Of a stretch of 64,000 nt of DNA, positions 1 through 64,000 are shown in pieces. Made by a program: the position numbers and the translations under genes. The notes beneath the pieces were generated by a model, which saw only the letters and a program-made list of their open reading frames with translations, had not been told where the DNA came from and did no database searches. The DNA is from an uncultured delta proteobacterium (GTDB lineage: Bacteria; Desulfobacterota; Binatia; HRBIN30). Location: the NCBI GenBank assembly GCA_963729835.1, contig CAVSQF010000039.1, positions 514,801 to 578,800 of the forward strand, read 5' to 3'. Numbering within the stretch: position 1 is the stretch's first letter; each line of letters opens with the position of its first letter.

Positions 1-1293
1 ACCAGCCGCCATCTCCGCAGCCCGCGCCCCCAGCAGAAACAGCTCTTGCACGCCGAGGGCCGCGGCGCGCTCACCGACTGTATGGTGCGCGCGCCGGGCC
101 TCGTCGCCCAGCTCCCACATCTCCCCCAACACCACCACCGGCCGCCCGGAAAAGCGCCGCAACGCCATCAAGGCCGCCTCTACGCTGGACGGGTTTGCGT
201 TGTATGCATCGTCGATCAGCGTCACGCCGTTGCGCAGCCGGATGATCTGCATGCGGCTGGCAACCGCCATCGTCCGTCCCAACCCGCGGGCAATCACGTC
301 GATATCGATGCCCATCGCGTGGCCGATCGCCGCCGCCGCCAGGGCATTGCTCACGTTGTGCAACCCAACCAGGGGCAGCCGCGTCTTCACCACTCTGTCG
401 TTGACAACCAAGTCGAAGGCGACACCGTCACTGCCGAAATCCGCGACGCGGCGGGCTTGCACCTCACCGCCTTGCCCGAAGAACACCTTGCGGCCGGCAA
501 AGGGCATCGCCAGCCGCCCAATCCATTCATCATCGGCGTTGACGGCGATCACGGCTGACGGCGACAGGCCGGCAAACAGCTCCCCTTTGGCAGCGGCGAC
601 ACCAGCGATGCTTCCTAGGCGCTCGATGTGCACCGGACCAACATTGGTTATCACCGCGTAATCGGGGCGGGCAATCTCCGTCAGCCGCGCGATTTCCCCC
701 GGTCGGTTCATCCCCATCTCCAGCACCGCAACGGCCTCGTCCCCACGCGCCCGCAGCAGGGTCAAGGGTAACCCGATCAGGTTGTTGAAGTTCCCTTCCG
801 TCCGCAGCACGCGCGTGCACGCTCCTGCAGGTTCCGCGGCCTCGCAGACGGCGGCGATCATCTCCTTGGTGGTCGTCTTCCCGACGCTGCCGGTGACTGC
901 CACAACCTTCATCGGCTGTTGCGCCCGTGTCCAGGCGGCCAAGTCACCGAGGGCATGCAGCGTGTCTGACACGAGCACCAGGTGTTGTGGCGAGACGCCA
1001 GCAGGAACGTACTCGACGATGGCCCCCGAGGCGCCGCGCTGTAACGCCTCACCGACGAAGCTGTGACCGTCGTGACGCTCTCCACGCAGCGCGACGAAGA
1101 GCGCCCCGGGGGCAATCTCCTTGGAGCTCGTGCTGATCGACTCGAAGATCAACGTCGGCGCAACCGCGCCACCGGCAGTGCCACTGGTGGCAGTGCCACT
1201 GGGGACGGTACCGCTGGTGGCGATGAGGACGTCTTGCAAGCTCCAAGTCATTGGGCCGATAGACACGCGTTCAATTGCCGCTGCTAACCTCAT
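1..1293 (-). CDS. murF: UDP-N-acetylmuramoyl-tripeptide--D-alanyl-D-alanine ligase MurF (C-terminus beyond window edge)
   Basis: Manual reverse-strand translation from ATG at 1293 gives Mur ligase motifs: ...ALFVALRGERHDGHSF..., ...VTGSVGKTTTKEM..., ...LIDDAYNANPSS..., ...LGEMWELGDEA.... The GERxDGH and DDxYNANP motifs favour MurF over MurE. The gene runs off the left edge, so it is absent from the M-to-stop ORF track. Confidence 0.7.
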   Translation of the reverse strand, partial: MRLAAAIERVSIGPMTWSLQDVLIATSGTVPSGTATSGTAGGAVAPTLIFESISTSSKEIAPGALFVALRGERHDGHSFVGEALQRGASGAIVEYVPAGVSPQHLVLVSDTLHALGDLAAWTRAQQPMKVVAVTGSVGKTTTKEMIAAVCEAAEPAGACTRVLRTEGNFNNLIGLPLTLLRARGDEAVAVLEMGMNRPGEIARLTEIARPDYAVITNVGPVHIERLGSIAGVAAAKGELFAGLSPSAVIAVNADDEWIGRLAMPFAGRKVFFGQGGEVQARRVADFGSDGVAFDLVVNDRVVKTRLPLVGLHNVSNALAAAAIGHAMGIDIDVIARGLGRTMAVASRMQIIRLRNGVTLIDDAYNANPSSVEAALMALRRFSGRPVVVLGEMWELGDEARRAHHTVGERAAALGVQELFLLGARAAEMAAG

Positions 1294-1297
1294 AGCG

Positions 1298-3223
1298 TCA
1301 ACTCGCCGCTGAGCCAAATCGCAGTTCGAGCTTCCGATTCGTTACGGTCTGAGTGCCGGGCGGGGGATCTTGCGCGACGACGAAGCCCGAGCCCGTCACC
1401 TGCACTTCCCACCCGGCTCGCGCCGCTTGCACCAACGCTTCGCGCATGCTCAGGCCGATGAAGCTTGGCATGCCGCGATCGGCATCTTTCGGGGACCAGT
1501 TGAGGCGGCCGATGGCGGCATCGACGCACCGCGCCGGTGCGGCGGCAACGCGCAGCCCGAGGCGGTCAAGCCCGAATTCCGCAACCGCGCGGAACACGGG
1601 TGCTGCCACAGTACCGCCGTAAGTGGCGGTTCTGGGGCTGTCGATCAGCACCAGAATCACCAGCCGCGGCGCATCCGCCGGCACGTAGCCAATGAACGAC
1701 GACATGCGATCCCGCGCCGAATAATGACCGGTCTTACCATCAACCTTCTGAGCCGTGCCAGTTTTGCCGGCCACCGGCACGCCGTCGATGCGTGCGTTGG
1801 TTCCCGTGCCGCCTTCCACTACCCCTCGCAGCAAGTCCGTGACTATACCGGCCGTCTCTGTCGAAACCGGCTGCGCCATTACCTCGGGTGTGTTCTCGCG
1901 CAGCACCGAACCGTCAGCGGCGACAACTCGGCGCACGATGTACGGCCGCATGAGTTTCCCACCGTTCGCAATGGCAGCGTACGCTCGCACCATCTGCAAA
2001 GGTGTGACCGCAATCCCCTGCCCGAAGCTGGTCGTGACCAAATTGATACGCGCCCATTTCTCGGGGGGCGAGACCAATCCGGGGACTTCACCGGGCAAAT
2101 CAATGCGGGTCGGCTTGCCGAAGCCAAACGCCTTGAGGGCCGCCCCAAAGCGGGTGGCGCCGAGCCGTTCTCCTATTTTCGCCGCACCGATGTTGCTCGA
2201 ATGCTTGATGACCTCGGCAAAGCTCAACCAGCCGTAGCGCTCATGGTCATGAACGACGCGCCGCCCAACCGCATAATGACCATTCTCGCAATACACACGA
2301 TCGTCTGGCCGAACCACACGGGCCTCGAGAGCCGCAGCAGCCAGTACGACCTTCATAGTCGAACCCGGCTCGTACGTGTCGGCGATCACTCGATTGCGCC
2401 ATTGTTCGGGTGTGGAGGCGCCCACCTGGTTGGGATCGAACTGCGGGACGTTGGCAAGGGCTAAGATCTCACCCGTGGCGGGATCCATCACGATCGCCGC
2501 CCCCGCGGCAGCACGGCGCTGCACCACCGCAGCGGCGAGCTCGGACTCCGTGACCTGCTGTAAGCTCGCATCGATCGTGAGCTCAACCGTCGCCCCTTGG
2601 CGCGGCAATGGTTGCCAGGCCCCCTCGGTCAACATCCAGTGGCCGCGCGCATCACGATCCACGTTCAGTGACTCGCCGGCACCAGGGAGATACTTGTCGT
2701 ACGCCAGCTCGACGCCCTCCAGGCCTTGCGAATCAACGCCGGAAAACCCCATGACCTGGCCGGCGAGCGCGTTGCGTGGATAGAAGCGACGCCGCGCCGG
2801 CTCACTGCCCACGCCGTGAAACCCGAATGCCGCTATGGCATCCGCCTGCTCCGGTGTCGCTGTGCGCAGCAGCCACACGAACGGCGACTTATCGCGCGCC
2901 CTGTCGGCCACCGTTCCGGGCGGCAGATCTAGAGTCTGCGCTAAGGCGGGAACCACGTTCAGGTCTGGCGGTAGATCGCGCGGCCGGACGTACACTGCCG
3001 CCGATTCGACGGTGAGGGCCAGGGCATCCCCATAACGATCGACAATCGGACCACGCTCCGGCGGCAGGGCAACGCGTTGTCGCTGCTGTCGGGCTGCAAG
3101 TTCTTCGAAGAATGCGCCTTCGATCACGCAGAGGTGGAACGCACGGACAAGCGCCACGACGAGCAGCATGAAGAAAACCCCCGCCGTGGCCGCCATCCGC
3201 AGGCGTAACACCGCCGGCCTCAT
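1298..3223 (-). CDS. ftsI: Penicillin-binding protein / peptidoglycan D,D-transpeptidase FtsI (PBP3-like)
   Basis: 641 aa ORF with an N-terminal TM segment and the transpeptidase SxxK (STMK), SSN and KTGT motifs. Sits in dcw-cluster context between ftsL and murF. Confidence 0.9.
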   Translation of the reverse strand: MRPAVLRLRMAATAGVFFMLLVVALVRAFHLCVIEGAFFEELAARQQRQRVALPPERGPIVDRYGDALALTVESAAVYVRPRDLPPDLNVVPALAQTLDLPPGTVADRARDKSPFVWLLRTATPEQADAIAAFGFHGVGSEPARRRFYPRNALAGQVMGFSGVDSQGLEGVELAYDKYLPGAGESLNVDRDARGHWMLTEGAWQPLPRQGATVELTIDASLQQVTESELAAAVVQRRAAAGAAIVMDPATGEILALANVPQFDPNQVGASTPEQWRNRVIADTYEPGSTMKVVLAAAALEARVVRPDDRVYCENGHYAVGRRVVHDHERYGWLSFAEVIKHSSNIGAAKIGERLGATRFGAALKAFGFGKPTRIDLPGEVPGLVSPPEKWARINLVTTSFGQGIAVTPLQMVRAYAAIANGGKLMRPYIVRRVVAADGSVLRENTPEVMAQPVSTETAGIVTDLLRGVVEGGTGTNARIDGVPVAGKTGTAQKVDGKTGHYSARDRMSSFIGYVPADAPRLVILVLIDSPRTATYGGTVAAPVFRAVAEFGLDRLGLRVAAAPARCVDAAIGRLNWSPKDADRGMPSFIGLSMREALVQAARAGWEVQVTGSGFVVAQDPPPGTQTVTNRKLELRFGSAAS

Positions 3224-3597
3224 GGAAGCACCGCCTCTTGGTCTTTCCGCGGACGCATCATTCCGAGCCGTCCACGCGCGATTGTTTCCAGGCGATCAGG
3301 GGCGCTGAGCGTCGCCGCTTCCACTCTCAGCGCATGCCGCTCCTGCTCGACTTTTTCGACCACTTGTCGAGTCGATGACAAGCCATAGCCGAAGTCGCGA
3401 ACCTTTAGCCGCAGCCAGACGTGTCCGAGCGCAATGAGAACGCCGACGCAGACGAAGACGACGAGCCAGACGATCAAATGCCGCAGCTCAAGGCTGCGGT
3501 CGGCCGCGACGTTCGCCGGGCAGAGCCATGCGGGTGAGCCGCGCAAGTCGTTGCGTTGTCCCGGCGCGGCGCTGCGACTTAGCGAAACTGGCACCAT
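3220..3597 (-). CDS. ftsL: Cell division protein FtsL-like (small bitopic membrane protein)
   Basis: 125 aa with a single TM helix (LIVWLVVFVCVGVLIALG) followed by a coiled-coil-like region. Positioned between mraZ and ftsI and overlapping ftsI by 4 nt. Confidence 0.55.
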   Translation of the reverse strand: MVPVSLSRSAAPGQRNDLRGSPAWLCPANVAADRSLELRHLIVWLVVFVCVGVLIALGHVWLRLKVRDFGYGLSSTRQVVEKVEQERHALRVEAATLSAPDRLETIARGRLGMMRPRKDQEAVLP

Positions 3598-3599
3598 CT

Positions 3600-4052
3600 C
3601 TACAGCCCCAATTCGGAAAAACTCTCCACAAACCCTTGCTCCGCCTCACCGAGGAACTGGTTCCATTGGTCGCGATCCCAAATGTGAAACTTTGCCAATG
3701 CTGATGCAAATACTATGTCTTTCTTTATCCCAGCATAATCTCTTAGGAGCTGTGGTAGGAGTATTCTTCCTTGCTTGTCTATAATGCAGTCATGGGCTCT
3801 GGAAATATAGAAAGCAAGAAACCGCATGACCTTCAAATCGAATTGCGGTCGGGCGCTCATCGACTCTTCGAGCCGCGCCCACACAGCTTGCGGATACACA
3901 TGGAGACAGCGCGCCGTGCCCATCGTGAAGTTCGTGATCACGACGCGATCATCATTGCTGGCTTGCAGAACCTCGCGGAACCGCAGCGGCACACTGACGC
4001 GCCCTTTGTCGTCTATGGTATGCTCAAAGGTGCCGCGAAAGATGTATTCCAT
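3600..4052 (-). CDS. mraZ: Transcriptional regulator MraZ
   Basis: 150 aa with the duplicated MraZ fold signature (FRGTFEHTIDDKGRVSVP ... IDKQGRILLP). It is the first gene of the dcw cluster. Confidence 0.9.
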   Translation of the reverse strand: MEYIFRGTFEHTIDDKGRVSVPLRFREVLQASNDDRVVITNFTMGTARCLHVYPQAVWARLEESMSARPQFDLKVMRFLAFYISRAHDCIIDKQGRILLPQLLRDYAGIKKDIVFASALAKFHIWDRDQWNQFLGEAEQGFVESFSELGL

Positions 4053-4180
4053 TTAGCGCCCTGCTGTACCCACTCTATCCCACCCTATCCCACCAGACGC
4101 CTTATATATCGCAGGGCGCGAAAGGCTGCAAGAAAAAAAATGTGAAGAATTCCTCGCCTACATAGCGAACATGTAGTGAA

Positions 4181-4545
4181 AGTGGCTGCGCGGATCTATA
4201 AGCCGGATTCTGTCATCTCCCACAACAGGGAGACCCATGGTCATTCCTCTCGATCGGCTGTTGCCAGCCGACTCCAGCGACACACCCGAGGGGCGCGGGC
4301 CACGCAACCCTCTGTCGGTCTTGCTCCGGGTGGGGTTTGCCGAGCACATCCGTCACCGGATCTGCTGGTGAACACGTCACCGTTTCACCGACTCCTCCGG
4401 CCACGCCGGAGGCCGTCTGCTTTCTGTGGTACTTTCCTCCGATCACTCGGAGCCGCCGTTAGCGGCCACCCCTGCCCTGTGGAGTCCGGACTTTCCTCCC
4501 GCACATCAATGCGAGCGACCATGCGATCCCGCCCAGCCACGGCTG
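4181..4545 (-). ncRNA. rnpB: RNase P RNA, bacterial type A
   Basis: Minus-strand sense carries the universally conserved GGAAAGUCCGG (plus 4487-4497 ccggactttcc) and ACAGAAUCCGGCUUAU (plus 4199-4215). P1 can be drawn between 5' GGCUGGGCGGGAUC and 3' GAUCCGCGCAGCC. Length of about 365 nt is typical. No protein-like ORF is present and GC3 coding bias is absent. Confidence 0.85.
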
Positions 4546-4549
4546 TATT

Positions 4550-5296
4550 CTACCGTGAGGGCTCTGCGGGTTCTAGAGGCTCGGGGCACCAAAACAGAAT
4601 GCGGTGGCAATTCGGGCAGAGCCGGACATCGCGTGTCCGTTGCAGCTCGTTGAAAAACTGCGGTGGCACATGCATGTAACATCCCTGGCACGTGCCGTTG
4701 CGCACTTCGACGACCGCGCTCCCACCGCGGCGTTCGAATATCTGCTCATACTTCTGCCGCAGGTCGATATCGAGCAACGCGGCGATCTCATCCCGGTGGT
4801 GGCGTTCCTGGCTCACCTCGGCGGTCAGTTGCTCGATGCGCATCCGATATTCACCGTCTTTCTGAAGCAACGCGGCCTCCAGTTCGGCAAGGCGGTCTTC
4901 CGCTTCGCCCGCAGCCGCTGCAACCGTCTCCAGCGACTCCAGGGTATACAGGACTGCTTCTTCCAGCTGCTCGTTCGCTTCTTTGCCCACTTCGATCTCA
5001 CGCCGAAGAGCCTGCAACTCCTTTTCGTTACGCACGCGGTTCAGGCGCATGCGGCGATCGGTCATTTTGGCGCCTTCGGATTCCAGCTGGGCTTCCAGCT
5101 CTCGGCGGCGCGTGTCGAGGGTGTCGCGTTCGGCTTGCGCCGCTCGCGTCGCCTCACGCTGTGCGAGCAACCGACTTTCGAGCGCCGCGATTTCGGCTTC
5201 CAGTGTCTGCCGCAGCTCCGTCTTCTCGTGCAACTGGCGATCGAGGGCTTGCAGCTGGGCCAAGCGGGCAATTGGGGATTCGGCTGAGCTATCCAA
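4550..5296 (-). CDS. Zinc-ribbon/coiled-coil protein (COG1579/DUF164-like)
   Basis: 248 aa. A long coiled-coil is followed by a C-terminal C4 zinc ribbon (CQGCYMHVPPQ...CPNCHRIL). Confidence 0.7.
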   Translation of the reverse strand: MDSSAESPIARLAQLQALDRQLHEKTELRQTLEAEIAALESRLLAQREATRAAQAERDTLDTRRRELEAQLESEGAKMTDRRMRLNRVRNEKELQALRREIEVGKEANEQLEEAVLYTLESLETVAAAAGEAEDRLAELEAALLQKDGEYRMRIEQLTAEVSQERHHRDEIAALLDIDLRQKYEQIFERRGGSAVVEVRNGTCQGCYMHVPPQFFNELQRTRDVRLCPNCHRILFWCPEPLEPAEPSR

Positions 5297-5324
5297 GGGC
5301 GTTCTTCTCTCGCGAGGGGGACAA

Positions 5325-5399
5325 TGGGCCCACCAGGATTCGAACCTGGGACCTACCGGTTATGAGCCGGCGGCTCTGACCAGCCTGAGCTATGGGCCC
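5325..5399 (-). tRNA. tRNA-Met (anticodon CAU; elongator type, or possibly Ile2/k2C)
   Basis: RC gives GGGCCCAUAGCUCAGGCUGGUCAGAGCCGCCGGCUCAUAACCGGUAGGUCCCAGGUUCGAAUCCUGGUGGGCCCA. It has a 7-bp acceptor stem, D, anticodon (CU-CAU-AA) and T arms (GUUCGAAUC), a G1-C72 pair and discriminator A. No encoded CCA. Confidence 0.85.
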
Positions 5400-5591
5400 A
5401 CGCGCAGCGCGCATGCGTGACCACTCCGCTACACGGCGCTCTGCCATATTCCGGATACCCGGTATGGCATGGGCGCGGTGTGGAAGCGCTAACGGTATCG
5501 GCATGTTCACCCTCCCCGTTCCTGCTGATTGCAGCATCGCGCAACGAAATCAAGCACCCCGGTCGATCCGGCCTCTCGCAGTGTGCCCACG

Positions 5592-6023
5592 TCACGACCC
5601 AGGATTGACCTCTCGACGGCGGAGCAGCGCATTCCCCCGCGCCAGTTGCTTGCGAAACACCGCTTCATCGCCACTGGTCTCCGCGCGTCGCAAATCGGCG
5701 AGGTTCTGTTTCCTCTGCGAGCGCAGAGCACGGTCTTCGATGCGTTTGATGCAGTCCAAAGCGATCTGGCAACGGTCTGCCGCTGCCACCGCGCCCTCGC
5801 CGAGTAACCCAGCTGCAACCCGTTCTACCATCGTATCCGGCAGCTGATCTACTGCGGATGCACTGCTGCCTTCTCTTTCCCACGCAGCCACAATGGCACG
5901 GCCGGCGTCGGCCAATGTCGCGTTCCGAAAAACGTCCAGCACGCCACGCTCCGCAGCCAGGAGCGCGGCTCCGCGGTCCAACGCCATGGCTTCCAGCAAA
6001 GTCATCTCTTCGGGACGAAACAC
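5592..6023 (-). CDS. Hypothetical helical protein; possibly the detached C-terminal (DnaB-interaction) region of DnaG
   Basis: 143 aa Ala/Arg-rich helical ORF. It overlaps the dnaG 3' end by 22 nt in another frame. dnaG is only 448 aa here, shorter than the typical ~600 aa. Confidence 0.35.
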   Translation of the reverse strand: MFRPEEMTLLEAMALDRGAALLAAERGVLDVFRNATLADAGRAIVAAWEREGSSASAVDQLPDTMVERVAAGLLGEGAVAAADRCQIALDCIKRIEDRALRSQRKQNLADLRRAETSGDEAVFRKQLARGNALLRRREVNPGS

Positions 6024-7348
6024 GGGGCAGTCTGTTCTGCCGCGCTGGGCATCGTTCCGGACGACGGTGCACGCTTGGCAAGCAGGCTGCGGAACACGGC
6101 TTCATCGACACCCAAGCGCTGCGCGGCTTTGCTCGCCAGCAAACTGGATTGCAGCGGGTCGGTGATGCGCGCGACGATTTCGGCAATTGCTTCTGCGGCG
6201 TGAGCACGTTGTGGCAGTGTGGCTTGTGAGCCGGGATCGAGGCGGTCGAGAAAGAAATCCGCGAGCGGAATGGCATTCTGCAAAAGCGTCCGTGTCGCCT
6301 CTGGACCGTGCGCGCGCACGTACGAGTCCGGATCAAAGCCGTCCGGGAGAAATGCTCCGAGCCCCCACACGCCCACTTCGGCACACAACGCGAAGGCGCG
6401 CATTGCCGCATTTTGTCCAGCGCGATCGCCGTCGAAGAACGCCACCACTTGCGGAGCAAACCGCCGCGCCAGGCGCAACTGGGCGGCGCTCAGCGCCGTG
6501 CCCAGGCTGGCAACGGCATATCCGATGCCCGCCTCTACAAGCGCGAGCGCATCGAGGTAGCCTTCAACCACCACCACCTGTTCAGCTTGACGGATCGGTT
6601 CCCGCGCTTCAAAAAGTCCGTACAACACCTGCCCTTTGTGGAAGATCGTCGACTCCGGCGAGTTGAGGTACTTGGGCTGGTCGTTACCGATTGTGCGCCC
6701 CCCGAAGCCGACGATACGACCGCTGCCGTTGCGGATCGGGAAGGTCACCCGTCCCCACAGGCGATCATAGGTACTGCCATCGCCTCGCCGCCCGATTAAG
6801 CCCAACGCAACTGCCTTCTCGATCCCACTCGGTTTTCCAGCCACAGCGCGCGCCAGGCCTGCACCGGCCTTTGGGCAAAACCCCAGGCCATAGCGTTCGA
6901 TCGTCAGCGCACTGAGCCCCCGTTTCTCCAGGTACTGACGGGCGGGCAGACCACTCTGGGATTGCAGGGCGCTGCGAAAACACCCTTGCGCCTTCTCGTT
7001 CAGTGCCAGCAATTCCTCCCGTTGCTCACCGCCAGCAGTCGCTTCCCTTTGCGCAGGCAGGACCACACCCGCACGGCGCGCCAGCAGCTCCACCGCCTCC
7101 GGGAATGCAACCCGCTCGGCGCGCATCACGAAAGTGAACACGGTGCCGCCCGCACCACAGCCGAAGCAATGGAAAAGTCCACGCTCGTCGTTCACCGTAA
7201 AGGACGGGGTTTTCTCGGAATGGAACGGACAGAGCCCGAGGTAATTCCTGCCGGCCTTCTTGAGGGCCACATAGCCGGAAACCACCTCGACGATACTCAC
7301 TCGCTCACGAATTGCCTGGAGGGCCTCGTCAGGGATTCTGCCGCCCAT
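6002..7348 (-). CDS. dnaG: DNA primase DnaG (zinc-binding, TOPRIM domains)
   Basis: N-terminal zinc ribbon CPFHSEKTPSF...CFGCGAGG and a TOPRIM region (VVVVEGYLDALAL... FFDGDRAGQNAA). Sits in the conserved rpsU-dnaG neighbourhood. Confidence 0.85.
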   Translation of the reverse strand: MGGRIPDEALQAIRERVSIVEVVSGYVALKKAGRNYLGLCPFHSEKTPSFTVNDERGLFHCFGCGAGGTVFTFVMRAERVAFPEAVELLARRAGVVLPAQREATAGGEQREELLALNEKAQGCFRSALQSQSGLPARQYLEKRGLSALTIERYGLGFCPKAGAGLARAVAGKPSGIEKAVALGLIGRRGDGSTYDRLWGRVTFPIRNGSGRIVGFGGRTIGNDQPKYLNSPESTIFHKGQVLYGLFEAREPIRQAEQVVVVEGYLDALALVEAGIGYAVASLGTALSAAQLRLARRFAPQVVAFFDGDRAGQNAAMRAFALCAEVGVWGLGAFLPDGFDPDSYVRAHGPEATRTLLQNAIPLADFFLDRLDPGSQATLPQRAHAAEAIAEIVARITDPLQSSLLASKAAQRLGVDEAVFRSLLAKRAPSSGTMPSAAEQTAPCFVPKR

Positions 7349-7356
7349 GCTCGATC

Positions 7357-7854
7357 CTACGCCTTCCGTTTCAGAGCCGGCTGGGGCGCGCCCTGCGAGC
7401 CTAGGCGAACGATATCGCCAGCCGCGTTTACCAGAGGACGGCCCACGGCTGAGCTCATGATCTTTGCGTCGAATTTCGGCAACATCGGGAACAGATGAAA
7501 AAACAGCAGCACAAACGCCAAGACGGCGGCGCCCTTCAGCACACCCAGGGCCGCGCCTGCCAGCCGACTCATCACACGCACCGGCAGGAGACGATCGAAG
7601 ACCACGCCGCTGAGATTCACTACGGTGTGGACGATCACAAAAATGCCGACAAAGATCATCCCCGTTTCGAACGCGGGCGGGAGGTGGAGATACTCATGAT
7701 AAGTGACAGTTACTAACGGCGTGAGGAGCGCTGCAGCAACGACACCCGCAGCCAGGGCGAGGAGGCCGAAGCCCTCCCGGAAGATCCCTCGCCAGTACCC
7801 ACGTAGAGCACAGAGCAGCAACAGAAGGGCAAGGGCCAGGTCAACGCTGTTCAT
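7357..7854 (-). CDS. cvpA: CvpA family membrane protein
   Basis: 165 aa with 4 TM helices. N-terminus is typical of CvpA (DLALALLLLLCALRGYWRG). Confidence 0.65.
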   Translation of the reverse strand: MNSVDLALALLLLLCALRGYWRGIFREGFGLLALAAGVVAAALLTPLVTVTYHEYLHLPPAFETGMIFVGIFVIVHTVVNLSGVVFDRLLPVRVMSRLAGAALGVLKGAAVLAFVLLFFHLFPMLPKFDAKIMSSAVGRPLVNAAGDIVRLGSQGAPQPALKRKA

Positions 7855-7892
7855 CCACGTACGACCCGGCCCGCTTATTGCCGATCACGGAG

Positions 7893-8090
7893 CTAAAACC
7901 CACTGCGCGCCACCCGGCGCAAGAACCGCTTCTTCGCGGCCAGTGCCTTCTTCTTGCGTCTGACACTTGGCTTTTCATAATGCTCGCGTTTGCGCAATTC
8001 CGCCAGAATGCCCGCTTTCTCGCACTGCTTCTTAAAACGCCTGATGGCACTCTCGATCGGTTCGTTTTCCTTCACTCGAACCCCTGCCAT
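7893..8090 (-). CDS. rpsU: 30S ribosomal protein S21
   Basis: 65 aa basic protein [29 protein letters not shown]...KKRFLR. Confidence 0.9.
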
Positions 8091-8177
8091 GCATCACTCA
8101 CCCCCCTCCCACTCTGGGATGAACGCGTGCCGAACCACGGTACTGTAGGTAACCTGATACTGAGGCGTCCAACCGAG

Positions 8178-8984
8178 CTAGCTTAGTGTTTTTGCGAGGT
8201 GTGTCAAGCGATCGACTTGACGGAAACGGTCCGGGTAATCGCTCATAATGCCATCCACTCCTGCAGCCACCAGCGCGCGCATGGTCCCCACGTCGTTCAC
8301 GGTCCACACGAGCACCTTCATTCCTCTGGCGTGGGCAACTGCCAACACGTCCGCTGACAACAACGACCAATGCGGATGAAGAGATGCGGCTCGCAGCCTT
8401 CCGGCCCAGTTCCAGGCCTCGGAAAAGTCACCGGTCTGCCAAAGTAAGCCCACCTGCGCCGCTGGCAGGCGCTCGCGAACCGCGAGCAGCGCTTCGGGAG
8501 CAAAACAGGATATGATCGTCGAACCAAGAAGGCCGTGCGCGCGCAACAACACGTCCAGCCTCGCCACCAGGGTAGCCCAATCCTCGGGCGGCGCTTTCAA
8601 TTCCACGTTCAGGGCTGCGCGCGCACCGACAAGTTCAACCACTTCCTCCAAGCTCAAGAGCCGCTCGCCGCTGAATTCCGGCGCAAACCACGCCCCCGCA
8701 TCGAGCGCCTTCAGCTCGGCCAGGTTGTTCTCACGCACGGCGCCGCGCCCAGTCGTGGTACGCTCCAGCTCTTCATCGTGGATCACCACCAGTTCGCCAT
8801 CTCGGCTCAACTGCACGTCCAATTCGATCATGTCGACACCCAGGTCCACCGCAAGCTGAAAGGCACGCCGCGTGTGCTCGGGTGCAAGACCTGACGCGCC
8901 CCGGTGACCGATCCGCAACCAAGGCCGACCCATACCGTTGCAGATACGGAAGGTGGACCCTGCCGTCAAGCAGAGCACCAGCAA
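8178..8984 (-). CDS. ugpQ: Glycerophosphodiester phosphodiesterase (GP-PDE family)
   Basis: IGHRGASGLAPEHT...MIELDVQLSRDGELVVIHD...WTVND motifs of the GDPD catalytic domain. Confidence 0.8.
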   Translation of the reverse strand: MLVLCLTAGSTFRICNGMGRPWLRIGHRGASGLAPEHTRRAFQLAVDLGVDMIELDVQLSRDGELVVIHDEELERTTTGRGAVRENNLAELKALDAGAWFAPEFSGERLLSLEEVVELVGARAALNVELKAPPEDWATLVARLDVLLRAHGLLGSTIISCFAPEALLAVRERLPAAQVGLLWQTGDFSEAWNWAGRLRAASLHPHWSLLSADVLAVAHARGMKVLVWTVNDVGTMRALVAAGVDGIMSDYPDRFRQVDRLTHLAKTLS

Positions 8985-9030
8985 CGCCGCGGAATTGCTG
9001 CCTGGGCTGGCTTATGCGATAGGTCACACC

Positions 9031-9894
9031 ATGAGTGTCGGCTGGATCGAGCTTACGGTCGAGGTGCCACCGGACTGGGGCGAGCCGGTCGCCAACTTCT
9101 TGCTCGAAAACGGAGCGCCCGGGCTGCAGTTCCAAGAGCAACAGGACAGCACGCTCTTCGTCGCCCACTTCCGGCAGACCGCGCCCGTGGAGGCCCTCCG
9201 ACGTTTCTGTTCCCAGTTGACTCCAGCGCTCACTTCATCGCGCGTTGATATCCAAACGCGCATCGTCGCGGATGAAGACTGGGCAGAGAACTGGAAGAGT
9301 CACTTTCAATCACAAGCGGTTGGAGAGCGCCTGTCCATCTGCCCGCCATGGGCATCGGGCGAGCCCTCACCTGGCCGCCTGCGCATCACGATCGAGCCGG
9401 GCATGGCCTTCGGAACCGCCCAACACGCCAGCACTCGCGGCTGTTTGGAACTGCTGGAACGCGCCATCGCCGGGCGCCACATCACCCGTGCGTTGGACGT
9501 GGGAACCGGTTCCGGCGTACTTGCCATCGCACTGGCGAAGCTTGCGGTACCGGAGGTGTGGGCGGTCGATACGGACCCCGTTGCTTGCAGCGTGGCGCAG
9601 AAGAATGCCGCGCTCAACGGTGTTGCCGGGTCTATCCGGGTTCGTCCAGGGCTTGCTGACGCGCAGGGAACATTCGATCTCGTCACCGCGAACCTTTATG
9701 CCGCGGTGCTTCACGAACTGGCGCCGGAGTTTTCCAGGCGCTTGCGAAGGGCTGGAATCCTGATCTGTTCCGGCTTTCTTGTGACTGACGAAACCGGTAT
9801 CCGTAACGCCTATGGCGCAGATTGTAACGTGCTGGAGCGTCGGGAGTGCGAGTCCTGGGTAAGCCTGATGTTCGAACGGAGAGTTGAGGCGTGA
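9031..9894 (+). CDS. prmA: Ribosomal protein L11 methyltransferase PrmA
   Basis: SAM-MTase motif ALDVGTGSGVLAIALAKLA and the PrmA architecture. The track ORF begins at 8938, but the internal ATG at 9031 avoids overlap with the convergent gene. Confidence 0.8.
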   Translation: MSVGWIELTVEVPPDWGEPVANFLLENGAPGLQFQEQQDSTLFVAHFRQTAPVEALRRFCSQLTPALTSSRVDIQTRIVADEDWAENWKSHFQSQAVGERLSICPPWASGEPSPGRLRITIEPGMAFGTAQHASTRGCLELLERAIAGRHITRALDVGTGSGVLAIALAKLAVPEVWAVDTDPVACSVAQKNAALNGVAGSIRVRPGLADAQGTFDLVTANLYAAVLHELAPEFSRRLRRAGILICSGFLVTDETGIRNAYGADCNVLERRECESWVSLMFERRVEA

Positions 9895-10631
9895 GCACGC
9901 CGCGCTTCCTCGTCACCGGTGCGGCGCTCCTCGAGCCCGACGTGATTCTCATGGGCACCGAGCTCCACCACTTACGCGTACGCCGTGTGTCGATTGGGGG
10001 TGAGGTCCTCTTGTCGGACGGTTCGGGGCACTTTCAGCGGGGCATCGTCACCGACCTGGATCGGCACCGGGCTGTGATCCGCTTGCTCGATGAGGCTGTT
10101 GCAGAACCGGTAGCACCCTTGCGACTCGTCTTAGCGCAGGCACTCCTCAAATCGAGCAAGACAGATCTGCTGATCGAGAAGGCGACCGAGCTGGGGATCA
10201 GCGAGATCATCGTTCTGACCTCCGGGCGTTCGGTTGTGCGTGCCACTCCAGAGCATCAGGCTCGCTGGCAGCGCATCGCCGCCAGCGCAACCAAGCAATC
10301 CCAACGCAGCAGCGTACCACGCATCAGAGGGCCCATACCTTTCAAAGAACTGCTGTCCACAGCGACCGCTACGGTACAGTTGCTGTTTTGGGAGAGCTGC
10401 CGCGCCGGTGGATTGGCACAGGTAAAAACTGAGCAGCCTCACAGCAAATCCGTGCTCGCCGTTGTCGGGCCCGAAGGAGGCTTCAGCACTGCAGAGGCCG
10501 AGGCAGCCCAGAGAGCCGGGTTCCGCCTCATCAGCCTCGGGACGCGCATTTTGCGCGCCGAAACCGCTGCCCTCGTCGCCGTCACTCTCTGCCAATACTT
10601 GTGGGGCGATCTCGGCCCGAGCCGCACGTAA
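9891..10631 (+). CDS. rsmE: 16S rRNA (uracil1498-N3)-methyltransferase RsmE
   Basis: 246 aa with a PUA-like N-terminus plus a SPOUT domain (LVLAQALLKSSKTDLLIEKATELG...VVGPEGGFS..E). The 4-nt overlap with prmA indicates an operon. Confidence 0.8.
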   Translation: MSTPRFLVTGAALLEPDVILMGTELHHLRVRRVSIGGEVLLSDGSGHFQRGIVTDLDRHRAVIRLLDEAVAEPVAPLRLVLAQALLKSSKTDLLIEKATELGISEIIVLTSGRSVVRATPEHQARWQRIAASATKQSQRSSVPRIRGPIPFKELLSTATATVQLLFWESCRAGGLAQVKTEQPHSKSVLAVVGPEGGFSTAEAEAAQRAGFRLISLGTRILRAETAALVAVTLCQYLWGDLGPSRT

Positions 10632-10705
10632 TTGCCTGCGGCAGCTGCGGCGCATGGCGGCCGCAACTTGCGTGCGCGGCGTTGGGGCCGTAGCATACCG
10701 ATGCC

Positions 10706-11653
10706 ATGTCACGCTTCCTCTTCATCATGGATCCGATCGAGCACATCCTGCCGGACAAGGACACGACCTTCGCCTTCATGCTGGAGAGCCAGAGACGGCA
10801 GCATGCGCTCCACTACTGTGGCATTCAAGACCTTTTCGTCCAAGGTTGCGTCCCGCACGCACGTGTGCGCCGTGCCGAAGTGGCCAGGGACGTCCCGCAC
10901 TACCGCCTTTTTGAAGAGCGCACTGAACTGCTGACCTGGTTCGATACCATCTTCATGCGCAAGGACCCGCCGGTCGACCTTGCGTACGTTTTCGCGACGC
11001 ACATTCTCAGCCTGCTGGATCACACACCGACCTGGGTCATGAACAACCCCCGTGGTCTGCGTGACGCCAACGAGAAGCTCTACGCCCTCAACTTCCCGAG
11101 CGTGATCCCGCCGAGTATCGTCACCTGTGACATTCGCCGTCTCAAGGCGTTCATGGAGGAGCGCGGCGGTGAAATGATCATCAAGCCTTTGGATGGTTGC
11201 GGTGGCGCCGGCGTCTTCCACCTGCACCAGCGCGACCGCAACGTCAATGCTCTCCTTGAGATGACGACGGCCAACGGACAGCGCTCGATCATGGCGCAGC
11301 AGTACTTGCCTGCAGTCCGCGCCGGCGACAAACGTTTGCTCCTCCTCGACGGTCAGCCTCTCGGGGCCGTTCTTCGCGTCCCGCGTGAGGACGAACACCG
11401 CGGCAACATCCACGTCGGCGGGATGTGCACCAAGACCGAGATCACCGCCCGCGACCGTCTGATTGCCGAGACGTTAGGACCTCGCCTGCGCGAGGACGGC
11501 CTCTACTTCGTCGGACTTGACGTCATTGGCGGCTACCTCACCGAGGTCAACGTGACCAGCCCCACGGGCATCCAGGAGATCGACTTGCTGAACGACACGC
11601 GGATCGAGGCAGCCGTTATCGACTTCGTCGAGCGCCACATTCGTTCGCACTGA
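10706..11653 (+). CDS. gshB: Glutathione synthetase (prokaryotic ATP-grasp type)
   Basis: 315 aa with GshB N-domain and ATP-grasp motifs (MIIKPLDGCGGAGVF..., VGLDVIGGYLTEVNVTSPTG). Confidence 0.85.
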   Translation: MSRFLFIMDPIEHILPDKDTTFAFMLESQRRQHALHYCGIQDLFVQGCVPHARVRRAEVARDVPHYRLFEERTELLTWFDTIFMRKDPPVDLAYVFATHILSLLDHTPTWVMNNPRGLRDANEKLYALNFPSVIPPSIVTCDIRRLKAFMEERGGEMIIKPLDGCGGAGVFHLHQRDRNVNALLEMTTANGQRSIMAQQYLPAVRAGDKRLLLLDGQPLGAVLRVPREDEHRGNIHVGGMCTKTEITARDRLIAETLGPRLREDGLYFVGLDVIGGYLTEVNVTSPTGIQEIDLLNDTRIEAAVIDFVERHIRSH

Positions 11654-11712
11654 GGAATCCCGCCACCGCCGACAAAGCACAAAGCAGCGCCTTCGCCGCC
11701 TTCCGAGCCCCC

Positions 11713-11752
11713 AAAACACGAACGGGGCGCCCTAGGGCACCCCGTTCGTTCC
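11713..11752 (-). terminator. Intrinsic terminator hairpin between convergent gshB and the secreted-paralog operon
   Basis: Minus-sense AACGAACGGGGUGCCCUAGGGCGCCCCGUUCGUGUUUUGGGGG: a GC-rich stem followed by UUUU. Confidence 0.6.
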
Positions 11753-11770
11753 CGTCACAAGTACACTCCG

Positions 11771-13003
11771 CTACGGCAAGGTGATCGTATCAGCCGTGCT
11801 CCGCGAGCCCTGCATGTGCAGGTTGAACGCGGCGCTTCTGTCGTTGTGGTGCTCCACGGCGACGCCGAGGATACCGCTCGGAACCGGTCCTACGCCGATC
11901 GCGTTCATCCGGGTTTGCCCAGTCAGCGTACCGGCTACCGCAACACTGAAAATCGACCGGCTACAGCTCGGAGTGTCGATGTTGCACAGCTCCAAGTCCT
12001 GGAAGCAGCTGACTGTCCTGCTGGTAGAGAAACGTTGCTCGAACTCGTTGAATACCAGGTACTGCACGACTGCGGTGCCTGGGATCTGCCGGAGCAGGTC
12101 TTCCGAACAGGGCACCAGAACGAGGTGCGTCATGATCGTGTCATCGGTGCCCGGCACCGGGTCGCTGGCGAGATCAAAGAAGTGATCGAGGATCAAGAAA
12201 TTCGGGCACCCATTGTATTCGCCAGCCGTGCCGCCGAGCGTGAGGACATTGCCCGAGACAGCGCTGCCGGCTACCGCCTGGATCCCTAGCGCATTGTAAC
12301 TGGCCACGTCCAAGTTAGCCGCGGGGGTCGTCTCGTACGTCTCGATCAGCGCCTCACCCTTCAGATCGTTGCTCGCGACCGGTGCACCCGTGGCATCGAC
12401 TTCGATGCACTTCAACTCGCCCACAAACGGGCTCTCCGAAACCGGAGGAATGCGCGTGCCAGCGTTGCTGTCCGTACAGTTTCCTCCCGGCACCGGATTA
12501 CAGTCGTCATTGGTGCCACACGCTTGGAAGGGGTTCTGTTGGCAGAAGCCATACGGCAACGGCAGCCCGCTATCGGCCAAGCCCGCTGAGGCCAGCCACT
12601 CGATCGGTTGGCCCTCCGTCAGGACGATATTGAAGTCCGTCTCTTGGCACTGGGGCACGCAAACCCCGCCGCCTGTGCAAGCTGCGGCGTTGCCCGTGCA
12701 CACCGCACCGTCCGCCGCCCCACCCGAGCAGTGTGAATTCGCATTGATATAGAAGCACTCCACGTTAATCGGTGTTGTCTGGTTGGTATTCGTCAGCCGG
12801 ATCACCGTGTCGCCGGTGGCTTGCACCACCACCTCGGGGTACACCACGATCGCTGCAGGCTTATCCGAGGCTATGTCCGCCCGTGCTGCTTGTCCGCCGG
12901 ACATAACGAATGCCGTTGCGACCGCCATCGTCCAGCCTGCCCATCGCACCTTTCCCATCTGTAGTCTCCTTTCCGCTGTCCTCGGACGCCGCATCATCAG
13001 CAC
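11771..13003 (-). CDS. Secreted Cys-rich protein, uncharacterised family, paralog 1 (intact)
   Basis: 410 aa with a signal peptide. It shares blocks with the three downstream paralogs: CFY(I/V)NA, FxGEL(K/E)CIEVD, LKGEA, YNA(L/I)G, ILDHFF, LxLVPCSED, QxLV(F/Y)NEFEQ, GQTRM, NLHxQG. Carries a P1-specific insert CTGNAAACTGGGVCVPQC. Confidence 0.75.
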   Translation of the reverse strand: MLMMRRPRTAERRLQMGKVRWAGWTMAVATAFVMSGGQAARADIASDKPAAIVVYPEVVVQATGDTVIRLTNTNQTTPINVECFYINANSHCSGGAADGAVCTGNAAACTGGGVCVPQCQETDFNIVLTEGQPIEWLASAGLADSGLPLPYGFCQQNPFQACGTNDDCNPVPGGNCTDSNAGTRIPPVSESPFVGELKCIEVDATGAPVASNDLKGEALIETYETTPAANLDVASYNALGIQAVAGSAVSGNVLTLGGTAGEYNGCPNFLILDHFFDLASDPVPGTDDTIMTHLVLVPCSEDLLRQIPGTAVVQYLVFNEFEQRFSTSRTVSCFQDLELCNIDTPSCSRSIFSVAVAGTLTGQTRMNAIGVGPVPSGILGVAVEHHNDRSAAFNLHMQGSRSTADTITLP

Positions 13004-13009
13004 CGGAAA

Positions 13010-14304
13010 TTAGTCCGAATTGAGCTGTTCCGCGGGAATCGTAATCACGTCCGCGGGCTCTTGACTCGGCGTCACCAGGGTCGTGTGGCCATTCTGTGCC
13101 GACCGGGCTGTGAGAGACCCTGCTGTGTGAGTCTCCTCGATCACCGCAATCACGCCGAACGGCGTGTTGGCCGCCGACCGCATCCGCGTCTGCACGACCG
13201 AGCTTTGAAGGTTCGCAGCCTGGAAGATCGAGTTGATGGTTTCCAAGTTCCACGATGCCCAACACTCCATGGTCGTCGATGCTGAGAACGTCTGTTCGAA
13301 CTCGTTGGTGATCGCGAATTGCAAGGCCACCGCTGGGGTTGACTGCAATTCGAAATTCTCGGTGCACGGCACTACAGTGAGGTTTGTGCCAACGGTGCTG
13401 CTCCCCCCGACCAACAGATCCGTAGCGCCGACGGCGCTGTGATCAAGGATCCAGGTAGCCGGGCACCCCGCGTACTCGGGACCACCCGGGCAGTTGGCGC
13501 CGCCGCCCTGCCCCACGCAGAGGACGTTGTCTTGGTTATTGGGGTTCAGCCCCTGGAGGCCAATCGCGTTGTACTTTGAAACATCGCCAGTCGCGATCTC
13601 CTCAAGGGTAGCTTCGCCCTTGAGCGAGTTGCCCGGCAGTGGAGCACCGCCAGCGTCGACCTCGATGCACATGAGCTCACCCGTGAAGCCGGGCACGACG
13701 GGCGGTACCCGTCCCGGATCAAAACCGGCATCACAACAGGGGTGACCGCCTGCGGGAAAAGTCGTGTCGTTGGGATTACAACTCACAGCCCTGCACGTGG
13801 CCTCGTTGGACGGATACAGACGCCCGGTTGAGGCCACCCAGTGCGTCGGTTGTTGTTTCGTCAGCCAGATGTCGAAATCGATCTCCGTACACAGCGGCGG
13901 GTTTACCTGTTCGCACACGGCGTTGTTGCCGCACACTCCAGCCACTTGCGGATTGCACGAAAGGCCGTTCGAAGCCCCGCCCTTACAAATGAAACCTCCA
14001 GGCGGTTGCCCGGGATCGTGGGCGCCCCATTTACGTAAAAGCAGTGGGCAAACCGCATACTGTTGGTGGTGTTGGTAATTTGAATGACCGTATCCCGAAC
14101 TCCATCGGCTATCACCTTTGGAAAAATCAGGATAGACGCGCTTTGCTCCGTGGTTACGGCAGCCGCCGCCGGCCTGGCTACAAACGCCGCCCCGACCAGT
14201 GCTGCGAGTCCAATGAGCCTTACTAGCCCTCGCTGCCTACGCATTACCCTCCTCCTTTCGATCACGCCGCACCGAAATTCGCCTAGGCGAACCCCTTCGA
14301 CCAA
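13010..14304 (-). pseudogene. Secreted Cys-rich family, paralog 2, split by a single frameshift near 13945
   Basis: ORF 13903..14304 (signal peptide + ILIFPKV...CFYVNGAP) and ORF 13010..13945 (EIDFDIWLTKQQPTHW ... C-terminus) are consecutive parts of one gene in different frames. A 1-nt indel lies at a G/C run. Confidence 0.6.
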
Positions 14305-14358
14305 GTGCGAGCCTTATATCTGTGGGGTCTGAGATTGTCAAGTCAAAAGGCCCTTTTT

Positions 14359-15632
14359 TCATAGTCCCCCCGCGGGCAGGTAAATGAAATCACTTTGGGG
14401 CCGAGTTCCCTGAAAATGCAGGTTGACCGCTGCGCTGCCCCCATCGGCACGGAATTCCTCCGCAACGCCAAGAAGCGTATGTCCCTGCGTCTGGTCTTGG
14501 TTAGCTACCCCGCGGATCCTCGTCTGCCCTGTCAATGTCCCCTGCACCGCGGCACTGAAAATCGATCGGTCCGTACTCGCTTTGTCGATATCGGAGATGT
14601 GGAACTCTTGGAAGCAGGTCACCGGGCGACTTGTCGACAGGCGTTGTTCAAACTCGTTGTACACCAAGAACTGGACCGTTGTCGTAACCGGCATCTGGGT
14701 TGCGAAATCTTCGGAGCACGGGACCAGCGTCAAGTCCGTAGTAACCTCAAGTCCTGAAACCGGATCGTCCGCACCGTCGAAAAAATGATCCAGAATGAGA
14801 ATGTTGGGGCACGAGCTGTACTCGGCGGGGCAGCTCCCGCCAGGGCATGAAGCGGCACCCGAACACGGCAACCCGTTGTTCGAAACCGCCGTTACAGCTG
14901 CCACCGAGGACGAGTGTGTTGTCGCCGTTGTTGGTCCCTGCATTCGCCGGAATGCCGACGGCATTGTACCCTTCCACGTCAATACTCGTCCCTGTCGAAC
15001 GAATGATCTCCGCCTCACCCTTCAAGTCATTCCGTTCGACGGGCACGTTGTTCTGATCGACGGCGATGCACTTCAACTCACCGATGAACGGGACCCTCCG
15101 GCACCCCAGGAATCCGGCTGCCGTCGTTATTTTGCCCGTTTGGACCCGGCCGGCCGCTGGTACTCAGTGGGAGGCACGGCACATCGGGGTTGTCGCTCTC
15201 TTGACACAGCACCGAACCCTGCGAAGCCAGCCATGCAATGGGTTGGCTTGCGGTGATATTCACGACGAAATCGCTCTCTTGCCAGTCAGCCTGGCATGCG
15301 CCAGTCGGGCTGCACGTCACCGGCGTCGAGAGGCAGCTTCCCGTTCCATTCGTGCAATGCGGGGTTGCATTGACGTAGAAACACCATATCGTGATGGGCT
15401 GGTTGGAGGTGTTGCTCACCCGGATCAGCGTATCGACTGGGCCTTGTGATGTTTGCGGCGGCACCGATGTATCCACAACCAGTTTGGGAAACACGAGAAT
15501 CGCCGCGGGCTCATCGGATGCAACGTTAGCGCGAGCACCCGACAGCGCGACACACGCCGCCACGACCGACACCGAACTCCACCACACAGCCTGCTTGAGC
15601 ATACCGAGCCGTCCTGTACGTGTGTGCATCAC
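14359..15632 (-). pseudogene. Secreted Cys-rich family, paralog 3, split by two frameshifts
   Basis: Three ORFs (15078..15632 N-terminal part with signal peptide, 14747..15076 middle, 14359..15018 C-terminal) are collinear with paralog 4. Lesions are near 15078 (EGP/FIGELKCIAVD) and near 14880 (GGSCNGG / LPCSGAASCPGG). Confidence 0.6.
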
Positions 15633-16828
15633 GGGGCCTCCGGCAATACAATGACGTCGCTGTTTGGACGCACCCCTTCGCCGTGCAGGTTCAACGCCGC
15701 ACGACTGACCAGCGGTGCCGCTACCGGTCCCTGGCTGTGAAACTCCTCAGCAACTCCTACGAAGCCCGGCTCGCCATCCGTCGCAGCGGTCATAAGCGTC
15801 TGGGCGAACCGCGTTCCGAGGAAGCCAACATCGAACACTCGCGCAATCGCGTCGAGTTGCAGATTACTCCAACAGGCCACCGTGGTACTGGTTGAGAACA
15901 GTTCCTCGAATTCATTCGTAATCTGGAATTGCACGGTCACCTGCCCCGCGATCTGGTTCTCAAAGTCTTCGCTGCATGGCACCAAGGTCAACTCAGTAAC
16001 CACCTTCGACGGACCGTTGCCGAGTTCGTCCACAGCCGGATCGTTGGCATTCTCCGCGAAATGATTCAGAATGACGGTCTCGGGGCAGGCGTTGTATTCC
16101 GCCCCGGTGGGGCACTGACTCGATTGCGCGCCCCCTAAGCACAGCGTGTTATCGCCGTTGTTCGACCCCTGATCCGAATTGATACCGAGCACGCCGATGG
16201 CGTTGTACTTGGACGCGTCACCGGCCGGCGTGACCAGTGTCGCCTCGCCCTTGAAATGGTTGCCATTGATCGGGGCGCCGGATGAATCCACCTCGATGCA
16301 CTCCAACTCGCCCGCAAACGGGTCAGAGACTGGCGGGATCAGTCCCGGGTCGAAGCCCGCACCGAAACAGTCCCGAACATCCTTGGTGCAGGACTTATCC
16401 GTCTGGTCGAACCGTCGGCCACTCGACACCACCCAATGCGTCGGTTGCTGCTTGGTGAGCCAAATGTCGAAATCGATTTCCTGACATTGCGCCGGGTTCA
16501 GAACTCCCGCCGGTTGAGAGGGATCCTCCGGTACCGCGTTCACGTAAAAGCAATGCGCGAACACCATCGAGTTCGACGTGCTGGAGATTTGAATGATCGT
16601 ATCGACGGGGGCTCCCGTCTGTATGCCCGTTGAATCGGATTGCACCTTCGGGAAGATCAGAATCGAACTGCTGAGTTCGGTGGTCACGTCCCCGGGCGCC
16701 CGCACGGCCGTGACGGCGAACACGATGGACGCCGCAACGCCCCAACGCGCAATCACCCCGCTCGCACTTCCCTTCATTCCATGCTCCTCCGTCGCGTCAA
16801 AGCCGCCGGGATTCCTGGCACTCGTCAT
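15629..16828 (-). CDS. Secreted Cys-rich protein, uncharacterised family, paralog 4 (intact)
   Basis: 399 aa with a signal peptide and every conserved block of the family (ILIFPKV, CFYVNA, EIDFDIWLTKQQPTHW, FAGELECIEVD, ILNHF, LTLVPCSEDF, NEFEELFSTS, NLHGEG). Confidence 0.75.
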   Translation of the reverse strand: MTSARNPGGFDATEEHGMKGSASGVIARWGVAASIVFAVTAVRAPGDVTTELSSSILIFPKVQSDSTGIQTGAPVDTIIQISSTSNSMVFAHCFYVNAVPEDPSQPAGVLNPAQCQEIDFDIWLTKQQPTHWVVSSGRRFDQTDKSCTKDVRDCFGAGFDPGLIPPVSDPFAGELECIEVDSSGAPINGNHFKGEATLVTPAGDASKYNAIGVLGINSDQGSNNGDNTLCLGGAQSSQCPTGAEYNACPETVILNHFAENANDPAVDELGNGPSKVVTELTLVPCSEDFENQIAGQVTVQFQITNEFEELFSTSTTVACWSNLQLDAIARVFDVGFLGTRFAQTLMTAATDGEPGFVGVAEEFHSQGPVAAPLVSRAALNLHGEGVRPNSDVIVLPEAP

Positions 16829-16954
16829 TGCTCCGGCCGCACGCCACGTCCGCGACCCTACGTCGCAAGTGTTGCTTTATAAACTGCTTAGCCCAACATG
16901 TCAACCTAAAAGATACACTACAACGTACGCCGGCAAAAGGCAATCGGTGTTGGC

Positions 16955-17872
16955 TTACCCGACACACGCGAGCCAGTGCCTGTACTCTGCGTCCGCGCCC
17001 CGCGTGATCGCCGTGAAGCGGTCCTGCAGTTCCCGCGTAATGCGACCTGGTCGCCCGGCGCCGATTTGGCGATCGTCAATCTCACGTACCGGAGTGACCT
17101 CCGCAGCGGTCCCGGTCATGAAGGCCTCATCAGCCAGGTACGCCTCGTCGCGCGTGAAACGCTCCTCCACAACCTCGATCCCCTGCGCGCGCAGGATGGT
17201 CAGCACGCTGTCCCGGGTAATCCCGGCGAGGATGGATGTCTGGGGTGTCGTCTTCACGCGGCCGCCGCGAATGATGAAGATATTCTCCCCACTGCATTCA
17301 GCCACGAAGCCATCGGTATCGAGCAACACCGCCTCGTCGTAGCCGGCATGCCGGGCCTCCACGGCCGCGAGAATGGAGTTGACGTAATTCCCCACCGCCT
17401 TCGCCTTGGTCATGAAGGTATTCACGTGCATCCGCTGAAACGATGAGGTCTTGAGGCGCACACCATTGCGCACCCCTTCGTCGCCCAGGTACGCGCCCCA
17501 CGACCAGACGATAATCGCCACGTGCACCGGGTTCTGCACGGCGGCAAGGCCCATCTCGCCGGCCCCGAGGAAAACCAGCGGGCGGATGTAACAGGATCGC
17601 AGCTTATTCGCGCGCACCGTTTGCACGCACGCTTCGGTAATCTGCTCCCTGGTGAATGGCATGCGCATTCCGAGGATGTGTGCCGAACCGAACAGCCGAT
17701 CCACGTGTTCCTCCAGGCGGAAGATCGCGGCGGCCCCATCGCGTCCCTCGTAGCAGCGGATACCCTCGAAGACGCCGAGGCCGTAATGCAACGTATGCGC
17801 CAGCACGTGCACCTGCGCCGCATCCCACGGCACCAGCTCACCGTCAAACCAAATCTGTTCGCTCTTCTGCAC
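16955..17872 (-). CDS. ilvE: Branched-chain amino acid aminotransferase (class IV)
   Basis: 305 aa with fold-type IV aminotransferase motifs ([10 protein letters not shown], ...VGNYVNS..., ...ECSGENIF...). Confidence 0.85.
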
Positions 17873-17918
17873 AGCGATTTCCTCTCCCGTGCCTGCGTAA
17901 CGGAAGCGATCCCGTAGG

Positions 17919-20900
17919 TCAATCCAGACCGCCCTCGGCGCGATCGAACCACCGTTCGTAACAGGCTCGGATGGCTTCGCGCCACACGGTGCATTCGTGC
18001 CAGAGCCCCTCGCTCACGACGGCAGGGGACCCCTCGAAGCCCAGGCGCTTCGCCATCGCTGACAAACCCATGTCCGCGCGGTCGAGGTCTTCCACCGGGC
18101 GGTCGCGCGCCAGGCGCAGCGAGTTCTCGACGCGGCGCAGAAAGTGATAGCCCTGGGTAAGCAACGCGTGATCTCCGACGGACAACACGCCGCTATCGGT
18201 GAGTGCCTGCAGGGCTCCGAGCGTGTCGCGCACCCGAACGCGCGGCTCCGAAAACCCGTAATGCAGCTGCAGCATCTGCACCAGGAACTCGATGTCCACC
18301 ATGCCGCCTCGCCCCGTCTTGATGTTGATGTGGTCCGGCGTTTCGCGTGCCAACTCGCGTTCCATGCGCTCACGGAGACGTCGGATCTCGCGGACCTGCT
18401 CCGGGAGCAGGGGGGCGCGGTACACGAACGCCGAGATGATGGCGCTGACTCGCTCGCTCAATGCCGGATCCCCGGCGACCGGTCGCGCCTTGATCAGTGC
18501 TTGACGCTCCCACATGCGGGCGCTCGTCTCGTGATATTGACGAAATCCCTCGAGCGAGGACACCAGCGGCCCCGACCGGCCCGACGGGCGCAGCCGCGTG
18601 TCGATGCGGTAGACGATGCCCTCGCGTGTCGTCACTTGCAGGACCGTAATTAGCCGCTGGGCCAGCTTGGAAAAAGCTTCGTGCGCCGACAGCGGTCCAC
18701 TCTCGGCGGCGTCCCGGTAGACAAAAATGAGGTCCAGGTCGGAATTATAATTGAGTTCCCTGCCCCCGAGCTTCCCCATCCCGACGACGACCAGCCGTCC
18801 CAACAGGTCATCATACCCGTAGCGGGCGCAGACATCCCGGTGCGCCACAGCGCACGCGCCGCGCAAGCACGCCTCGGCCAACGCCGTTAGCTCCGTGCTC
18901 ACTTCTTGCGGCTCGAGCAGCGCTTGCAGATCATTGATACCAATCCGTAGGAACTCCTGATTGCGGAACCGCCGGAGCACACCGAGCATCTCCTCGAAGT
19001 CATCGGCGCGGGCCAGCACCTCCGCAATCTCGGCATGCAACTCCTCGACCGTGCGGTGGACACGCACCAGATCGGCGCGCACCAATGTATCGAGCAGTTC
19101 CGGATGGCGGATGAACGCATTGGCAAGGAACTGACTCCCGCCGAACAGGTCCACGAGCATGCGCAGCGTCCCCGGATTCTCCCGCAGTAGCGCCAGGAAG
19201 CTGGTGCGCGCCCCGATCGACGAAATGAACGTCGCCAGGTTCTGCAACGCCAGATCCGGGTCGGCCGCCTTAAGGATTGTCCCGAGCATGGCGGGAGCGA
19301 GCTCGTACAGCACCTTCTTGCGGTGCGCCCGTGCCCGTGCAGCCGGGGGGCCGTCACGCAGCAGCAGCAGGTTCTCGTAGCTCGCCGCTGGCCGTGCGGA
19401 CCCAAGCACCTCCAAGCGGGCGATGCTGGCGTCCCGGTCATCTAAGGTCCTGAGCAGTTGCACGACGGTTGGCTCACTCGCGCGCTGCGTCTCGCGCGCC
19501 GGCTCGTAAAAGAGCTTCTCGAAGGCGCGCCGGACGTTCTGCGTATGCCGATCGAGGTCTGCCCACAGCTGCGCCACCGCGCCAGCGCCGCGGTACCCGA
19601 GTCGCCGCGCCAGCGTCTCCTGTTCGTGCGCCGTGGCCGGCAGGCTATGCGTTTGCCGCTCATGCACGATCTGGATCTTGTGTTCGACGTTGCGCAAGAA
19701 GCGGTATGCCTCCACCAGCGCCGTGCCCTCTTCGGGCGGCAGGTAGCCGCCGGCAACCAACCGGCCCAACGTCGGCAGCGATCCGCCTCCACGCAGCCGA
19801 TCGTCGCGCCCGCCATGGATGAGCTGCATGACTTGGACCAGGAACTCGATCTCGCGAATGCCACCGGGCCCGAGTTTGACGTTGCCGCGGCCCACTTTCT
19901 CCCCGAGCCGGGCTTCCAGCCGCGCCTTCATTTCCTTCATGTCGGCCACGGTCGCGTAATCGAGATAGCGCCGGTAGACGAAGGGCTGAACCTCGCGCAG
20001 GAAATGCTCGCCGAGCTCGTGTGAGCCCGCAATCGGCCGCCCTTGAATCAGCGCCGAGCGTTCCCAGGTTTGGCCGTACGCTTCGTAGTACAGCAGGGCA
20101 TTCGGCGCCGCGTTGACGATCGGACCGTTGATGCCTTCCGGGCGCAGGCGCAGATCCACGCGGAAGGCGAAGCCGCTGGGCGTCACCTCCTGCAAGGCGC
20201 GGGTGATGAGCTCCGCGAGTCGGGTGAAGTACTGGCGCGCCGACAGCGATCCGCGCGGCCCGCCGGTGCTCTCACCGGCCTCGCTCTCGTACAGGTACAG
20301 CACGTCGACGTCTGAGCTGAAGTTCAACTCGCCACCACCGAGCTTCCCCATGCCGAGGACGGTGAAGGGATGCGGGGTGCCGGGCGCCGGATCTCGAGTA
20401 TCCAGAAACAGTTCGCCGTACTGCTCCCGCAGCGACTGCCGCGCCCACTCGTAGGCGGCGGCGAATAGACCGGCCGCCAGGGTGCTGAGTTCACTCATAG
20501 TGATTTCGACGGGATAGCGCGCGGTGAGGTCGGCCATGCCGATGCGAACGTATTCGCGATGGCGCAGCCGCCGCAGGCGCTCGGAGAACCGCTCCCACGG
20601 CTCCGCCACCCCGGCAGCGAGCGCCCGCTCATGGTCGGCTGCATCGCGCCGCGCCGCCACCGCACAGTCACGGAACAACGTGATCCAATCCTTTCCGGCG
20701 GCATGCAGCGTGTTGGTCGACGGTTGGCTGGCGCCCAACACGGTGAATAGGGCCGACAACTCCTCGCGGCTCGCGGTCTCGAGCGCCGCAAGCTCCGGCG
20801 TCACGTCGAGCAACCACTCCCAACCGGCCAGGGCCATGGCCGGGTCGGGAGCACCGGCCAGCAGGTCCGGCAATGCGGCGGCGACCGTCGGCGCCAGGCC

Positions 20901-21014
20901 GCGTAGCATGTCGACACCACACGCTACCCGTTGCAGGTCGCAGCCAAAGCGCTGCAGCGTCGTTGCAGGAGATTCCATTGCCCCGAAATGTATACGAACC
21001 GCGCCGCGCCGCAA
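17919..21014 (-). CDS. glnE: Bifunctional glutamine synthetase adenylyltransferase/adenylyl-removing enzyme GlnE
   Basis: 1031 aa with two nucleotidyltransferase domains. Both carry the G[SG]xxxxExxxxSDxD-type motifs ([14 protein letters not shown]; [14 protein letters not shown]) followed by GlnE helical domains. Confidence 0.9.
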
Positions 21015-21104
21015 AACGGCCCGTAGACCGTAGGGGCCACTGTGCGGAGGCGCCGCCCCGCAATGATTCCTCGACGGCTACAGGGAATTGCCCGCCGCTC
21101 GGCT

Positions 21105-22439
21105 CTACACCCCGACGCGCCCGGCGATCTGCGCGTCCATCTGCTCCTGGTACTTGTCGAAATCCGCATCGGCGAGCAGCGTGTACAGGGTATCGAGTGG
21201 GAGGTGCTGGGTCAGCGGCGAACCCAGATCGGGCAGTTTGCTGCGGCGCAGCTCCTGCCACTCGCTGGCGCTCGGCGCATAGAACAGGTCGCCGAAGCCT
21301 GCCTGCTCGCAGCGCTTGTACAGCGCATCGCCGTCCCGCACCCTCTCGTATTCCGCACTGCCGCGCAGCTCGGTCATGAATTGCACCAGCTCCGGTTCGA
21401 CGGTGTAGAGTCGCGCCAGGCGCTTGGCGCCCAGGACCCCGATCACGTCATCGGCAACTCCCAGCTGATCCTCGTACGAGGTCTCTAATTGCGTCCGGAT
21501 CTCGGCGGCGGGCACCTCGGTCTGTGTGAGGAACCCACGGATGGCGTCGCACGGAGCCGTAAACACGTCGCAGCCCGCCAAGCGCGGGAAGGTCTGCCAC
21601 TCGCGGACACTGGCCACGATGAGCTGCGTCTTGATGCTGGGCGTCGCGCGCCGGACCTGCCGCAGCGCCCGTTGCCCCGCGATGCAGGCCTGCTCGCCGA
21701 TCAGGTCCGCCTTCAAACCTTGATTGAGCCGGCCGAGGAAGATGTTTGTGCGCTCGACATTGGCCAAGAGCGCCGCGGCCACCGCCTGGCGCGCCGAGAA
21801 GGTCGAGGTGAAATTCACCGGAATGCCCTCCCGCTCAAGGTCCCTGGCAACCAGAAAACAATGCGGAGCATGCGGCGTGAACGGCACCTTCACAATCGCG
21901 GAAGGCACCATGCGGCGCAGATACCGGCCGATGCGCGTCGCAGCCTCGGGGTCGCCGCCGAGATCCATGTGCAGCTGGAGGCTCACCTCCCACGCTCGCC
22001 CGGCGGCGAATGCCTGCACCATATCGCTGCCGATGCGGCCGCAGACGATCGCATACACCAGCGGCATCAGCTGACGCGGGCGCAGCGCCGGCTGGAGCGC
22101 TCGCAGTCCCTTCGCCCATCCTGCCGGGTCACCCTCGGCGAGATACCGCGCCAGCACCTTGTAAACCAGCGGCTGGTTGGCCGTGTTCCCGTCGATCTCC
22201 TGCAGGATCGCGCCATCACTCGTAGTGATGAGGCTGCGAAGCTCGGTCACATCTGCCGTGTCCGCATAGATGTGTGCCGTTCCAGCTTTGCCCACAGCGG
22301 CCAGGAGCGCGGAGGATTCGAGACGCGGCCGCGCCGCCACACCTGGCTTGCGCCCATAGGACACAACCGTCTCGTCGAATGTACCGTCCTGTGTCGTCCG
22401 CCGCTCGCTCATCGATGCATCTCCTCCAGGGCTGTCCAC
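21105..22439 (-). CDS. Transaldolase-family protein (long form)
   Basis: 444 aa. Central region resembles the transaldolase TIM barrel (IVKVPFTPHAPHCFLVARDLEREGIPVNFTSTFSARQAVAAALLANVE). Assignment is tentative. Confidence 0.5.
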   Translation of the reverse strand: MDSPGGDASMSERRTTQDGTFDETVVSYGRKPGVAARPRLESSALLAAVGKAGTAHIYADTADVTELRSLITTSDGAILQEIDGNTANQPLVYKVLARYLAEGDPAGWAKGLRALQPALRPRQLMPLVYAIVCGRIGSDMVQAFAAGRAWEVSLQLHMDLGGDPEAATRIGRYLRRMVPSAIVKVPFTPHAPHCFLVARDLEREGIPVNFTSTFSARQAVAAALLANVERTNIFLGRLNQGLKADLIGEQACIAGQRALRQVRRATPSIKTQLIVASVREWQTFPRLAGCDVFTAPCDAIRGFLTQTEVPAAEIRTQLETSYEDQLGVADDVIGVLGAKRLARLYTVEPELVQFMTELRGSAEYERVRDGDALYKRCEQAGFGDLFYAPSASEWQELRRSKLPDLGSPLTQHLPLDTLYTLLADADFDKYQEQMDAQIAGRVGV

Positions 22440-22531
22440 GATCTCCGCTCTGACTGCGCGCTTCGCCGCCCAACGTCAAGGCCTCGCACGGAACGCCTGG
22501 ATCTTCCCCGGGCGGCGCATCGTTACCACCC

Positions 22532-23014
22532 TCATTTCTCATCACTTACCTTGGCCGGCGTATACTTGATCAACACCCGCCCGCCATCCTTCAAGCCAGT
22601 GCGGAATTTCTCCTCGAACTTCGGCCAGCCGTCCGGATACTTCTTGGCATAGCTCTCAAACATCACGGGGAGCACGTCTGGCTCATTGACAATGGCGCCG
22701 GTGGCCATGAACGATGGCCCGTCAGGCTTGCCCACGGAGATCTTCGCCTGCGTCCGTCCGGCCTTGATCCGGCGCACGCGCCAGGCCGTCGGCGGCGAGG
22801 CCACATACACAGCGCCATTGTGGTAGAGGAACCAAATCTCAGCGGGCTTACCGAGATGGCCGTCCTTTCGCGTCGTGGCAATATAGACGTACTTGCTGTT
22901 GGCAAGAGCTTCCTTGGTACTTTGCGGCAACTCGGCCGCCGCCGCGCGCACGCCGAACGCAATCAGTGCCAACGCCATCCCCAGCAGCAGTTTGCAGATT
23001 CTCAATCTGTACAT
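22532..23014 (-). CDS. Hypothetical exported protein
   Basis: Predicted signal peptide MYRLRICKLLLGMALALIAFGVRAAAA. No recognisable catalytic motifs. Confidence 0.4.
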   Translation of the reverse strand: MYRLRICKLLLGMALALIAFGVRAAAAELPQSTKEALANSKYVYIATTRKDGHLGKPAEIWFLYHNGAVYVASPPTAWRVRRIKAGRTQAKISVGKPDGPSFMATGAIVNEPDVLPVMFESYAKKYPDGWPKFEEKFRTGLKDGGRVLIKYTPAKVSDEK

Positions 23015-23310
23015 GTTTCCTCCCGGCAGGCCTCTGAGCTTCCAGTGGTCCACGCGTCGTGTCAAGCACTGCCCCGCATATCACCCGTCGCGTGTTCGCA
23101 AATCGGCAAGCCCGAGCGACCAACGCCTGTCCTGAGCTACGCAACCCGTGGATGATCGCGTGGCACGACGAAATTGGCGAGGCGCGGCCTCGCCACTCCA
23201 GAGTATTGGAGTAGCAAGGCCATGCCTCGCTTGGGTTGCGGGCGTCAGCCCGCGTTGAGCCACGTCGCAGGGGGAACGGGCCCGCCGCACAGACGCCGGC
23301 GCAGCCCCCT

Positions 23311-23895
23311 CTATGCCGGGCGCAGCCCCAGGCCTTGGCGGATGATGCGCACCGCAATCGCCGCCAGCAGCAAGCTCATTATTTTCGCCAGGGCGCGGGC
23401 ACCGCTGCGCCCCAGCAGCCGTTCGATGCCTTGGGCGCGCGCCAGCACCAACCAGCAGAGCGCCAGGTTGGCAAGCAGCGCGACAATGGTGAGCGCGACG
23501 CCGTGCAGGTCAACGAAGACGATCGTGGTCGTGATCACGGCCGGGCCGGCAATCAACGGCACGCCGAGCGGCACCGCGCCCAGATCGATGTCCTCACCGA
23601 TGCTGTGCGGCTCGGTGCGCAGCAGATCCAGGCCGGAGATGCCCAACAGAATCAAACCGCCGGCGATTTGGAAGTCGGATACGGTGATGCCCAAGGAGAC
23701 GAAGACCGCCTTGCCGAGCAGAGCAAACCCCACGCTGACGACGGCGGCCACGAGGATCGACAGGCGCAACATCTGCCGCCGCTGCGGCACCGTCATGCGG
23801 TGCGTCAGCGCGAAGTAGATCGGCGCCACCCCGACCGGGTCGACGGCGACGAAGAGCGCGACAAAGGCAAGCACGAATTCATGGAGGAGGGCCAT
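23311..23895 (-). CDS. MarC/UPF0056 family integral membrane protein
   Basis: 194 aa with 6 TM helices and MarC-like conserved stretches (GGLILLGISGLDLL; PLIAGPAVITT). Confidence 0.75.
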   Translation of the reverse strand: MALLHEFVLAFVALFVAVDPVGVAPIYFALTHRMTVPQRRQMLRLSILVAAVVSVGFALLGKAVFVSLGITVSDFQIAGGLILLGISGLDLLRTEPHSIGEDIDLGAVPLGVPLIAGPAVITTTIVFVDLHGVALTIVALLANLALCWLVLARAQGIERLLGRSGARALAKIMSLLLAAIAVRIIRQGLGLRPA

Positions 23896-23963
23896 GTTCT
23901 TTCACCGATGACACAACTGCGTCATCCGCGCTAGACGCCTATCTCTTGACACCAATCACCGAG

Positions 23964-23980
23964 TAGCTATTCAATAGCTA
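23964..23980. promoter_or_regulatory. Perfect 8-1-8 palindrome TAGCTATTcAATAGCTA overlapping a putative -35/-10; likely autoregulatory operator for the downstream RHH/BrnA-like gene
   Basis: The TTGACA-like hexamer at 23946 sits about 17 nt before the palindrome. Location is immediately upstream of ORF 23990/24050. Confidence 0.4.
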
Positions 23981-24049
23981 TGAGGCTGCTTGAAGATGCG
24001 GCTCTGGCCGAGTGGCTGTGACCCATGCGAAGCAACGAAAGGAAACTGT

Positions 24050-24307
24050 ATGAGGAAGCCTGCACGGAAGATCACTAAACCCCGCCGCAGAGATGCACAG
24101 ACCGAAGAGTTCGAGCGGCGCGATCTCGGCGACGACGTGCGCACCTCCGGCGTCAGGCCGGTCGTCATCCACCCGAAGTCACGCCCGACCTCGATCGTGC
24201 TCGAGCCCGACCTCGTCGCGCAGCTGCGCGAGAAGGCCGCCAAGCGCGGGCTCGGCTATCAAACCATGCTCAAGGTCATCGTACGTGAGCACCTCGACGA
24301 GTACTGA
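24050..24307 (+). CDS. BrnA/CopG-like antitoxin-family DNA-binding protein (orphan; no cognate BrnT adjacent)
   Basis: C-terminal region RPTSIVLEPDLVAQLREKAAKRGLGYQTMLKVIVREHL matches the BrnA (COG3514) ribbon-helix-helix pattern. The likely start is at ATG 24050 (MRKPARK...). Confidence 0.5.
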   Translation: MRKPARKITKPRRRDAQTEEFERRDLGDDVRTSGVRPVVIHPKSRPTSIVLEPDLVAQLREKAAKRGLGYQTMLKVIVREHLDEY

Positions 24308-24318
24308 CCCTGTGTTAC

Positions 24319-25863
24319 GTGACGCCCGTTAGTTGCCGGATGCCTCACGGGAAAATGACCATGAAATACTTCGTCTCTTGGATCGGCCGACAGGATATCG
24401 AGGGAGCTGCCCGCGAGACTCCAACCGGCCCCATTGTCGACTTTCTCCGCGTGCATCCGGAAGTGACCGCGGTCCTACTCGCAGATTGGGCGAAAGATGT
24501 CACGGCGAAGTACGTCGCAGCCGTGCGGCGCGCGGTCGACGCGACCATCGACATCCGACCCATCAAGCTGAAGGACCCCACCGACTATCTCGGCATTTTC
24601 CGCGCAGCAGACGCGGCGCTGGCGCAGCTGATCCAGGACGTCCGCGCTGACGACATCGCCATTCACACTAGCCCCGGCACCAGTGCGATGGCGGCCGTGT
24701 GGATTCTGCTTGCGAAGACGAAGTACGCCGGTGCGAAGCTGTTCAAGAGTTGGCTCGACACGGACGGCACACCCCAGTTGCGCGAAGTCGAGATTCCGTT
24801 CGACCTCACGCTGGACGTCTTGCCGGACATCGCTGCGCGGCGCGCCGCGCTCCTCGCGCCGTTGGACGTTGCGTTGCCGGTGACGAGGGCCTTCGAACCG
24901 CTGATCCATCGGAGCACGATGATGGCCGCCGTGATCCGTAACGCGCGACGCGCCGCGCTCTACCCGAACCCGGTCTTGATCCTCGGCGAATCCGGCACCG
25001 GCAAAGAAGTGCTGGCGCGGGCGATCCATGCCGCCAGCTTGCGTGCCGGCAAGCAGTTTCAACCCAAGAACTGCGCGGCCATGCCGCGCGATCTGCTTGA
25101 CGCCGAGCTGTTCGGGCATGTCAAAGGCGCCTACACGGGAGCCGTTGCCGACCGCCCCGGCCTGTTCGAGGCGTGCGACGGCGGCAGCGTGTTCCTCGAC
25201 GAGGTGGGCGACATGGCGCCGGAGACGCAGGTGCGGCTGCTGCGCGTGTTGCAGGACGGGGAGATTCAGCGCGTCGGCGAGAGCAGAACGCGAAAGGTTG
25301 ACGTGCGCGTGATTGCAGCGACGCATCGCGACCTGATCGCGGCGATGCGCGACGGCGCCTTTCGCGAGGATCTCTTCTACCGCCTGGCCGTGCTGGTGCT
25401 GCACATCCCGCCACTGCGAGAACATCCCGAGGATATCTTCTCGCTCGCGCAGCACTTCCTCGCTGTCTTGAACGAGCGTGCCGCCGCGATTCCCGGCGCC
25501 GAGCGCAAGCATCTTTCCCCTGACGCAAGGAAGTTTGCGGAGAGCTACCCGTGGCCGGGCAATGTGCGCGAGCTGGAGAACACGTTGGCGCGCATCTTCG
25601 CGCTGGTGTCCGGTGACACGATCCGCGGTGAGGATTTCAAAGCCCACGTGATTCCGACCGACGCCGCCAGCACCGAAGTAATTCCGTTGTCCGCACGGAA
25701 AAACTTCAGCCTGAATGAGGAACTTGAAGCCGTCGAGCGACGGTTGATCGAGCAAGCGTTGCGTGAGTGCGGCGGCACCAAGGAGCGCGCCGCGAAGCTT
25801 CTTGGGCTTGCGAGCCGGCAGGCGTTGGCGCATCGTATCCGCCGTTTGGGTGTTCCATCGTAA
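24319..25863 (+). CDS. Sigma-54-dependent transcriptional activator, RtcR-like (non-receiver, CARF-like N-terminal sensor + AAA+ + Fis HTH)
   Basis: Central AAA+ sigma-54 activator motifs: [19 protein letters not shown] (Walker A), [28 protein letters not shown], and the [14 protein letters not shown] signature. C-terminal Fis-type HTH ([17 protein letters not shown]). The N-terminal ~200 aa carry no REC/PAS/GAF hallmarks. The segment [29 protein letters not shown] resembles the RtcR CARF-domain motif as recalled from memory. A likely true start is at 24361 (MKYFVSWIG). Confidence 0.8.
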
Positions 25864-25867
25864 CCGG

Positions 25868-25885
25868 TTGGCACGCTGGCTGCTA
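25868..25885 (+). promoter_or_regulatory. Sigma-54 (-24/-12) promoter
   Basis: TTGGCACGCTGGCTGCTA closely matches the consensus YTGGCACGrNNNTTGCW, with only the first T of the -12 TTGC element deviating (CTGC). It lies 5 nt after the activator gene stop and faces the downstream small ORF and hsdR. Confidence 0.55.
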
Positions 25886-25936
25886 TTCAGTAGTGCAAGG
25901 TGAGCACAGATGGAGAGAGGGAGTTGAACATGGGAG

Positions 25937-26248
25937 GTGCAGCCGAGCGCATCTCTCTTCACGGCAGCCCTGTCGTTGGCGCGCGCTTTGGTTGTACGGG
26001 AGCGCGTTCAGCAGGCACGGGTGCAGGCCGAGTTCAGCGCCATCGAGGCCGCCGTGGGCCGCATCGCCAAGGCGGCGGAGTCGCTCAGCGACATCGTCAG
26101 CATGGCCGGCACGGTTCGTTCGCATGGCGAAAAGATCCGCGACCGCGCCGAGCGCCTCCAGGACGAAATCGACAAGCAGCTTGAAGTGTTGCGGCAGAAT
26201 GTGGAAGGACTAAGGGACCATTCCGAAGGGGACGGTGCAGCAGCTTGA
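25937..26248 (+). CDS. Small helical/coiled-coil protein of unknown function, first gene downstream of the sigma-54 promoter
   Basis: 103 aa ORF with strong GC3 coding bias. The overlapping 25900 frame is Arg/Gly-rich off-frame noise. Its stop overlaps the hsdR start (TTGA). Confidence 0.45.
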   Translation: MQPSASLFTAALSLARALVVRERVQQARVQAEFSAIEAAVGRIAKAAESLSDIVSMAGTVRSHGEKIRDRAERLQDEIDKQLEVLRQNVEGLRDHSEGDGAAA

Positions 26249-28486
26249 GCGACGCCCAAAAAGAAACCGACGCACGAATCGCGATCGACGATATGCTCCG
26301 GCAGGCACGCTGGGACCCGGCGGACAAGTCACAGGTGTTGACAGAGTTCACCGTTAAGCAGGCGTCTGGACTTGTCAGTGAGGAAGACGGCTTTGCGGGT
26401 ATCATCCATAGCGACGGCGATGACATGCCGACCGGACGCGCCGACTACGTGCTGCTGGATCAACGCGGACGTCCGCTTGCCGTTGTTGAAGCCAAACGCA
26501 CAGCTATCCAGCCCTACACCGCCAAGCAGCAGGTCCTTCCCTACGCCAAGAGCATCGGCGCGCCGTTCATCTTTCTAACAACGGCGAGGTGATCTACTTC
26601 TGGGACTACCCAACGACGACGCGCGCATCGTCAACTCGTTCTACTCCCGGCGCGACCTCGAACGTCTGGTCGAGATGCGGGCAGACACAGAAGCCGCTGG
26701 CGACGATTCCGATTCCCGAGCTATTACCTGAGGCAGGGCGAGACAGCGCGCGGTCCGCCCGTACCAGAAAGAAGCCATGCGCGCCCTCGACCAAGCCGTC
26801 GAACTGGGCAAGCGCCGCTTCCTCATCGAGCTGCCGACCGGCACCGGGAAGACGGACCTGATCTGCCTCTACCTCAAGCGCCTCATCAGAGCCGGCCGCG
26901 CTGAGCGCGTCTTTTTCTTGGTGGACCGCGAGCAACTCGCCAAGCAAGCGCTGGAGGCGATGCAAGACATCCTCAACCGGCACGGCAGCTATTGGCTCAA
27001 GCCGGGCATGATTCGGCAGGAGCAACAGATTACGGTCTGCCTGCTCCAGACGATGATCGGCCGCTATCAGGAGTTCACCAGCGGCTACTTCGATGTGGTC
27101 ATCGCCGATGAGTGCCATCGTTCCATCTATGGTGCCTGGCAGACGGCACTTACCCATTTCGACGCGCTCCACATCGGCCTGACTGCCACCCCGGCTGCCT
27201 ACATTGAACGGAACACCTTCCAGCTTCTATCACTGCAAGGACAGCGCAGCCGGACTTCTCCTACCCGATTCAAGAAGCTTTCGAAGAGGAGTACCTGGTC
27301 CCCTACAAGTTCGCCACCGGCATCACCGAGCTACTCGCTGAGGGTGCAGACGTGGACGATGAGCACTACGACCCAGCCGAGTTCGAGCGCAAATGGACCA
27401 ACGAGGACACCAACCGCAAGATGATGGAGGAGTTCGACCGGCTGGCCTGGGAGAACTACAAGGAGCTGGCGCCCGACCAGAAAGTTGGCCCGGGCAAGGC
27501 CATCGTCTTTGCGATCACCAAGCACCACGCCGCTCGGCTGGCGCAGTATCTCAACGAACTGCATCCCGGAGCAGAAAGGGCGCTACGCCGAAGTGATCAC
27601 CTCCGACGTTGCCAACGCCGAGGATCTCATCCGGCGCTTCAAACAGGAAGACTACCCGCAGATCGCCGTCAGCGTGGGCATGCTGGACACCGGTTTCGAT
27701 TGCCGCGAGGTGCTGCATCTGGTCATGTGCCGGCGCGTCCGCAGCCCGATCCTCTACCAGCAGATGCGCGGCCGCGGCACGCGCACCGCACCGCACATCG
27801 GCAAAGAGAAGTTCGTCATCTACGACTTCTTCGGCAATCACGAGTTTTTCAACGACAGCGACACGGACATCTTCGTCGGCACTGGTACTGGCCACGTGCC
27901 CAGCCCGCGGCCACCCCGACCGCCCGGCGGCCGTAACCTCATCGAGCTGGGTCTGGAGGACGAGTGGCTGCAAGCGGTCACCTACGTTGAAGTCGGGCCG
28001 CAAGGCGAGCGCATCGACAAGCAAGACTACGTAAGTCGACTGGGAGCAGGCCATCCGCGCTGCGGCGAAGGATGACGAGGTCGCTGCGTAAGGTGCGAGG
28101 CGGGTATCGAGCTAACGGCGGAAGAAGAGCAACGGCTTGCGGACAAGCTCAATCGTCCGGAGCACTACTTCAACGAAGAAAACCTGCGGCGCGCTTATCG
28201 CAACCCGGGCGGAACGTTGGTTGACTTCATCAGGCACGCGCTGGGAACGGCCAAGGTGAAGAGCCGCGAGGAAGTGGTCACCGAAGATTTCCGCGCGTGG
28301 CTCGTCTCCAAGAACCTCACGCCGGATCAGGCGCAGTACCTGGCCTTGCTCAAGAACCGCGGTATAGTGCGCGGCAAGGTGGACGTCGACGACCTCTTCC
28401 AGCCACCACTGTCGATTCTGAACGCTGCCAGCTCGGCGTCGAGCTGTTCGGCGAGAAGGGCCTGCAGGAGATCGTCACCGAAATGA
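26245..28486 (+). pseudogene. hsdR: Type I restriction enzyme R subunit HsdR, heavily degraded
   Basis: HsdR homology (nuclease N-terminus ADYVLLDQRGRPLAVVEAKR; helicase motifs I TGTGKT, II DECH, III TATP; DUF3387-like C-terminus) is spread over at least 6 ORF fragments in all three frames. Lesions mapped by frame tracking: 1-nt deletions near 26578 and 26611; an in-frame TGA at 26729; frameshifts near 27245, 27568, 28052/28098 (a compensating pair) and 28430. Confidence 0.8.
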
Positions 28487-30188
28487 ACGAGGCGATCTTC
28501 GCCAGAAGGCGCATAGCGGCGATGAACCAAGCCCTGCGCAGAAAGCTCGACCACATCACCGACATCCTGTGGGCTGGTGGGGTTACCAATCCGGTGACTT
28601 ACATCGAGCAGATTTCTTACCTCATTTACCTCAAGCTGCTCGACGAGGAGGAGTCGGTCCGTGAGCTGCAGGCGCGGCTCACCGGGAGGCGCGGCAACGG
28701 TAACAGCAAGAGTCTCTTTCCGCAGCAGGCTGAGCGCTACCGTTGGTCGAAGTGGCGCTTCAAGAGCGGCGAGGAGCTGCGCAACTTCGTGCGCGACGAG
28801 GTCTTCCCCTACATGGGCTCGCTGGTGCGGGAAGAACCGCAGATCGCCGAGTACTTCCGCGACGCGGTCTTGGAGATCGTCGACCCCAACGTGCTCAAGC
28901 AAGTCATTGATGAACTCGACAGCATCGACTTCCGCAAGCTCGGCACCGACGTGAAGGGCGACATCTTCGAGTATCTGCTCACTCATCTCGGCCAGTCGGC
29001 GCTCAACGGCCAGTTCCGCACGCCGCGGCAGATCCGCACGATGATGGTGGCGATGCTCGATCCCGATCTCGGCGACACGATTTTCGATCCGGCGTGACGG
29101 CACTGCAGGGTTCCTCATCGACTCCGTTGAACACATCCTGGCCAAGTACTCCGAGAACGCCGCAGGAGGTGCCGATCTACGGCGAGGAGTGGCTGGAGAA
29201 GCGCGGGCAAGCAATTGAAGAAGTCAAGGCGCAGATCCCCACGCTGCAGACGTATCGGAAGGGCGCCGGCGAAAAGATCCCGGACTGGGAGCTGCTGGAG
29301 CGGTCCATCTACGGCATCGACGTTTCGCGGCAGATGATGCGCATCGGCATGATGAACCTGGTCCTGCACGGCATCCGGCACGCGCAGGTGAAGCGCGCCA
29401 ACAGTCTCTCTGAGATGGGCGGGCTGAGTGAAGAGGACCTGCGGCGGCGCTACAAGGTCATTCTGTCCAACCCGCCGTTCGCCGGCGTGCTTCCGAGGGA
29501 ATCGATCCGCAAGGATCTGGGGACCAGCTCGAAGAAGAGCGAGCTACTGTTCCTCGGGCTGATGATGCAATCGCTCGCGCCGGGCGGCCGTTGCGCCGTG
29601 ATCGTACCCGAAGGGCTGCTGTTTGGCTCAACGTCGGCGCACGTCGAGCTCCGCCGCAAGCTCGTCGAAGAGTTCGAGTTACTCGCGGTCGTCTCACTGC
29701 CCGCGGGTGTTTTCAAACCTTACGCCGGAGTAAAAACGGGTGTCCTGGTGTTTCGCAGACCAGTGACCACTGATCACTCGTCACTGACCACTGCTCGTAA
29801 AGTCTGGTTCTACGAAATCCACGCCGACGGCTACGACCCCGACAAGATCACCGGCGGCGGCCGGCCGGAGACGCCTGAGCGGAATGACATCCCGAATCTT
29901 CTATCGCAATGGGCGACATACAAAGCATCCGGCTTCCGCGAACCGCCTGGGCATGAAGCCAACTCCCTTCTCAGTCCGGACGACTCCGCAGCGAGTTGCT
30001 GGTGGGCAACTGTCGGACTCGTTGCTGAGAACGACTACAATCTCGCGGCTGGGCGCTACAAGCCACAGGTCGCTGAGAAGGCGCCGGAAGAGAAACCCGA
30101 ACAGGTCGTCCAAGAGGTCCTCTCGATCGAGCGCGAGATTGAAGTGGGACTGGAACGACTGCTCAGGGATATTGAGACCGCACGGTAG
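28483..30188 (+). pseudogene. hsdM: Type I R-M methyltransferase HsdM, apparently disrupted by two +1 frameshifts
   Basis: The HsdM_N region and motif I (GQFRTPRQI...IFDPA) read in one frame up to a TGA at 29095. DPACGTAGFLIDSVEHIL continues only after deleting one base. The downstream part (YGIDVSRQMMRIGMMNLVLHGI, NPPF) is in the third frame, which requires a second shift near 29170-29215. Confidence 0.6.
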
Positions 30189-31451
30189 ATGGAACACAGA
30201 GGCTCAATGGCGTTTCCTTGGCGGCGTGTTCCGTTCGAACACGCGTGCTCGGACACGACGGGCGGTCAGATGAAGGTCCAGAAGCGCGACTATCTCACCG
30301 ACGGCCCTCTGCCGGTAGTCGACCAAGGGCAACAACCTGTCGCAGGATACACGGATGCATTGGATGCAGCCTATCGCGGCCCACTGCCTGTTGTGCTTTT
30401 TGGAGATCACACACGCGTGTTCAAGTACGTGGATTTCCCGTTCGCGCTCGGAGCGGATGGAGTGAAAGTACTCGTCGCGAAGCATCCTTTCCATCCCAAG
30501 TTTCTTTGGTTCTACTTCCGGTCCCTGCAGATCCCGAGCCGCGGGTACAGCCGCCATTTCAAATTCTTGGGCGAGTTTGCGGTGCCGCTTGTGGCTCCAT
30601 CCGAGCAGCGGCGCATCGTGGAGATCCTCGACCAGGCCGAGGCGCTGCGGAAGCTGCGCGCCGCGGCCGACGCCAAGGCCGAGCGCATCCTGCCCGCGCT
30701 CTTCTACAAAATGTTCGGCGACCCGGCGACGAACCCGATGGTGTGGCCAATCTCGAAGCTTGGCGACCCCGACATTACATTGGAGTTCCGCTACGGAACA
30801 TCGAGCAAGTGTGAGCCCGAACCGCAGGGATTGCCCGTCTTGAGAATACCGAACGTGTTGAAGGGGGAGATCGACTTGGCTGATCTGAAGTATGCAGATC
30901 TATCGGGAGCTGAAGTCGAGCGCCTGCTCTTGGCGCGAGGGGATCTGCTCTTCGTGAGGACGAACGGAAACCGGGAGTATGTGGGCCGCTGCGCGGTCTT
31001 TGATCTTCCCAAGCCTTTCTTGTTCGCTTCCTACCTTATCCGCGCACGGCTGAACGCCTCGAAGGTTGACCCTTGGTACGTGGCCGCGTTTCTTCGGAGC
31101 CCGGTGGGCCGCCAGCATATGTCACCGGTGATTCGAACCACGGCCGGTCAGTCGAACATCAGCGTCGAAGGACTGAGCAACATCGAGATACTTGTGCCCC
31201 CAATTGAACATCAGCATCGATTTCGGTCGCTGACCCAGGAACTGCTTAGACTTCGGCGCCAACGTGAGTCCGCAGCGGCAGCACTACAGACCGCGTTCGA
31301 AACGCTGCTTCATCGTACATTCTCCGGCGACCTGACGGCCAAGTGGCGCGAGGCGCACATGCAGGAGCTGCTGGCGGAGATGGAGGGGCAGGCGAAGGCT
31401 CTAGCCGGAGCAAATCCCGACACGGCTGTCGAGCGCGGGGCTCTCGTATGA
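30189..31451 (+). CDS. hsdS: Type I R-M specificity subunit HsdS (two target-recognition domains, intact)
   Basis: 420 aa with two TRDs separated by a conserved central region and a C-terminal coiled-coil repeat (LRKLRAAADAKAERILPALFYKMFG ... LLRLRRQRESAAAALQTAFETLLHRTF). Confidence 0.8.
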   Translation: MEHRGSMAFPWRRVPFEHACSDTTGGQMKVQKRDYLTDGPLPVVDQGQQPVAGYTDALDAAYRGPLPVVLFGDHTRVFKYVDFPFALGADGVKVLVAKHPFHPKFLWFYFRSLQIPSRGYSRHFKFLGEFAVPLVAPSEQRRIVEILDQAEALRKLRAAADAKAERILPALFYKMFGDPATNPMVWPISKLGDPDITLEFRYGTSSKCEPEPQGLPVLRIPNVLKGEIDLADLKYADLSGAEVERLLLARGDLLFVRTNGNREYVGRCAVFDLPKPFLFASYLIRARLNASKVDPWYVAAFLRSPVGRQHMSPVIRTTAGQSNISVEGLSNIEILVPPIEHQHRFRSLTQELLRLRRQRESAAAALQTAFETLLHRTFSGDLTAKWREAHMQELLAEMEGQAKALAGANPDTAVERGALV

Positions 31452-33109
31452 TTACCGCGCTCCGCATCGGCAACTTCAAGGCCTTCGCCGAACCGCAAAC
31501 GGTTCCGATCAAACCCCTCACGCTCATCTTCGGCGCCAACAGCGCAGGTAAGTCGAGCATCATCCATGGGCTGTTGCTCGCACACGAAGCGAACCGCACG
31601 GGCAATCTCAACGTGCTGCGGACCGAGCTGGGAGGTGACTCGGTCGACCTCGGAGGGTTCCGCCAGTATACGCACCGGCATCAGGACTGGCAGCCGGTAC
31701 ACTGGGGCGTCGAGATGCAGGTGGCCGCCTTGAGTGGTCGCCTCGCCGAGTTGCTCACGCCGGCTAGGACGGTTGCGCTCCAGTTGCTCATCGGCGTGCG
31801 AGAGAGTTCGTGGGAAGTGCCAGAGGTTGTGGAGACGCTTGCCTATGACCTGGTCGTTGACGAGGTCAGCCTCCTCCGCGCCAGCCGGCGGAAGATTGAA
31901 GACTTCATGCAGCCGACCGAAGACATGCGGCTTGACCGGATAGACCATCACCATGCGGTTATCGAAAGGATTCTGGGCGCCATCGTTGAAACCAGTACGA
32001 CGGCAACCAAAATCTCTGCTTCTGATCTGGAGAGCGTCGCAGAAGCCGTCGACGCTTTGGTCCCTGCGTTGAGTGTCACGGGAAAGGGTCTGCTTCCTAA
32101 CCGCGTAACCGTTGAGGCAACATCGCCGGGAGACGAGAGTCGGACTTTGTTTCCGGTGGGCAAGGGGAGCCGGCACGAGGATCTGGCCGCAGCGGTCCGT
32201 TTTGTCCTCCCGCGCACGCTCAGTGAATTGATCGGCGGACTAAGCGAGGTGGCGCGCAGTGAATTGGGCCGGCTGCGCTATCTCGGCCCGTTGCGCTCTT
32301 ACCCGCCTCGGCACCTCGCATCGGACCAGTATCACGACCCGAACTGGCTTGCCGGCGGTGGGCACGCCTACGAGGTGCTGCGCACCAATGAGTCTGTGCG
32401 CTCCGCCGTAAACCGATGGCTGAGCGATCCCGAAAAACTCAGTACGCCGTATGAGGTGCGGGTCGAGCACCTTGTGACCGTCGACGATCTGGAGCTGGCC
32501 TATGCGAGGAGGGTTGAAAGCGAACGGGATGCACTCGCGGATGTCCTCGAAGTCCCCGAGGACGAGGCGGCCGATCTCTCGGAATGGAAGGAAGAGGAGG
32601 TGTCGTTCGATCACCTCCGAGAATTGGAGCACAGCGAAGCGCGGCTGCAGGTCTTGCACCTCGTCGACAAACGAACCGAAACACAGGTCACTCACCGTGA
32701 CGTGGGCATCGGCATCAGCCAGGTGTTGCCCGTGCTGGTAAGCGCGTACGGTTCCTCGGACCTGATCGTCGCCATCGAGCAACCTGAGATCCACCTGCAT
32801 CCCGCCCTTCAAGCCGAGCTTGCCGATGTCTTCATCGACTCCGCACTCGGGGAACGCAAGAACACCTTCCTCCTCGAAACGCACAGCGAGCACCTGATCC
32901 TCCGGGTGATGCGCCGGATGCGGGACACTGTTCGTGGCAAACGCGGTGATGCGCCGCCGGTGAGACCGGAGGACGTAGCCGTGCTGTTCGTCGAGCCCAC
33001 CACCAAGGGCTCAATCGTGCACGAACTGCGGCTGAAACCGGACGGCTCGCTGCTCGATCCGTGGCCCGGCGGCTTCTTCGAGGAAGGGTTCGGCGAGCTG
33101 TTCGGGTGA
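31448..33109 (+). CDS. ABC-type/SMC-like ATPase of the AAA_21 family with a DUF3696-like C-terminus
   Basis: Walker A FGANSAGKSS, the signature D-loop/Walker B DLIVAIEQPEIHLHP, H-loop LLETHSEHLI, and a C-terminal DPWPGGFFEEGF. The ATG overlaps the hsdS stop (ATGA), which implies translational coupling. Confidence 0.7.
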   Translation: MITALRIGNFKAFAEPQTVPIKPLTLIFGANSAGKSSIIHGLLLAHEANRTGNLNVLRTELGGDSVDLGGFRQYTHRHQDWQPVHWGVEMQVAALSGRLAELLTPARTVALQLLIGVRESSWEVPEVVETLAYDLVVDEVSLLRASRRKIEDFMQPTEDMRLDRIDHHHAVIERILGAIVETSTTATKISASDLESVAEAVDALVPALSVTGKGLLPNRVTVEATSPGDESRTLFPVGKGSRHEDLAAAVRFVLPRTLSELIGGLSEVARSELGRLRYLGPLRSYPPRHLASDQYHDPNWLAGGGHAYEVLRTNESVRSAVNRWLSDPEKLSTPYEVRVEHLVTVDDLELAYARRVESERDALADVLEVPEDEAADLSEWKEEEVSFDHLRELEHSEARLQVLHLVDKRTETQVTHRDVGIGISQVLPVLVSAYGSSDLIVAIEQPEIHLHPALQAELADVFIDSALGERKNTFLLETHSEHLILRVMRRMRDTVRGKRGDAPPVRPEDVAVLFVEPTTKGSIVHELRLKPDGSLLDPWPGGFFEEGFGELFG

Positions 33110-33116
33110 ACCTTGG

Positions 33117-34016
33117 ATGCTGCACCTCGTTTACTTTGCGCCCGAGAATCTGTCCGATCCCGTCGTTCTGAGTGATGCTGGCGCCGGTCTCCTGATCAGC
33201 GTGCTGCGCTCACTCCTCCAGAACTGCCTCCTGCTTGATTTCACCGACTACCGCTTTGACGACCGCGTCGCCGTGGAAGTGGAAACGCTGCCGCATGAGC
33301 TCAGAAAGATGGTCAAGGTGCTGCTCGCGCAGTTCAAGAAAGCAAATCGAATCATCCGGGCACTGAAGGACGACTACGCCGGCTCCACCGAATTGCACCT
33401 GGCAGCCGAGCAGGCGGCGCAACTCGGCCTGGAATTGGTGATCATCCGTGCCGACACCGAATGGGACCCGCAGGCGACCCGAGTGCCGCGGGCCTCGCTC
33501 ACCGGCTACCCGATGACGGACTTCGAAGCCGTTCGCTCACAAGGTGTTGCAGACCGGCATTACAGTGATGATGGGATACCGGCGACCCAGTTCATCGAAG
33601 TGTATATCGTTCCGTTCGTGCGATTCGCCGAACGGCTCGACCTCATCGATGGCTCACTGGGAGAGAACTACCGGGACGACTACGGGCATACCCTGGATTG
33701 CCTCTTCGCGGCGCTTGGCAGGTCATGCCACTGGAAGGAACGTGTGCAGGTCACGATCCACTGCTGCCGGGGTGCGGGTAACAAACCCGATCACGTGCGC
33801 GACACGGTGCTTGAGTTGACAAAGAAGCACGGGCTCGACGGTCATGCGCAGACCTATTTCTACGGCGACCCCGGCCAGCCGTTCAGGTTCAAGCACGACC
33901 GTTGCCTCGCATCTGAATTTGGGAGTCCTGAACATCGGCCGTGGCTTCGACTTCGTCCAGAAGGCGGACGGCAAGCTCAAGAATACAATCATCGGTTTCG
34001 GCGGACCAGACGCTGA
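33117..34016 (+). CDS. Hypothetical 299-aa protein, predicted partner of the upstream ATPase
   Basis: Intact ORF 8 nt after the ATPase stop. No recognisable motifs: no obvious TOPRIM E...DxD, HNH or HEPN Rx4-6H signatures were found. Confidence 0.4.
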   Translation: MLHLVYFAPENLSDPVVLSDAGAGLLISVLRSLLQNCLLLDFTDYRFDDRVAVEVETLPHELRKMVKVLLAQFKKANRIIRALKDDYAGSTELHLAAEQAAQLGLELVIIRADTEWDPQATRVPRASLTGYPMTDFEAVRSQGVADRHYSDDGIPATQFIEVYIVPFVRFAERLDLIDGSLGENYRDDYGHTLDCLFAALGRSCHWKERVQVTIHCCRGAGNKPDHVRDTVLELTKKHGLDGHAQTYFYGDPGQPFRFKHDRCLASEFGSPEHRPWLRLRPEGGRQAQEYNHRFRRTRR

Positions 34017-34137
34017 CACAATGCTCGCACCGTATGTCGCGATCAGGAGTTAGTGACGGTGCCGAGACCTCCACCCGCGCGGATTCGGATCTACCCCAAG
34101 CTGCTGGCGGGCTCCGCGGAGTAGAAGGTGACGCCGA

Positions 34138-34518
34138 GTGATCGGAAAGGCCGCCTGCAAGGCGCGGCGTGAGGGCACGCCGGCTCCAGAATTCGTGTTC
34201 TTTCTGGCGCCCAGCCTGCGTATTGCGGAACCTATACTCGCGTGTTACCCGCTGGGCTTCTCTGCGCGCGCGCAGCATGCGCTCTTCAACTTCATCGCTG
34301 CCGGCGCGGTGGCCATCACCGACTTTGGCGCCGCGGACGTCTCTCGTGCCGCGGCGCTGATGCAGCGCTTCGCCAATCTGCCGATGGATTTTGCGGATGC
34401 CACCCTGGTCGTCCTCGCCGAGCGCCTGCACGCGACCACCGTGTTCACACTCGACCGCCGCGACTTCACCGTCTACCGGGTCGGCCGGCGCACCCTTCGC
34501 CTACTCCCTAAAGGCTGA
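34138..34518 (+). CDS. PIN-like (VapC-family) protein with substituted first catalytic Asp
   Basis: C-terminal half matches VapC (MDFADATLVVLAERLHATTVFTLDRRDFTVYR). The N-terminal strand reads FFLAPSL instead of the canonical LDTS. Confidence 0.35.
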   Translation: MIGKAACKARREGTPAPEFVFFLAPSLRIAEPILACYPLGFSARAQHALFNFIAAGAVAITDFGAADVSRAAALMQRFANLPMDFADATLVVLAERLHATTVFTLDRRDFTVYRVGRRTLRLLPKG

Positions 34519-34542
34519 CCCAGGCCGTGTCGCCGTCGTGGC

Positions 34543-34950
34543 TCACGCGGGGCGCACCCGCTCGATCTTGAGCTTCGAGTGCCGTGCGAGGACATCGTAA
34601 TCGCGATCATTGTGCAGCAGCGACGCCCGCTCACGGATCGCCACGGCCGCGATCAAGCAGTCGATCAGCTTGCGCACCGTGTCCCCCTTGCGGCGACAGG
34701 TGCGATACAGCTCCGCCGCACCTTCGAAGTCGGGCAGCCCCCGGAGGCGCAGGCGCGGCAGGCCGAGTAGCAGGACACGCATGCGGGCGTGATCGGCGCC
34801 CGTCCTCGCGCCGGCGAGCACCTCCATGATCACCACCTCGGTCGTCGCGATCGGGGCACACGCTTGCAACAGGTGCCTGAGAGCCAGGTGCGTCGGGTGA
34901 CCGCTCTTGCGCAGGAACTCGATCCAGGCGGAGGTATCGACGAGAATCAT
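34543..34950 (-). CDS. vapC: Type II toxin VapC (PIN domain)
   Basis: MILVDTSAWIEFLR... is the canonical PIN N-terminus, and acidic residues are conserved. Confidence 0.85.
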   Translation of the reverse strand: MILVDTSAWIEFLRKSGHPTHLALRHLLQACAPIATTEVVIMEVLAGARTGADHARMRVLLLGLPRLRLRGLPDFEGAAELYRTCRRKGDTVRKLIDCLIAAVAIRERASLLHNDRDYDVLARHSKLKIERVRPA

Positions 34951-35246
34951 CGTCCGCCGCGCGCGCGCCGCAGCTCGGCCAGGTTCCCCTCCCAGCCAGC
35001 TCCCTCCAACTGCAACAGCTCCTCGTACAGGTCAATCTCCTTCAGGCGCCCCGTTCGCTTCGCCCACTCCTCGATCTCAGGCCAGTCCCACGCCGGTTGT
35101 CCGGACACCGTCCACCGTGGCAGCGGGAGCAACCCCCGTTGACGCCAGGTATGGACGGTCTGGGCCTTCACGCCCAAGCGGGAGGCGATCTCGGCAGCCC
35201 CGACGGGGATCGATTCCGGCACCGGCGCAGCCGCAGTAGAGGGCAT
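34947..35246 (-). CDS. vapB: Antitoxin with an N-terminal HTH (excisionase/AlpA-like); cognate VapB-type partner
   Basis: 99 aa. Has a 4-nt overlap with vapC and an HTH-like segment (AAEIASRLGVKAQTVHTWRQRG). Confidence 0.55.
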   Translation of the reverse strand: MPSTAAAPVPESIPVGAAEIASRLGVKAQTVHTWRQRGLLPLPRWTVSGQPAWDWPEIEEWAKRTGRLKEIDLYEELLQLEGAGWEGNLAELRRARGGR

Positions 35247-35300
35247 GCGTCTTGTGTAGCGCCCAGCGCTACAGGTGTCAAGGTGATTCTCGAATCGCCC

Positions 35301-36071
35301 CTACGGCGCGCCGGTTCCCGGACGGCGCAGCGCCTCGACTTTCGCAATCAGGTTGTGACAATCGCCGATGGAGCGGCCACTGATTCTCGCGCACGCCAAT
35401 TCGCGGTGCAGCGGCGCGGAGCCGGAAACCTGCCCATCAGCCGTAACCTCACCGATGCCCGGGACGAGCACCATCGCGCTGCTGAGCTCGATGATGCCTT
35501 CCGGCGTGTGCACGGAGCGTACGGTCCGGACGGAGACCGCAGCGCGGAAATCACCGAGGGCGGTATGCACCGCGGCGGCGGCACTGACACGGACAACCTG
35601 TGTTACCTGCACAGAGCCGGTGCGCTGATTGTCGCTGAGCCGCGTCACCTCCGCGGTCGCCGCGCCGTGGCGCTCACCGGGCACCAGCGGCATCTCCAGT
35701 TGCGACAAGGGTGGATCATAGCGCAAGCGCTCGCCCGGCCCGAAGTCCTCGCTGAGCAGCAGCAACGCATGACCGTCGTCACGGAAGTGCGTACGAGCAA
35801 CTGCCACGCCATCCTCACTTGTAGTGACCTCAAATTCTCCTTCCGGGCCCGCCGCCGTGACGCGCTCGACGTGGATGCCGGCATTCACGTCTCCGCTCTC
35901 GCCAGCCCGCCACCACAGGTACACCAGATGATCGCCATCGGCGTGCGGCACCAGCTCCTGCAACGAGGTTGCAAGCGGTTTCGGTCCTGCCAGCCGCAGC
36001 ATCGAGCAGGCGGTGACGCCGAGGAGGGCACACAGCCAGACGGCACGATGGCGGGAAGTCAGTGTCACCAT
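35301..36071 (-). CDS. Hypothetical lipoprotein
   Basis: Signal peptide with lipobox LLGVTAC. 256 aa with no recognised domain. Confidence 0.45.
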   Translation of the reverse strand: MVTLTSRHRAVWLCALLGVTACSMLRLAGPKPLATSLQELVPHADGDHLVYLWWRAGESGDVNAGIHVERVTAAGPEGEFEVTTSEDGVAVARTHFRDDGHALLLLSEDFGPGERLRYDPPLSQLEMPLVPGERHGAATAEVTRLSDNQRTGSVQVTQVVRVSAAAAVHTALGDFRAAVSVRTVRSVHTPEGIIELSSAMVLVPGIGEVTADGQVSGSAPLHRELACARISGRSIGDCHNLIAKVEALRRPGTGAP

Positions 36072-36126
36072 CGCCCCTATGAGTATGTGTCGATCTTGCG
36101 TAGATCGAGATACACCTGCTTCACGC

Positions 36127-38763
36127 TCACGTTTTCGTCCTTTCCTTTTCTGGCCGGGGTTTCTGCGCGCTGAATGGTTGGCGTGCGACAGTCTCTTCCG
36201 CAGGTCTGATCAGTCTACCCAGGTCGGCCCGGAGCTTGGCCGCGAAGTGAGCCACCAGGCTGGCATCAGCCATGGCCATGTCCAGTTGGCGGGTGTGTAT
36301 GATCAGGTGGCCTAGGGCTCGCACGCTCTCCAAGGCCTCGGCATCACTCAAGTGGTCCCGGCGCGCCCGTATGGCATCGGCACGGATGACCGCCGCGAAA
36401 CCCAACTCCTCCAGCAGTTCGGCCATGAGGTGAAGGCGGGTCTGCTTGCGGGCCATGTCGGCCCCGCCGCCTTGGAAGGCGAACAGCACAAAATCTTCCT
36501 CTGGGTCGGGACCGGCCAAGACTTCCACCGCAGCAAAGTGCGCTCCCAGCCGCGATTGCAAGTTCATGAAGTCGCGCCCCACCAGGAAGTAGTTGCCTTC
36601 TTCCCAACCGGCACGGGTCTCCAGTTCCGGCCGCATGGTGGACTGCACGATGACCGAAGTCAGCCCGGAGCCGGTGATCGGCGGCCCATCCCAGGGCACA
36701 GCCAGCATGCCCTCCCACAGGGCCAGCCATGGCCGACTGGCGATCTGCTCGACGCGCACATACTTGCCGCTCACCTCTTCCGTGAAGCCGCCGCCGATGT
36801 CGATGAGCCGCCACTGCATAGGTGCGTTGCAGTAGAGCCTCTTGGCTGCAGCGACCGGAAACTTCTTCCCGCCCAGGCTGAAGATCTCGCGCACCGCCTG
36901 CTCATGGCAGAAACGGGTTAGATCATGCAGGGTGCGACAACTCGCCACATTGAACTCTGGGGAAGATGGGTCCGGGAGGTTCAGCGGTACGGCCAATGCG
37001 ATGAGCTGCTCGAGGCTGCGCCGGATAGGGGTCTGCGGTGCCGGCGGCGCCGGCCGGGCTCTCAGCAGGCCCTCCACGCGGCCGGGATAGATAGCTCGGC
37101 GGTCCGCATCCACTGTGATCACCTTCCCTTGCCTCGAGCCGTTTCAAATCCGGCCCCACGTCCAGAAGCGCCGGCACCCTAAACTCTCGCGCCACGGTGG
37201 CTAAATGGCCCGCCAGCCCGCCGTGGCCCGCAACCAAGGCCTCAGCCCGGCTCAAGAGAGGGGCCCAACGTGGCAGCGGCCGCTCTACAACCAGCACCTG
37301 GCCGGCCTCGAAGAGCATGGCGTCACGCCCGGTACGCACCCAGTGCACCACCCCAGCGGCTGCCCCAGGTGCGGCCCCGAGCCCAGCGCTGATGATCGGA
37401 TCAGGCAGCCCCTCCACCAGCGGCTGGGCGGCCGCTGCAGCTTGACGGTGGAGCGGCCGACATTGCAGGTAAACCAGCTGCCCTCCCCTATCCAGTGCCC
37501 ACTCCAAGTCCTGCGGCCCCCCGAATGCCATCTCCACCTCTTTAGCACAGGCAGCTAGTTCCTTGGCCAGGTCATCGCTGAGCGGACTTGTGTTTCTTAG
37601 CCCCTTTGGTAGCTCAGCCGACAGCACCCCGCTGGAAGGGTCGCACTGGTAGTAGCGGTCCTGGCTGCCGGCGCGGCGCTGCAGGACTCCGCTTTCGGTG
37701 TCCACCACGATCTCCACGGCCTCTGCCGAGCCGTCCACCACGCCCTTGGGCAGGCCCCAGCAGGCGCTGATGTACACCCTGCCGTCGGCCGGGTCCAAGG
37801 GTGAGGCACTGTACACCACCCCTCCAGCTCGGGCCGGAAGCATCACCAGGCAGCCCGCTGCCATGGCTAGGTCCTGGTCTCTCAGACCATGGTGGCCATA
37901 GTAACTAAGGGCCTGCGGGCCGTAAGCGCTGGCAACGACCTCGCGATAGGCCTCGCACAGTGCGGCGGGCGTTACGTTCAACTCGGTGTGAAACTGACCG
38001 GCAAAGGAAGCCGCGCCCACGTCCTCTCCCAAAGCGCTGGAACGCACCGCAAGCTTCAACTCGGGACCGTGGCGCTGGAGCAGCCGTTGGCAGGCGGCCG
38101 CCATTTCCTGTTCCAACTCCGGGGGCAACTCGCCCTCGATGAAGAGCCGCTGCAAAGCGGAACAGGCGGCAAACAGCTCGTCGACCCCGCTCAGACTCTT
38201 GATCTGCAGCAGCCGGTTGATTTCGGCGCGCAGGTCGTTGTGCTCCACGAAGCGGGCGTAGGCCACGGTGGTGATCACGAACCCGTCGGGCACCGTCAGC
38301 CCCAGCCGGTTGCCCAGTTGTGCCAGTGTGGCCATCTTGGGGCCGGCCAGGTCATCAGCCCCTACGCCAAGCTCACCCAACTCAACCACAAGGGGCCGTG
38401 GGGCAACGGCCGCGCCCCGGCGACCTGCTCGTCCAGCTCCCGCTTCAGCGCCGTGAAGCGCTCCATCAGCGCGGTGTAGCGTCCCGGTGCTAGCTTCTGC
38501 AGTTCCTGGATCATGGCCAACACGCTCACCGCCATTTCGGTAGCCGCCGAACGCAGGCGCGCCATGGTGACGGGCTCCGGACTCTGCTGAGCCTCTTGGA
38601 GTTCGGCCATGATGGTCAACGCCCGGCTGTTGGCCTTGAGCAGGTTGCGGTAGCCCAGGAACCGCCCCGCGAGACGAGTGCGTAGCTCGGCCAGCACCGC
38701 CTGATCCTGCGCACCAGACCGGCCGCGGAACAGGGACTTGATCAGGGTGCCCCAGCCGCCCAT
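36127..38763 (-). pseudogene. Swivel-histidine dikinase-like protein (N-helical + PPDK_N/ATP-grasp + PEP-utilizers mobile His + novel C-terminal domain), paralog A; two frameshifts
   Basis: ORFs 38362..38763 (helical N-terminal domain, homologous to the paralog B N-terminus), 36923..38389 (PPDK_N-like domain and swivel motif GGLAGHLATVAREFRVPAL) and 36127..37122 (C-terminal domain) are collinear with the intact paralog B. Lesions lie near 38375 and 37123 (EG/KVITVDADRR). Confidence 0.6.
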
Positions 38764-38790
38764 CGGGTACCTCCGGCCCCGGGGCCGAGC

Positions 38791-39183
38791 TTAGGAGGGG
38801 ACCCGGCGCATTAGCTGTGCGCGCTCCCGGGCGTCCCGGATGCGCTCGATCAAGTCGTCCAACTTGACCGGCTTGATCAGGTAATCAAAGGCCCCCAACT
38901 CCACCCCCTCTACGCCGGATCCCACCGAGGCGTGGCCGGTGAGGAGGATCACCTCCACATTGGGGTCGCGGTCCTTGATGGCCTTGAGGGTCACGATGCC
39001 GTCCATGTCTGGCATCTTCACGTCGAGCACTACCACCTCAGCTGGGTTTTCGGCCAACATCTTCAAGGCATCCATGCCGCTGGTAGCCCCGTGGGCATCC
39101 AGCCCCCGACGTTGAAGCCGCCGCACCAGCGACTCCAGAAAGTCGCGCTCGTCGTCCACGATTAGCACTTTGCACTGGCTCAT
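38791..39183 (-). CDS. Stand-alone response-regulator receiver domain (CheY-like)
   Basis: 130 aa with VLIVDDE...D...LDVKMPDMDG...K, the canonical REC residues. Confidence 0.9.
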   Translation of the reverse strand: MSQCKVLIVDDERDFLESLVRRLQRRGLDAHGATSGMDALKMLAENPAEVVVLDVKMPDMDGIVTLKAIKDRDPNVEVILLTGHASVGSGVEGVELGAFDYLIKPVKLDDLIERIRDARERAQLMRRVPS

Positions 39184-39205
39184 TGCTGTTCTCCTTCCGT
39201 CCCCA

Positions 39206-40828
39206 TCAGCCCCTCTCTGGCTCCGCGATGGGCAGGCTGGCGATGAAAGTGGCTCCTTGAGCCGGTGGGCTCTCGAAGGTCAGCGTACCGCCCATCTTCT
39301 CCATGATGGAGTGGCTTATGGAAAGCCCCAGCCCCGTGCCTTGCCCCAGCGCCTTTGTGGTGAAAAAGGGATCGAAAACCCGTTCGCCTACGTCGGGTGG
39401 CACCCCCGGTCCGCTGTCGGTCACCCGCACCTGCACGAAGTGACCGTCACGGGTGGTAGTGATCACCAACTTTCCGCCTTGGCTGGCAGCGTCGAGTGCG
39501 TTGTTGAGCAGGTTCAGCAGCACCTGCTGGAGTTGGGCACGGTCGGCTGGGATGAGCGGCAGGCTGGAGTCCAACTTGAGCTCGACTGTGAGGTTTTGGT
39601 AGCGTGCTTCTTTCTCCACAAAGGAGAGGGACTCTTTCACCACCTGATTGATATCCAGCTTCTCGAGCGTGGGCTCCATGTGGCGGGCAAACTTGAGCAT
39701 GCGGTGCGTCACATCCCTGGCCCGTTCCACCTGTCCCAGTATCTTACCAAGGTTGTCCCGGCAGAGATCGCCTTCCGGCAGCTGCGCCAGGATCTCGGGA
39801 CGCAGGATATCCTCGAGCTCGCCAGCCAGCTCACCGATGGCGGCCAACGGGTTGTTGATCTCATGCGCCACGCCGGCGGCCATGCGGCCCAAGGACACCA
39901 ACCGGGCCGAGTGCGCCACTTGAGCGTCGAGGGCGGCACGCTCACGGTCGTTGGCCTGAAGCTGTTTAATGAACAGCCGCACCAGTAACAGCACCGAGGC
40001 AATGATGAGGAGGTTGGCCACCCACACGATGGCCATATCCACACGCCTGGCCTGGTTCAGGGGGCCCGGCATCTCCTGAGGGTCCTGGTCTACCACCAAC
40101 AGCCAAGGGATGCTCGACAGCCACGTAAACGCCGTGAACAGCGTGCGCCCATCCGGACCCACCCGTTCCACGACCGTGTTGCCAGGTGGCACCGCCCCAA
40201 CATCGAACTTGGCGGACGTGAGGATTCCCCCGGCAAAGCGGCTAGGGGTTTGCAACTGTCCCCGCGAGTTGACGATATAGGCGTCGCCACTGAGGCCGAC
40301 CTGGGCGCTGCGCACCAGGCGGTTGAAGACCTCCGAGTCGATCGTGGCCCGCAGGATCCAGGGTTCGCCTTCGTCCTCGTGTTTCACCGCGATGACGAAA
40401 TGGGGCACGTTGCGCACGCCGAGAAATACATCGCTGATGTACACTCCCCGAAGCATGACCTGGTGAAACCACTCCGCGTCGCGGTAGTTCTGGTGCTGCA
40501 GGGGATAGGGCCCCACATAGGAAGCGTGGTTGCCCGAGGCGTCGATGACTCCCAGGTCCAGGAAGCTTCGAGTGCGGCGGTTGAGCATCTGGAAGGTTTT
40601 GTTCAACTCGCGCTGGTCACCGAGCTGGGCCAGTTGAGCGGAATGGGCCAATGCTTCCAGCACAGCGGTACGCTCAGCCAAAAAGAGATCAATGGCCTCG
40701 GCGCGGGCGACCGCCCGCACGATCATCTCTTCCTTGAGCTTTTCCTGGTTGGCACGAAGGAAGTAGTAGTAGATCCCGACCCCTAGGACGTTTAAAGGCA
40801 CAAGGGCCACCACTAGGCTGACCAGGGT
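39206..40828 (-). CDS. Sensor histidine kinase (periplasmic sensor domain, HisKA, HATPase_c)
   Basis: Two TM segments flank a periplasmic region of about 280 aa. H-box LAAGVAHEINNPL. N-box, G1 and G2 (DSGPGVPPD...GTGLGLS). The start is chosen at MTLVSLVV to limit overlap with the upstream gene; the track ORF begins at 40933. Confidence 0.8.
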   Translation of the reverse strand, partial: TLVSLVVALVPLNVLGVGIYYYFLRANQEKLKEEMIVRAVARAEAIDLFLAERTAVLEALAHSAQLAQLGDQRELNKTFQMLNRRTRSFLDLGVIDASGNHASYVGPYPLQHQNYRDAEWFHQVMLRGVYISDVFLGVRNVPHFVIAVKHEDEGEPWILRATIDSEVFNRLVRSAQVGLSGDAYIVNSRGQLQTPSRFAGGILTSAKFDVGAVPPGNTVVERVGPDGRTLFTAFTWLSSIPWLLVVDQDPQEMPGPLNQARRVDMAIVWVANLLIIASVLLLVRLFIKQLQANDRERAALDAQVAHSARLVSLGRMAAGVAHEINNPLAAIGELAGELEDILRPEILAQLPEGDLCRDNLGKILGQVERARDVTHRMLKFARHMEPTLEKLDINQVVKESLSFVEKEARYQNLTVELKLDSSLPLIPADRAQLQQVLLNLLNNALDAASQGGKLVITTTRDGHFVQVRVTDSGPGVPPDVGERVFDPFFTTKALGQGTGLGLSISHSIMEKMGGTLTFESPPAQGATFIASLPIAEPERG

Positions 40829-40860
40829 CATGCGCCGAGCAAGCTGCGCGTAGACCTTGA

Positions 40861-43455
40861 TCACGAAGCCGACCCCACGGTTGGCAAGGTGGTGAGATTG
40901 TAGTCGCCCCGGCTGAAGGCCTGAGCCAGCCATTCCACCATGTGCGGCCCGTCCATGAGCATGTCCAACTGGCGGCTGAAGAGCACGAGTCGTCCTATTT
41001 CCTCGAGAATGCGCGTGATCTCCTCCGGCGCACGCTTTTTCAGGAAGGCGCTGACTGCGTCGCCGGTGCGCTCGGCGTTGAAGCCCAGGTCGCCGAGGAT
41101 GCGCTGCACCAGCACCGCCCTGAGCAAGCGGCGGTCCTCGGTGGCCGCCCCGCCGTGGAAGCGGAAGCTCACGTAGTTGTCGTTCAACCGCTGCCCACAG
41201 TAGCAGTCCAGGGCCGTAAAGTGGTAACCCACCCGGCAGTTGAAGTTGATGTAGTCGGCGCTGAGGATGGCGTAGGCTCGCCCGCCCATGCTGCGCTGGC
41301 CGGCGTCCTGCGGCGGGGTCAAGAGCGACGCGCTGAGGACCGAGGCGAGGCCCTTCAGGCTCACCGGCCGCGGAGCACTCCAGTCGATGCGCTGGTCGGT
41401 AAGCCCCTTCAGGAAAGCTGCACCCGGCCGGGACTGCACGGCCTCGACCCCGGGGCTTTCCCCCGCCTCAGCACGCAGCCCGCCACCCAAGTCGATGATC
41501 CACAAATCAAAGGGCAGCTTGACCTGCAAGCGGCGGGCTGCTCCCGCTGCCTTCTGCCCCACTTGGTCGCCCAGGCGGAACATTTCATTGAAGGACATCT
41601 CATGCATGAACCGGATGAGGTCGTGAAAGCTGCTGCAGTTCTCCGGACGGAACTCCGGGGCCTTGGGGTCAGTGAGATTCAGCCGGGTGATGAGTTGAAC
41701 CGCCCTGAGCCTCAAGGGCAGTGCCCGTACCCGGCTGGCGACGGCCTGGGTGGTGATCTTGTGGTCGAGCAATGCATCCACCCGGCCGCCGTAAACTCTG
41801 CGGTTGCTGGCGTCCAGAGTCACCTCCAGACCAGGCGTGAGCTTTTCCAATGCCCCGGCCACACCCACCAGCGTCGGCACTCCATACTCCCGGGCGAGGG
41901 CCGCTAGGTGTCCGGCCACCCCACCCACCTCAGTTATCAGCGCCGTAGCCGCGGGCAGCAACGCCGCTAGAGCTGGCGAGGACTCACGAGCCACCAGTAT
42001 CGCGCCGGTGGGGAAGTCGGCCATGTCGTCGATCCCGCGCACGAGATGCACGGGGCCGCAAGCGGTGCCCGGCCGCGCCGTCTGCCCGCCGCTCAGAATT
42101 AATGGCGCGCTTACCCTCACCCGGGTGGGGCTGGCCGAATCCTGCACCACCCGCAAAGGCCGAGCCTGCAGTATACACAGGCGCCCCTGGCCGTCCCGTG
42201 CCCACTCCACATCTAGGGCCTCGCCTAGGATGTGTTCTAGACGTAAGCCGACCACCGCCAGTTCTTGAATGGCTTCGGCCGGCAGCACCTGCTGACGGGC
42301 CTGCTCGGGATCCAGCTTCCGGCGTTCTGTCCCTTGCGGCCCGACCACCAGCATGTAATCCCTTCGGCCCACGTGGCGCACGCTGTAGCCAGCGTCGGGA
42401 CCCCGATCCGCCGTGTAAACGTCCGCGTCCAGCGATCCGTCCACCAGCCCTAGTCCAAGACCCGGTACCGCGCTGATGACAGCCGGTCCCTTGCCGCCGG
42501 CCAGGGGGTCGGTGGTGTAGAGCACCCCGCTGACCGCCGACTCGACCATGACCTGCACCAGTACGGCCATCTCGGCATCCAAGTCCGAAAGTCCTTCCCG
42601 TTCGCGGTAGGCCAGGGCCTGCGCGGAATACAGGGAGGCGAGCACCGCGAGATACGCGTGGGGTGCGTCGTCTGGGCGCACCCCCAGTCGACTCTCGTAG
42701 AGTCCGGCGAAGGAAGTGTGGGTGTCCTCACCGAGAGCACTAGAACGGAGCGACAAAGCGGCCCCGCCCTGGGCGCTGCTTAGAGCGCGGCACCGTTCCA
42801 GCATTTCTTTCTCTAGGTCCGCCGGAAGCTTGATCGTAGCGAATTCGGCCTGCAAGCGACGTGAACGTTCTTCCCGTGCGGCCAGGTCGCCCCCCTCTGC
42901 CAGCATGGCCACCTGCCGTAGCCGCCCCCCGAGCCCGGTCTCGGCCATTACTCGGCGGAATGCCTCGGTCGTAATGACCAGACCCTCCGGCACCGGCAGC
43001 CCCTCCCGGCGCAGAGTGGCCAGGTTGCTGGCCTTCGCCCCGGTTAGATGCTCCATACCCGGCTCTACGGCCTCCAGGGGCAAAAAGCTCGATCCAGCGG
43101 CGGCGTCCGCCTGGATGGCTAACAGTGCATCGATCTGGTGGCGTACCTCGTTGAAGGGTGCCAACAGAGACTGGTAGCGGTCGCCGGAGATGAGGTTCAG
43201 GTGGCGGATCATCAGAAAGACCTTGGCGCTGGCGGCAATATAGCGAGAGCGCAAAAAGTCCACCCCCAACACGCCGCTCCGCTCCAGGACACTCTGGATC
43301 TCGGCGATGATCTCCAGCACCTCGTTGTTGGCCCTGAGCAGGTACTGGAACTCCTTGAAGCGCAGTTTGAGCTGGACAAAGCCCTGACCTGGCTCCCGCG
43401 AGGAACCACGCAGGTTGCGCCAAGCTCTGGTGAAGCGGTTGGTCACAACCGTCAC
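40861..43455 (-). CDS. Swivel-histidine dikinase-like protein, paralog B (intact, 864 aa)
   Basis: A PPDK_N/ATP-grasp-like region, the PEP-utilizers mobile domain (EVGGVAGHLAALAREYGVPTLVG) and a C-terminal ~300 aa domain (YVSFRFHGGAATEDRRLL...). That C-terminal domain lacks the TIM-barrel PEP-binding motifs of genuine PEP synthase/PPDK. Confidence 0.75.
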   Translation of the reverse strand: MTVVTNRFTRAWRNLRGSSREPGQGFVQLKLRFKEFQYLLRANNEVLEIIAEIQSVLERSGVLGVDFLRSRYIAASAKVFLMIRHLNLISGDRYQSLLAPFNEVRHQIDALLAIQADAAAGSSFLPLEAVEPGMEHLTGAKASNLATLRREGLPVPEGLVITTEAFRRVMAETGLGGRLRQVAMLAEGGDLAAREERSRRLQAEFATIKLPADLEKEMLERCRALSSAQGGAALSLRSSALGEDTHTSFAGLYESRLGVRPDDAPHAYLAVLASLYSAQALAYREREGLSDLDAEMAVLVQVMVESAVSGVLYTTDPLAGGKGPAVISAVPGLGLGLVDGSLDADVYTADRGPDAGYSVRHVGRRDYMLVVGPQGTERRKLDPEQARQQVLPAEAIQELAVVGLRLEHILGEALDVEWARDGQGRLCILQARPLRVVQDSASPTRVRVSAPLILSGGQTARPGTACGPVHLVRGIDDMADFPTGAILVARESSPALAALLPAATALITEVGGVAGHLAALAREYGVPTLVGVAGALEKLTPGLEVTLDASNRRVYGGRVDALLDHKITTQAVASRVRALPLRLRAVQLITRLNLTDPKAPEFRPENCSSFHDLIRFMHEMSFNEMFRLGDQVGQKAAGAARRLQVKLPFDLWIIDLGGGLRAEAGESPGVEAVQSRPGAAFLKGLTDQRIDWSAPRPVSLKGLASVLSASLLTPPQDAGQRSMGGRAYAILSADYINFNCRVGYHFTALDCYCGQRLNDNYVSFRFHGGAATEDRRLLRAVLVQRILGDLGFNAERTGDAVSAFLKKRAPEEITRILEEIGRLVLFSRQLDMLMDGPHMVEWLAQAFSRGDYNLTTLPTVGSAS

Positions 43456-43467
43456 CCTCCCGCGTTC

Positions 43468-43755
43468 TCAGCCTTGGCGGTTTGGGCCGAGGTCGGAGAC
43501 GCCTTCGAGGGCGCCGAAAAGCCCCACCGGCCGGCAAAGCCGCTCCCCCGGTGTGGCGGGACACTCGGGGGCGAAGCGCCTGAGCGCCCAGCGGGCAAGC
43601 AGCACCGTGACGAGCGCGGCGGGTACGAACACCTGGCTGAAGCGCCAGGCGATTTCGGCAGGCTGGAAGTGGCTCCACCAGATACCCAACGTCAGCTCGG
43701 CTAGAAGCAGTATGTCCATACTCGCCACAATGGCCAGTTTCCAAAAGTTCATCTC
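43468..43755 (-). CDS. Small membrane protein (2 TM)
   Basis: MNFWKLAIVASMDILLLAELTLGIWW...VPAALVTVLLARWAL. Confidence 0.35.
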   Translation of the reverse strand, partial: EMNFWKLAIVASMDILLLAELTLGIWWSHFQPAEIAWRFSQVFVPAALVTVLLARWALRRFAPECPATPGERLCRPVGLFGALEGVSDLGPNRQG

Positions 43756-43809
43756 TATGTCTCCTCCAGGCTCAGCGGGTCGGTCTCCGAGATGGCGGGC
43801 CAACTCTGG

Positions 43810-44010
43810 CTACTGCTTGCGGAGGTCTTGCTTGGTGACGTTCATGACCTTCAGGGCCAGGAAAGAGTTGCCCTGGACCTTGTAAGCCACTCGGATAACG
43901 TCCCCAGGGTCGGGGCTGAGCCCCACCTTCGCTTCGGCCACATTGAACACCGCCGTCTCTCCATGGATGGGGTTCAATTCCGGCTGAGTGTTTTTCAGCT
44001 CTAGGGTCAA
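43810..44010 (-). CDS. Hypothetical small protein
   Basis: 66 aa ORF with coding-like GC3. Its start codon lies inside the IS left inverted repeat. Confidence 0.25.
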   Translation of the reverse strand: MTLELKNTQPELNPIHGETAVFNVAEAKVGLSPDPGDVIRVAYKVQGNSFLALKVMNVTKQDLRKQ

Positions 44011-44020
44011 TGCCAGTAAC

Positions 44021-45367
44021 TTAAGGCCATCGGGGCAGTGGACCGCGGTTGGGCGGAGCCTTTTTGGCGTAGTTGCTCATTTTGATTTTGACTGCTCGCG
44101 CATAGCGACGAGGCCGGCGTTTGGGCAAGACCAGGAGCGCGATTTGTTCATGCAAGGCCGCCAGGCGCTTGGGTAGTACACCAGGACTGGCCAGCCACGC
44201 GCTGACGAGGAAGTTGCGTACGAGCATGAGTGAGTGGCGAAAGCTGATGCGCGCCGGGGGCAGTTTCAGCCGGGTAGCCACTTGGAGCATTTCGAGCCGC
44301 ACCAGATTGTAAGCAATGGCGAGTCCCCAGAGCTCTTGCAGCACTCGTTGTGGGGACTTGCTGCGCAGGGTTTCGAGACGTTCCAGGGCGTGAGTCTTTA
44401 CTTCGTCGAACCCGATCTCGAGCTCCCAGCGTTCGTGGTAGAGGTGGACGATCTCGGAGGCCGGGTAGGTGTTGGGATCGAGCAGAGAGGTCAGCAATAC
44501 CTGCGGGCGAAAGCCGCGGCGCTGGTAGCGAATGGCACGGGCAGTGAGGCACTCGGGCAACTCGGGGTGCTGCTTGCGCAGGGAGCGATTGATGCGAATC
44601 TGCACGAGATCGTCGTGGGGGCCAAGCCGGCGTACGACCTGCCACTTCAGATTGCGTTTGCTGCGACAGAGCCAGTGCCGCTCGGTGCCCTGGCTCTGGA
44701 TGGAGTAGAAGACGAAGTAATTGATGAACCCCTTGTCGACCACGGTGACACAGTGGTCGGGCAGACGGTTCCAGAGTTCCTGAGCCAGCGTTTGCTCGCC
44801 GGTGTGGTAGGAGCCCGGAACGATGTCCGCCAGCAGATGAGCCCGCAGCACCATCAGGGCGACCAGCCGGAGCTGCGGATAGGCCCCCGCACTGCGGCCA
44901 TTACATGGGCGGCCGAACACGAGCTCGTTGTCGGCCGTGTCCGCGATCAACATCGTGGTGCCATCCACCCCGTAGACGGCCAGCCCCCGCCACCGCAGCG
45001 CGGCGGCAGCCGTCCCCGCCCAGCGTTGTGCGGTTTCGCCAAACAGCACGGCCAGTGGTTCACAGCCCAGCCGATCCCGGGCCCGCACGACGGCAGTCCG
45101 GCTGACCTCGTCGTCTTCCTTGATCTCCGGCAGGACCAGATCGAGGTGCTGGACGACTTCGTCAATGCAGCGGTCGCGCAGCAGCGCCATGCCGAGCACC
45201 AGCCAGACGACCAACTCCGCGGGCAGTTTGCGCTTGCGCACACTGGCCGTGCCGGTAGCGGTCAACACCCGTCTGACCCACGCCAGGTCCAGGGTGCGGC
45301 TGAACAGCGCAAAACTCTCACTGCGATTTCCTTCTCCGAGCACCTGCAGGGCCTCTGCCAGCTCCAT
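44021..45367 (-). CDS. IS4-family DDE transposase
   Basis: 448 aa with a DDE_Tnp_1 pattern (…VYGVDGTTM…, …VVDKGF…, …YHERWELEIGFDEVK…). Confidence 0.85.
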   Translation of the reverse strand: MELAEALQVLGEGNRSESFALFSRTLDLAWVRRVLTATGTASVRKRKLPAELVVWLVLGMALLRDRCIDEVVQHLDLVLPEIKEDDEVSRTAVVRARDRLGCEPLAVLFGETAQRWAGTAAAALRWRGLAVYGVDGTTMLIADTADNELVFGRPCNGRSAGAYPQLRLVALMVLRAHLLADIVPGSYHTGEQTLAQELWNRLPDHCVTVVDKGFINYFVFYSIQSQGTERHWLCRSKRNLKWQVVRRLGPHDDLVQIRINRSLRKQHPELPECLTARAIRYQRRGFRPQVLLTSLLDPNTYPASEIVHLYHERWELEIGFDEVKTHALERLETLRSKSPQRVLQELWGLAIAYNLVRLEMLQVATRLKLPPARISFRHSLMLVRNFLVSAWLASPGVLPKRLAALHEQIALLVLPKRRPRRYARAVKIKMSNYAKKAPPNRGPLPRWP

Positions 45368-45695
45368 CCTCCTCCCCTCCTCCTCTTGCCCGTCGGTGCC
45401 GCAGCAGATCGCGATTGACGGCCGCTACCTGCTCAAGAATCTCCCAGCACCGCCGATAGACCGCCATGCCGTGGCGCACCGTGGCCACCAGCTCGCGTGG
45501 TACCGAGATCTGTTCGGTGCGTCCCCCACGATGGGTGACACTCAGATAGACCGCGCGGTGCAGCGCCCCGTCCACACAGCGACAGCTTTGCTTGCCGCAG
45601 CGCACCGAACGCTCCACCAGACTGCCGCGCAAGATCTCGTCGAGCGGAGGCAACCTCGCCAGTAGCCGCTGGCGGCGCTTCACAAGCCGATCCAT
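45318..45695 (-). CDS. IS-associated small ORF with a Cys-rich (CGKQSCRC) segment
   Basis: 125 aa lying inside the IS boundaries upstream of the transposase, overlapping its start by ~50 nt. Confidence 0.35.
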   Translation of the reverse strand: MDRLVKRRQRLLARLPPLDEILRGSLVERSVRCGKQSCRCVDGALHRAVYLSVTHRGGRTEQISVPRELVATVRHGMAVYRRCWEILEQVAAVNRDLLRHRRARGGGEEDGAGRGPAGARRRKSQ

Positions 45696-45798
45696 GCCTT
45701 ACGGTCTTATAACCGAAAGACACTCGATAGTCAAAGCCTCGTTCTTCCGTTGCGCGCTTCAACTCAGCGCAAGTGATTGCCGTGCCGGCAGAAACGCC

Positions 45799-45945
45799 TT
45801 AAGTTACTGGCATTGGCTCTAGGGTGTGGTCGGCCGGACTGAATCGCAAGCACTTGCCCTGGTAGACGTAACTCTTGGTCTCGTTGCGGCAACCCAGGAC
45901 GGACATGACCGATACCACCAGCATCAGGGTAAGTAGTCTTTTCAT
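45799..45945 (-). CDS. Putative small lipoprotein (48 aa); 3' end and stop supplied by the IS right IR
   Basis: MKRLLTLMLVVSVMSVLGC... is a signal peptide with a lipobox. The ORF terminates at a TAA inside IRR. Confidence 0.3.
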   Translation of the reverse strand: MKRLLTLMLVVSVMSVLGCRNETKSYVYQGKCLRFSPADHTLEPMPVT

Positions 45946-45962
45946 CTAGACGCCTCCATTTA

Positions 45963-47000
45963 TCAGGCCGCGTTGGCAATGCTGTTGGCGCGCTTCTCGC
46001 GCAGCTCCTGGGCTGCACCCACGAACATGATCTTCATGATGTAAATGCAGATGGCGGTGATGGCTCCTAGAATGATCACCGTGGCCGCAGCGTTGAAGCC
46101 GAACTGTTTCAAGATGATGGAGATCATGCAGGCCACCACCGCGCAGCCAAAGAGCAGGCGGATGCCGTAGCCCTTGGTATACTTGGTGGCCACCGTACCG
46201 ATCTGCGCTCCGATAGCCGCACCGCAGAGCATCACAAAAACCGCCACCAGCTCGATCCGGCCCTTCAAGCTATACGTAAATGCGCCGTAAAGGCCGCTCA
46301 TCATCACCTCGAACAGGTCGGTACCCACCGCCACATGGGTAGGCACGCCAACGAAGTAGACCAGCGACGGCATGCGCAGGAGACCGCCGCCGATGCCCAG
46401 GAAGCCGGCCATCACGCCCGTGAGGAAAGCGATCAGCACCGGCAGCCACATCGAGCAGTAGATGCCGGCAACCTCGAAGTGGACCATGGGCGGAATCTTG
46501 ATCCTGTGCAGGGCGGGAGCCCAGTTCACGCCGCCAGTGGCGCCGGTGTGGCTGGGGTCGTCGCTCTTCCTTTTGCTGCGTACAGCCTTGCCGTAATCAT
46601 AGAAGACCATCAGCGCAATGAGCGACAGGAACACCACGTAGGTCCAGCGTACCACCGGACCAACCTGGCCGATGCGTTCCAGGGCCATGACAATCCGCGC
46701 GCCCAGTTCGATGCCAAACATGGTACCGATGACCATGATGAAGCCCAGCTTGTAGTCCACGTTGCCGAACTTGGAGTGGCGCATCGTAGAAATCATCGAT
46801 TTGCCCGCGACGTGGGCTATGTCCGTACCAATGGCGAACGCCATGGGAAAGCCGAGGATGTTGAGACCCGGCGTCACCATCCAAGCGCCCCCCATGCCGA
46901 AGAAGCCGCCGATAACCCCTACCGAGTAGCCGATCAGAAGCAGACCCGGCCAGAAAATATCCACGCCCGCAATGGGCATGTGCATGTACATCCATTCCAT
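45963..47000 (-). CDS. TSUP-family (TauE/SafE, DUF81) sulfite/anion exporter
   Basis: 345 aa with duplicated 4-TM repeats and GxGGG motifs (GGFFGMGGAWM; GFLGIGGGLL). Confidence 0.8.
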   Translation of the reverse strand: MEWMYMHMPIAGVDIFWPGLLLIGYSVGVIGGFFGMGGAWMVTPGLNILGFPMAFAIGTDIAHVAGKSMISTMRHSKFGNVDYKLGFIMVIGTMFGIELGARIVMALERIGQVGPVVRWTYVVFLSLIALMVFYDYGKAVRSKRKSDDPSHTGATGGVNWAPALHRIKIPPMVHFEVAGIYCSMWLPVLIAFLTGVMAGFLGIGGGLLRMPSLVYFVGVPTHVAVGTDLFEVMMSGLYGAFTYSLKGRIELVAVFVMLCGAAIGAQIGTVATKYTKGYGIRLLFGCAVVACMISIILKQFGFNAAATVIILGAITAICIYIMKIMFVGAAQELREKRANSIANAA

Positions 47001-47031
47001 AGTTTCCGCTCCTTGCCCCCTGACACGTAGA

Positions 47032-47325
47032 CTAGCGCTCCACGTGCCCGCCGCCCTTGGTCAGATCCAATCCGACCCGGCTCATGATCACGTCCATCAA
47101 CACCCCCAAACTCCCCCCGAGCAGCGCAGTGAACACCACTGCCCAGATGGCAAACATCCATGGGTCCTCGTTGTAGATACTTGCCAGGTAGAGACTGAAC
47201 CCGCTGAGGACACGGGTGTCGGCCACCACTACCAGATCGCCGCCCCCTTCCGCGGCGTGCGCCAATCCGGGCAGCAGAGCCCCCAGCGCTCCCGCCAAGG
47301 CTCCGATTTTGATACCCCCTGTCAT
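47032..47325 (-). CDS. DUF1634-like small membrane protein (commonly paired with TauE/SafE)
   Basis: 97 aa with 2 TM. Located immediately upstream in the same operon. Confidence 0.5.
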   Translation of the reverse strand: MTGGIKIGALAGALGALLPGLAHAAEGGGDLVVVADTRVLSGFSLYLASIYNEDPWMFAIWAVVFTALLGGSLGVLMDVIMSRVGLDLTKGGGHVER

Positions 47326-47630
47326 ACCGTTACCTCCCTCGCTTCTTTTCGAGTGTTGCAGCTGTCTTCCCCCTGCTCACCATGCAGACTTTCAGGTCAT
47401 TTTACAGCAACTTTCTCTTCAAGCCTTCAGCGTCCCCAGCAATCAGGGTCCAGCGTTAGCACAGCGGCAGCCGAGCCGGAACGGCGCCAGGTCGACAAAG
47501 AATGTGGTACCACTTGTTTGGAAAGTAGTTGACAAATGTGGTTATTTAACAACGTGTCAATGATTGGTTTCCGTTCATCCGCAGCGACGGCTGGGCGCAG
47601 TCCTTAGCAGGCTGCTGAAGAACCCCGCTC

Positions 47631-47716
47631 CATGCTTCGAGAGCCTCAGCATGAGCGGATCCCCTCCCCGAAGTTATTCAACTTTTCCGCTCACCCTGAG
47701 GCTCTCGAAGGGTGTT
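47631..47716. repeat. REP-like compound palindromic element, copy A
   Basis: Inverted pair of a ~28-nt hairpin motif: catgCTTCGAGAGCCTCAGcatgagcgg ... ccgctcacccTGAGGCTCTCGAAGggtg. A second copy lies at 60621-60745. Confidence 0.6.
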
Positions 47717-47738
47717 CTCCTCACTTTTCAGCAACCGG

Positions 47739-48962
47739 TTAGAACCTCTCGGCCGCATGCAGCGCGAGGACTTCGTTGGTGCCGTCCTCGATCAACGACG
47801 CCCGGGCATCGCGCAGCAGTTTCTCAATCGGGTACTCCTGGCTCAACCCGTTGCCGCCGAACACCTGGAGCGCTTCCGTCGCCACTTCGAAGGCCGTCTG
47901 TGTCGAAGTCACCTTCGAGGCGATGGCGTAGTGCACGGCCGGGAAGCTCCCCGGAGCGGCGCCAAAGAACGGGTTGTTGACGATGTTGTAGAGCACCACG
48001 CGGCGGTTCAGGGAGCGGGCGGCCTCGATCTTCCGGAACATCTCGAACAGCTTCATCTTGATGGTTTGGTGCTGAATGATTGGGACTCCTCCTTGCACGC
48101 GCTGCTTCGCGTACTCCACCGCCATCTCGAACGCTGCCCGGGCGCACCCCACGAAGGCGGCCCCCATGTACCCGTTAGCCGTACACAGCGTCAGCTCCAT
48201 CCCCATGGCGTACATCTCCGGGGGAATAACCATGTGCGTGATCGGGACGCGCACGTCGTCGAAGAACACCTCCCCTTGCGGCAGCGGCCGCTGGCCGAGT
48301 TTCTCGAGAGGTTTGCCGTGCGACACCCCCGGCGCCGTGAGATCCACCAGCAGCACGCCGCCGCCCGTGACCCCGTCACCATTGTCCACGGCGGTGTACA
48401 ACGCCGCCGCTTCAGCAACGGGACCGTTCGACACCCATGCCGCCTTCTGGCCGGTGATGACGTAGTAGTCGCCATCGAGGCGGGCGATGCAGTTCGGCTT
48501 GAACAAACCGGGTCGCCGGCTGCTGCCGCTCAAATCGATTGAATCGCTGCCGTGATCCGGCTCCGTGATGGCCCAACAGCCGACCTTGCCCAACGGGAAG
48601 GCCGCCATCAGGTCCGGGTTCTGCGTGGTCTGCGCCAGCATCGCGGGAAACTCGCCGGCACCGAGGCTGATCGCCAGCCCGGCATCGCCCCATCCCAGCT
48701 CCTCCGTCGCGATGCAGGTCAGCCGGGCGAGCTGCACGGGCGTGATCTCGGAGCCCGGGCCCGCCAGCATGCGGATGCCCAGCTCGTCCCACTTGTTGTG
48801 CACCTCCCACAAGAGCGAATCGTCGGCGATGACCTCGTCGGCCGAAAGGCGATCCAACGCCTGCCCGGCGGGGCGCATGACTTCCTCCGCAAACCGATGC
48901 ACGAGGTCGCGAATATTCCGTTCTTCTTCCGAAAGATCGAAGTCGATGTCTTGTAGCACCAT
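47739..48962 (-). CDS. Acyl-CoA dehydrogenase family protein
   Basis: 407 aa with ACAD N/M/C domains (…GCWAITEPDHGSD…, …YMGAAFVGCARAAFE…, …FGGNGLSQEYPIEKLLRDA…). Confidence 0.85.
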   Translation of the reverse strand: MVLQDIDFDLSEEERNIRDLVHRFAEEVMRPAGQALDRLSADEVIADDSLLWEVHNKWDELGIRMLAGPGSEITPVQLARLTCIATEELGWGDAGLAISLGAGEFPAMLAQTTQNPDLMAAFPLGKVGCWAITEPDHGSDSIDLSGSSRRPGLFKPNCIARLDGDYYVITGQKAAWVSNGPVAEAAALYTAVDNGDGVTGGGVLLVDLTAPGVSHGKPLEKLGQRPLPQGEVFFDDVRVPITHMVIPPEMYAMGMELTLCTANGYMGAAFVGCARAAFEMAVEYAKQRVQGGVPIIQHQTIKMKLFEMFRKIEAARSLNRRVVLYNIVNNPFFGAAPGSFPAVHYAIASKVTSTQTAFEVATEALQVFGGNGLSQEYPIEKLLRDARASLIEDGTNEVLALHAAERF

Positions 48963-49094
48963 GAGCCGTCCCTCCGTGAGCGCTGTGCTCGCTGGACTAT
49001 GCCCCCGCAGCAGCCGCGGGACAAGTGAATTTGGTGCCGGGTTATGAAAGGGCGCACTAGGGGCGGTTCGCGAACCGTCCCCACGACGACCCGC

Positions 49095-49874
<780 letters not shown>

Positions 49875-49910
49875 CGTTGGCTTATAGCATATGGCTTATG
49901 GCTTATGGCC
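49875..49910. repeat. Tandem heptamer repeats (CCATAAG/CTTATGG)n in the hisA-hisF junction
   Basis: Minus sense reads CCATAAGCCATAAGCCATATGCTATAAGCCAACG-ATG. It supplies the HKP-stop of hisA and stop codons in all three frames. Confidence 0.7.
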
Positions 49911-50648
49911 AAGATCGACCTGGCCACCCCGGGCGATTCGGATGGCCTCCGGCAAACGTACGGCGCCGGTGTACAACGCGCGTCCAACGATCACCGCGTC
50001 GATCCCTGCAATACCACAGTCCCGCAACGCGATGATGTCTGCCAGCGAGCCGACACCACCGGACGCGGTGACTGGAATGGTGATCGCCTCGGCGATGGCG
50101 CGCGTTGCGGCGACATTGACCCCGTGCTGCGTGCCGTCACGGCTGATGTCGGTATGGATCACGCGGCATGCCCCCAGCGCCTCCGCCTGATGTGCCAACG
50201 CGACGGCGGTGGTATCGCTGGTTTGCAACCAACCGTGTACCGCCACCTTGCCGTCACGCGCGTCGATCCCCACAGCAACGTGTCCGGGAAAACGGCGGCA
50301 GGCCTCGCCAACGATGTCCGGATCGGCCAGCGCTGCCGTACCGAAAATCACCCGATCAGCACCGAGATCGAGCAACTCGGCCGCGCGCGCGACGCTACGC
50401 ACCCCGCCACCGACTTCAATCGGAATCGCCAGGCCACGACACAGCCTGGCGACCGCCGCACCGTTGACGGATGTACCGGCGACGGCGCCGTCGAGATCAA
50501 CGAGGTGCAGGTATTGCGCTCCCTCGGCTACCCAGCGCTGCCCGACGGCGAGCGGATCATCGCTGTAGACGGTCTCCGCGTTCATGTCGCCGCGCAGCAA
50601 GCGCACGCACTTGCCGCCTTTCAAGTCGATGGCCGGGACGATCAGCAT
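49896..50648 (-). CDS. hisA: 1-(5-phosphoribosyl)-5-[(5-phosphoribosylamino)methylideneamino]imidazole-4-carboxamide isomerase HisA
   Basis: MLIVPAIDLKGGKCVRL... is the canonical HisA. Ends ...GHKP. Confidence 0.9.
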   Translation of the reverse strand: MLIVPAIDLKGGKCVRLLRGDMNAETVYSDDPLAVGQRWVAEGAQYLHLVDLDGAVAGTSVNGAAVARLCRGLAIPIEVGGGVRSVARAAELLDLGADRVIFGTAALADPDIVGEACRRFPGHVAVGIDARDGKVAVHGWLQTSDTTAVALAHQAEALGACRVIHTDISRDGTQHGVNVAATRAIAEAITIPVTASGGVGSLADIIALRDCGIAGIDAVIVGRALYTGAVRLPEAIRIARGGQVDLGHKP

Positions 50649-50683
50649 TTGGCTTGTGGCTTATGGCTTATGGCTTGTGGCAT
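50649..50683. repeat. Tandem heptamer repeats (CCAYAAG)n in the hisH-hisA junction
   Basis: Minus sense reads CACAAGCCATAAGCCATAAGCCACAAGCCAA-ATG. Confidence 0.7.
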
Positions 50684-51290
50684 ATCGCCCGAAGTTCGCC
50701 AGGATCTTCAATCCCACGCGCTGGCTCTTCTCCGGGTGATACTGGGTCGCGAAGACGTTGTCGCGCGCGACCGCGGAAGCGAACTCGAACCCATATTCCG
50801 TGCTGGTTGCCGTGAGCGACGGATCAGCGGGCACGACGTAGTAGGAATGCACGAAATACACGAAGGCGCCGTTCTCGATGCCCTGCAGGTGCGGCACGTC
50901 TTGGTACTTGCGGATCTGATTCCATCCCATGTGCGGCACCTTGAGGGTTGCGCTTTCCGGAAAGCGCACAACGCGACCCGGGAATATCCCCAAGCCCGGC
51001 ACCGGACCGAACTCCTCGCTCTCGTCAAAGAGCAGCTGCATCCCGAGACAGATTCCCAGGAACGGCGTGCCGCGGCGGATCACGTGGCGGACGGTCTCCA
51101 CCAAGCCATAGCCGCGCAGATTGTCCATGCACGCGCCGAATGCGCCCACCCCCGGGAGCACCACCCCCACAGCCGCGGTGATGCGGTCCGGATCGCGGGT
51201 CACCTCCGCCGCGAAGCCCACCCGTTCGAGCCCCTTCTGCACCGAGCGCAGATTCCCCATCCCGTAGTCGATGATGGCGATGGTTGGCAT
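50661..51290 (-). CDS. hisH: Imidazole glycerol phosphate synthase glutaminase subunit HisH
   Basis: MPTIAIIDYGMGNLRSV... class I glutamine amidotransferase with the catalytic Cys in GICLGMQLL. Ends ...SHKP. Confidence 0.9.
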   Translation of the reverse strand: MPTIAIIDYGMGNLRSVQKGLERVGFAAEVTRDPDRITAAVGVVLPGVGAFGACMDNLRGYGLVETVRHVIRRGTPFLGICLGMQLLFDESEEFGPVPGLGIFPGRVVRFPESATLKVPHMGWNQIRKYQDVPHLQGIENGAFVYFVHSYYVVPADPSLTATSTEYGFEFASAVARDNVFATQYHPEKSQRVGLKILANFGRYATSHKP

Positions 51291-51310
51291 ATAGCTTATG
51301 GCTTATGGCC
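51291..51310. repeat. Tandem heptamer repeats (CCATAAG)2 immediately upstream of hisH
   Basis: Minus sense reads GGCCATAAGCCATAAGCTAT-ATG. Confidence 0.65.
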
Positions 51311-51329
51311 AGACTTTTTTGAAGCCAGA

Positions 51330-51400
51330 GTAAGGCCGGCGGCGCGGGCCGTCCTCGGCATTAGCAAACGGTGCAGCGCGCCGGATTCGGCCGGCCTTAC
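51330..51400. repeat. Long GC-rich stem-loop (11-bp perfect outer stem GUAAGGCCGGC/GCCGGCCUUAC with inner GGCGCG/CGCGCC stem)
   Basis: Seen directly in sequence. Lies in the 385-nt hisB-hisH spacer and is not followed by a U-tract on either strand. Confidence 0.5.
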
Positions 51401-51456
51401 GCCCTTCGAGCACTTAACACTAAACCGCCAGCAATCACGATGACGCATCGGATCCA

Positions 51457-51622
51457 GGTTCCTCTCCCTCCGGAAGAGGTCAGGTGAGGGGATTAGATAA
51501 TGCCGAAGACCACCATCTTCACCGAGTGAACGAACAGCACTCATCGTGCTACCCCCAATAAGGTGACTTCGTCCGACATCCAATCCCCTCATCCTGACCT
51601 TCTCCCGGAGGGAGAAGGAACC
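51457..51622. repeat. MITE-like element: ~40-bp imperfect terminal inverted repeats flanking an ~85-bp core
   Basis: Left arm ggttcctctccctccggaagaggtcaggtgaggggattag. Right arm caatcccctcatcctgaccttctcccggagggagaaggaacc, which is the reverse complement with a few mismatches. Confidence 0.55.
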
Positions 51623-51679
51623 CAGGAGATACCCCGTCGTCACTACGAGATGCGGCACTAACGCACACGCCATAAGCAG

Positions 51680-52345
51680 CTACAAGCTTCCTTTTGTCGA
51701 CGGCACGCCCCGCACGCGCGGGTCGATCTGGGTGGCCTCGTCGAGGGCGCGCGCCAACGCCTTGAAAGCCGCTTCAATGATGTGGTGCGGATTGCGGCCT
51801 TGCACTTGGTGCAGGTGCAGGTTCATGGCTGCCTGATTCGCGAAGGCCAGCAGGAAATCGTGCACCAGCTCGGTGTCGAAGTCGCCGACGCGGGCTTGCT
51901 TGATGCGCAGGTTGTAGGCGAGAAACGGGCGGCCGCTCAGATCGATGACCGCATTGACCAGCGCCTCATCGAGCGGACAGGCGGCGTTGCCGAAGCGCCG
52001 GATGCCGACCTTCTCCGCCAACGCTTCGCGCAACGCTTGACCAAGCGCCAGACCAATATCCTCGACCGTGTGATGCTGGTCGACCTCCAAATCGCCGCTG
52101 GCCTGTACCGTGAGGTCGAAAAAGCCGTGGCGTGCAAAGATCTCCAGCATGTGATCGAGGAAGGGGACGCCGGTGTGGATCTGCGCCTCTCCGCGGCCGT
52201 CGATGTCGAGCTCGACGGCGATGTCGGTCTCCTTCGTCGTACGCACCACGCGGGCATGCCGCCCGCTGGGGCGCGGCCGCGCGACGAGGGCGCGCCGCTC
52301 CGCCGACGTGCCGCGATCACTCCGCGTTTTCGATCGTCCCATTGC
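51680..52345 (-). CDS. hisB: Imidazoleglycerol-phosphate dehydratase HisB
   Basis: RVVRTTKETDIAVELDIDG...HHTVEDIGLALG...HHIIEAAFKALARAL IGPD motifs. Start placed at MGRSK; the track ORF extends to 52438. Confidence 0.8.
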   Translation of the reverse strand, partial: AMGRSKTRSDRGTSAERRALVARPRPSGRHARVVRTTKETDIAVELDIDGRGEAQIHTGVPFLDHMLEIFARHGFFDLTVQASGDLEVDQHHTVEDIGLALGQALREALAEKVGIRRFGNAACPLDEALVNAVIDLSGRPFLAYNLRIKQARVGDFDTELVHDFLLAFANQAAMNLHLHQVQGRNPHHIIEAAFKALARALDEATQIDPRVRGVPSTKGSL

Positions 52346-53666
52346 GTCCTCCTTGTTTGCGGCGCGGCGCCGGTGTGAAGCGACAGCGCACCGCCGCCGC
52401 ATGCGCCTCGTACCCTTCCAATGTCGCCAGACGCACAATTGCGGGCGCCAGCCGCCGCAAGCCGGCGCGCGTTGCAGAGACCACGCTCGTACGTTTCACG
52501 AAGTCATACACCCCGAGCGGCGAGAAAAAGCGCGCCGTACCACCCGTCGGCAACACGTGATTCGGCCCCGCGAGATAATCTCCAAGCGGCGCCGGCGCGA
52601 ACGGTCCGAGAAACACCGCCCCGGCGTTGCGGATGCGGCGCACCCAACGTTGCGCGTCCTTCACCATCAGTTCCAGGTGCTCCGGAGCCACTTGATCCGC
52701 GAGCGCCACGGCCTCCTCGAGATCACGCACGATCACCAACGCACCGCGGCGGCGCAGCACGCGCGCCACATCTGCACGCCGCGGCAATACTTTCAGTTGC
52801 GCATCGATCTCGGCCTGGACCGCCAGCGCCACATCCCGAGCGGGCGTCAGCAACACGGCGCATTCATCCCCGCTGCCGTGCTCGGCCTGCGCCAGCAAGT
52901 CGGCCGCGACATGCGCGGCGGTGGCGGTCTCGTCCGCAATGACCAGCACCTCGCTGGGGCCGGCGATGGCGTCGATGTCGACGGTGCCGTAGACGATTCT
53001 CTTCGCCGCTTGTACGTACGCGTTGCCCGGCCCAACGATCTTGTCGACGCGCGCGATCGTCTGTGTCCCAAATGCCAACGCCGCCACCGCCTGGGCGCCG
53101 CCGATGCGAAACACCGTGCGCACGCCGGCGATCGCCGCCGCCGCCAACACCGCGGGGTTCATCCCGCCGGCTCCCGCAGGCGACACCATGACCACCTCAC
53201 GCACCCCCGCAACGCGCGCCGGAATGGCGTTCATCAAGACCGACGACGGATAGGCCGCATGCCCACCGGGCACATACAATCCAACACGATCGAGCGGCGT
53301 GATTTGCTGCCCGAGCCGTAACCCAGTCGCATCGCGATAGCTCCACGACTTCATCCGCTGGCGGCGATGGAAGGCGGTAATGCGCCGGGCGGCAAACCGC
53401 AGCGCCTGCAACGCCTGCGGGGCCACGGCACGCGGCGCGGCGCGCAGCTCATCCTCACTCACCCGCAGCTGCTCCGGCGACAGGCGCACGCGGTCGTAAC
53501 GCCGTGTGAACTCGATGACCGCCGCATCACCGCGCCGCCGCACGGCATCGACGATCCGCCGCGCTTGCAGATCGATCGCGGCGTTCCCCCCGCTCCCGCG
53601 CTCGCGGATTGCCGCGAACCGGCGGGCGAAATCCGCATCCCGCGTCGACAGTACTCGTACCAACAT
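52317..53666 (-). CDS. hisD: Histidinol dehydrogenase HisD
   Basis: 449 aa. HisD motifs with NAD and zinc ligands (…GPGNAYV…, …AEHGSGDE…). Confidence 0.9.
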   Translation of the reverse strand: MLVRVLSTRDADFARRFAAIRERGSGGNAAIDLQARRIVDAVRRRGDAAVIEFTRRYDRVRLSPEQLRVSEDELRAAPRAVAPQALQALRFAARRITAFHRRQRMKSWSYRDATGLRLGQQITPLDRVGLYVPGGHAAYPSSVLMNAIPARVAGVREVVMVSPAGAGGMNPAVLAAAAIAGVRTVFRIGGAQAVAALAFGTQTIARVDKIVGPGNAYVQAAKRIVYGTVDIDAIAGPSEVLVIADETATAAHVAADLLAQAEHGSGDECAVLLTPARDVALAVQAEIDAQLKVLPRRADVARVLRRRGALVIVRDLEEAVALADQVAPEHLELMVKDAQRWVRRIRNAGAVFLGPFAPAPLGDYLAGPNHVLPTGGTARFFSPLGVYDFVKRTSVVSATRAGLRRLAPAIVRLATLEGYEAHAAAVRCRFTPAPRRKQGGRNGTIENAE

Positions 53667-53675
53667 GCGCTTCCC

Positions 53676-54676
53676 TCAACGTTGTGCGGCCACCACACGC
53701 GGCAATCCCGCGTAATCAGCGTGCACCGACACGCGGCGGAATCCGGCCGCGCGTGCCAAGCCTTGCACCGACTCTGCTTGATCGGCGCCGATTTCCACGA
53801 ACAACCAGCCGCCGACAGTCAGGCACCCGGGCGCGGCGGCCAGCACGCGCCGCATCACTTCGAGCCCGTCCGCACCACCCACGAGCGCCCCGCGCGGCTC
53901 CCAGGCGAGCTCCGGCTGCAAGCCCTGCAGGTCGCCGGCGCGCACATACGGCGGATTGCAGACGATCGCGTCGAAGCGGCACCCTCCAAGCGCGGCGAAC
54001 AGATCGCTGGCGCAGCAGTGGATGCGTGCCGCGACCCGGTTGCGGCGCGCATTTGCCCGCGCCACGGCCAGCGCTGCCGGCGAAATGTCGAGCGCCCAGA
54101 TCTCTGCCCGCCGCAGCTCGGTCGCCAGGGCGACAGCGATGCAGCCACTGCCGGTTCCGAGATCACAAATAGTGATGTTGTGCTCGTTCCCTTCACTGGC
54201 CCCCCGCCTTACCAAGGACGGGGCAAGGGAGAGGTCGCTGACGCGCCATTCCAAAACCTCCCCTGCCCCCTCCTTCGCAAGGAGGGGAACTCCGGACGAA
54301 CGGCTGGCATTGCCCCGGGCCGCCATTGCCACCGTCAGCTCCACCAGCAGCTCCGTCTCCGGGCGTGGGATCAACACGTCGGGCGTCACGGCAAAGTCCA
54401 GCGACCAGAATTCCTGACGGCCGACGATGTACTGCAACGGCTCGCGCGTACAGCGCCGTTCGAGCATCAGGCGGAAGGCCTGCTCACACGAGCGCGACAG
54501 GCACTCGCGCCCACGGGCGTACAGCGCCGGGCGATCCACCCCAACGGCGGCGGCGAGCAGCACCTCGGCATCCAGCCGCGGCGTGCTCACGCCCGCCGCT
54601 CCCAGCGCCGCCGCTCCTGCTGCGATCAGCCGGCCGACGGTGTCCGGCGGGGCGACACTCTCGATGGCCGCGTCCA

Positions 54677-54677
<1 letters not shown>
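53676..54677 (-). CDS. prmC: Release-factor glutamine N5-methyltransferase PrmC (HemK) with an internal ~40-aa insertion
   Basis: NPPY motif (CNPPYVRAGD), SAM motif DLGTGSGCIAV. The start at MDAAIESV overlaps the prfA stop. An inserted SRSSGVPLLAKEGAGEVLEWRVSDLSLAPSLVRRGASEGNE is encoded by a palindromic DNA segment. Confidence 0.8.
54184..54300. repeat. In-frame palindromic insertion (two hairpins) inside prmC
   Basis: The hairpin cccctccttcgcaaggagggg, plus a flanking imperfect hairpin ggacggggcaagggagaggt / acctcccctgccccctcc, sit between two conserved PrmC blocks. Confidence 0.5.
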
Positions 54678-55744
<1,067 letters not shown>

Positions 55745-55757
55745 CGGGAGTCAGCAC

Positions 55758-55794
55758 GAAAAAGGGCGAGGGAGCTCAGCTCCCGCGCCCTTTG
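55758..55794 (-). terminator. Intrinsic terminator downstream of rpmE
   Basis: Minus-sense AAAGGGCGCGGGAGCUGAGCUCCCUCGCCCUUUUUCG: a GC stem followed by a U5 tract. Confidence 0.7.
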
Positions 55795-55832
55795 GAATCT
55801 CGTGTGCCGCCAGAGCCGCAGCTCTCGGGACA

Positions 55833-56036
55833 CTACTGTTGCATGCCGTATTTACGTTTGAAGCGCTCGACGCGCCCAGCGGTGTCCATGAGCTTCTGCT
55901 TGCCGGTAAAGAACGGATGGCAGCTGGAGCAGATTTCCACATGGATCTTTGGTACCGTCGAACGGGTCTCGATGACATTGCCGCACGCGCAGACAATCTG
56001 CGCCGCCTCGTACTTCGGATGTATACCCTCGCGCAT
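55833..56036 (-). CDS. rpmE: 50S ribosomal protein L31
   Basis: [27 protein letters not shown]...[11 protein letters not shown] with the zinc-binding C4 motif. Confidence 0.9.
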
Positions 56037-56158
56037 TGAATTTCTGCCTCTTACCGGAGGCGGAGTCTATAGCATCGCGACCCATCGGTCGCAAGCAACC
56101 CGCTTCCACAAACGTGCCACCGGCATCGAGGCGAGTTTCTACCGCACGCACCACGGCC

Positions 56159-56374
56159 CTACGGCAACTCAGCCGGGCCGAGTTTTTTGAAGAGATAGTA
56201 ACCCATTCGATCCAGCACCTGGAGCGTTTCACGGTGCTGGACGCTGCTCCGGTAGAGCCCGATCACGGTTACGACCAAGCCAAGGAATGTGAGCAGCCCC
56301 AAGAAGATGAGTGCGTAAACCGCCAACTCATTGATGGCCACGAGGCGCTGCAGAATGGCAGGCAACTGGTCCAT
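56159..56374 (-). CDS. Hypothetical small membrane protein
   Basis: A ~70 aa core (MDQLPAILQRLVAINELAVYALIFLGLLTFLGLVVTVIGLY...) with 1-2 TM helices. The upstream extension in the track ORF is encoded by the CGTG-repeat hairpin and is probably not coding. Confidence 0.35.
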   Translation of the reverse strand: MDQLPAILQRLVAINELAVYALIFLGLLTFLGLVVTVIGLYRSSVQHRETLQVLDRMGYYLFKKLGPAELP

Positions 56375-56410
56375 ATTCTCTCCTTCCAGCACCATAGCTG
56401 AATCGCGCAA

Positions 56411-56477
56411 AATCGTGAATCGTGTTCGTGCTCGTGTTCGTGAGCCGAGCACGATTCACCAGCACGAGCCACGATTA

Positions 56478-56480
<3 letters not shown>
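56411..56480 (-). terminator. Long imperfect hairpin built from CGTG/CACG short repeats followed by UUUU; likely glpK intrinsic terminator
   Basis: Plus strand reads aatcgtg aatcgtg ttcgtg ctcgtg ttcgtg agccgag cacg attcacc agcacg agccacg attatcacg. The minus-sense hairpin ends in AUUUUGCG, directly 3' of the glpK stop. Confidence 0.5.
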
Positions 56481-57962
<1,482 letters not shown>

Positions 57963-58103
57963 GCGTCGTGTCTCCCAACGGCTGTTTTCCATTTTCAGCC
58001 GCGGAGCGCAAACGGCTGTGAACAGCGGACAGTCCACTTTCCCTGGCCGTGGCCGATCATGTAGGTGGACACCGACTTTCACGTCCCGGCAAGGTGTCCC
58101 CAG

Positions 58104-58313
58104 TCAGTCGAGCGACTTCCGGAAGCGGAGTATGCTCACGCTGAGCACTGTTGCTCCGATCACTGCCATCGCCAGCATCTGCGGCCAGAGGACGCGCAAA
58201 CCCAAGCCCTTCAGGAACGTGCCCCGGAGAACGACCAGGAGGTACCGCAGCGGGTTCAGATAGATGAGCCACGAAGCTCTACGATCGCACCACTGACCCA
58301 CTGACCAGATCAC
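58104..58313 (-). pseudogene. 3' fragment of an ABC-2-type transporter permease gene (copy 1; contains a 94-bp direct repeat)
   Basis: Encodes only the last ~69 aa (…YLNPLRYLLVVLRGTFLKGLGLRVLWPQMLAMAVIGATVLSVSILRFRKSLD). Bases 58104-58197 recur at 60876-60969. Confidence 0.5.
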
Positions 58314-58408
58314 CCTCGACGAGATCGAACGGATTGCGATATAATTTCCGTATGGATTCCGCCGCCCGCTCCTGTGGTAAAATGCTTCGATGAAAGGTAG
58401 GTAGAAAC

Positions 58409-58669
58409 ATGGCCTCCCTCGATTGGTCCCAATGCGCCGCCGTGGAGAGCATCCCCGGTAAAGTCAGTGGCGCATGGGTGTTTCGTGATACCCGCTTGCC
58501 GGTGGCGACCGTGATTGAGAACCTTGAGGATTTGAGCGTCGAGGAAGTGATGGAACAATTCGACGTGACGCGGGAGCAGATCACCGCGGTCCTGGATTTT
58601 GTGGCCCAGAGCCTCAAGGTGTCCGCACCGGGGCAACCCGCCGCGCCGATCGATGCGCATTCTCTTTGA
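58409..58669 (+). CDS. DUF433-family protein (putative antitoxin/DNA-binding partner)
   Basis: 86 aa with the typical DUF433 core (GKVSGAWVFRDTRLPVATVIENLEDLSVEEV). Confidence 0.55.
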   Translation: MASLDWSQCAAVESIPGKVSGAWVFRDTRLPVATVIENLEDLSVEEVMEQFDVTREQITAVLDFVAQSLKVSAPGQPAAPIDAHSL

Positions 58670-58982
58670 CCACGGAACACCAAAGGGACTTGCCCGCGCG
58701 CTTCCCGGCCACACGATCACCACCGCCCAAGCCAGAGGCTGGGACACGCTCAACAATGGCGCATTGCTGAATGCTGCAGAGGCGGCGGCGCTTGACCTCT
58801 TGCTCACGACCGACAGGAGAATCCGCTACCAGCAGAACCTCGCCGGACGAACCATTGCCCTCGTTGTGTTGACCGGGACCACGAAATGGTCACGTGTCAG
58901 ATTGCACCTTGAACGCATAGCCGCCGTGGTGAACGCGGCCACACCCGGCAGCTACACCGAAATTGATATTCCCTTCAGCTAG
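58653..58982 (+). CDS. DUF5615-family PIN-like protein (putative toxin partner of DUF433)
   Basis: MRILFDHGTPKGLARAL... Start taken at the internal ATG (58653); overlaps the upstream gene, as in DUF433/DUF5615 pairs. Confidence 0.5.
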   Translation: MRILFDHGTPKGLARALPGHTITTAQARGWDTLNNGALLNAAEAAALDLLLTTDRRIRYQQNLAGRTIALVVLTGTTKWSRVRLHLERIAAVVNAATPGSYTEIDIPFS

Positions 58983-59020
58983 CCACTGCGCGCCGCCAAC
59001 TTTGTAAATCTTATAGGAGG

Positions 59021-59215
59021 CTATGGCAGGTCATGGGGTAACCTCACACGCAGTTTCAACACGGCGACCGCGATGCGTGTTTCGAGCCGGTATCCGGGTG
59101 GCTCTACTGAGAAATTGCACAATTGCTCGCCCGGGGCGCCCGGTTGGAGGACGCGGAACACTTCAATGGTCGTTTCGGTTGGGCGGTAGAAAACCGAGAG
59201 CGGTAAGGTTGGCAT
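59021..59215 (-). pseudogene. N-terminally truncated RelE/ParE-like toxin remnant
   Basis: LSVFYRPTETTIEVFRVLQPG resembles the conserved C-terminal strand of RelE/ParE toxins. An upstream in-frame stop leaves no room for the rest of the domain. Confidence 0.3.
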
Positions 59216-59313
59216 GAGAAAATCGGTCGTTCCTGCGCCAGCGTCAAAGCATTAAATCGTCATTGCGGGCTTAAGTTGACATGTACGGCGGCTTGCCGTA
59301 TGGTGTGTCGGCT

Positions 59314-59598
59314 ATGAAACCGGACACCCAAACCACCGCTCGACTGGAAGCGCGCCTGCCGCCCGACGTTCTGGCGCGGCTGAAACGTGCGGCCGAGATC
59401 CAGGGCCTCACGCTCACGGATTTTGTCGTGGCCGCCGCCGATGAAGCCGCGTGCCGAGCCATCGAGCAAACTGAAATCATTCGTCTCTCCGTCGAGGATC
59501 AGCGACAAATCGCCGACGCGCTCCTGCATCCTCCCGCGCCGTCCGCGGCTCTGAAGAAAGCCGCCAAGCGGTATCGTGATCTGTTCGGAGCGGAATGA
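59314..59598 (+). CDS. DUF1778-family RHH antitoxin (TacA/KacA-like)
   Basis: MKPDTQTTARLEARLPPDVLARLKRAAEIQGLTLTDFVVAAA... Followed, with a 4-nt overlap, by a GNAT toxin. Confidence 0.7.
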   Translation: MKPDTQTTARLEARLPPDVLARLKRAAEIQGLTLTDFVVAAADEAACRAIEQTEIIRLSVEDQRQIADALLHPPAPSAALKKAAKRYRDLFGAE

Positions 59599-60110
59599 CC
59601 GCTTCCCCCTTTCGGTTTGAGACGCTGAGCGAGACCCACGACCGCACCGCGTTTCATTGCGGGGAGCCGGCGCTTGACCGGTATCTGCAGACGCAGGCAA
59701 CCCAGGACATCCGCCGCCGTGTTGCGAATTGCTTCGTGGCGATCGAGGCCGCGACCGGCCGCCTGGCCACCTACTACACGCTGTCGGCAGCCAGCATCCC
59801 TCTGGTGGATCTTCCCCCAGAACACACCAAACGCTTGCCGCGCTATCCCACTGTGCCGGCGGTTCGTATCGGGCGCCTCGCTGTGGACGAGACGTTTCAA
59901 GGGCGTGGCCTCGGTGCGATGTTGCTGCTGAACGCTGTACACCGCAGTTTGCAGTCCGATGCTGCGGCGTGCACGCTTCTAGTCGATGCCAAGAACGACC
60001 AGGGCGTTGCTTTCTATCGGCGTTACGGATTCCGTTCTCTGACAAGCCGCCCCCGCACGTTGTATTTGCCCCTGGCAACGGCCCAAAAGGCCATCCTGGC
60101 CGCTCACTAA
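59595..60110 (+). CDS. GNAT-family acetyltransferase toxin (TacT/KacT-like)
   Basis: 171 aa with an acetyl-CoA binding motif (RLAVDETFQGRGLGAMLL) and a GVAFYRRYGF C-terminal block. Confidence 0.75.
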   Translation: MTASPFRFETLSETHDRTAFHCGEPALDRYLQTQATQDIRRRVANCFVAIEAATGRLATYYTLSAASIPLVDLPPEHTKRLPRYPTVPAVRIGRLAVDETFQGRGLGAMLLLNAVHRSLQSDAAACTLLVDAKNDQGVAFYRRYGFRSLTSRPRTLYLPLATAQKAILAAH

Positions 60111-60468
60111 CCGCCTATGGCTCGACGAATTGCGATCTGACCTGTGCGCCAGCGACGGAACCTTCCTGCTGTTCCCTCTGTCTCGTGGTGGTGCTCCTGA
60201 TGCTCTGGGGGTGCCAGCGCTTGGCGGCGTTTGGCGGTGGTGCGAGCTTTCATAGGAGGAAGGATAGGCGCCCGTTGGGAAGTTGTCAAATGTTTACAAT
60301 AGTTGTAGGGACCGGGCCAGCAACACCAGAAACCCAGAGACCGCGCATGGCACAGGATGTGAGGGAGCGTTCTCGCTCCCCACAGCCGCGCGGCGCACGC
60401 TGCCACGGTCACTCGCCTTTCTCAATGATTTGCCCTCCTTGAGTGCCGATCTTCGAGATGTCGCACAA

Positions 60469-60815
60469 GAGTTCTTTCACAACAGCCGGAGGCTGGCACC
60501 CGGCCGCGCAGCCTGCCTCGCCAATCCGGGAAGTCCCTTACCCTAAATGGCGTGCCAAGTGCAAACGCAACGATGGCCGCTGTCACCCACCGGTCGAGAC
60601 TGTCGATCTTCTCCGGCGGGCGCCCTTCGAGACGCCGCCAGAAGAAGGCGGCTCCTCAGGGCGAGCGGTTCTGTTAGGGTTTTCCAAAGACAATTTCCGC
60701 TCACCCTGAGGAGGTCCCTTCTTTTGGGACCGTCTCGAAGGGTGTGGTTCCCGTTAATCCACAGTCTCGTTCGGTAGCTGACGGCTTTTGGCACGAGAGT
60801 TCTTCCACGACAGCC
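60469..60815. repeat. ~30-bp direct repeats (GAGTTCTTYCACRACAGCCGGAGGC) bracketing REP-like element copy B
   Basis: DR-L 60469-60499 and DR-R 60785-60815 are seen directly. Element B lies between them. Confidence 0.5.
60621..60745. repeat. REP-like compound palindromic element, copy B
   Basis: cccttcgagacgCCGCCagaagaaGGCGGctcctcagggcgagcgg ... ccgctcaccctgaggagGTCCCttcttttGGGACcgtctcgaaggg. Same architecture as copy A, with extended, mutually compensatory apical hairpins. Confidence 0.6.
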
Positions 60816-60875
60816 GGAGGCCGGACGGGGAGCGGGCGCGACAGGAAGCGCCCATCACACCTGTGGTGCTTAGCC

Positions 60876-60990
60876 TCTCAGTCGAGCGACTTTCGGAAGC
60901 GCAGTATGCTCACGCTGAGGAGTGTCGCTCCGATCACTGCCATCGCCAGCATCTGCGGCCAGAGGACGCGCAGGCCCAAGATGCCGACCG
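60876..60990 (-). pseudogene. 3' fragment of ABC-2 permease gene (copy 2, ~32 aa)
   Basis: Encodes ...LGLRVLWPQMLAMAVIGATLLSVSILRFRKSLD preceded by an in-frame stop. About 93% identical to 58104-58197. Confidence 0.5.
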
Positions 60991-61018
60991 CAACCGCAAG
61001 GATCGGCCAACCGCTCCT

Positions 61019-61276
61019 CTAGGCGCCGCGGTGGGCGTCCTTGTACGCCCGAAGAATCGAATTGATCCGCGTTTGGTACCGCTTCCCGTGCCCGCGAAAC
61101 CATTGGAGCACATCCGCGTCAATGCGGAGGGTGACCTGGGCCTTGCGCTCGATCGGTTTCAGCCCCTTGCGGACGAGTCCCTTGGCAAACACCTCGGGGG
61201 GCACTTCCGGAATGTCGGTGAGGTCGATGGCCTCAGCACTCCGGGATCTTTGCGAAGTAGCTCGTTTCCTCATTCT
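61019..61276 (-). CDS. brnA: BrnA antitoxin (COG3514 RHH)
   Basis: ...KAQVTLRIDADVLQWFRGHGKRYQTRINSILRAYKDAH is the canonical BrnA C-terminus. The start is uncertain because it overlaps brnT. Confidence 0.7.
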   Translation of the reverse strand, partial: RMRKRATSQRSRSAEAIDLTDIPEVPPEVFAKGLVRKGLKPIERKAQVTLRIDADVLQWFRGHGKRYQTRINSILRAYKDAHRGA

Positions 61277-61511
61277 TTGTCGCCTTCCGTATCGAAATGA
61301 ACCGGATCGAATCGCCGCGCTCCGTATGTGCCACCGCAACCACTCGCCCTGCCAGAATACCGAACGTGATGAAGCGGCGTTCGTCGTACTCGAATCGGGT
61401 GTCCTCGACGCTCACCGTGTAGCCGTCAAAGACTCTCTCCGCGCCGACGAAATCGATGCCGTGTTTCCGGATATTCGCCTTCCGCTTCGTCTCCTCCCAC
61501 TCGAACTCCAC
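61233..61511 (-). CDS. brnT: BrnT toxin (DUF497 ribonuclease)
   Basis: MEFEWEETKRKANIRKHGIDFVGAERVFDG...RFITFGILAGRVVAVAHTERGDSIRFISIRKAT is the canonical BrnT. Confidence 0.8.
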   Translation of the reverse strand: MEFEWEETKRKANIRKHGIDFVGAERVFDGYTVSVEDTRFEYDERRFITFGILAGRVVAVAHTERGDSIRFISIRKATKNEETSYFAKIPEC

Positions 61512-61559
61512 GGGCGGAGACTGTAGCTACATAATGTAACGACAGCAAGCGAATTCACA

Positions 61560-61700
61560 GCCCCCACGATCGCACCACCGATATTCGGCGTAACGACATC
61601 CCCGAGCGGCACAGCTTCCGGGCCAGCGCCACGGTGGCTTGCTCATGTGGCTCCGGCTCGATGTGGTTGCCGTCGGAGCTGAGACGCCAGCCGTAGGGAG
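61560..61700 (-). pseudogene. Serine-recombinase fragment (remnant)
   Basis: An alternative minus frame reads ...PYGWRLSSDGNHIEPEPHEQATVALARKLCRSGMSLRRIS..., resembling the recombinase/HTH region of large serine recombinases. There is no intact ORF. Confidence 0.25.
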
Positions 61701-62091
61701 CTTCTCGGCTAGGCGTCGGACTACGCGGTTCAGGTTCAACTCATAGAGGTTTGCAGAAGTCGAGCGAGCCACGCACGTTCGCGACGAGCCACAGCGGTTG
61801 TCGAGCGAGCACTTTTGCAAACCGGAGTTGAACTGAGCAGTCTGAGCAGCGGCGCACCGAGTGATGCCCTATGCACATTCCATTGTGGCGCTAACGATCA
61901 ACAGATGACAATAGGAAGCGCGAGGGCGTTGGTAAGGTGGTGTCCAGCTATCCTGTGGCGCGGGCCAACGCCGACGATGCGGTGCGTCGACCACTCGCGC
62001 CCCGAAGTTGGGGGCACTGCTGCGCGCCAGAACGCACGGGGGCAGCGCCACGCGAGGTGGCCTCGATCGCCGCCACGGCGAGCTTGGGCAG

Positions 62092-63333
62092 TCATGCGGC
62101 CTGTCCAAGATGTGGTGGGCCGCGATCGGTGCGGCGGTGGAAAGGCGCCGGGCTGAGGGCATGGCGAATCATGCGCCCGTGTGGACAGCGCGGGCAGCGC
62201 GTCAGGTCAATGCCCGTGAGGTGCAGCAGTCGGGTCTGCCAGTCGAGTGTAGCGCCACCGCGAGCTAGCGCAGGCTCGGGTACCAGTAGCGCAGTCGCCT
62301 GCAAGAATGCACGGGCGCGTTCGAGCTGCGTGGTGGCGTTGCCCGCGGCGAGCAGGCCGTAGTGACGGATCTTGACGAAGCCCGCGGGCAGCACGTGGAG
62401 GAGGAAGCGCCGGATAAACGTGTGCACCGGCAGGGTGATGCTGCGGCCCCCCTTGGTGGCAAAGCGCACGCCGTCAGCATCGATCGCCTGCAGGCGCTGA
62501 TTGGAGATCCCAACCCGGTGCGTGTAGCGGCCGAGATAACGGAACACATGCTGCGGCCCACCGAACGGGCGCTTGGCGTACACGACCCACTCGCTGCGGT
62601 GCAGCTCGTTGACGAGGTGTTGAAACGTGCCCGCGTCGGCGAGTGACTGCGTGCCGCCACCGAACTGCAGTTCGTCATTGCGGTACGCGGCGACGAGGGC
62701 GGCCAGAAACTTTCCACGGAAGAGCCGCGAGAGCACCTTGACGGGGAAGAGGTAACGGCGGCGGGCACTCTGCCAGCGCTGCCGGTCGACGCTGAGTCCG
62801 CCACCGGTGACGATGCAGTGCACGTGCGGGTGGAACTGCAACTCCCGCGTCCAGGTATGCAGCACGCTGGTGATGCCGAGCTGAGCGCCCAAGCGCGCCG
62901 GATCGCGACCGAGAGTGAGCAAGGTCTGCGCGGCGGCCTGAAACAGGAGCGTGAAGAGTCGCCGCCGATTACGATGGGCGAGAGGCCGTAGCGCGGCGGG
63001 CAGCGTGAAGACAACATGAAAGTAGTGCGTCGGCAGGAGGCGGGTGAGGCGCTGCTCGATCCACTGCGCCTGGCGCAGGCTCTGACACTTGGGACAGTGC
63101 CGGTTGCGGCAGGAATTGTAGGCCGGACGTTCGTGCCCGCAAGTGTCGCACACGTCCAGGTGTCCGCCCAACGCCGCGGTGCGACACGTTTCGATGGCGT
63201 GCATCGCCGCACGTTGGTCGGCGCTGACTGGGTGCCGCTGCCGGTACACCTCGCCGTGGGCGCGGAAGATCGAGGCGATCTCCAGGGCCGGGCGGGCCGC
63301 CGGGCGACACGGCTCGGCTGCCGCGTGCCCCAC
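62092..63333 (-). CDS. IS91-family (rolling-circle, HUH-Y2) transposase
   Basis: 413 aa with an N-terminal zinc-binding region (CDTCGHERPAYNSCRNRHCPKCQ), the HUH motif region (HPHVHCIVTGGG) and a C-terminal tyrosine region typical of IS91/IS801/IS1294. Confidence 0.85.
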   Translation of the reverse strand: MGHAAAEPCRPAARPALEIASIFRAHGEVYRQRHPVSADQRAAMHAIETCRTAALGGHLDVCDTCGHERPAYNSCRNRHCPKCQSLRQAQWIEQRLTRLLPTHYFHVVFTLPAALRPLAHRNRRRLFTLLFQAAAQTLLTLGRDPARLGAQLGITSVLHTWTRELQFHPHVHCIVTGGGLSVDRQRWQSARRRYLFPVKVLSRLFRGKFLAALVAAYRNDELQFGGGTQSLADAGTFQHLVNELHRSEWVVYAKRPFGGPQHVFRYLGRYTHRVGISNQRLQAIDADGVRFATKGGRSITLPVHTFIRRFLLHVLPAGFVKIRHYGLLAAGNATTQLERARAFLQATALLVPEPALARGGATLDWQTRLLHLTGIDLTRCPRCPHGRMIRHALSPAPFHRRTDRGPPHLGQAA

Positions 63334-63335
63334 GG

Positions 63336-64000
63336 TTACTCGGGCTCAGGCGCGGGCGGGAAGTCGAGGCGGTCCAGTGGACTGTGCGTCTGTCCGATCT
63401 GCAGCGTACTGACCTGAGTGTAGCGGACGGTGGTGCGAATCGAGGCATGGCCGAGCAGTTGTTGAATCGTACGGATATCGGTGCCGGCTTCCAGCAAGTG
63501 CGTGGCGAAGCAGTGCCGCAGGACGTGGGGCGTGACTCGCTTGGAAAATCCGCACGTGGCCACCACCGTCTGCAGCATGCGTTGGACGGTCGTGGGCTGC
63601 AGGTGGGGCGCCCCTTTCGTCCCGGGGAACAGGAACGACCCCGGCGGCTTGACCAGACGCCAGTACTCCCGCAGCACCGCCAGGAGTCGGTCGCCCAGCA
63701 TGACGTAGCGATCCTTGCCCCCCTTGCCGTCGCGCACGTGGATGACCATGCGTTGACTGTCGATGTCGGCGACCTGGAGGGAGCACACCTCACTGATCCG
63801 CAAGCCGGCACCATAGGCGAGCATCAGGACGACCCGGTGTTTGAGGGAGCGCACGGCGCTCAACAGCTGCGTGATCTCACCGGGGGTGAGAATATCGGGC
63901 AGCCGCTGCGGGACCTGGGGCCAAGGAATATGCGCCACCACTTCGGGGCGACGCAGCGTGTTTACGTACAAGAACTTCAACGCCGCGACGTACATCCGTA
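63336..64000 (-). CDS. Tyrosine recombinase/integrase (C-terminal catalytic domain; N-terminus beyond window)
   Basis: R..HxxR..Y catalytic box (…TPHVLRHCFATHLLEAGTDIRTIQQLLGHASIRTTVRYTQVS…). Confidence 0.8.
   Translation of the reverse strand, partial: RMYVAALKFLYVNTLRRPEVVAHIPWPQVPQRLPDILTPGEITQLLSAVRSLKHRVVLMLAYGAGLRISEVCSLQVADIDSQRMVIHVRDGKGGKDRYVMLGDRLLAVLREYWRLVKPPGSFLFPGTKGAPHLQPTTVQRMLQTVVATCGFSKRVTPHVLRHCFATHLLEAGTDIRTIQQLLGHASIRTTVRYTQVSTLQIGQTHSPLDRLDFPPAPEPE

Follow-up and report, generated by a model that had tools for sequence, protein, structure and literature searches.

Two probable MITEs of different families that share a REP-type hairpin doublet

Introduction

Bacterial MITEs such as the Correia elements of Neisseria and RUP of Streptococcus are derived from IS elements. 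The two elements described in this study resemble IS-derived MITEs in their length class (100-250 bp), the lack of coding capacity, the terminal inverted repeats, the target duplications, the dispersed intergenic copies, and the folding into long hairpins, whereas their sequences are unrelated to those of Correia or RUP. They also resemble REPINs with RAYT (PMC3116915, PMC2817692), in that two inverted imperfect palindromes separated by a fixed spacer form either one long hairpin or two hairpins.

Several properties of REPs and IS elements are pertinent to this comparison. CGTC REPs lack a transposase of their own (Di Nocera et al. 2013, PMC3733652), and their definition comprises an unpaired end tag, a stem of 8-9 bp that begins with A-T pairs, a loop of 4-5 nt, and a CCA tail (PMC3733652). 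The predominance of dimers with unlike partners was suggested to protect REPs against palindrome-cleaving enzymes (Di Nocera et al., PMC3733652). According to Tobes & Pareja 2006, as cited in PMC5082802, the REP/BIME sequences of E. coli are insertion targets of IS621, other IS110-family elements, and IS1397. IS5 is known to duplicate a 4-bp YTAR target (PMC5009759).

Here we analysed a 64-kb stretch of DNA (hereafter the window) that contains two compound palindromes, copy A and copy B. We propose, with a probability of about three in four, that they are two MITEs of different families that share a REP-doublet core and are moved in trans by DDE transposases.

Results

Architecture of the hairpin core

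The initial annotation had described a REP-like compound palindrome, composed of an inverted pair of one motif, at 47631-47716 (copy A) and 60621-60745 (copy B). Both loci are present, and these intervals locate the cores rightly; the whole elements are longer, extending over 47608-47738 and 60596-60768, respectively. In both loci the hairpin CACCCT-GAG-(apical part)-CTC-GA-AGGGTG occurs as an inverted pair. Each arm consists of a 6-bp CACCCT/AGGGTG stem, a GA bulge, GAG/CTC, and a variable apex, and has no CCA tail. Copy A has a 3-nt loop as its apex, and copy B a 6-bp stem with a 7-nt loop. The arms of copy A (47635-47659 and 47686-47710) are 25 nt long and 92% complementary, and those of copy B (60623-60668 and 60697-60742) are 46 nt long and 83% complementary, with an 11-nt apical inverted repeat of its own in each arm. 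The distance between the motif cores is 38 nt in both copies (47653 to 47692 and 60663 to 60702), and not 40-48 nt as first estimated.

The two arms of each copy differ from one another. In copy A, CATG...CATG in the left arm corresponds to CACC...GGTG in the right arm, and in copy B the left-arm apical stem GCCGCC/GGCGGC corresponds to GGTCCC/GGGACC. The compensatory base changes between the arms, as well as the additional apical hairpins of copy B, had been recognized in the initial annotation, and every arm indeed remains self-complementary: no non-canonical pair was flagged when the four arms were aligned to the covariance model described below. RNA folding gave -50.8 kcal/mol for copy A (z = -9.0) and -87.7 kcal/mol for copy B (z = -8.1), and none of 200 shuffled sequences was as good in either case. 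In DNA folding each arm makes its own hairpin, and copy A forms a single long hairpin of -37.1 kcal/mol (z = -9).

A blastn-short search within the window found only the two copies, whose identical stretches (18 and 13 nt) lie in the core alone. The copies are thus not part of a larger duplicated segment, which the initial annotation had named as an explanation that would undermine its reading. A covariance model was built from 36 equal-length alphaproteobacterial monomers and no window sequence, and is therefore independent of the window. When the 64 kb were searched with this model, the four window arms were the top four matches (E = 1.5e-9, 5.3e-9, 5.7e-6, and 0.023); the fifth (E = 0.096) lies within a coding region, and no match beyond the four arms is credible. 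As judged from these scores, a chance origin of the four arms is excluded, in agreement with the earlier view that the similarity exceeds chance.

Element families, ends, and target duplications

Further copies, for which the initial annotation had proposed a genome-wide search, were sought in public data. A scan of species-representative genomes with the pattern CACCCTGAGG-N(2-32)-CTCGAAGGGTG and a metagenome doublet scan with the pattern CTCAG-NNN-GAGCGG-N(22-52)-CACCCTGAGG each returned at least 120 loci, and more than 240 further loci with the hairpin core were found in total, indicating a large dispersed family. Among the matches listed, 73 distinct loci match copy B and 25 match copy A. 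The superfamily core can be written as CCGCTCA-CC-CT GAG (apical hairpin or GCT) CTC GA AG-GG-TGAGCGG, and the doublet spacers are tightly clustered at 28-35 nt among the matches listed.

Alignments including the flanks showed that conservation stops sharply at defined boundaries, and three end types were distinguished. The consensus boundaries are CTAG|CAGCCCGTTGAAAAAGG ... CCTTTTTCAACGGGCTG|CTAG for the A-type, to which copy A belongs, GAGACTGTCGAT ... ATCGACAGTCTC for the B-type, to which copy B belongs, and CAATGCCAGTGAGTTAAG ... CTTAACTCACTGGCATTG for the C/D-type. The element-end patterns were CAGSMYGYTGAARAA and GRGACTGTCGAT. No match to these families was found in Rfam, the Di Nocera catalogue, or the searched literature, and they appear to be undescribed.

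The 4-mers that flank the B-type elements are identical in 13 of 24 cases and agree at three of the four positions in 5 more, among the matches listed, where an identical pair would be expected by chance in 1 of 256; the B-type targets show no consensus. The corresponding 4-mers of the A-type are identical in 8 of 18 cases and agree at three positions in 8 more (among the matches listed), and are mostly YTAR. Non-palindromic A-type 4-mers recur as direct repeats (TTAG/TTAG, CTAA/CTAA, and CTAC/CTAC) and never as inverted ones, the TTAG/TTAG pair being found at copy A of the window and at loci L170 and L241. These repeats rule out a duplication of TA only, as in the IS630 model, and favour a 4-bp duplication for the A-type. 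In the C/D-type, 8 of 12 copies among the matches listed are exact at offset 3, corresponding to 10-bp direct repeats centred on CTAG.

Both window copies thus have terminal inverted repeats, are small and non-coding, and belong to sets of many dispersed copies in unrelated flanks. They are also bordered by target-site duplications: TTAG/TTAG at copy A, and GGTC/GTTC, read together with the family pattern, at copy B. The terminal inverted repeats and the target-site duplications identify both copies as MITEs, and the duplications at the outer ends, together with the end-to-end conservation, indicate that the whole element is the unit copied.

The A-type and C/D-type targets are related to gene ends. 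In 10 of 22 A-type assignments among the matches listed, a gene-sized, high-GC3 ORF ends inside the duplication; 6 mismatches were allowed in this set, so that a few boundaries are spurious and that of the window's own copy is mis-set. In 6 of the 12 C/D-type copies listed, the duplication contains the stop codon of a gene-sized, high-GC3 ORF. At L137 and L216, each of two convergent genes terminates within one of the two copies of the target duplication, which implies that before insertion the genes shared an overlapping CTAG-type stop site. The gene contexts of the A-type, among the matches listed, are convergent in 9 cases, tandem in 4, and divergent in 1. The initial annotation had called for a check of strand and position relative to gene ends; no orientation bias emerged for the A-type, the left end abutting a gene in 7 cases and the right end in 4 (5 with copy A of the window).

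B-type copies often lie within the loops of other GC-rich hairpins. Among the matches listed, about 10 of the 22 rebuilt B-type sites can be seen to form a hairpin that carries the duplication in its loop. The difference in folding energy was weak (-7.2 kcal/mol versus -5.9 kcal/mol for mismatched flanks), and the idea that the B-type targets hairpin loops was set aside.

Copy A and the acyl-CoA dehydrogenase gene

Copy A is an A-type MITE of 131 bp (47608-47738, plus strand), delimited by the family consensus. It begins with the left end CAGGCTGCTGAAGAACC (47608-47624), followed by the left-arm hairpin of the CATG...CATG type (47626-47659; core 47631-47653), the spacer (47660-47685), the right arm of the CACC...GGTG type (47686-47714; core 47692-47714), and the right end CACTTTTCAGCAACCGG (47722-47738). 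The ends are imperfect, matching at 11 of 17 positions, and the outer inverted repeat extends over 47605-47619 and 47727-47741. Copy A is 90% identical over 129 nt to a copy at locus L172, whose flanks are different.

The element is bordered by TTAG at 47604-47607 and by the identical 4-mer at 47739-47742. The acyl-CoA dehydrogenase gene (47739-48962, minus strand), assigned by its ORF and Pfam Acyl-CoA_dh domains, ends at the latter, so that copy A adjoins the 3' end of this gene, as the initial annotation had stated. On the minus strand the right TTAG reads C+TAA, i.e. the last base of a Phe codon and the TAA stop codon. Judged by the reading frame, the target duplication preserves the stop codon of the acyl-CoA dehydrogenase gene.

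Further copies are abundant elsewhere. As for the point raised earlier of conservation in relatives, the element is not conserved: the locus of the closest acyl-CoA dehydrogenase ortholog (L121, 89% protein identity) is without it. The similarity between L121 and the window stops exactly at the acyl-CoA dehydrogenase stop codon, downstream of which L121 is rearranged, and a clean empty site was recovered for neither window copy. Another ortholog locus (L124, 86%) has just one degenerate monomer, 145 nt downstream. The dehydrogenase protein itself is 100% identical to an NCBI protein; of its more distant homologs, several bear the name Candidatus Binatia and others are assigned to Deltaproteobacteria or to further MAG taxa. 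The window DNA probably comes from a Binatia-like bacterium.

In the compared region of L121 (5221-6849), a gene for a 505-aa protein with a Cytidylate_kin2 domain separates the acyl-CoA dehydrogenase gene from the TauE gene. This gene is missing from 47000-47739 of the window, which instead has about 740 bp containing copy A and a 97-aa ORF of unassigned family. In the same region, 47566-47586 (TGGTTTCCGTTCATCCGCAG) resembles both copy B in its subterminal part on the right side (TGGTTCCCGTTAATCCACAG, 60745-60764) and a right arm in its 5' half, and may be an element remnant.

Copy B and its surroundings

Copy B is a B-type MITE of 173 bp (60596-60768, plus strand), delimited by the consensus boundaries and by full-length relatives. 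Its 12-nt inverted ends are GAGACTGTCGAT (60596-60607) and ATCCACAGTCTC (60757-60768), between which lie the left arm with the apical stem GCCGCC/GGCGGC (60621-60663), the spacer (60664-60701), and the right arm with the apical stem GGTCCC/GGGACC (60702-60744). The flanking 4-mers GGTC (60592-60595) and GTTC (60769-60772) match at three of four positions, which we regard as a decayed duplication. Copies in unrelated metagenome contigs are 92-94% identical to copy B over 172-178 nt, and these alignments begin at 60596-60598 and end at 60766-60769. A Binatia MAG locus (L026) contains a B-type copy 83% identical over 145 nt; it shares this 145-nt element alone with the window, and the flanks are unrelated.

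Copy B lies in a cluster of accessory genes (58409-61511) encoding a DUF433 protein (58409-58669), a GNAT acetyltransferase (59595-60110), the BrnA antitoxin (61019-61339), and the BrnT toxin (61233-61511); its placement in toxin-antitoxin surroundings by the initial annotation was correct. About 1.3 kb away are an IS91-family Y2 rolling-circle transposase gene (62092-63333, minus strand; Y2_Tnp and Zn_Tnp_IS91) and an adjoining tyrosine recombinase gene at the window edge (63336-63995, minus strand), and no link of this pair to the hairpins was seen.

Transposase partners

The window contains a complete IS4-family insertion sequence (44008-45815, minus strand), with an inverted end pair and an ORF (44021-45367) having the Pfam domains Nterm_IS4 and DDE_Tnp_1. 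Its 20-nt ends are perfect (CAATGCCAGTAACTTAAGGC), and it is bordered by a 10-bp duplication, GCTCTAGGGT, at 43998-44007 and 45816-45825. The C/D-type ends are identical to these ends at 16 of 19 positions, and both have 10-bp duplications centred on CTAG. In addition, the C/D end CAATGCCAGTGAGTTAAGC matches the end of E. coli IS4, TAATGCCAGTCAGTTAAGC, at 17 of 19 positions. The long duplication and ends (TAATGCCAGTCAGTTAAG) of IS4 are thus alike to those of the C/D-type. From this likeness in sequence, the window IS4-family element is likely an autonomous relative of the C/D-type MITE family; the covariance model detected no hairpin monomer inside it.

For the other two families, neither the window nor about 1.5 Mb of fetched loci yielded a transposase gene bounded by A-type or B-type ends, so that we infer their mobilization in trans from the ends and duplications only. 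The A-type fits IS5 in the 4-bp YTAR duplication; it is likened to IS5 by the duplication, not by the end sequences. No IS was identified that matches the end type of copy B. At L240, two inverted B-type ends enclose 3.2 kb, a candidate that was discarded because it holds a glycosyltransferase gene and no transposase gene. None of the solitary A-type end matches in the window and fetched loci belongs to an IS. A scan of viral contigs gave 0 matches with the A ends and 5 with the B ends, the latter mostly in coding sequence and attributable to chance, and a BLAST search of copy B against PLSDB plasmids gave no match. A motif scan of the window and fetched loci found no RAYT-like ORF, and the sole tblastn match to E. 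coli RayT in these sequences was dismissed as being antisense in an rpmE gene.

Distribution and covariation of the core

Among the matches listed, those of the genome scan are mostly in Alphaproteobacteria (Reyranella, Bradyrhizobium, Pseudolabrys, Rhodoplanes, and others), and a short hairpin form occurs in Bacteroidota, Chloroflexota, Armatimonadota, Thermodesulfobacteriota, and one Binatia MAG. By sequence resemblance, the core superfamily spans Alphaproteobacteria, Binatia-like bacteria, Bacteroidota, Chloroflexota, and other phyla.

The pairing is maintained within each arm. In the 113 distinct doublets among the matches listed, the outer stem of the left arm varies at three positions. 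These are Watson-Crick paired within the arm in 90 doublets, with 9 pair types, versus a full match to the right arm in only 3, which shows that the hairpin inside each arm is the conserved feature. The arms of one doublet are almost always unlike, differing by 1-3 base pairs, and each is self-complementary. The covariation noted in the initial annotation therefore stands as far as the pairing within an arm is concerned. The stems specific to one arm are a different matter: GCCGCC on the left and GGTCCC on the right in copy B are common to the whole B family, so that they are inherited family traits and not changes that arose at these two loci.

The alphaproteobacterial apical stems comprise 58 distinct 5' sequences among the matches listed, all perfectly paired. 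In the 36 equal-length alphaproteobacterial copies, 63 double-change cells were counted in the apical stem, a value reached by none of 500 shuffles. The variable stems have almost no G-U (G-T) pairs. Among the 105 distinct long alphaproteobacterial monomers in the matches listed, 53 have a GNA triloop (GAA, GCA, GTA, or GGA) and 93 have a C-G closing pair; in DNA, C-GNA-G triloops are of exceptional stability (abstracts of PMC3201870 and PMC13037366). In alphaproteobacterial doublets, CACC is paired with CATC, CATG, or CACC partners, and the doublets are flanked by ACCT and AGGT, with no further conserved ends and no MITE framework. Five Bacteroidota loci (L014, L033, L052, L076, and L096) have the short CACC...GGTG hairpin followed, after 15-50 nt, by a CATGCTTCGAG.GCCTCAGCATG hairpin. 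This unlike hairpin pair is that of copy A of the window, in the opposite relative arrangement.

A second monomer is nested in the apical loop of the right arm at seven loci (L176, L223, L226, L227, L233, L235, and L143) and in that of the left arm at seven (L026, L168, L176, L192, L195, L231, and L245). The hosts are of the B-, C-, and D-types, both orientations occur, and nearly the same insert is found in hosts of different families.

Some individual loci show further variation. A B-like copy (L205, 3092-3270) has CGGGC...GCCCG in place of CACCC...GGGTG in the right arm, a triple compensatory change by which the arm hairpin is kept and the pairing with the left arm is broken. At L009, which is alphaproteobacterial, a direct duplication of about 30 nt, comprising a gene 3' end and its stop codon, flanks the hairpin doublet. 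An IS110-family element (DEDD_Tnp_IS110 and Transposase_20) occupies the left-arm apical site, between CTTTCGAGAC and CTCAG, in full at L149 and L222, and only a 51-nt piece of it is left at that site in L151, L178, L189, and L210.

Searches for described RNAs were negative for the hairpins. Rfam at the gathering threshold gave only a bacterial class A RNase P RNA (4183-4535, minus strand) and one tRNA gene (5325-5399, minus strand), which lie elsewhere in the window and are unrelated to the hairpins, and at E up to 5 only spurious miRNA and snoRNA models overlapped copy B. A resemblance of CUGAGGA to the CUGANGA of hammerhead-like ribozymes was rejected, as no GAAA follows stem II and no Rfam match was obtained.

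Discussion

The MITE interpretation is supported by the observed inverted ends, target duplications, conservation of the whole element in unrelated flanks, and absence of the element at the nearest ortholog locus. In the mechanism that we propose, each family would be moved in trans by cut-and-paste, a DDE transposase recognizing its ends. For copy A, the 4-bp YTAR duplication, which is the hallmark of IS5, points to mobilization by an IS5-type enzyme. The YTAR and CTAG targets would double as stop codons, and insertion would regenerate the stop of the gene. The unlike arms may serve to avoid one long perfect palindrome while leaving two stable hairpins; on comparison with other REP dimers, protection against palindrome-cleaving enzymes seems the likeliest role of this difference. 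The hairpins themselves could have a role at the level of single-stranded DNA, in transposition or replication, or at that of RNA, where they might form a 3' structure of the transcript or a terminator.

The last of these roles is the basis of an explanation that is compatible with mobility, and that we consider unlikely as the reason for the conservation: the hairpins would be structured RNA, kept for transcripts either as an intrinsic terminator that works in both directions or as a stabilizer of mRNA 3' ends. The A-type copies are situated at gene 3' ends, copy A following directly after a stop codon; the predicted folds are strong, and the stems covary. Furthermore, the A-type consensus places GAAAAAGG...CCTTTTTC around GC-rich hairpins, an A-tract/U-tract layout in both orientations that makes a terminator role possible from the sequence. 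The 3'-end position is, however, already accounted for, because the YTAR and CTAG targets are stop codons in a genome of 63% GC, and the element can face the gene with either of its ends. A terminator scan, in which only loops of 3-8 nt were allowed, found nothing at either window copy, whose U-tracts are weak or absent (copy A has just CTTTTC and TTCTTC). Neither the lack of an Rfam family, even at E up to 5, nor the near absence of G-U intermediates in the variable stems agrees with such a function. The initial annotation had argued from the covariation for selection on RNA or cruciform structure; this argument is not sustained, since there is neither an Rfam match nor an orientation bias and since copying at the DNA level also keeps Watson-Crick palindromes.

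The core itself may be more than a passenger. That three unrelated end types share it suggests, beyond the simple MITE model, that the core has a mobility or function of its own, and the nested monomers and the alphaproteobacterial doublets outside any MITE framework suggest the same. The IS110-family element at the apical site and the frequent position of B-type copies in hairpin loops, for which the statistics are weak, are also compatible with it. We hold it to be quite unlikely, in its full form, that the hairpin doublet, including the pairing of CACC...GGTG with CATG...CATG, is a mobile or selected module that crosses phyla, inserts into hairpin loops, and has been captured repeatedly by MITEs of three end types. 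If this were true, hitch-hiking in MITEs and an enzyme acting on hairpins would explain the spread of orphan REPs without RAYT.

A still more doubtful explanation is that the elements are REPINs, in which the hairpin doublet would itself be mobile via single-stranded DNA and a single-copy RAYT, and the outer repeats would be incidental extensions. The inverted doublet and its spacer of conserved length (28-35 nt) have the REPIN architecture, and the alphaproteobacterial doublets between ACCT and AGGT lack further conserved ends. The occurrence of one core in three end frameworks and the monomers nested in apical loops in both orientations also suggest mobility at the level of the hairpin, to which the GNA triloops with C-G closing pairs, which are stable in DNA, may be added. 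The outer boundary speaks against REPINs. Transposition by HUH Y1 enzymes leaves no target duplication, unlike the elements studied here, in which 4-bp and 10-bp duplications border the outer ends and, with the end-to-end conservation, indicate that the whole element is copied; insertion of the doublet as a unit, free of duplication, is not what was observed. Neither a RAYT-like ORF nor a GTAG tag was found in the window or loci. Finally, a fortuitous resemblance, or the duplication of a local segment that belongs to no family, to which the presence of only two copies in 64 kb sharing 18 and 13 identical nt might point, is hardly conceivable in view of the more than 240 further loci in public data, the covariance-model E-values down to 1.5e-9, and the unrelated flanks.

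We therefore return to the two MITEs with a common core. They are selfish DNA of a common sort, unusual in some details, and belong to a known kind, MITE or REP doublet. For annotation of the window, two intergenic palindromes and one IS can be described as mobile DNA. The MITE interpretation also provides a testable route by which REP-type hairpins would multiply without a dedicated transposase, namely by riding in IS4-type or YTAR-duplicating (IS5-like) MITEs, and in a GC-rich genome, landing on CTAG or YTAR stop codons would do no harm. The maintenance across phyla of one hairpin frame with slightly unlike hairpin pairs is unusual for REPs.

The comparison with known systems can be summarized as follows. 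Like the GTAG- and CGTC-tagged REPs (PMC3733652), the present hairpins form extragenic head-to-head or tail-to-tail dimers in which unlike partners predominate, and occur in several phyla. CGTC (or CCTC) adjoins the apical stem in the long arms. Membership in that class was rejected by the defining layout, as the arms have a 6-bp stem, a GA bulge, a variable apex, and no CCA tail; the arm motif is absent from the text and supplements of Di Nocera et al. 2013 (PMC3733652). Br-REP1 and Br-REP2 of Bradyrhizobium were also rejected, their sequences differing from this motif, and a search of the literature for the motif sequence strings returned nothing relevant. Unlike REPINs with RAYT, the elements have target duplications and outer inverted repeats, and have neither a GTAG tag nor a detected RAYT; REPIN sequences are usually lineage-specific, whereas the monomer frame is conserved across phyla. 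The IS110-family element in the left-arm apical site, as well as the B-type copies in hairpin loops (for which the statistics are weak), recalls the role of E. coli REP/BIME sequences as insertion targets, and differs in that the hairpin element is here carried inside MITEs. In comparison with known MITEs, one REP-doublet core is combined with three end types, i.e. YTAR with a 4-bp duplication, a 4-bp duplication without consensus, and IS4-like ends with a 10-bp duplication, and the A- and C/D-types land on stop codons and regenerate them.

Follow-up and report, generated by a model that had tools for sequence, protein, structure and literature searches.

The window, the whole 64,000-nucleotide stretch of DNA analysed here, carries the histidine biosynthesis genes hisB, hisH, hisA and hisF. 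Sequences are given throughout on the minus strand, the sense strand of these genes (Table 1). Tandem arrays of the heptamer CCATAAG and its variants stand before hisH and at the hisH/hisA and hisA/hisF junctions. These arrays, first noticed in a sequence-only reading of the locus, are real: Tandem Repeats Finder assigns a period of 7 and 3.6-5.1 copies to all three, and CCATAAGCCATAAG, allowing at most two mismatches, is matched eight times in the 64-kb window, every time within the three arrays, against 0.11 matches expected. Eight matches were reached in 0 of 100 shuffles, and the his operon is the sole carrier of CCATAAG-type arrays in the window.

Table 1. Genes, arrays and codons of the his locus, in window coordinates
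Feature	Position	Strand	Remarks
hisB, imidazoleglycerol-phosphate dehydratase	51680..52342	-	Pfam; strong Shine-Dalgarno sequence
hisB stop TAG (51682-51680) and inverted (antisense) arm CTGCTTATGGCgtgtg	51664..51682	-	inverted repeats I4/I7; pairs with array 1
structured insert between the arms	51309..51663	-	about 355 nt; long imperfect palindrome and a second hairpin
array 1, before hisH	51308-51288	-	CCATAAG CCATAAG CTATATG; sense arm
hisH start ATG	51290-51288	-	inside the last unit of array 1
hisH, glutamine amidotransferase	50661..51290	-	Pfam; C-terminus ...SHKP from array 2
array 2, hisH/hisA	50680-50646	-	CCACAAG CCATAAG CCATAAG CCACAAG CCAAATG; with the preceding (CGATATG), 50646..50687
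hisH stop TAA	50663-50661	-	inside array 2
hisA start ATG	50648-50646	-	inside array 2, last unit
hisA	49896..50648	-	Pfam; C-terminus ...GHKP from array 3
array 3, hisA/hisF	49908-49881	-	CCATAAG CCATAAG CCATATG CTATAAG, then CCAACGATG (to 49872)
hisA stop TAA	49898-49896	-	inside array 3
hisF start ATG	49874-49872	-	6 nt past array 3
hisF	49095..49874	-	Pfam

The unit contains TAA and seven is not a multiple of three, so that any upstream reading frame ends within three units, in keeping with the earlier remark that the repeats supply stops in all frames. The HKP tails of HisH (...GRYATSHKP) and HisA (...VDLGHKP), also remarked upon from the sequence, are therefore products of termination inside the arrays, and the translations agree. 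The start codons of hisH and hisA are in register with the repeats, the final unit having ATG where other units have AAG; along the arrays AAG recurs every 7 nt. Across variant units C1, T4 and G7 are slightly favoured, though not decisively. The next ATG had been placed within 5-15 nt of each stop; this holds for hisH to hisA, where the gap is 12 nt, and fails for hisA to hisF, where it is 21 nt.

A local assembly artefact had been raised as a possible source of the repeats. Nothing but the repetitive nature of the sequence favours an assembly or sequencing error, and it is refuted by the presence of identical arrays in an independent Logan assembly of run ERR11594402, and of homologous arrays in other samples, on seven contigs or more. 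Its probability is negligible.

Translation signals at the array-bearing starts

The starts of hisH, hisA and hisF lack a Shine-Dalgarno sequence, as had been supposed. The energies of the duplex with the anti-Shine-Dalgarno sequence are -1.5, +0.6 and +0.7 kcal/mol, respectively, against -10.9 kcal/mol for hisB. Local folding energies for the same three genes are -9.1, -7.9 and -7.5 kcal/mol, each of them weaker than -10.4, the 95th percentile for random 60-mers drawn from the window (mean -18.5), and the junction RNAs are without significant structure. In place of a Shine-Dalgarno sequence, the array presents an A/U-rich unpaired stretch; hisH, hisA and hisF therefore probably use termination-reinitiation or Shine-Dalgarno-independent initiation. 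The arrays may serve as Shine-Dalgarno-free coupling linkers.

Translational coupling of the his genes through the arrays, proposed earlier, is plausible given the missing Shine-Dalgarno sequences, the low level of structure, the start codon that forms part of the last unit and the inverted arm described below. Against it, the stop-to-start distance among close strains ranges from 5 to about 185 nt, and there is therefore no conserved coupling geometry. The hisH and hisA genes overlap in those relatives that have no arrays, and coupling at these junctions is therefore plausibly ancestral.

Other modes of control were considered. A promoter scan returned no promoter-like sites, with terminator-like sites at background level, and an Rfam scan of positions 48900-52400 gave nothing above chance, the best match being radC (E = 0.78). 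A his leader-peptide attenuator found no support: there is one CAU per frame, the junctions are internal to the operon, and they have neither significant local structure nor a terminator. HutP-like control was not clearly supported either; AAG recurs every 7 nt, and the junctions have no terminator.

It had also been suggested that slippage might make the expression of the operon phase-variable. A phase-variation or ‘rheostat’ locus, in which changes in unit number switch or tune hisH, hisA and hisF, would accord with the differing unit numbers of closely related strains. However, the arrays lie neither inside a reading frame nor between promoter hexamers, and the scan gave no promoter-like site. 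They stand between stop and start, and a change in unit number therefore alters spacing only, which does away with on/off switching. Nor is there an obvious benefit in switching off a housekeeping biosynthetic operon, and this explanation is very improbable.

Variation among relatives and the hisB-hisH spacer

A comparison of copy number among related strains had been recommended, and it shows that the arrays are polymorphic, with unit numbers between 2 and 7 across these junctions. In sister strains array 1 has 2, 3 or 5 units, array 2 has 3 to 7 units or is divided by an insert of about 150 nt, and array 3 has four units with substitutions. We infer that slipped-strand mispairing causes this variation in unit number and sequence. 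Further afield, where HisA identity is 69-93%, these junctions often bear heptamer arrays as well; in some of these relatives the units are different, and arrays are missing altogether from several. Units of the C[CG]ATAAG family occur at the same junctions in many relatives with 74-100% HisA identity, which supports the idea of a lineage-specific junction motif; in one relative (79% HisA identity) only a degenerate hisA/hisF array is left. In the array-bearing relatives sequenced, over the same range of 74-100%, the C[CG]ATAAG unit ends in the start codons of hisH and hisA, and often in that of hisF too.

These data bear on the possibility that the arrays are neutral slipped-strand repeats, which arose in tolerant intercistronic DNA, have neither a function nor any relation to a cassette, and contain stops and starts simply where the repeats grew. 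The variable unit number, the different heptamers at the same junctions in some relatives and their absence from others are as such an origin would predict. So is the dominance of heptamers: across 99 kb of loci from the clade, selected because they include the his operon, there are 19 arrays of period 7 and none of periods 8-12, which fits the general heptamer excess of Mrazek 2007 in the form in which it is cited in PMC4679880 and PMC4692102. In viral contigs, too, CCATAAG is no commoner than composition-matched heptamers (13 matches against 4-9). Against neutrality stands the presence of one and the same unit at three or four places along 1.8 kb, in both orientations and with complementary arms; independent slippage cannot be the source of such a pattern. 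The unit family and the in-register start also persist over about 25% HisA divergence. Neutral growth is an unlikely account of the arrays.

The arm in the opposite orientation lies at the end of hisB. A ‘partial copy’ of the repeat had been described following this gene; at positions 51677-51669 it reads GCTTATGGC in the mRNA sense and is an inverted, not a direct, unit. In the minimum-free-energy fold this antisense arm is predicted to pair with array 1 in a stem that closes the 389-nt spacer between hisB and hisH (-211.5 kcal/mol, z = -9.55). Inverted arms close the spacer in three strains with unrelated cargo, namely the present one and the relatives L001 and L126, which have the same arrangement of arms (z = -9.6, -4.1 and -4.8). 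The insert between the arms appears to be non-coding in the window. The 125-aa open reading frame that crosses it matches no Pfam family, and a search of 5.8 billion proteins yielded no homologue; it was therefore treated as non-coding. The insert was also considered as a decayed PF05635 gene and rejected as such, since hmmsearch, blastn and tblastx matched only the arrays.

The sequence-only reading had included neither the inverted-arm architecture, nor membership of a known class of heptamer repeats, nor a link to PF05635 cassettes.

PF05635 genes and arrays elsewhere

In five sequenced relatives the inverted arrays at hisB-hisH enclose a gene for a PF05635 four-helix-bundle protein. The gene is inverted in L126 and has the same orientation as the his genes in L396-L400. 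In the window the hisB-hisH spacer has the inverted repeats and the closing stem of a PF05635 (IVS-type) cassette, and no PF05635 or TIGR02436 open reading frame as its cargo.

The association extends beyond the his operon. PF05635 genes usually have inverted heptamer arrays on either side; the examples come from several phyla (Deinococcus, Anaerolineae, Muribaculaceae, Flavobacteriales, Planctomycetota) and from viral contigs, and each locus has its own heptamer unit. Starting from the arrays, a PF05635 gene is a rare neighbour: about 120 loci in genomes yielded 3 such cases, and about 150 array loci in viral contigs yielded 1, numbers which rule out the idea that most arrays adjoin such a gene. 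The association thus runs from the PF05635 gene to the arrays and not the reverse.

Other genomes contain up to 11 dispersed CCATAAG arrays. Crude gene calls around 120 such arrays from many phyla give no clear strand preference and about twice as many at the 3' as at the 5' ends of genes. By the same calls, 28 arrays lie between convergent genes, 22 between co-directional genes in the sense and 14 in the antisense orientation, and 6 between divergent genes; this context rules out a general position just upstream of starts in the sense orientation. The lack of strand preference and the excess at 3' ends suggest an element that is neutral or acts at the level of DNA, and not a signal for translation. 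Nor is CCATAAG a special heptamer, as its 13 matches in viral contigs compare with 8, 9 and 4 for composition-matched controls.

A further proposal is that the arrays are putative binding sites, one unit for each subunit of an oligomeric protein that would control translation or processing at the junctions. The protein might be PF05635/Avd-like, or a HutP- or TRAP-like ring that recognises NAG at 7-nt intervals. HutP sites have a 7-nt spacing, and AAG recurs here at that interval. The habitual flanking of PF05635 genes by arrays, with a unit particular to each locus, is in line with such binding, and 3-7 units would suit a ring of subunits. A repeat-binding regulator has been proposed by MacGregor for the TAACTGA repeats (PMC4679880). 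However, the window has no PF05635 gene, and the units differ so widely between loci that each protein would need to have co-evolved with its own flanks. The indifference to strand of CCATAAG arrays elsewhere is likewise at odds with the proposal, which is quite unlikely, more so than neutral repeats.

A broader proposal, possible and put forward tentatively, is that inverted heptamer arrays act in cis as the arms of an element, widespread and so far undescribed, with a PF05635 gene (of the 23S-rRNA-IVS or Avd-like four-helix-bundle kind) as its cargo. The arms would form a long stem, the cargo could invert between them, and an oligomeric protein might bind them unit by unit; the lone arrays at hisH/hisA and hisA/hisF would be arms that were left behind or had spread. 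A search of the literature for heptamer arrays as the arms of PF05635 intervening sequences found none.

Relation to known repeats and significance

The arrays of the window belong to the known class of heptanucleotide repeats that includes STRR, LSSR and TAACTGA-type repeats. They have a 7-nt unit, are intergenic except at most for the last codons of the upstream gene, vary in copy number, and run in the forward orientation to a start without a Shine-Dalgarno sequence.

The closest parallel is with the TAACTGA repeats, of which 169 sets were described in a marine Beggiatoaceae genome (MacGregor 2015, PMC4679880). These too have 7-nt units in sets of 2-6, mostly intergenic, forward and ending just before a start. 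Both kinds provide stops in all frames and so overlap only the last codons of the upstream open reading frame, and in both the downstream genes mostly lack a Shine-Dalgarno sequence and variant units are interspersed. The arrays described here differ in unit and in phylum; they also form inverted pairs closing hairpins or inserts, and are linked to a site of PF05635 genes; in contrast to the 169 genome-wide sets, they were counted within 64 kb only. LSSR and STRR heptamers (Mrazek 2007; Mazel 1990) are likewise intergenic, tandem and over-represented relative to other unit lengths. They also vary in length between close relatives and occasionally form inverted pairs, as in the GGGAATC repeats of Xanthomonas and GGGGAYT of Nostoc that exemplify the class (Rehm 2015, PMC4692102). 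Unlike these, the unit at the his junctions is not G-rich and can form no quadruplex, and stops and starts within an operon fall inside the arrays.

Three other systems invite comparison. The PF05635-encoding intervening sequences of 23S rRNA are, like the hisB-hisH insert, small and bounded by inverted repeats with a closing stem, and they share their PF05635 cargo with the relatives at the same his site; here, however, the host is an mRNA operon, and the insert of the window has no PF05635 open reading frame. REP/BIME and MITE-type palindromes also occupy intercistronic gaps or the 3' ends of genes and form hairpins, and GC-rich REP-like hairpins adjoin the arrays in relatives. The arms at the his locus are tandem heptamers rather than a fixed palindrome, with no associated transposase known. 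The repeats of contingency loci are, like these, tandem and strain-variable in copy number, whereas the arrays lie outside both reading frame and promoter spacer and therefore cannot act as an on/off switch.

Taken together, these observations make it on balance probable that the arrays, repeats of the STRR, LSSR or TAACTGA kind, derive from the arms of a hairpin or cassette and have a Shine-Dalgarno-free role in translation; an origin as arms of a hairpin or cassette element is the most likely one. In this clade the arrays would be the sense arms of inverted pairs of heptamer arrays that fold into hairpins and have colonised the intercistronic gaps of the his operon. The hisB-hisH pair would bracket a cassette site, filled by the PF05635 gene in relatives and by the structured insert in the window. 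As a PF05635 gene is absent from the window, and the insert shows no similarity to one, an origin of arrays 2 and 3 in a cassette is deduced from the relatives. In the predicted stem the antisense arm would bring the region of the hisB stop together with that of the hisH start; a ribosome reaching the end of hisB would melt this stem, so that translation of the two genes would be coupled over 389 nt.

By themselves the arrays add a further example to the intergenic heptamers already known, but a clear one, in which a housekeeping operon has stops and starts inside a polymorphic repeat and three consecutive genes without Shine-Dalgarno sequences. Their wider value lies in the relatives, where the same arms bracket a PF05635 gene within the his operon in both orientations. 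If the proposed element is real, it would explain where heptamer repeats, unexplained since 1990, come from, might supply them with a trans-acting partner, and would assign a function to PF05635. Should the link hold genome-wide, it would join the origin and function of heptamer repeats with the function of the IVS/four-helix-bundle proteins.

Heptamer arrays and start sites in the his operon

On its minus strand the window carries prfA-prmC-hisD-hisB, a 389-nt spacer, hisH-hisA-hisF and then a gene for acyl-CoA dehydrogenase, the identity of every gene being confirmed by Pfam. Heptamer tandem repeats lie before hisH (in mRNA sense, CCATAAG CCATAAG CTATATG), between hisH and hisA (CCACAAG CCATAAG CCATAAG CCACAAG CCAAATG) and between hisA and hisF (CCATAAG CCATAAG CCATATG CTATAAG, then CCAACGATG). 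Tandem Repeats Finder gives a period of 7 for all three, and the eight matches to a two-unit probe in the 64-kb window (up to 2 mismatches; 0.11 expected) all fall within them. The arrays have captured both stop and start codons. The hisH and hisA stops are each the TAA of a heptamer unit, hence the C-termini SHKP of HisH and GHKP of HisA, while the start codons of the same two genes are provided, in register, by the final unit of their own arrays. The stop-to-start gap is 12 nt from hisH to hisA and 21 nt from hisA to hisF. What the sequence-only reading took for a partial copy after hisB is an inverted unit and not a direct one, GCTTATGGC in mRNA sense, 3' of the hisB stop. As the antisense unit CTTATGG is stop-free in all frames, a long shadow ORF crosses the three genes, and gene calling by length was misled by it.

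Clear Shine-Dalgarno sequences are found at many window genes, and such pairing is absent at the hisH, hisA and hisF starts. Duplex energies with the anti-Shine-Dalgarno are -10.9 and -10.0 kcal/mol at the hisB and acyl-CoA dehydrogenase starts, and -1.5, +0.6 and +0.7 kcal/mol at hisH, hisA and hisF, respectively. Local folding energies (-30 to +30 around the start), in the same order, are -14.8, -12.8, -9.1, -7.9 and -7.5 kcal/mol. Random 60-mers of the window average -18.5 kcal/mol (sd 5.3; 95th percentile -10.4), so each of the last three starts has less structure than 95% of such stretches. No significant structure was found in the isolated junction RNAs (z between -0.1 and -1.65), nor any promoter-like site between hisB and hisF. 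These data are compatible with, rather than proof of, Shine-Dalgarno-independent or coupled initiation.

Polymorphism among strains and relatives

The window HisA was located on a 582-kb NCBI contig. The arrays recur unchanged in the Logan assembly of run ERR11594402, made independently, which disposes of the suspicion of an assembly artefact. In sister strains (HisA 89-93% identical) these junctions also hold arrays, which are polymorphic. Before hisH, the two CCATAAG units plus ATG unit of the window are matched by three units (sisters L001, L126) or five (L360). At hisH/hisA, where the window has four units plus the ATG unit, there are three (L360, L002) or seven (L126), and in L001 and L125 the array is split by a ~150-nt insert of two REP-like GC hairpins. 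At hisA/hisF all have four units, with substitutions in the sisters. The proposal of on/off phase variation by slippage is structurally unsupported, the arrays sitting between stop and start. The seven HisA proteins of the 90% cluster all end in GHKP or GHMP; of the 120 best HisA homologues, most have no such tail.

Relatives at 69-80% HisA identity also have heptamer arrays at these junctions, some built of different units: GCGTAAG (L128), AAAGCGG (L129), AAGCCGC and CACCAGC (L130), TTGAGAG with its inverse CTCTCAA (L131) and AATGTTT with its inverse AAACATT (L132). L003 and L133 have a degenerate CCATAAG type, in L003 at hisA/hisF only; other relatives are array-free, and where the hisH/hisA array is missing these two genes overlap in some cases (L003, L136). 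The unit family C[CG]ATAAG, closing with C[CG]ATATG as start codon, is common to relatives at 74-100% HisA identity. In a census of tandem arrays (at least 3 units, at least 85% identity), period 7 was found four times in the window and 19 times in 99 kb of clade loci, which were picked for carrying the his operon and so give no genome-wide density; periods 8-12 were found in neither.

Elsewhere in the window, hsdM, which encodes a type I restriction-modification methylase, is broken into two ORFs by one extra base (GCG TGA CGG) within the DPACGTGGFL motif, which indicates a pseudogene or a sequencing error. Its coding region also holds a heptamer array whose expansion or contraction by a single unit would cause a frameshift.

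Coordinates of arrays, hairpins and associated genes in the window and in other fetched contigs
Feature	Location	Strand	Remark
Shadow ORF	window 49506-51443	+	645 aa; antisense across hisF, hisA, hisH and two arrays
Small heptamer arrays	window 11672-11686, 56411-56424; L001:11857-11877; L003:3795-3820		units ACAAAGC, AATCGTG, AGCGACA, TCACGAG; intergenic at window 11672, L001, L003
hsdM	window 28297-30188	+	extra base near 29094
GACCACT-type array	window 29758-29793	+	~5-6 units
REP-like GC hairpins	L001:4390-4430, 5130-5215; L127:1990-2060, 2800-2850; L360:75-100		CCCCTCCTTGGTAAGGAGGGG and variants; adjoin or interrupt arrays
PF05635 gene, hisB-hisH	L126:2974-3339	antisense to his
PF05635 gene, hisB-hisH	L396:3501-3869; L399:3501-3869; L400:3501-3872	sense to his
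PF05635 genes, usually between arrays	L126:2929-3435; L396-L400 (~3455-3910); L038:1-600; L094:1-500; L319:4490-5020; also L362-L395, L401-L405
Dispersed CCATAAG arrays, Victivallales RGIG7794	L037, L045, L063, L068, L075, L083, L086, L099, L103, L116, L123		
Dispersed CCATAAG arrays, Planctomycetota	L009, L029, L042, L085, L108		

Inverted arms and PF05635 cassettes

The predicted fold of the window hisB-hisH spacer has an energy of -211.5 kcal/mol (z = -9.55). The arms of the spacer are complementary, and in the predicted closing stem GCUUGUAGCUGCUUAUGGC, holding the hisB stop, pairs with GCCAUAAGCCAUAAGCUAUAUGC, holding the hisH start. L001 (z = -4.1) and L126 (z = -4.8) have the same inverted-array clamp closing their spacers, although the cargo is unrelated among the three. 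A search of the window cargo found neither similarity to PF05635 nor any protein homologue. L126 carries as cargo a 122-aa PF05635/TIGR02436 four-helix-bundle gene, on the strand opposite to the his genes; PF05635 has been likened (PMC10053308) to the accessory protein Avd of diversity-generating retroelements. A search with the L126 protein gave homologues at 60-87% identity, three of which led to five contigs (L396-L400) ordered murA-hisD-hisB-PF05635-hisH-hisA-hisF, with PF05635 co-oriented with the his genes. The cassette thus resides at the hisB-hisH site in relatives. There, antisense units (TATCGC type) follow the hisB stop, the PF05635 stop lies within sense units (GCGATAA or GCCATAA), and these reach the hisH ATG after 5-36 nt. 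In these contigs the hisH/hisA gap likewise has an antisense and a sense arm; of three relatives tested, two have a gap that folds as a hairpin (z = -2.9, -4.3). Opposite orientations of PF05635 are the product expected from recombination between inverted heptamer arms, so the cassette may be invertible.

PF05635 genes are usually bracketed by heptamer arrays, mostly inverted and with a locus-specific unit. Every such gene found in the fetched array loci (L126, L038, L094, L319) sits between arrays. Among 34 viral-contig loci picked by PF05635 homology alone, a period-7 array of at least 3 units lies within 250 nt upstream in 23 and downstream in 11; close to the gene, 16.8 kb of sequence holds 32 arrays, against 18 in the 68.8 kb further off (~7-fold density), and non-7 periods close to it give 0-5 arrays. 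Across the 25 non-redundant loci, tandem heptamers lie upstream in 21 and reverse-complement tandems downstream in 13, one weak, with practically no same-orientation tandems downstream. Similar flanking occurs in Deinococcus wulumuqiensis, Muribaculaceae and an Anaerolineae genome, where the downstream array is of CCATNNG type. The bracketing spans the his operon of relatives, five bacterial phyla and viral contigs; the converse association fails, only ~1-3% of array loci having a PF05635 gene. No description of this link was found in the searchable literature.

Kinship with other heptamer repeats

Species-representative genomes of many phyla yield at least 120 matches to an exact 19-nt CCATAAG-array probe. 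Among the matches listed, several genomes have multiple arrays (at least 11 loci in Victivallales RGIG7794, 6 in RGIG7578, 5 in a Planctomycetota MAG and 4 in a Myxococcales MAG), and arrays often abut other heptamer arrays, inverted copies or GC-rich hairpins. By crude gene context, listed arrays are convergent (28), co-directional sense (22), co-directional antisense (14) or divergent (6), giving no clear strand preference and favouring gene 3' ends 2:1. In Victivallales RGIG7794 and Planctomycetota a GC-rich hairpin, e.g. GCCGCCTTCGGCGGC or GGCGCGCTGCGCGCGCC, typically lies 3' of the array, the pair looking like a composite repeated element at gene 3' ends. In viral contigs CCATAAG has 13 matches against 8, 9 and 4 for three composition-matched heptamers; hence it is the heptamer format, not this unit, that is special. 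The Beggiatoaceae/cyanobacterial repeat TAACTGA (x2.7) is strikingly more frequent there, in at least 120 viral contigs (L239-L358), often in several sets per contig.

The over-representation of heptamer repeats across many bacteria (Mrazek 2007) and the STRR repeats (Mazel 1990) are both cited in PMC4679880 and PMC4692102. The TAACTGA repeats of MacGregor resemble the window arrays in nearly every local feature: forward orientation up to start codons, stops in all frames, absence of a ribosome-binding site and overlap with upstream ORF ends. The window arrays are a new example of this known class; for the inverted-arm arrangement, no description was found in the literature searched. A purely neutral origin cannot account for the presence of identical units, in either orientation, at several sites close together, although neutrality of the arrays' present-day function is quite possible. 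The arrays probably descend from the arms of cassettes or hairpins and may now act as coupling linkers, the hisB-stop/hisH-start clamp perhaps coupling hisB to hisH.
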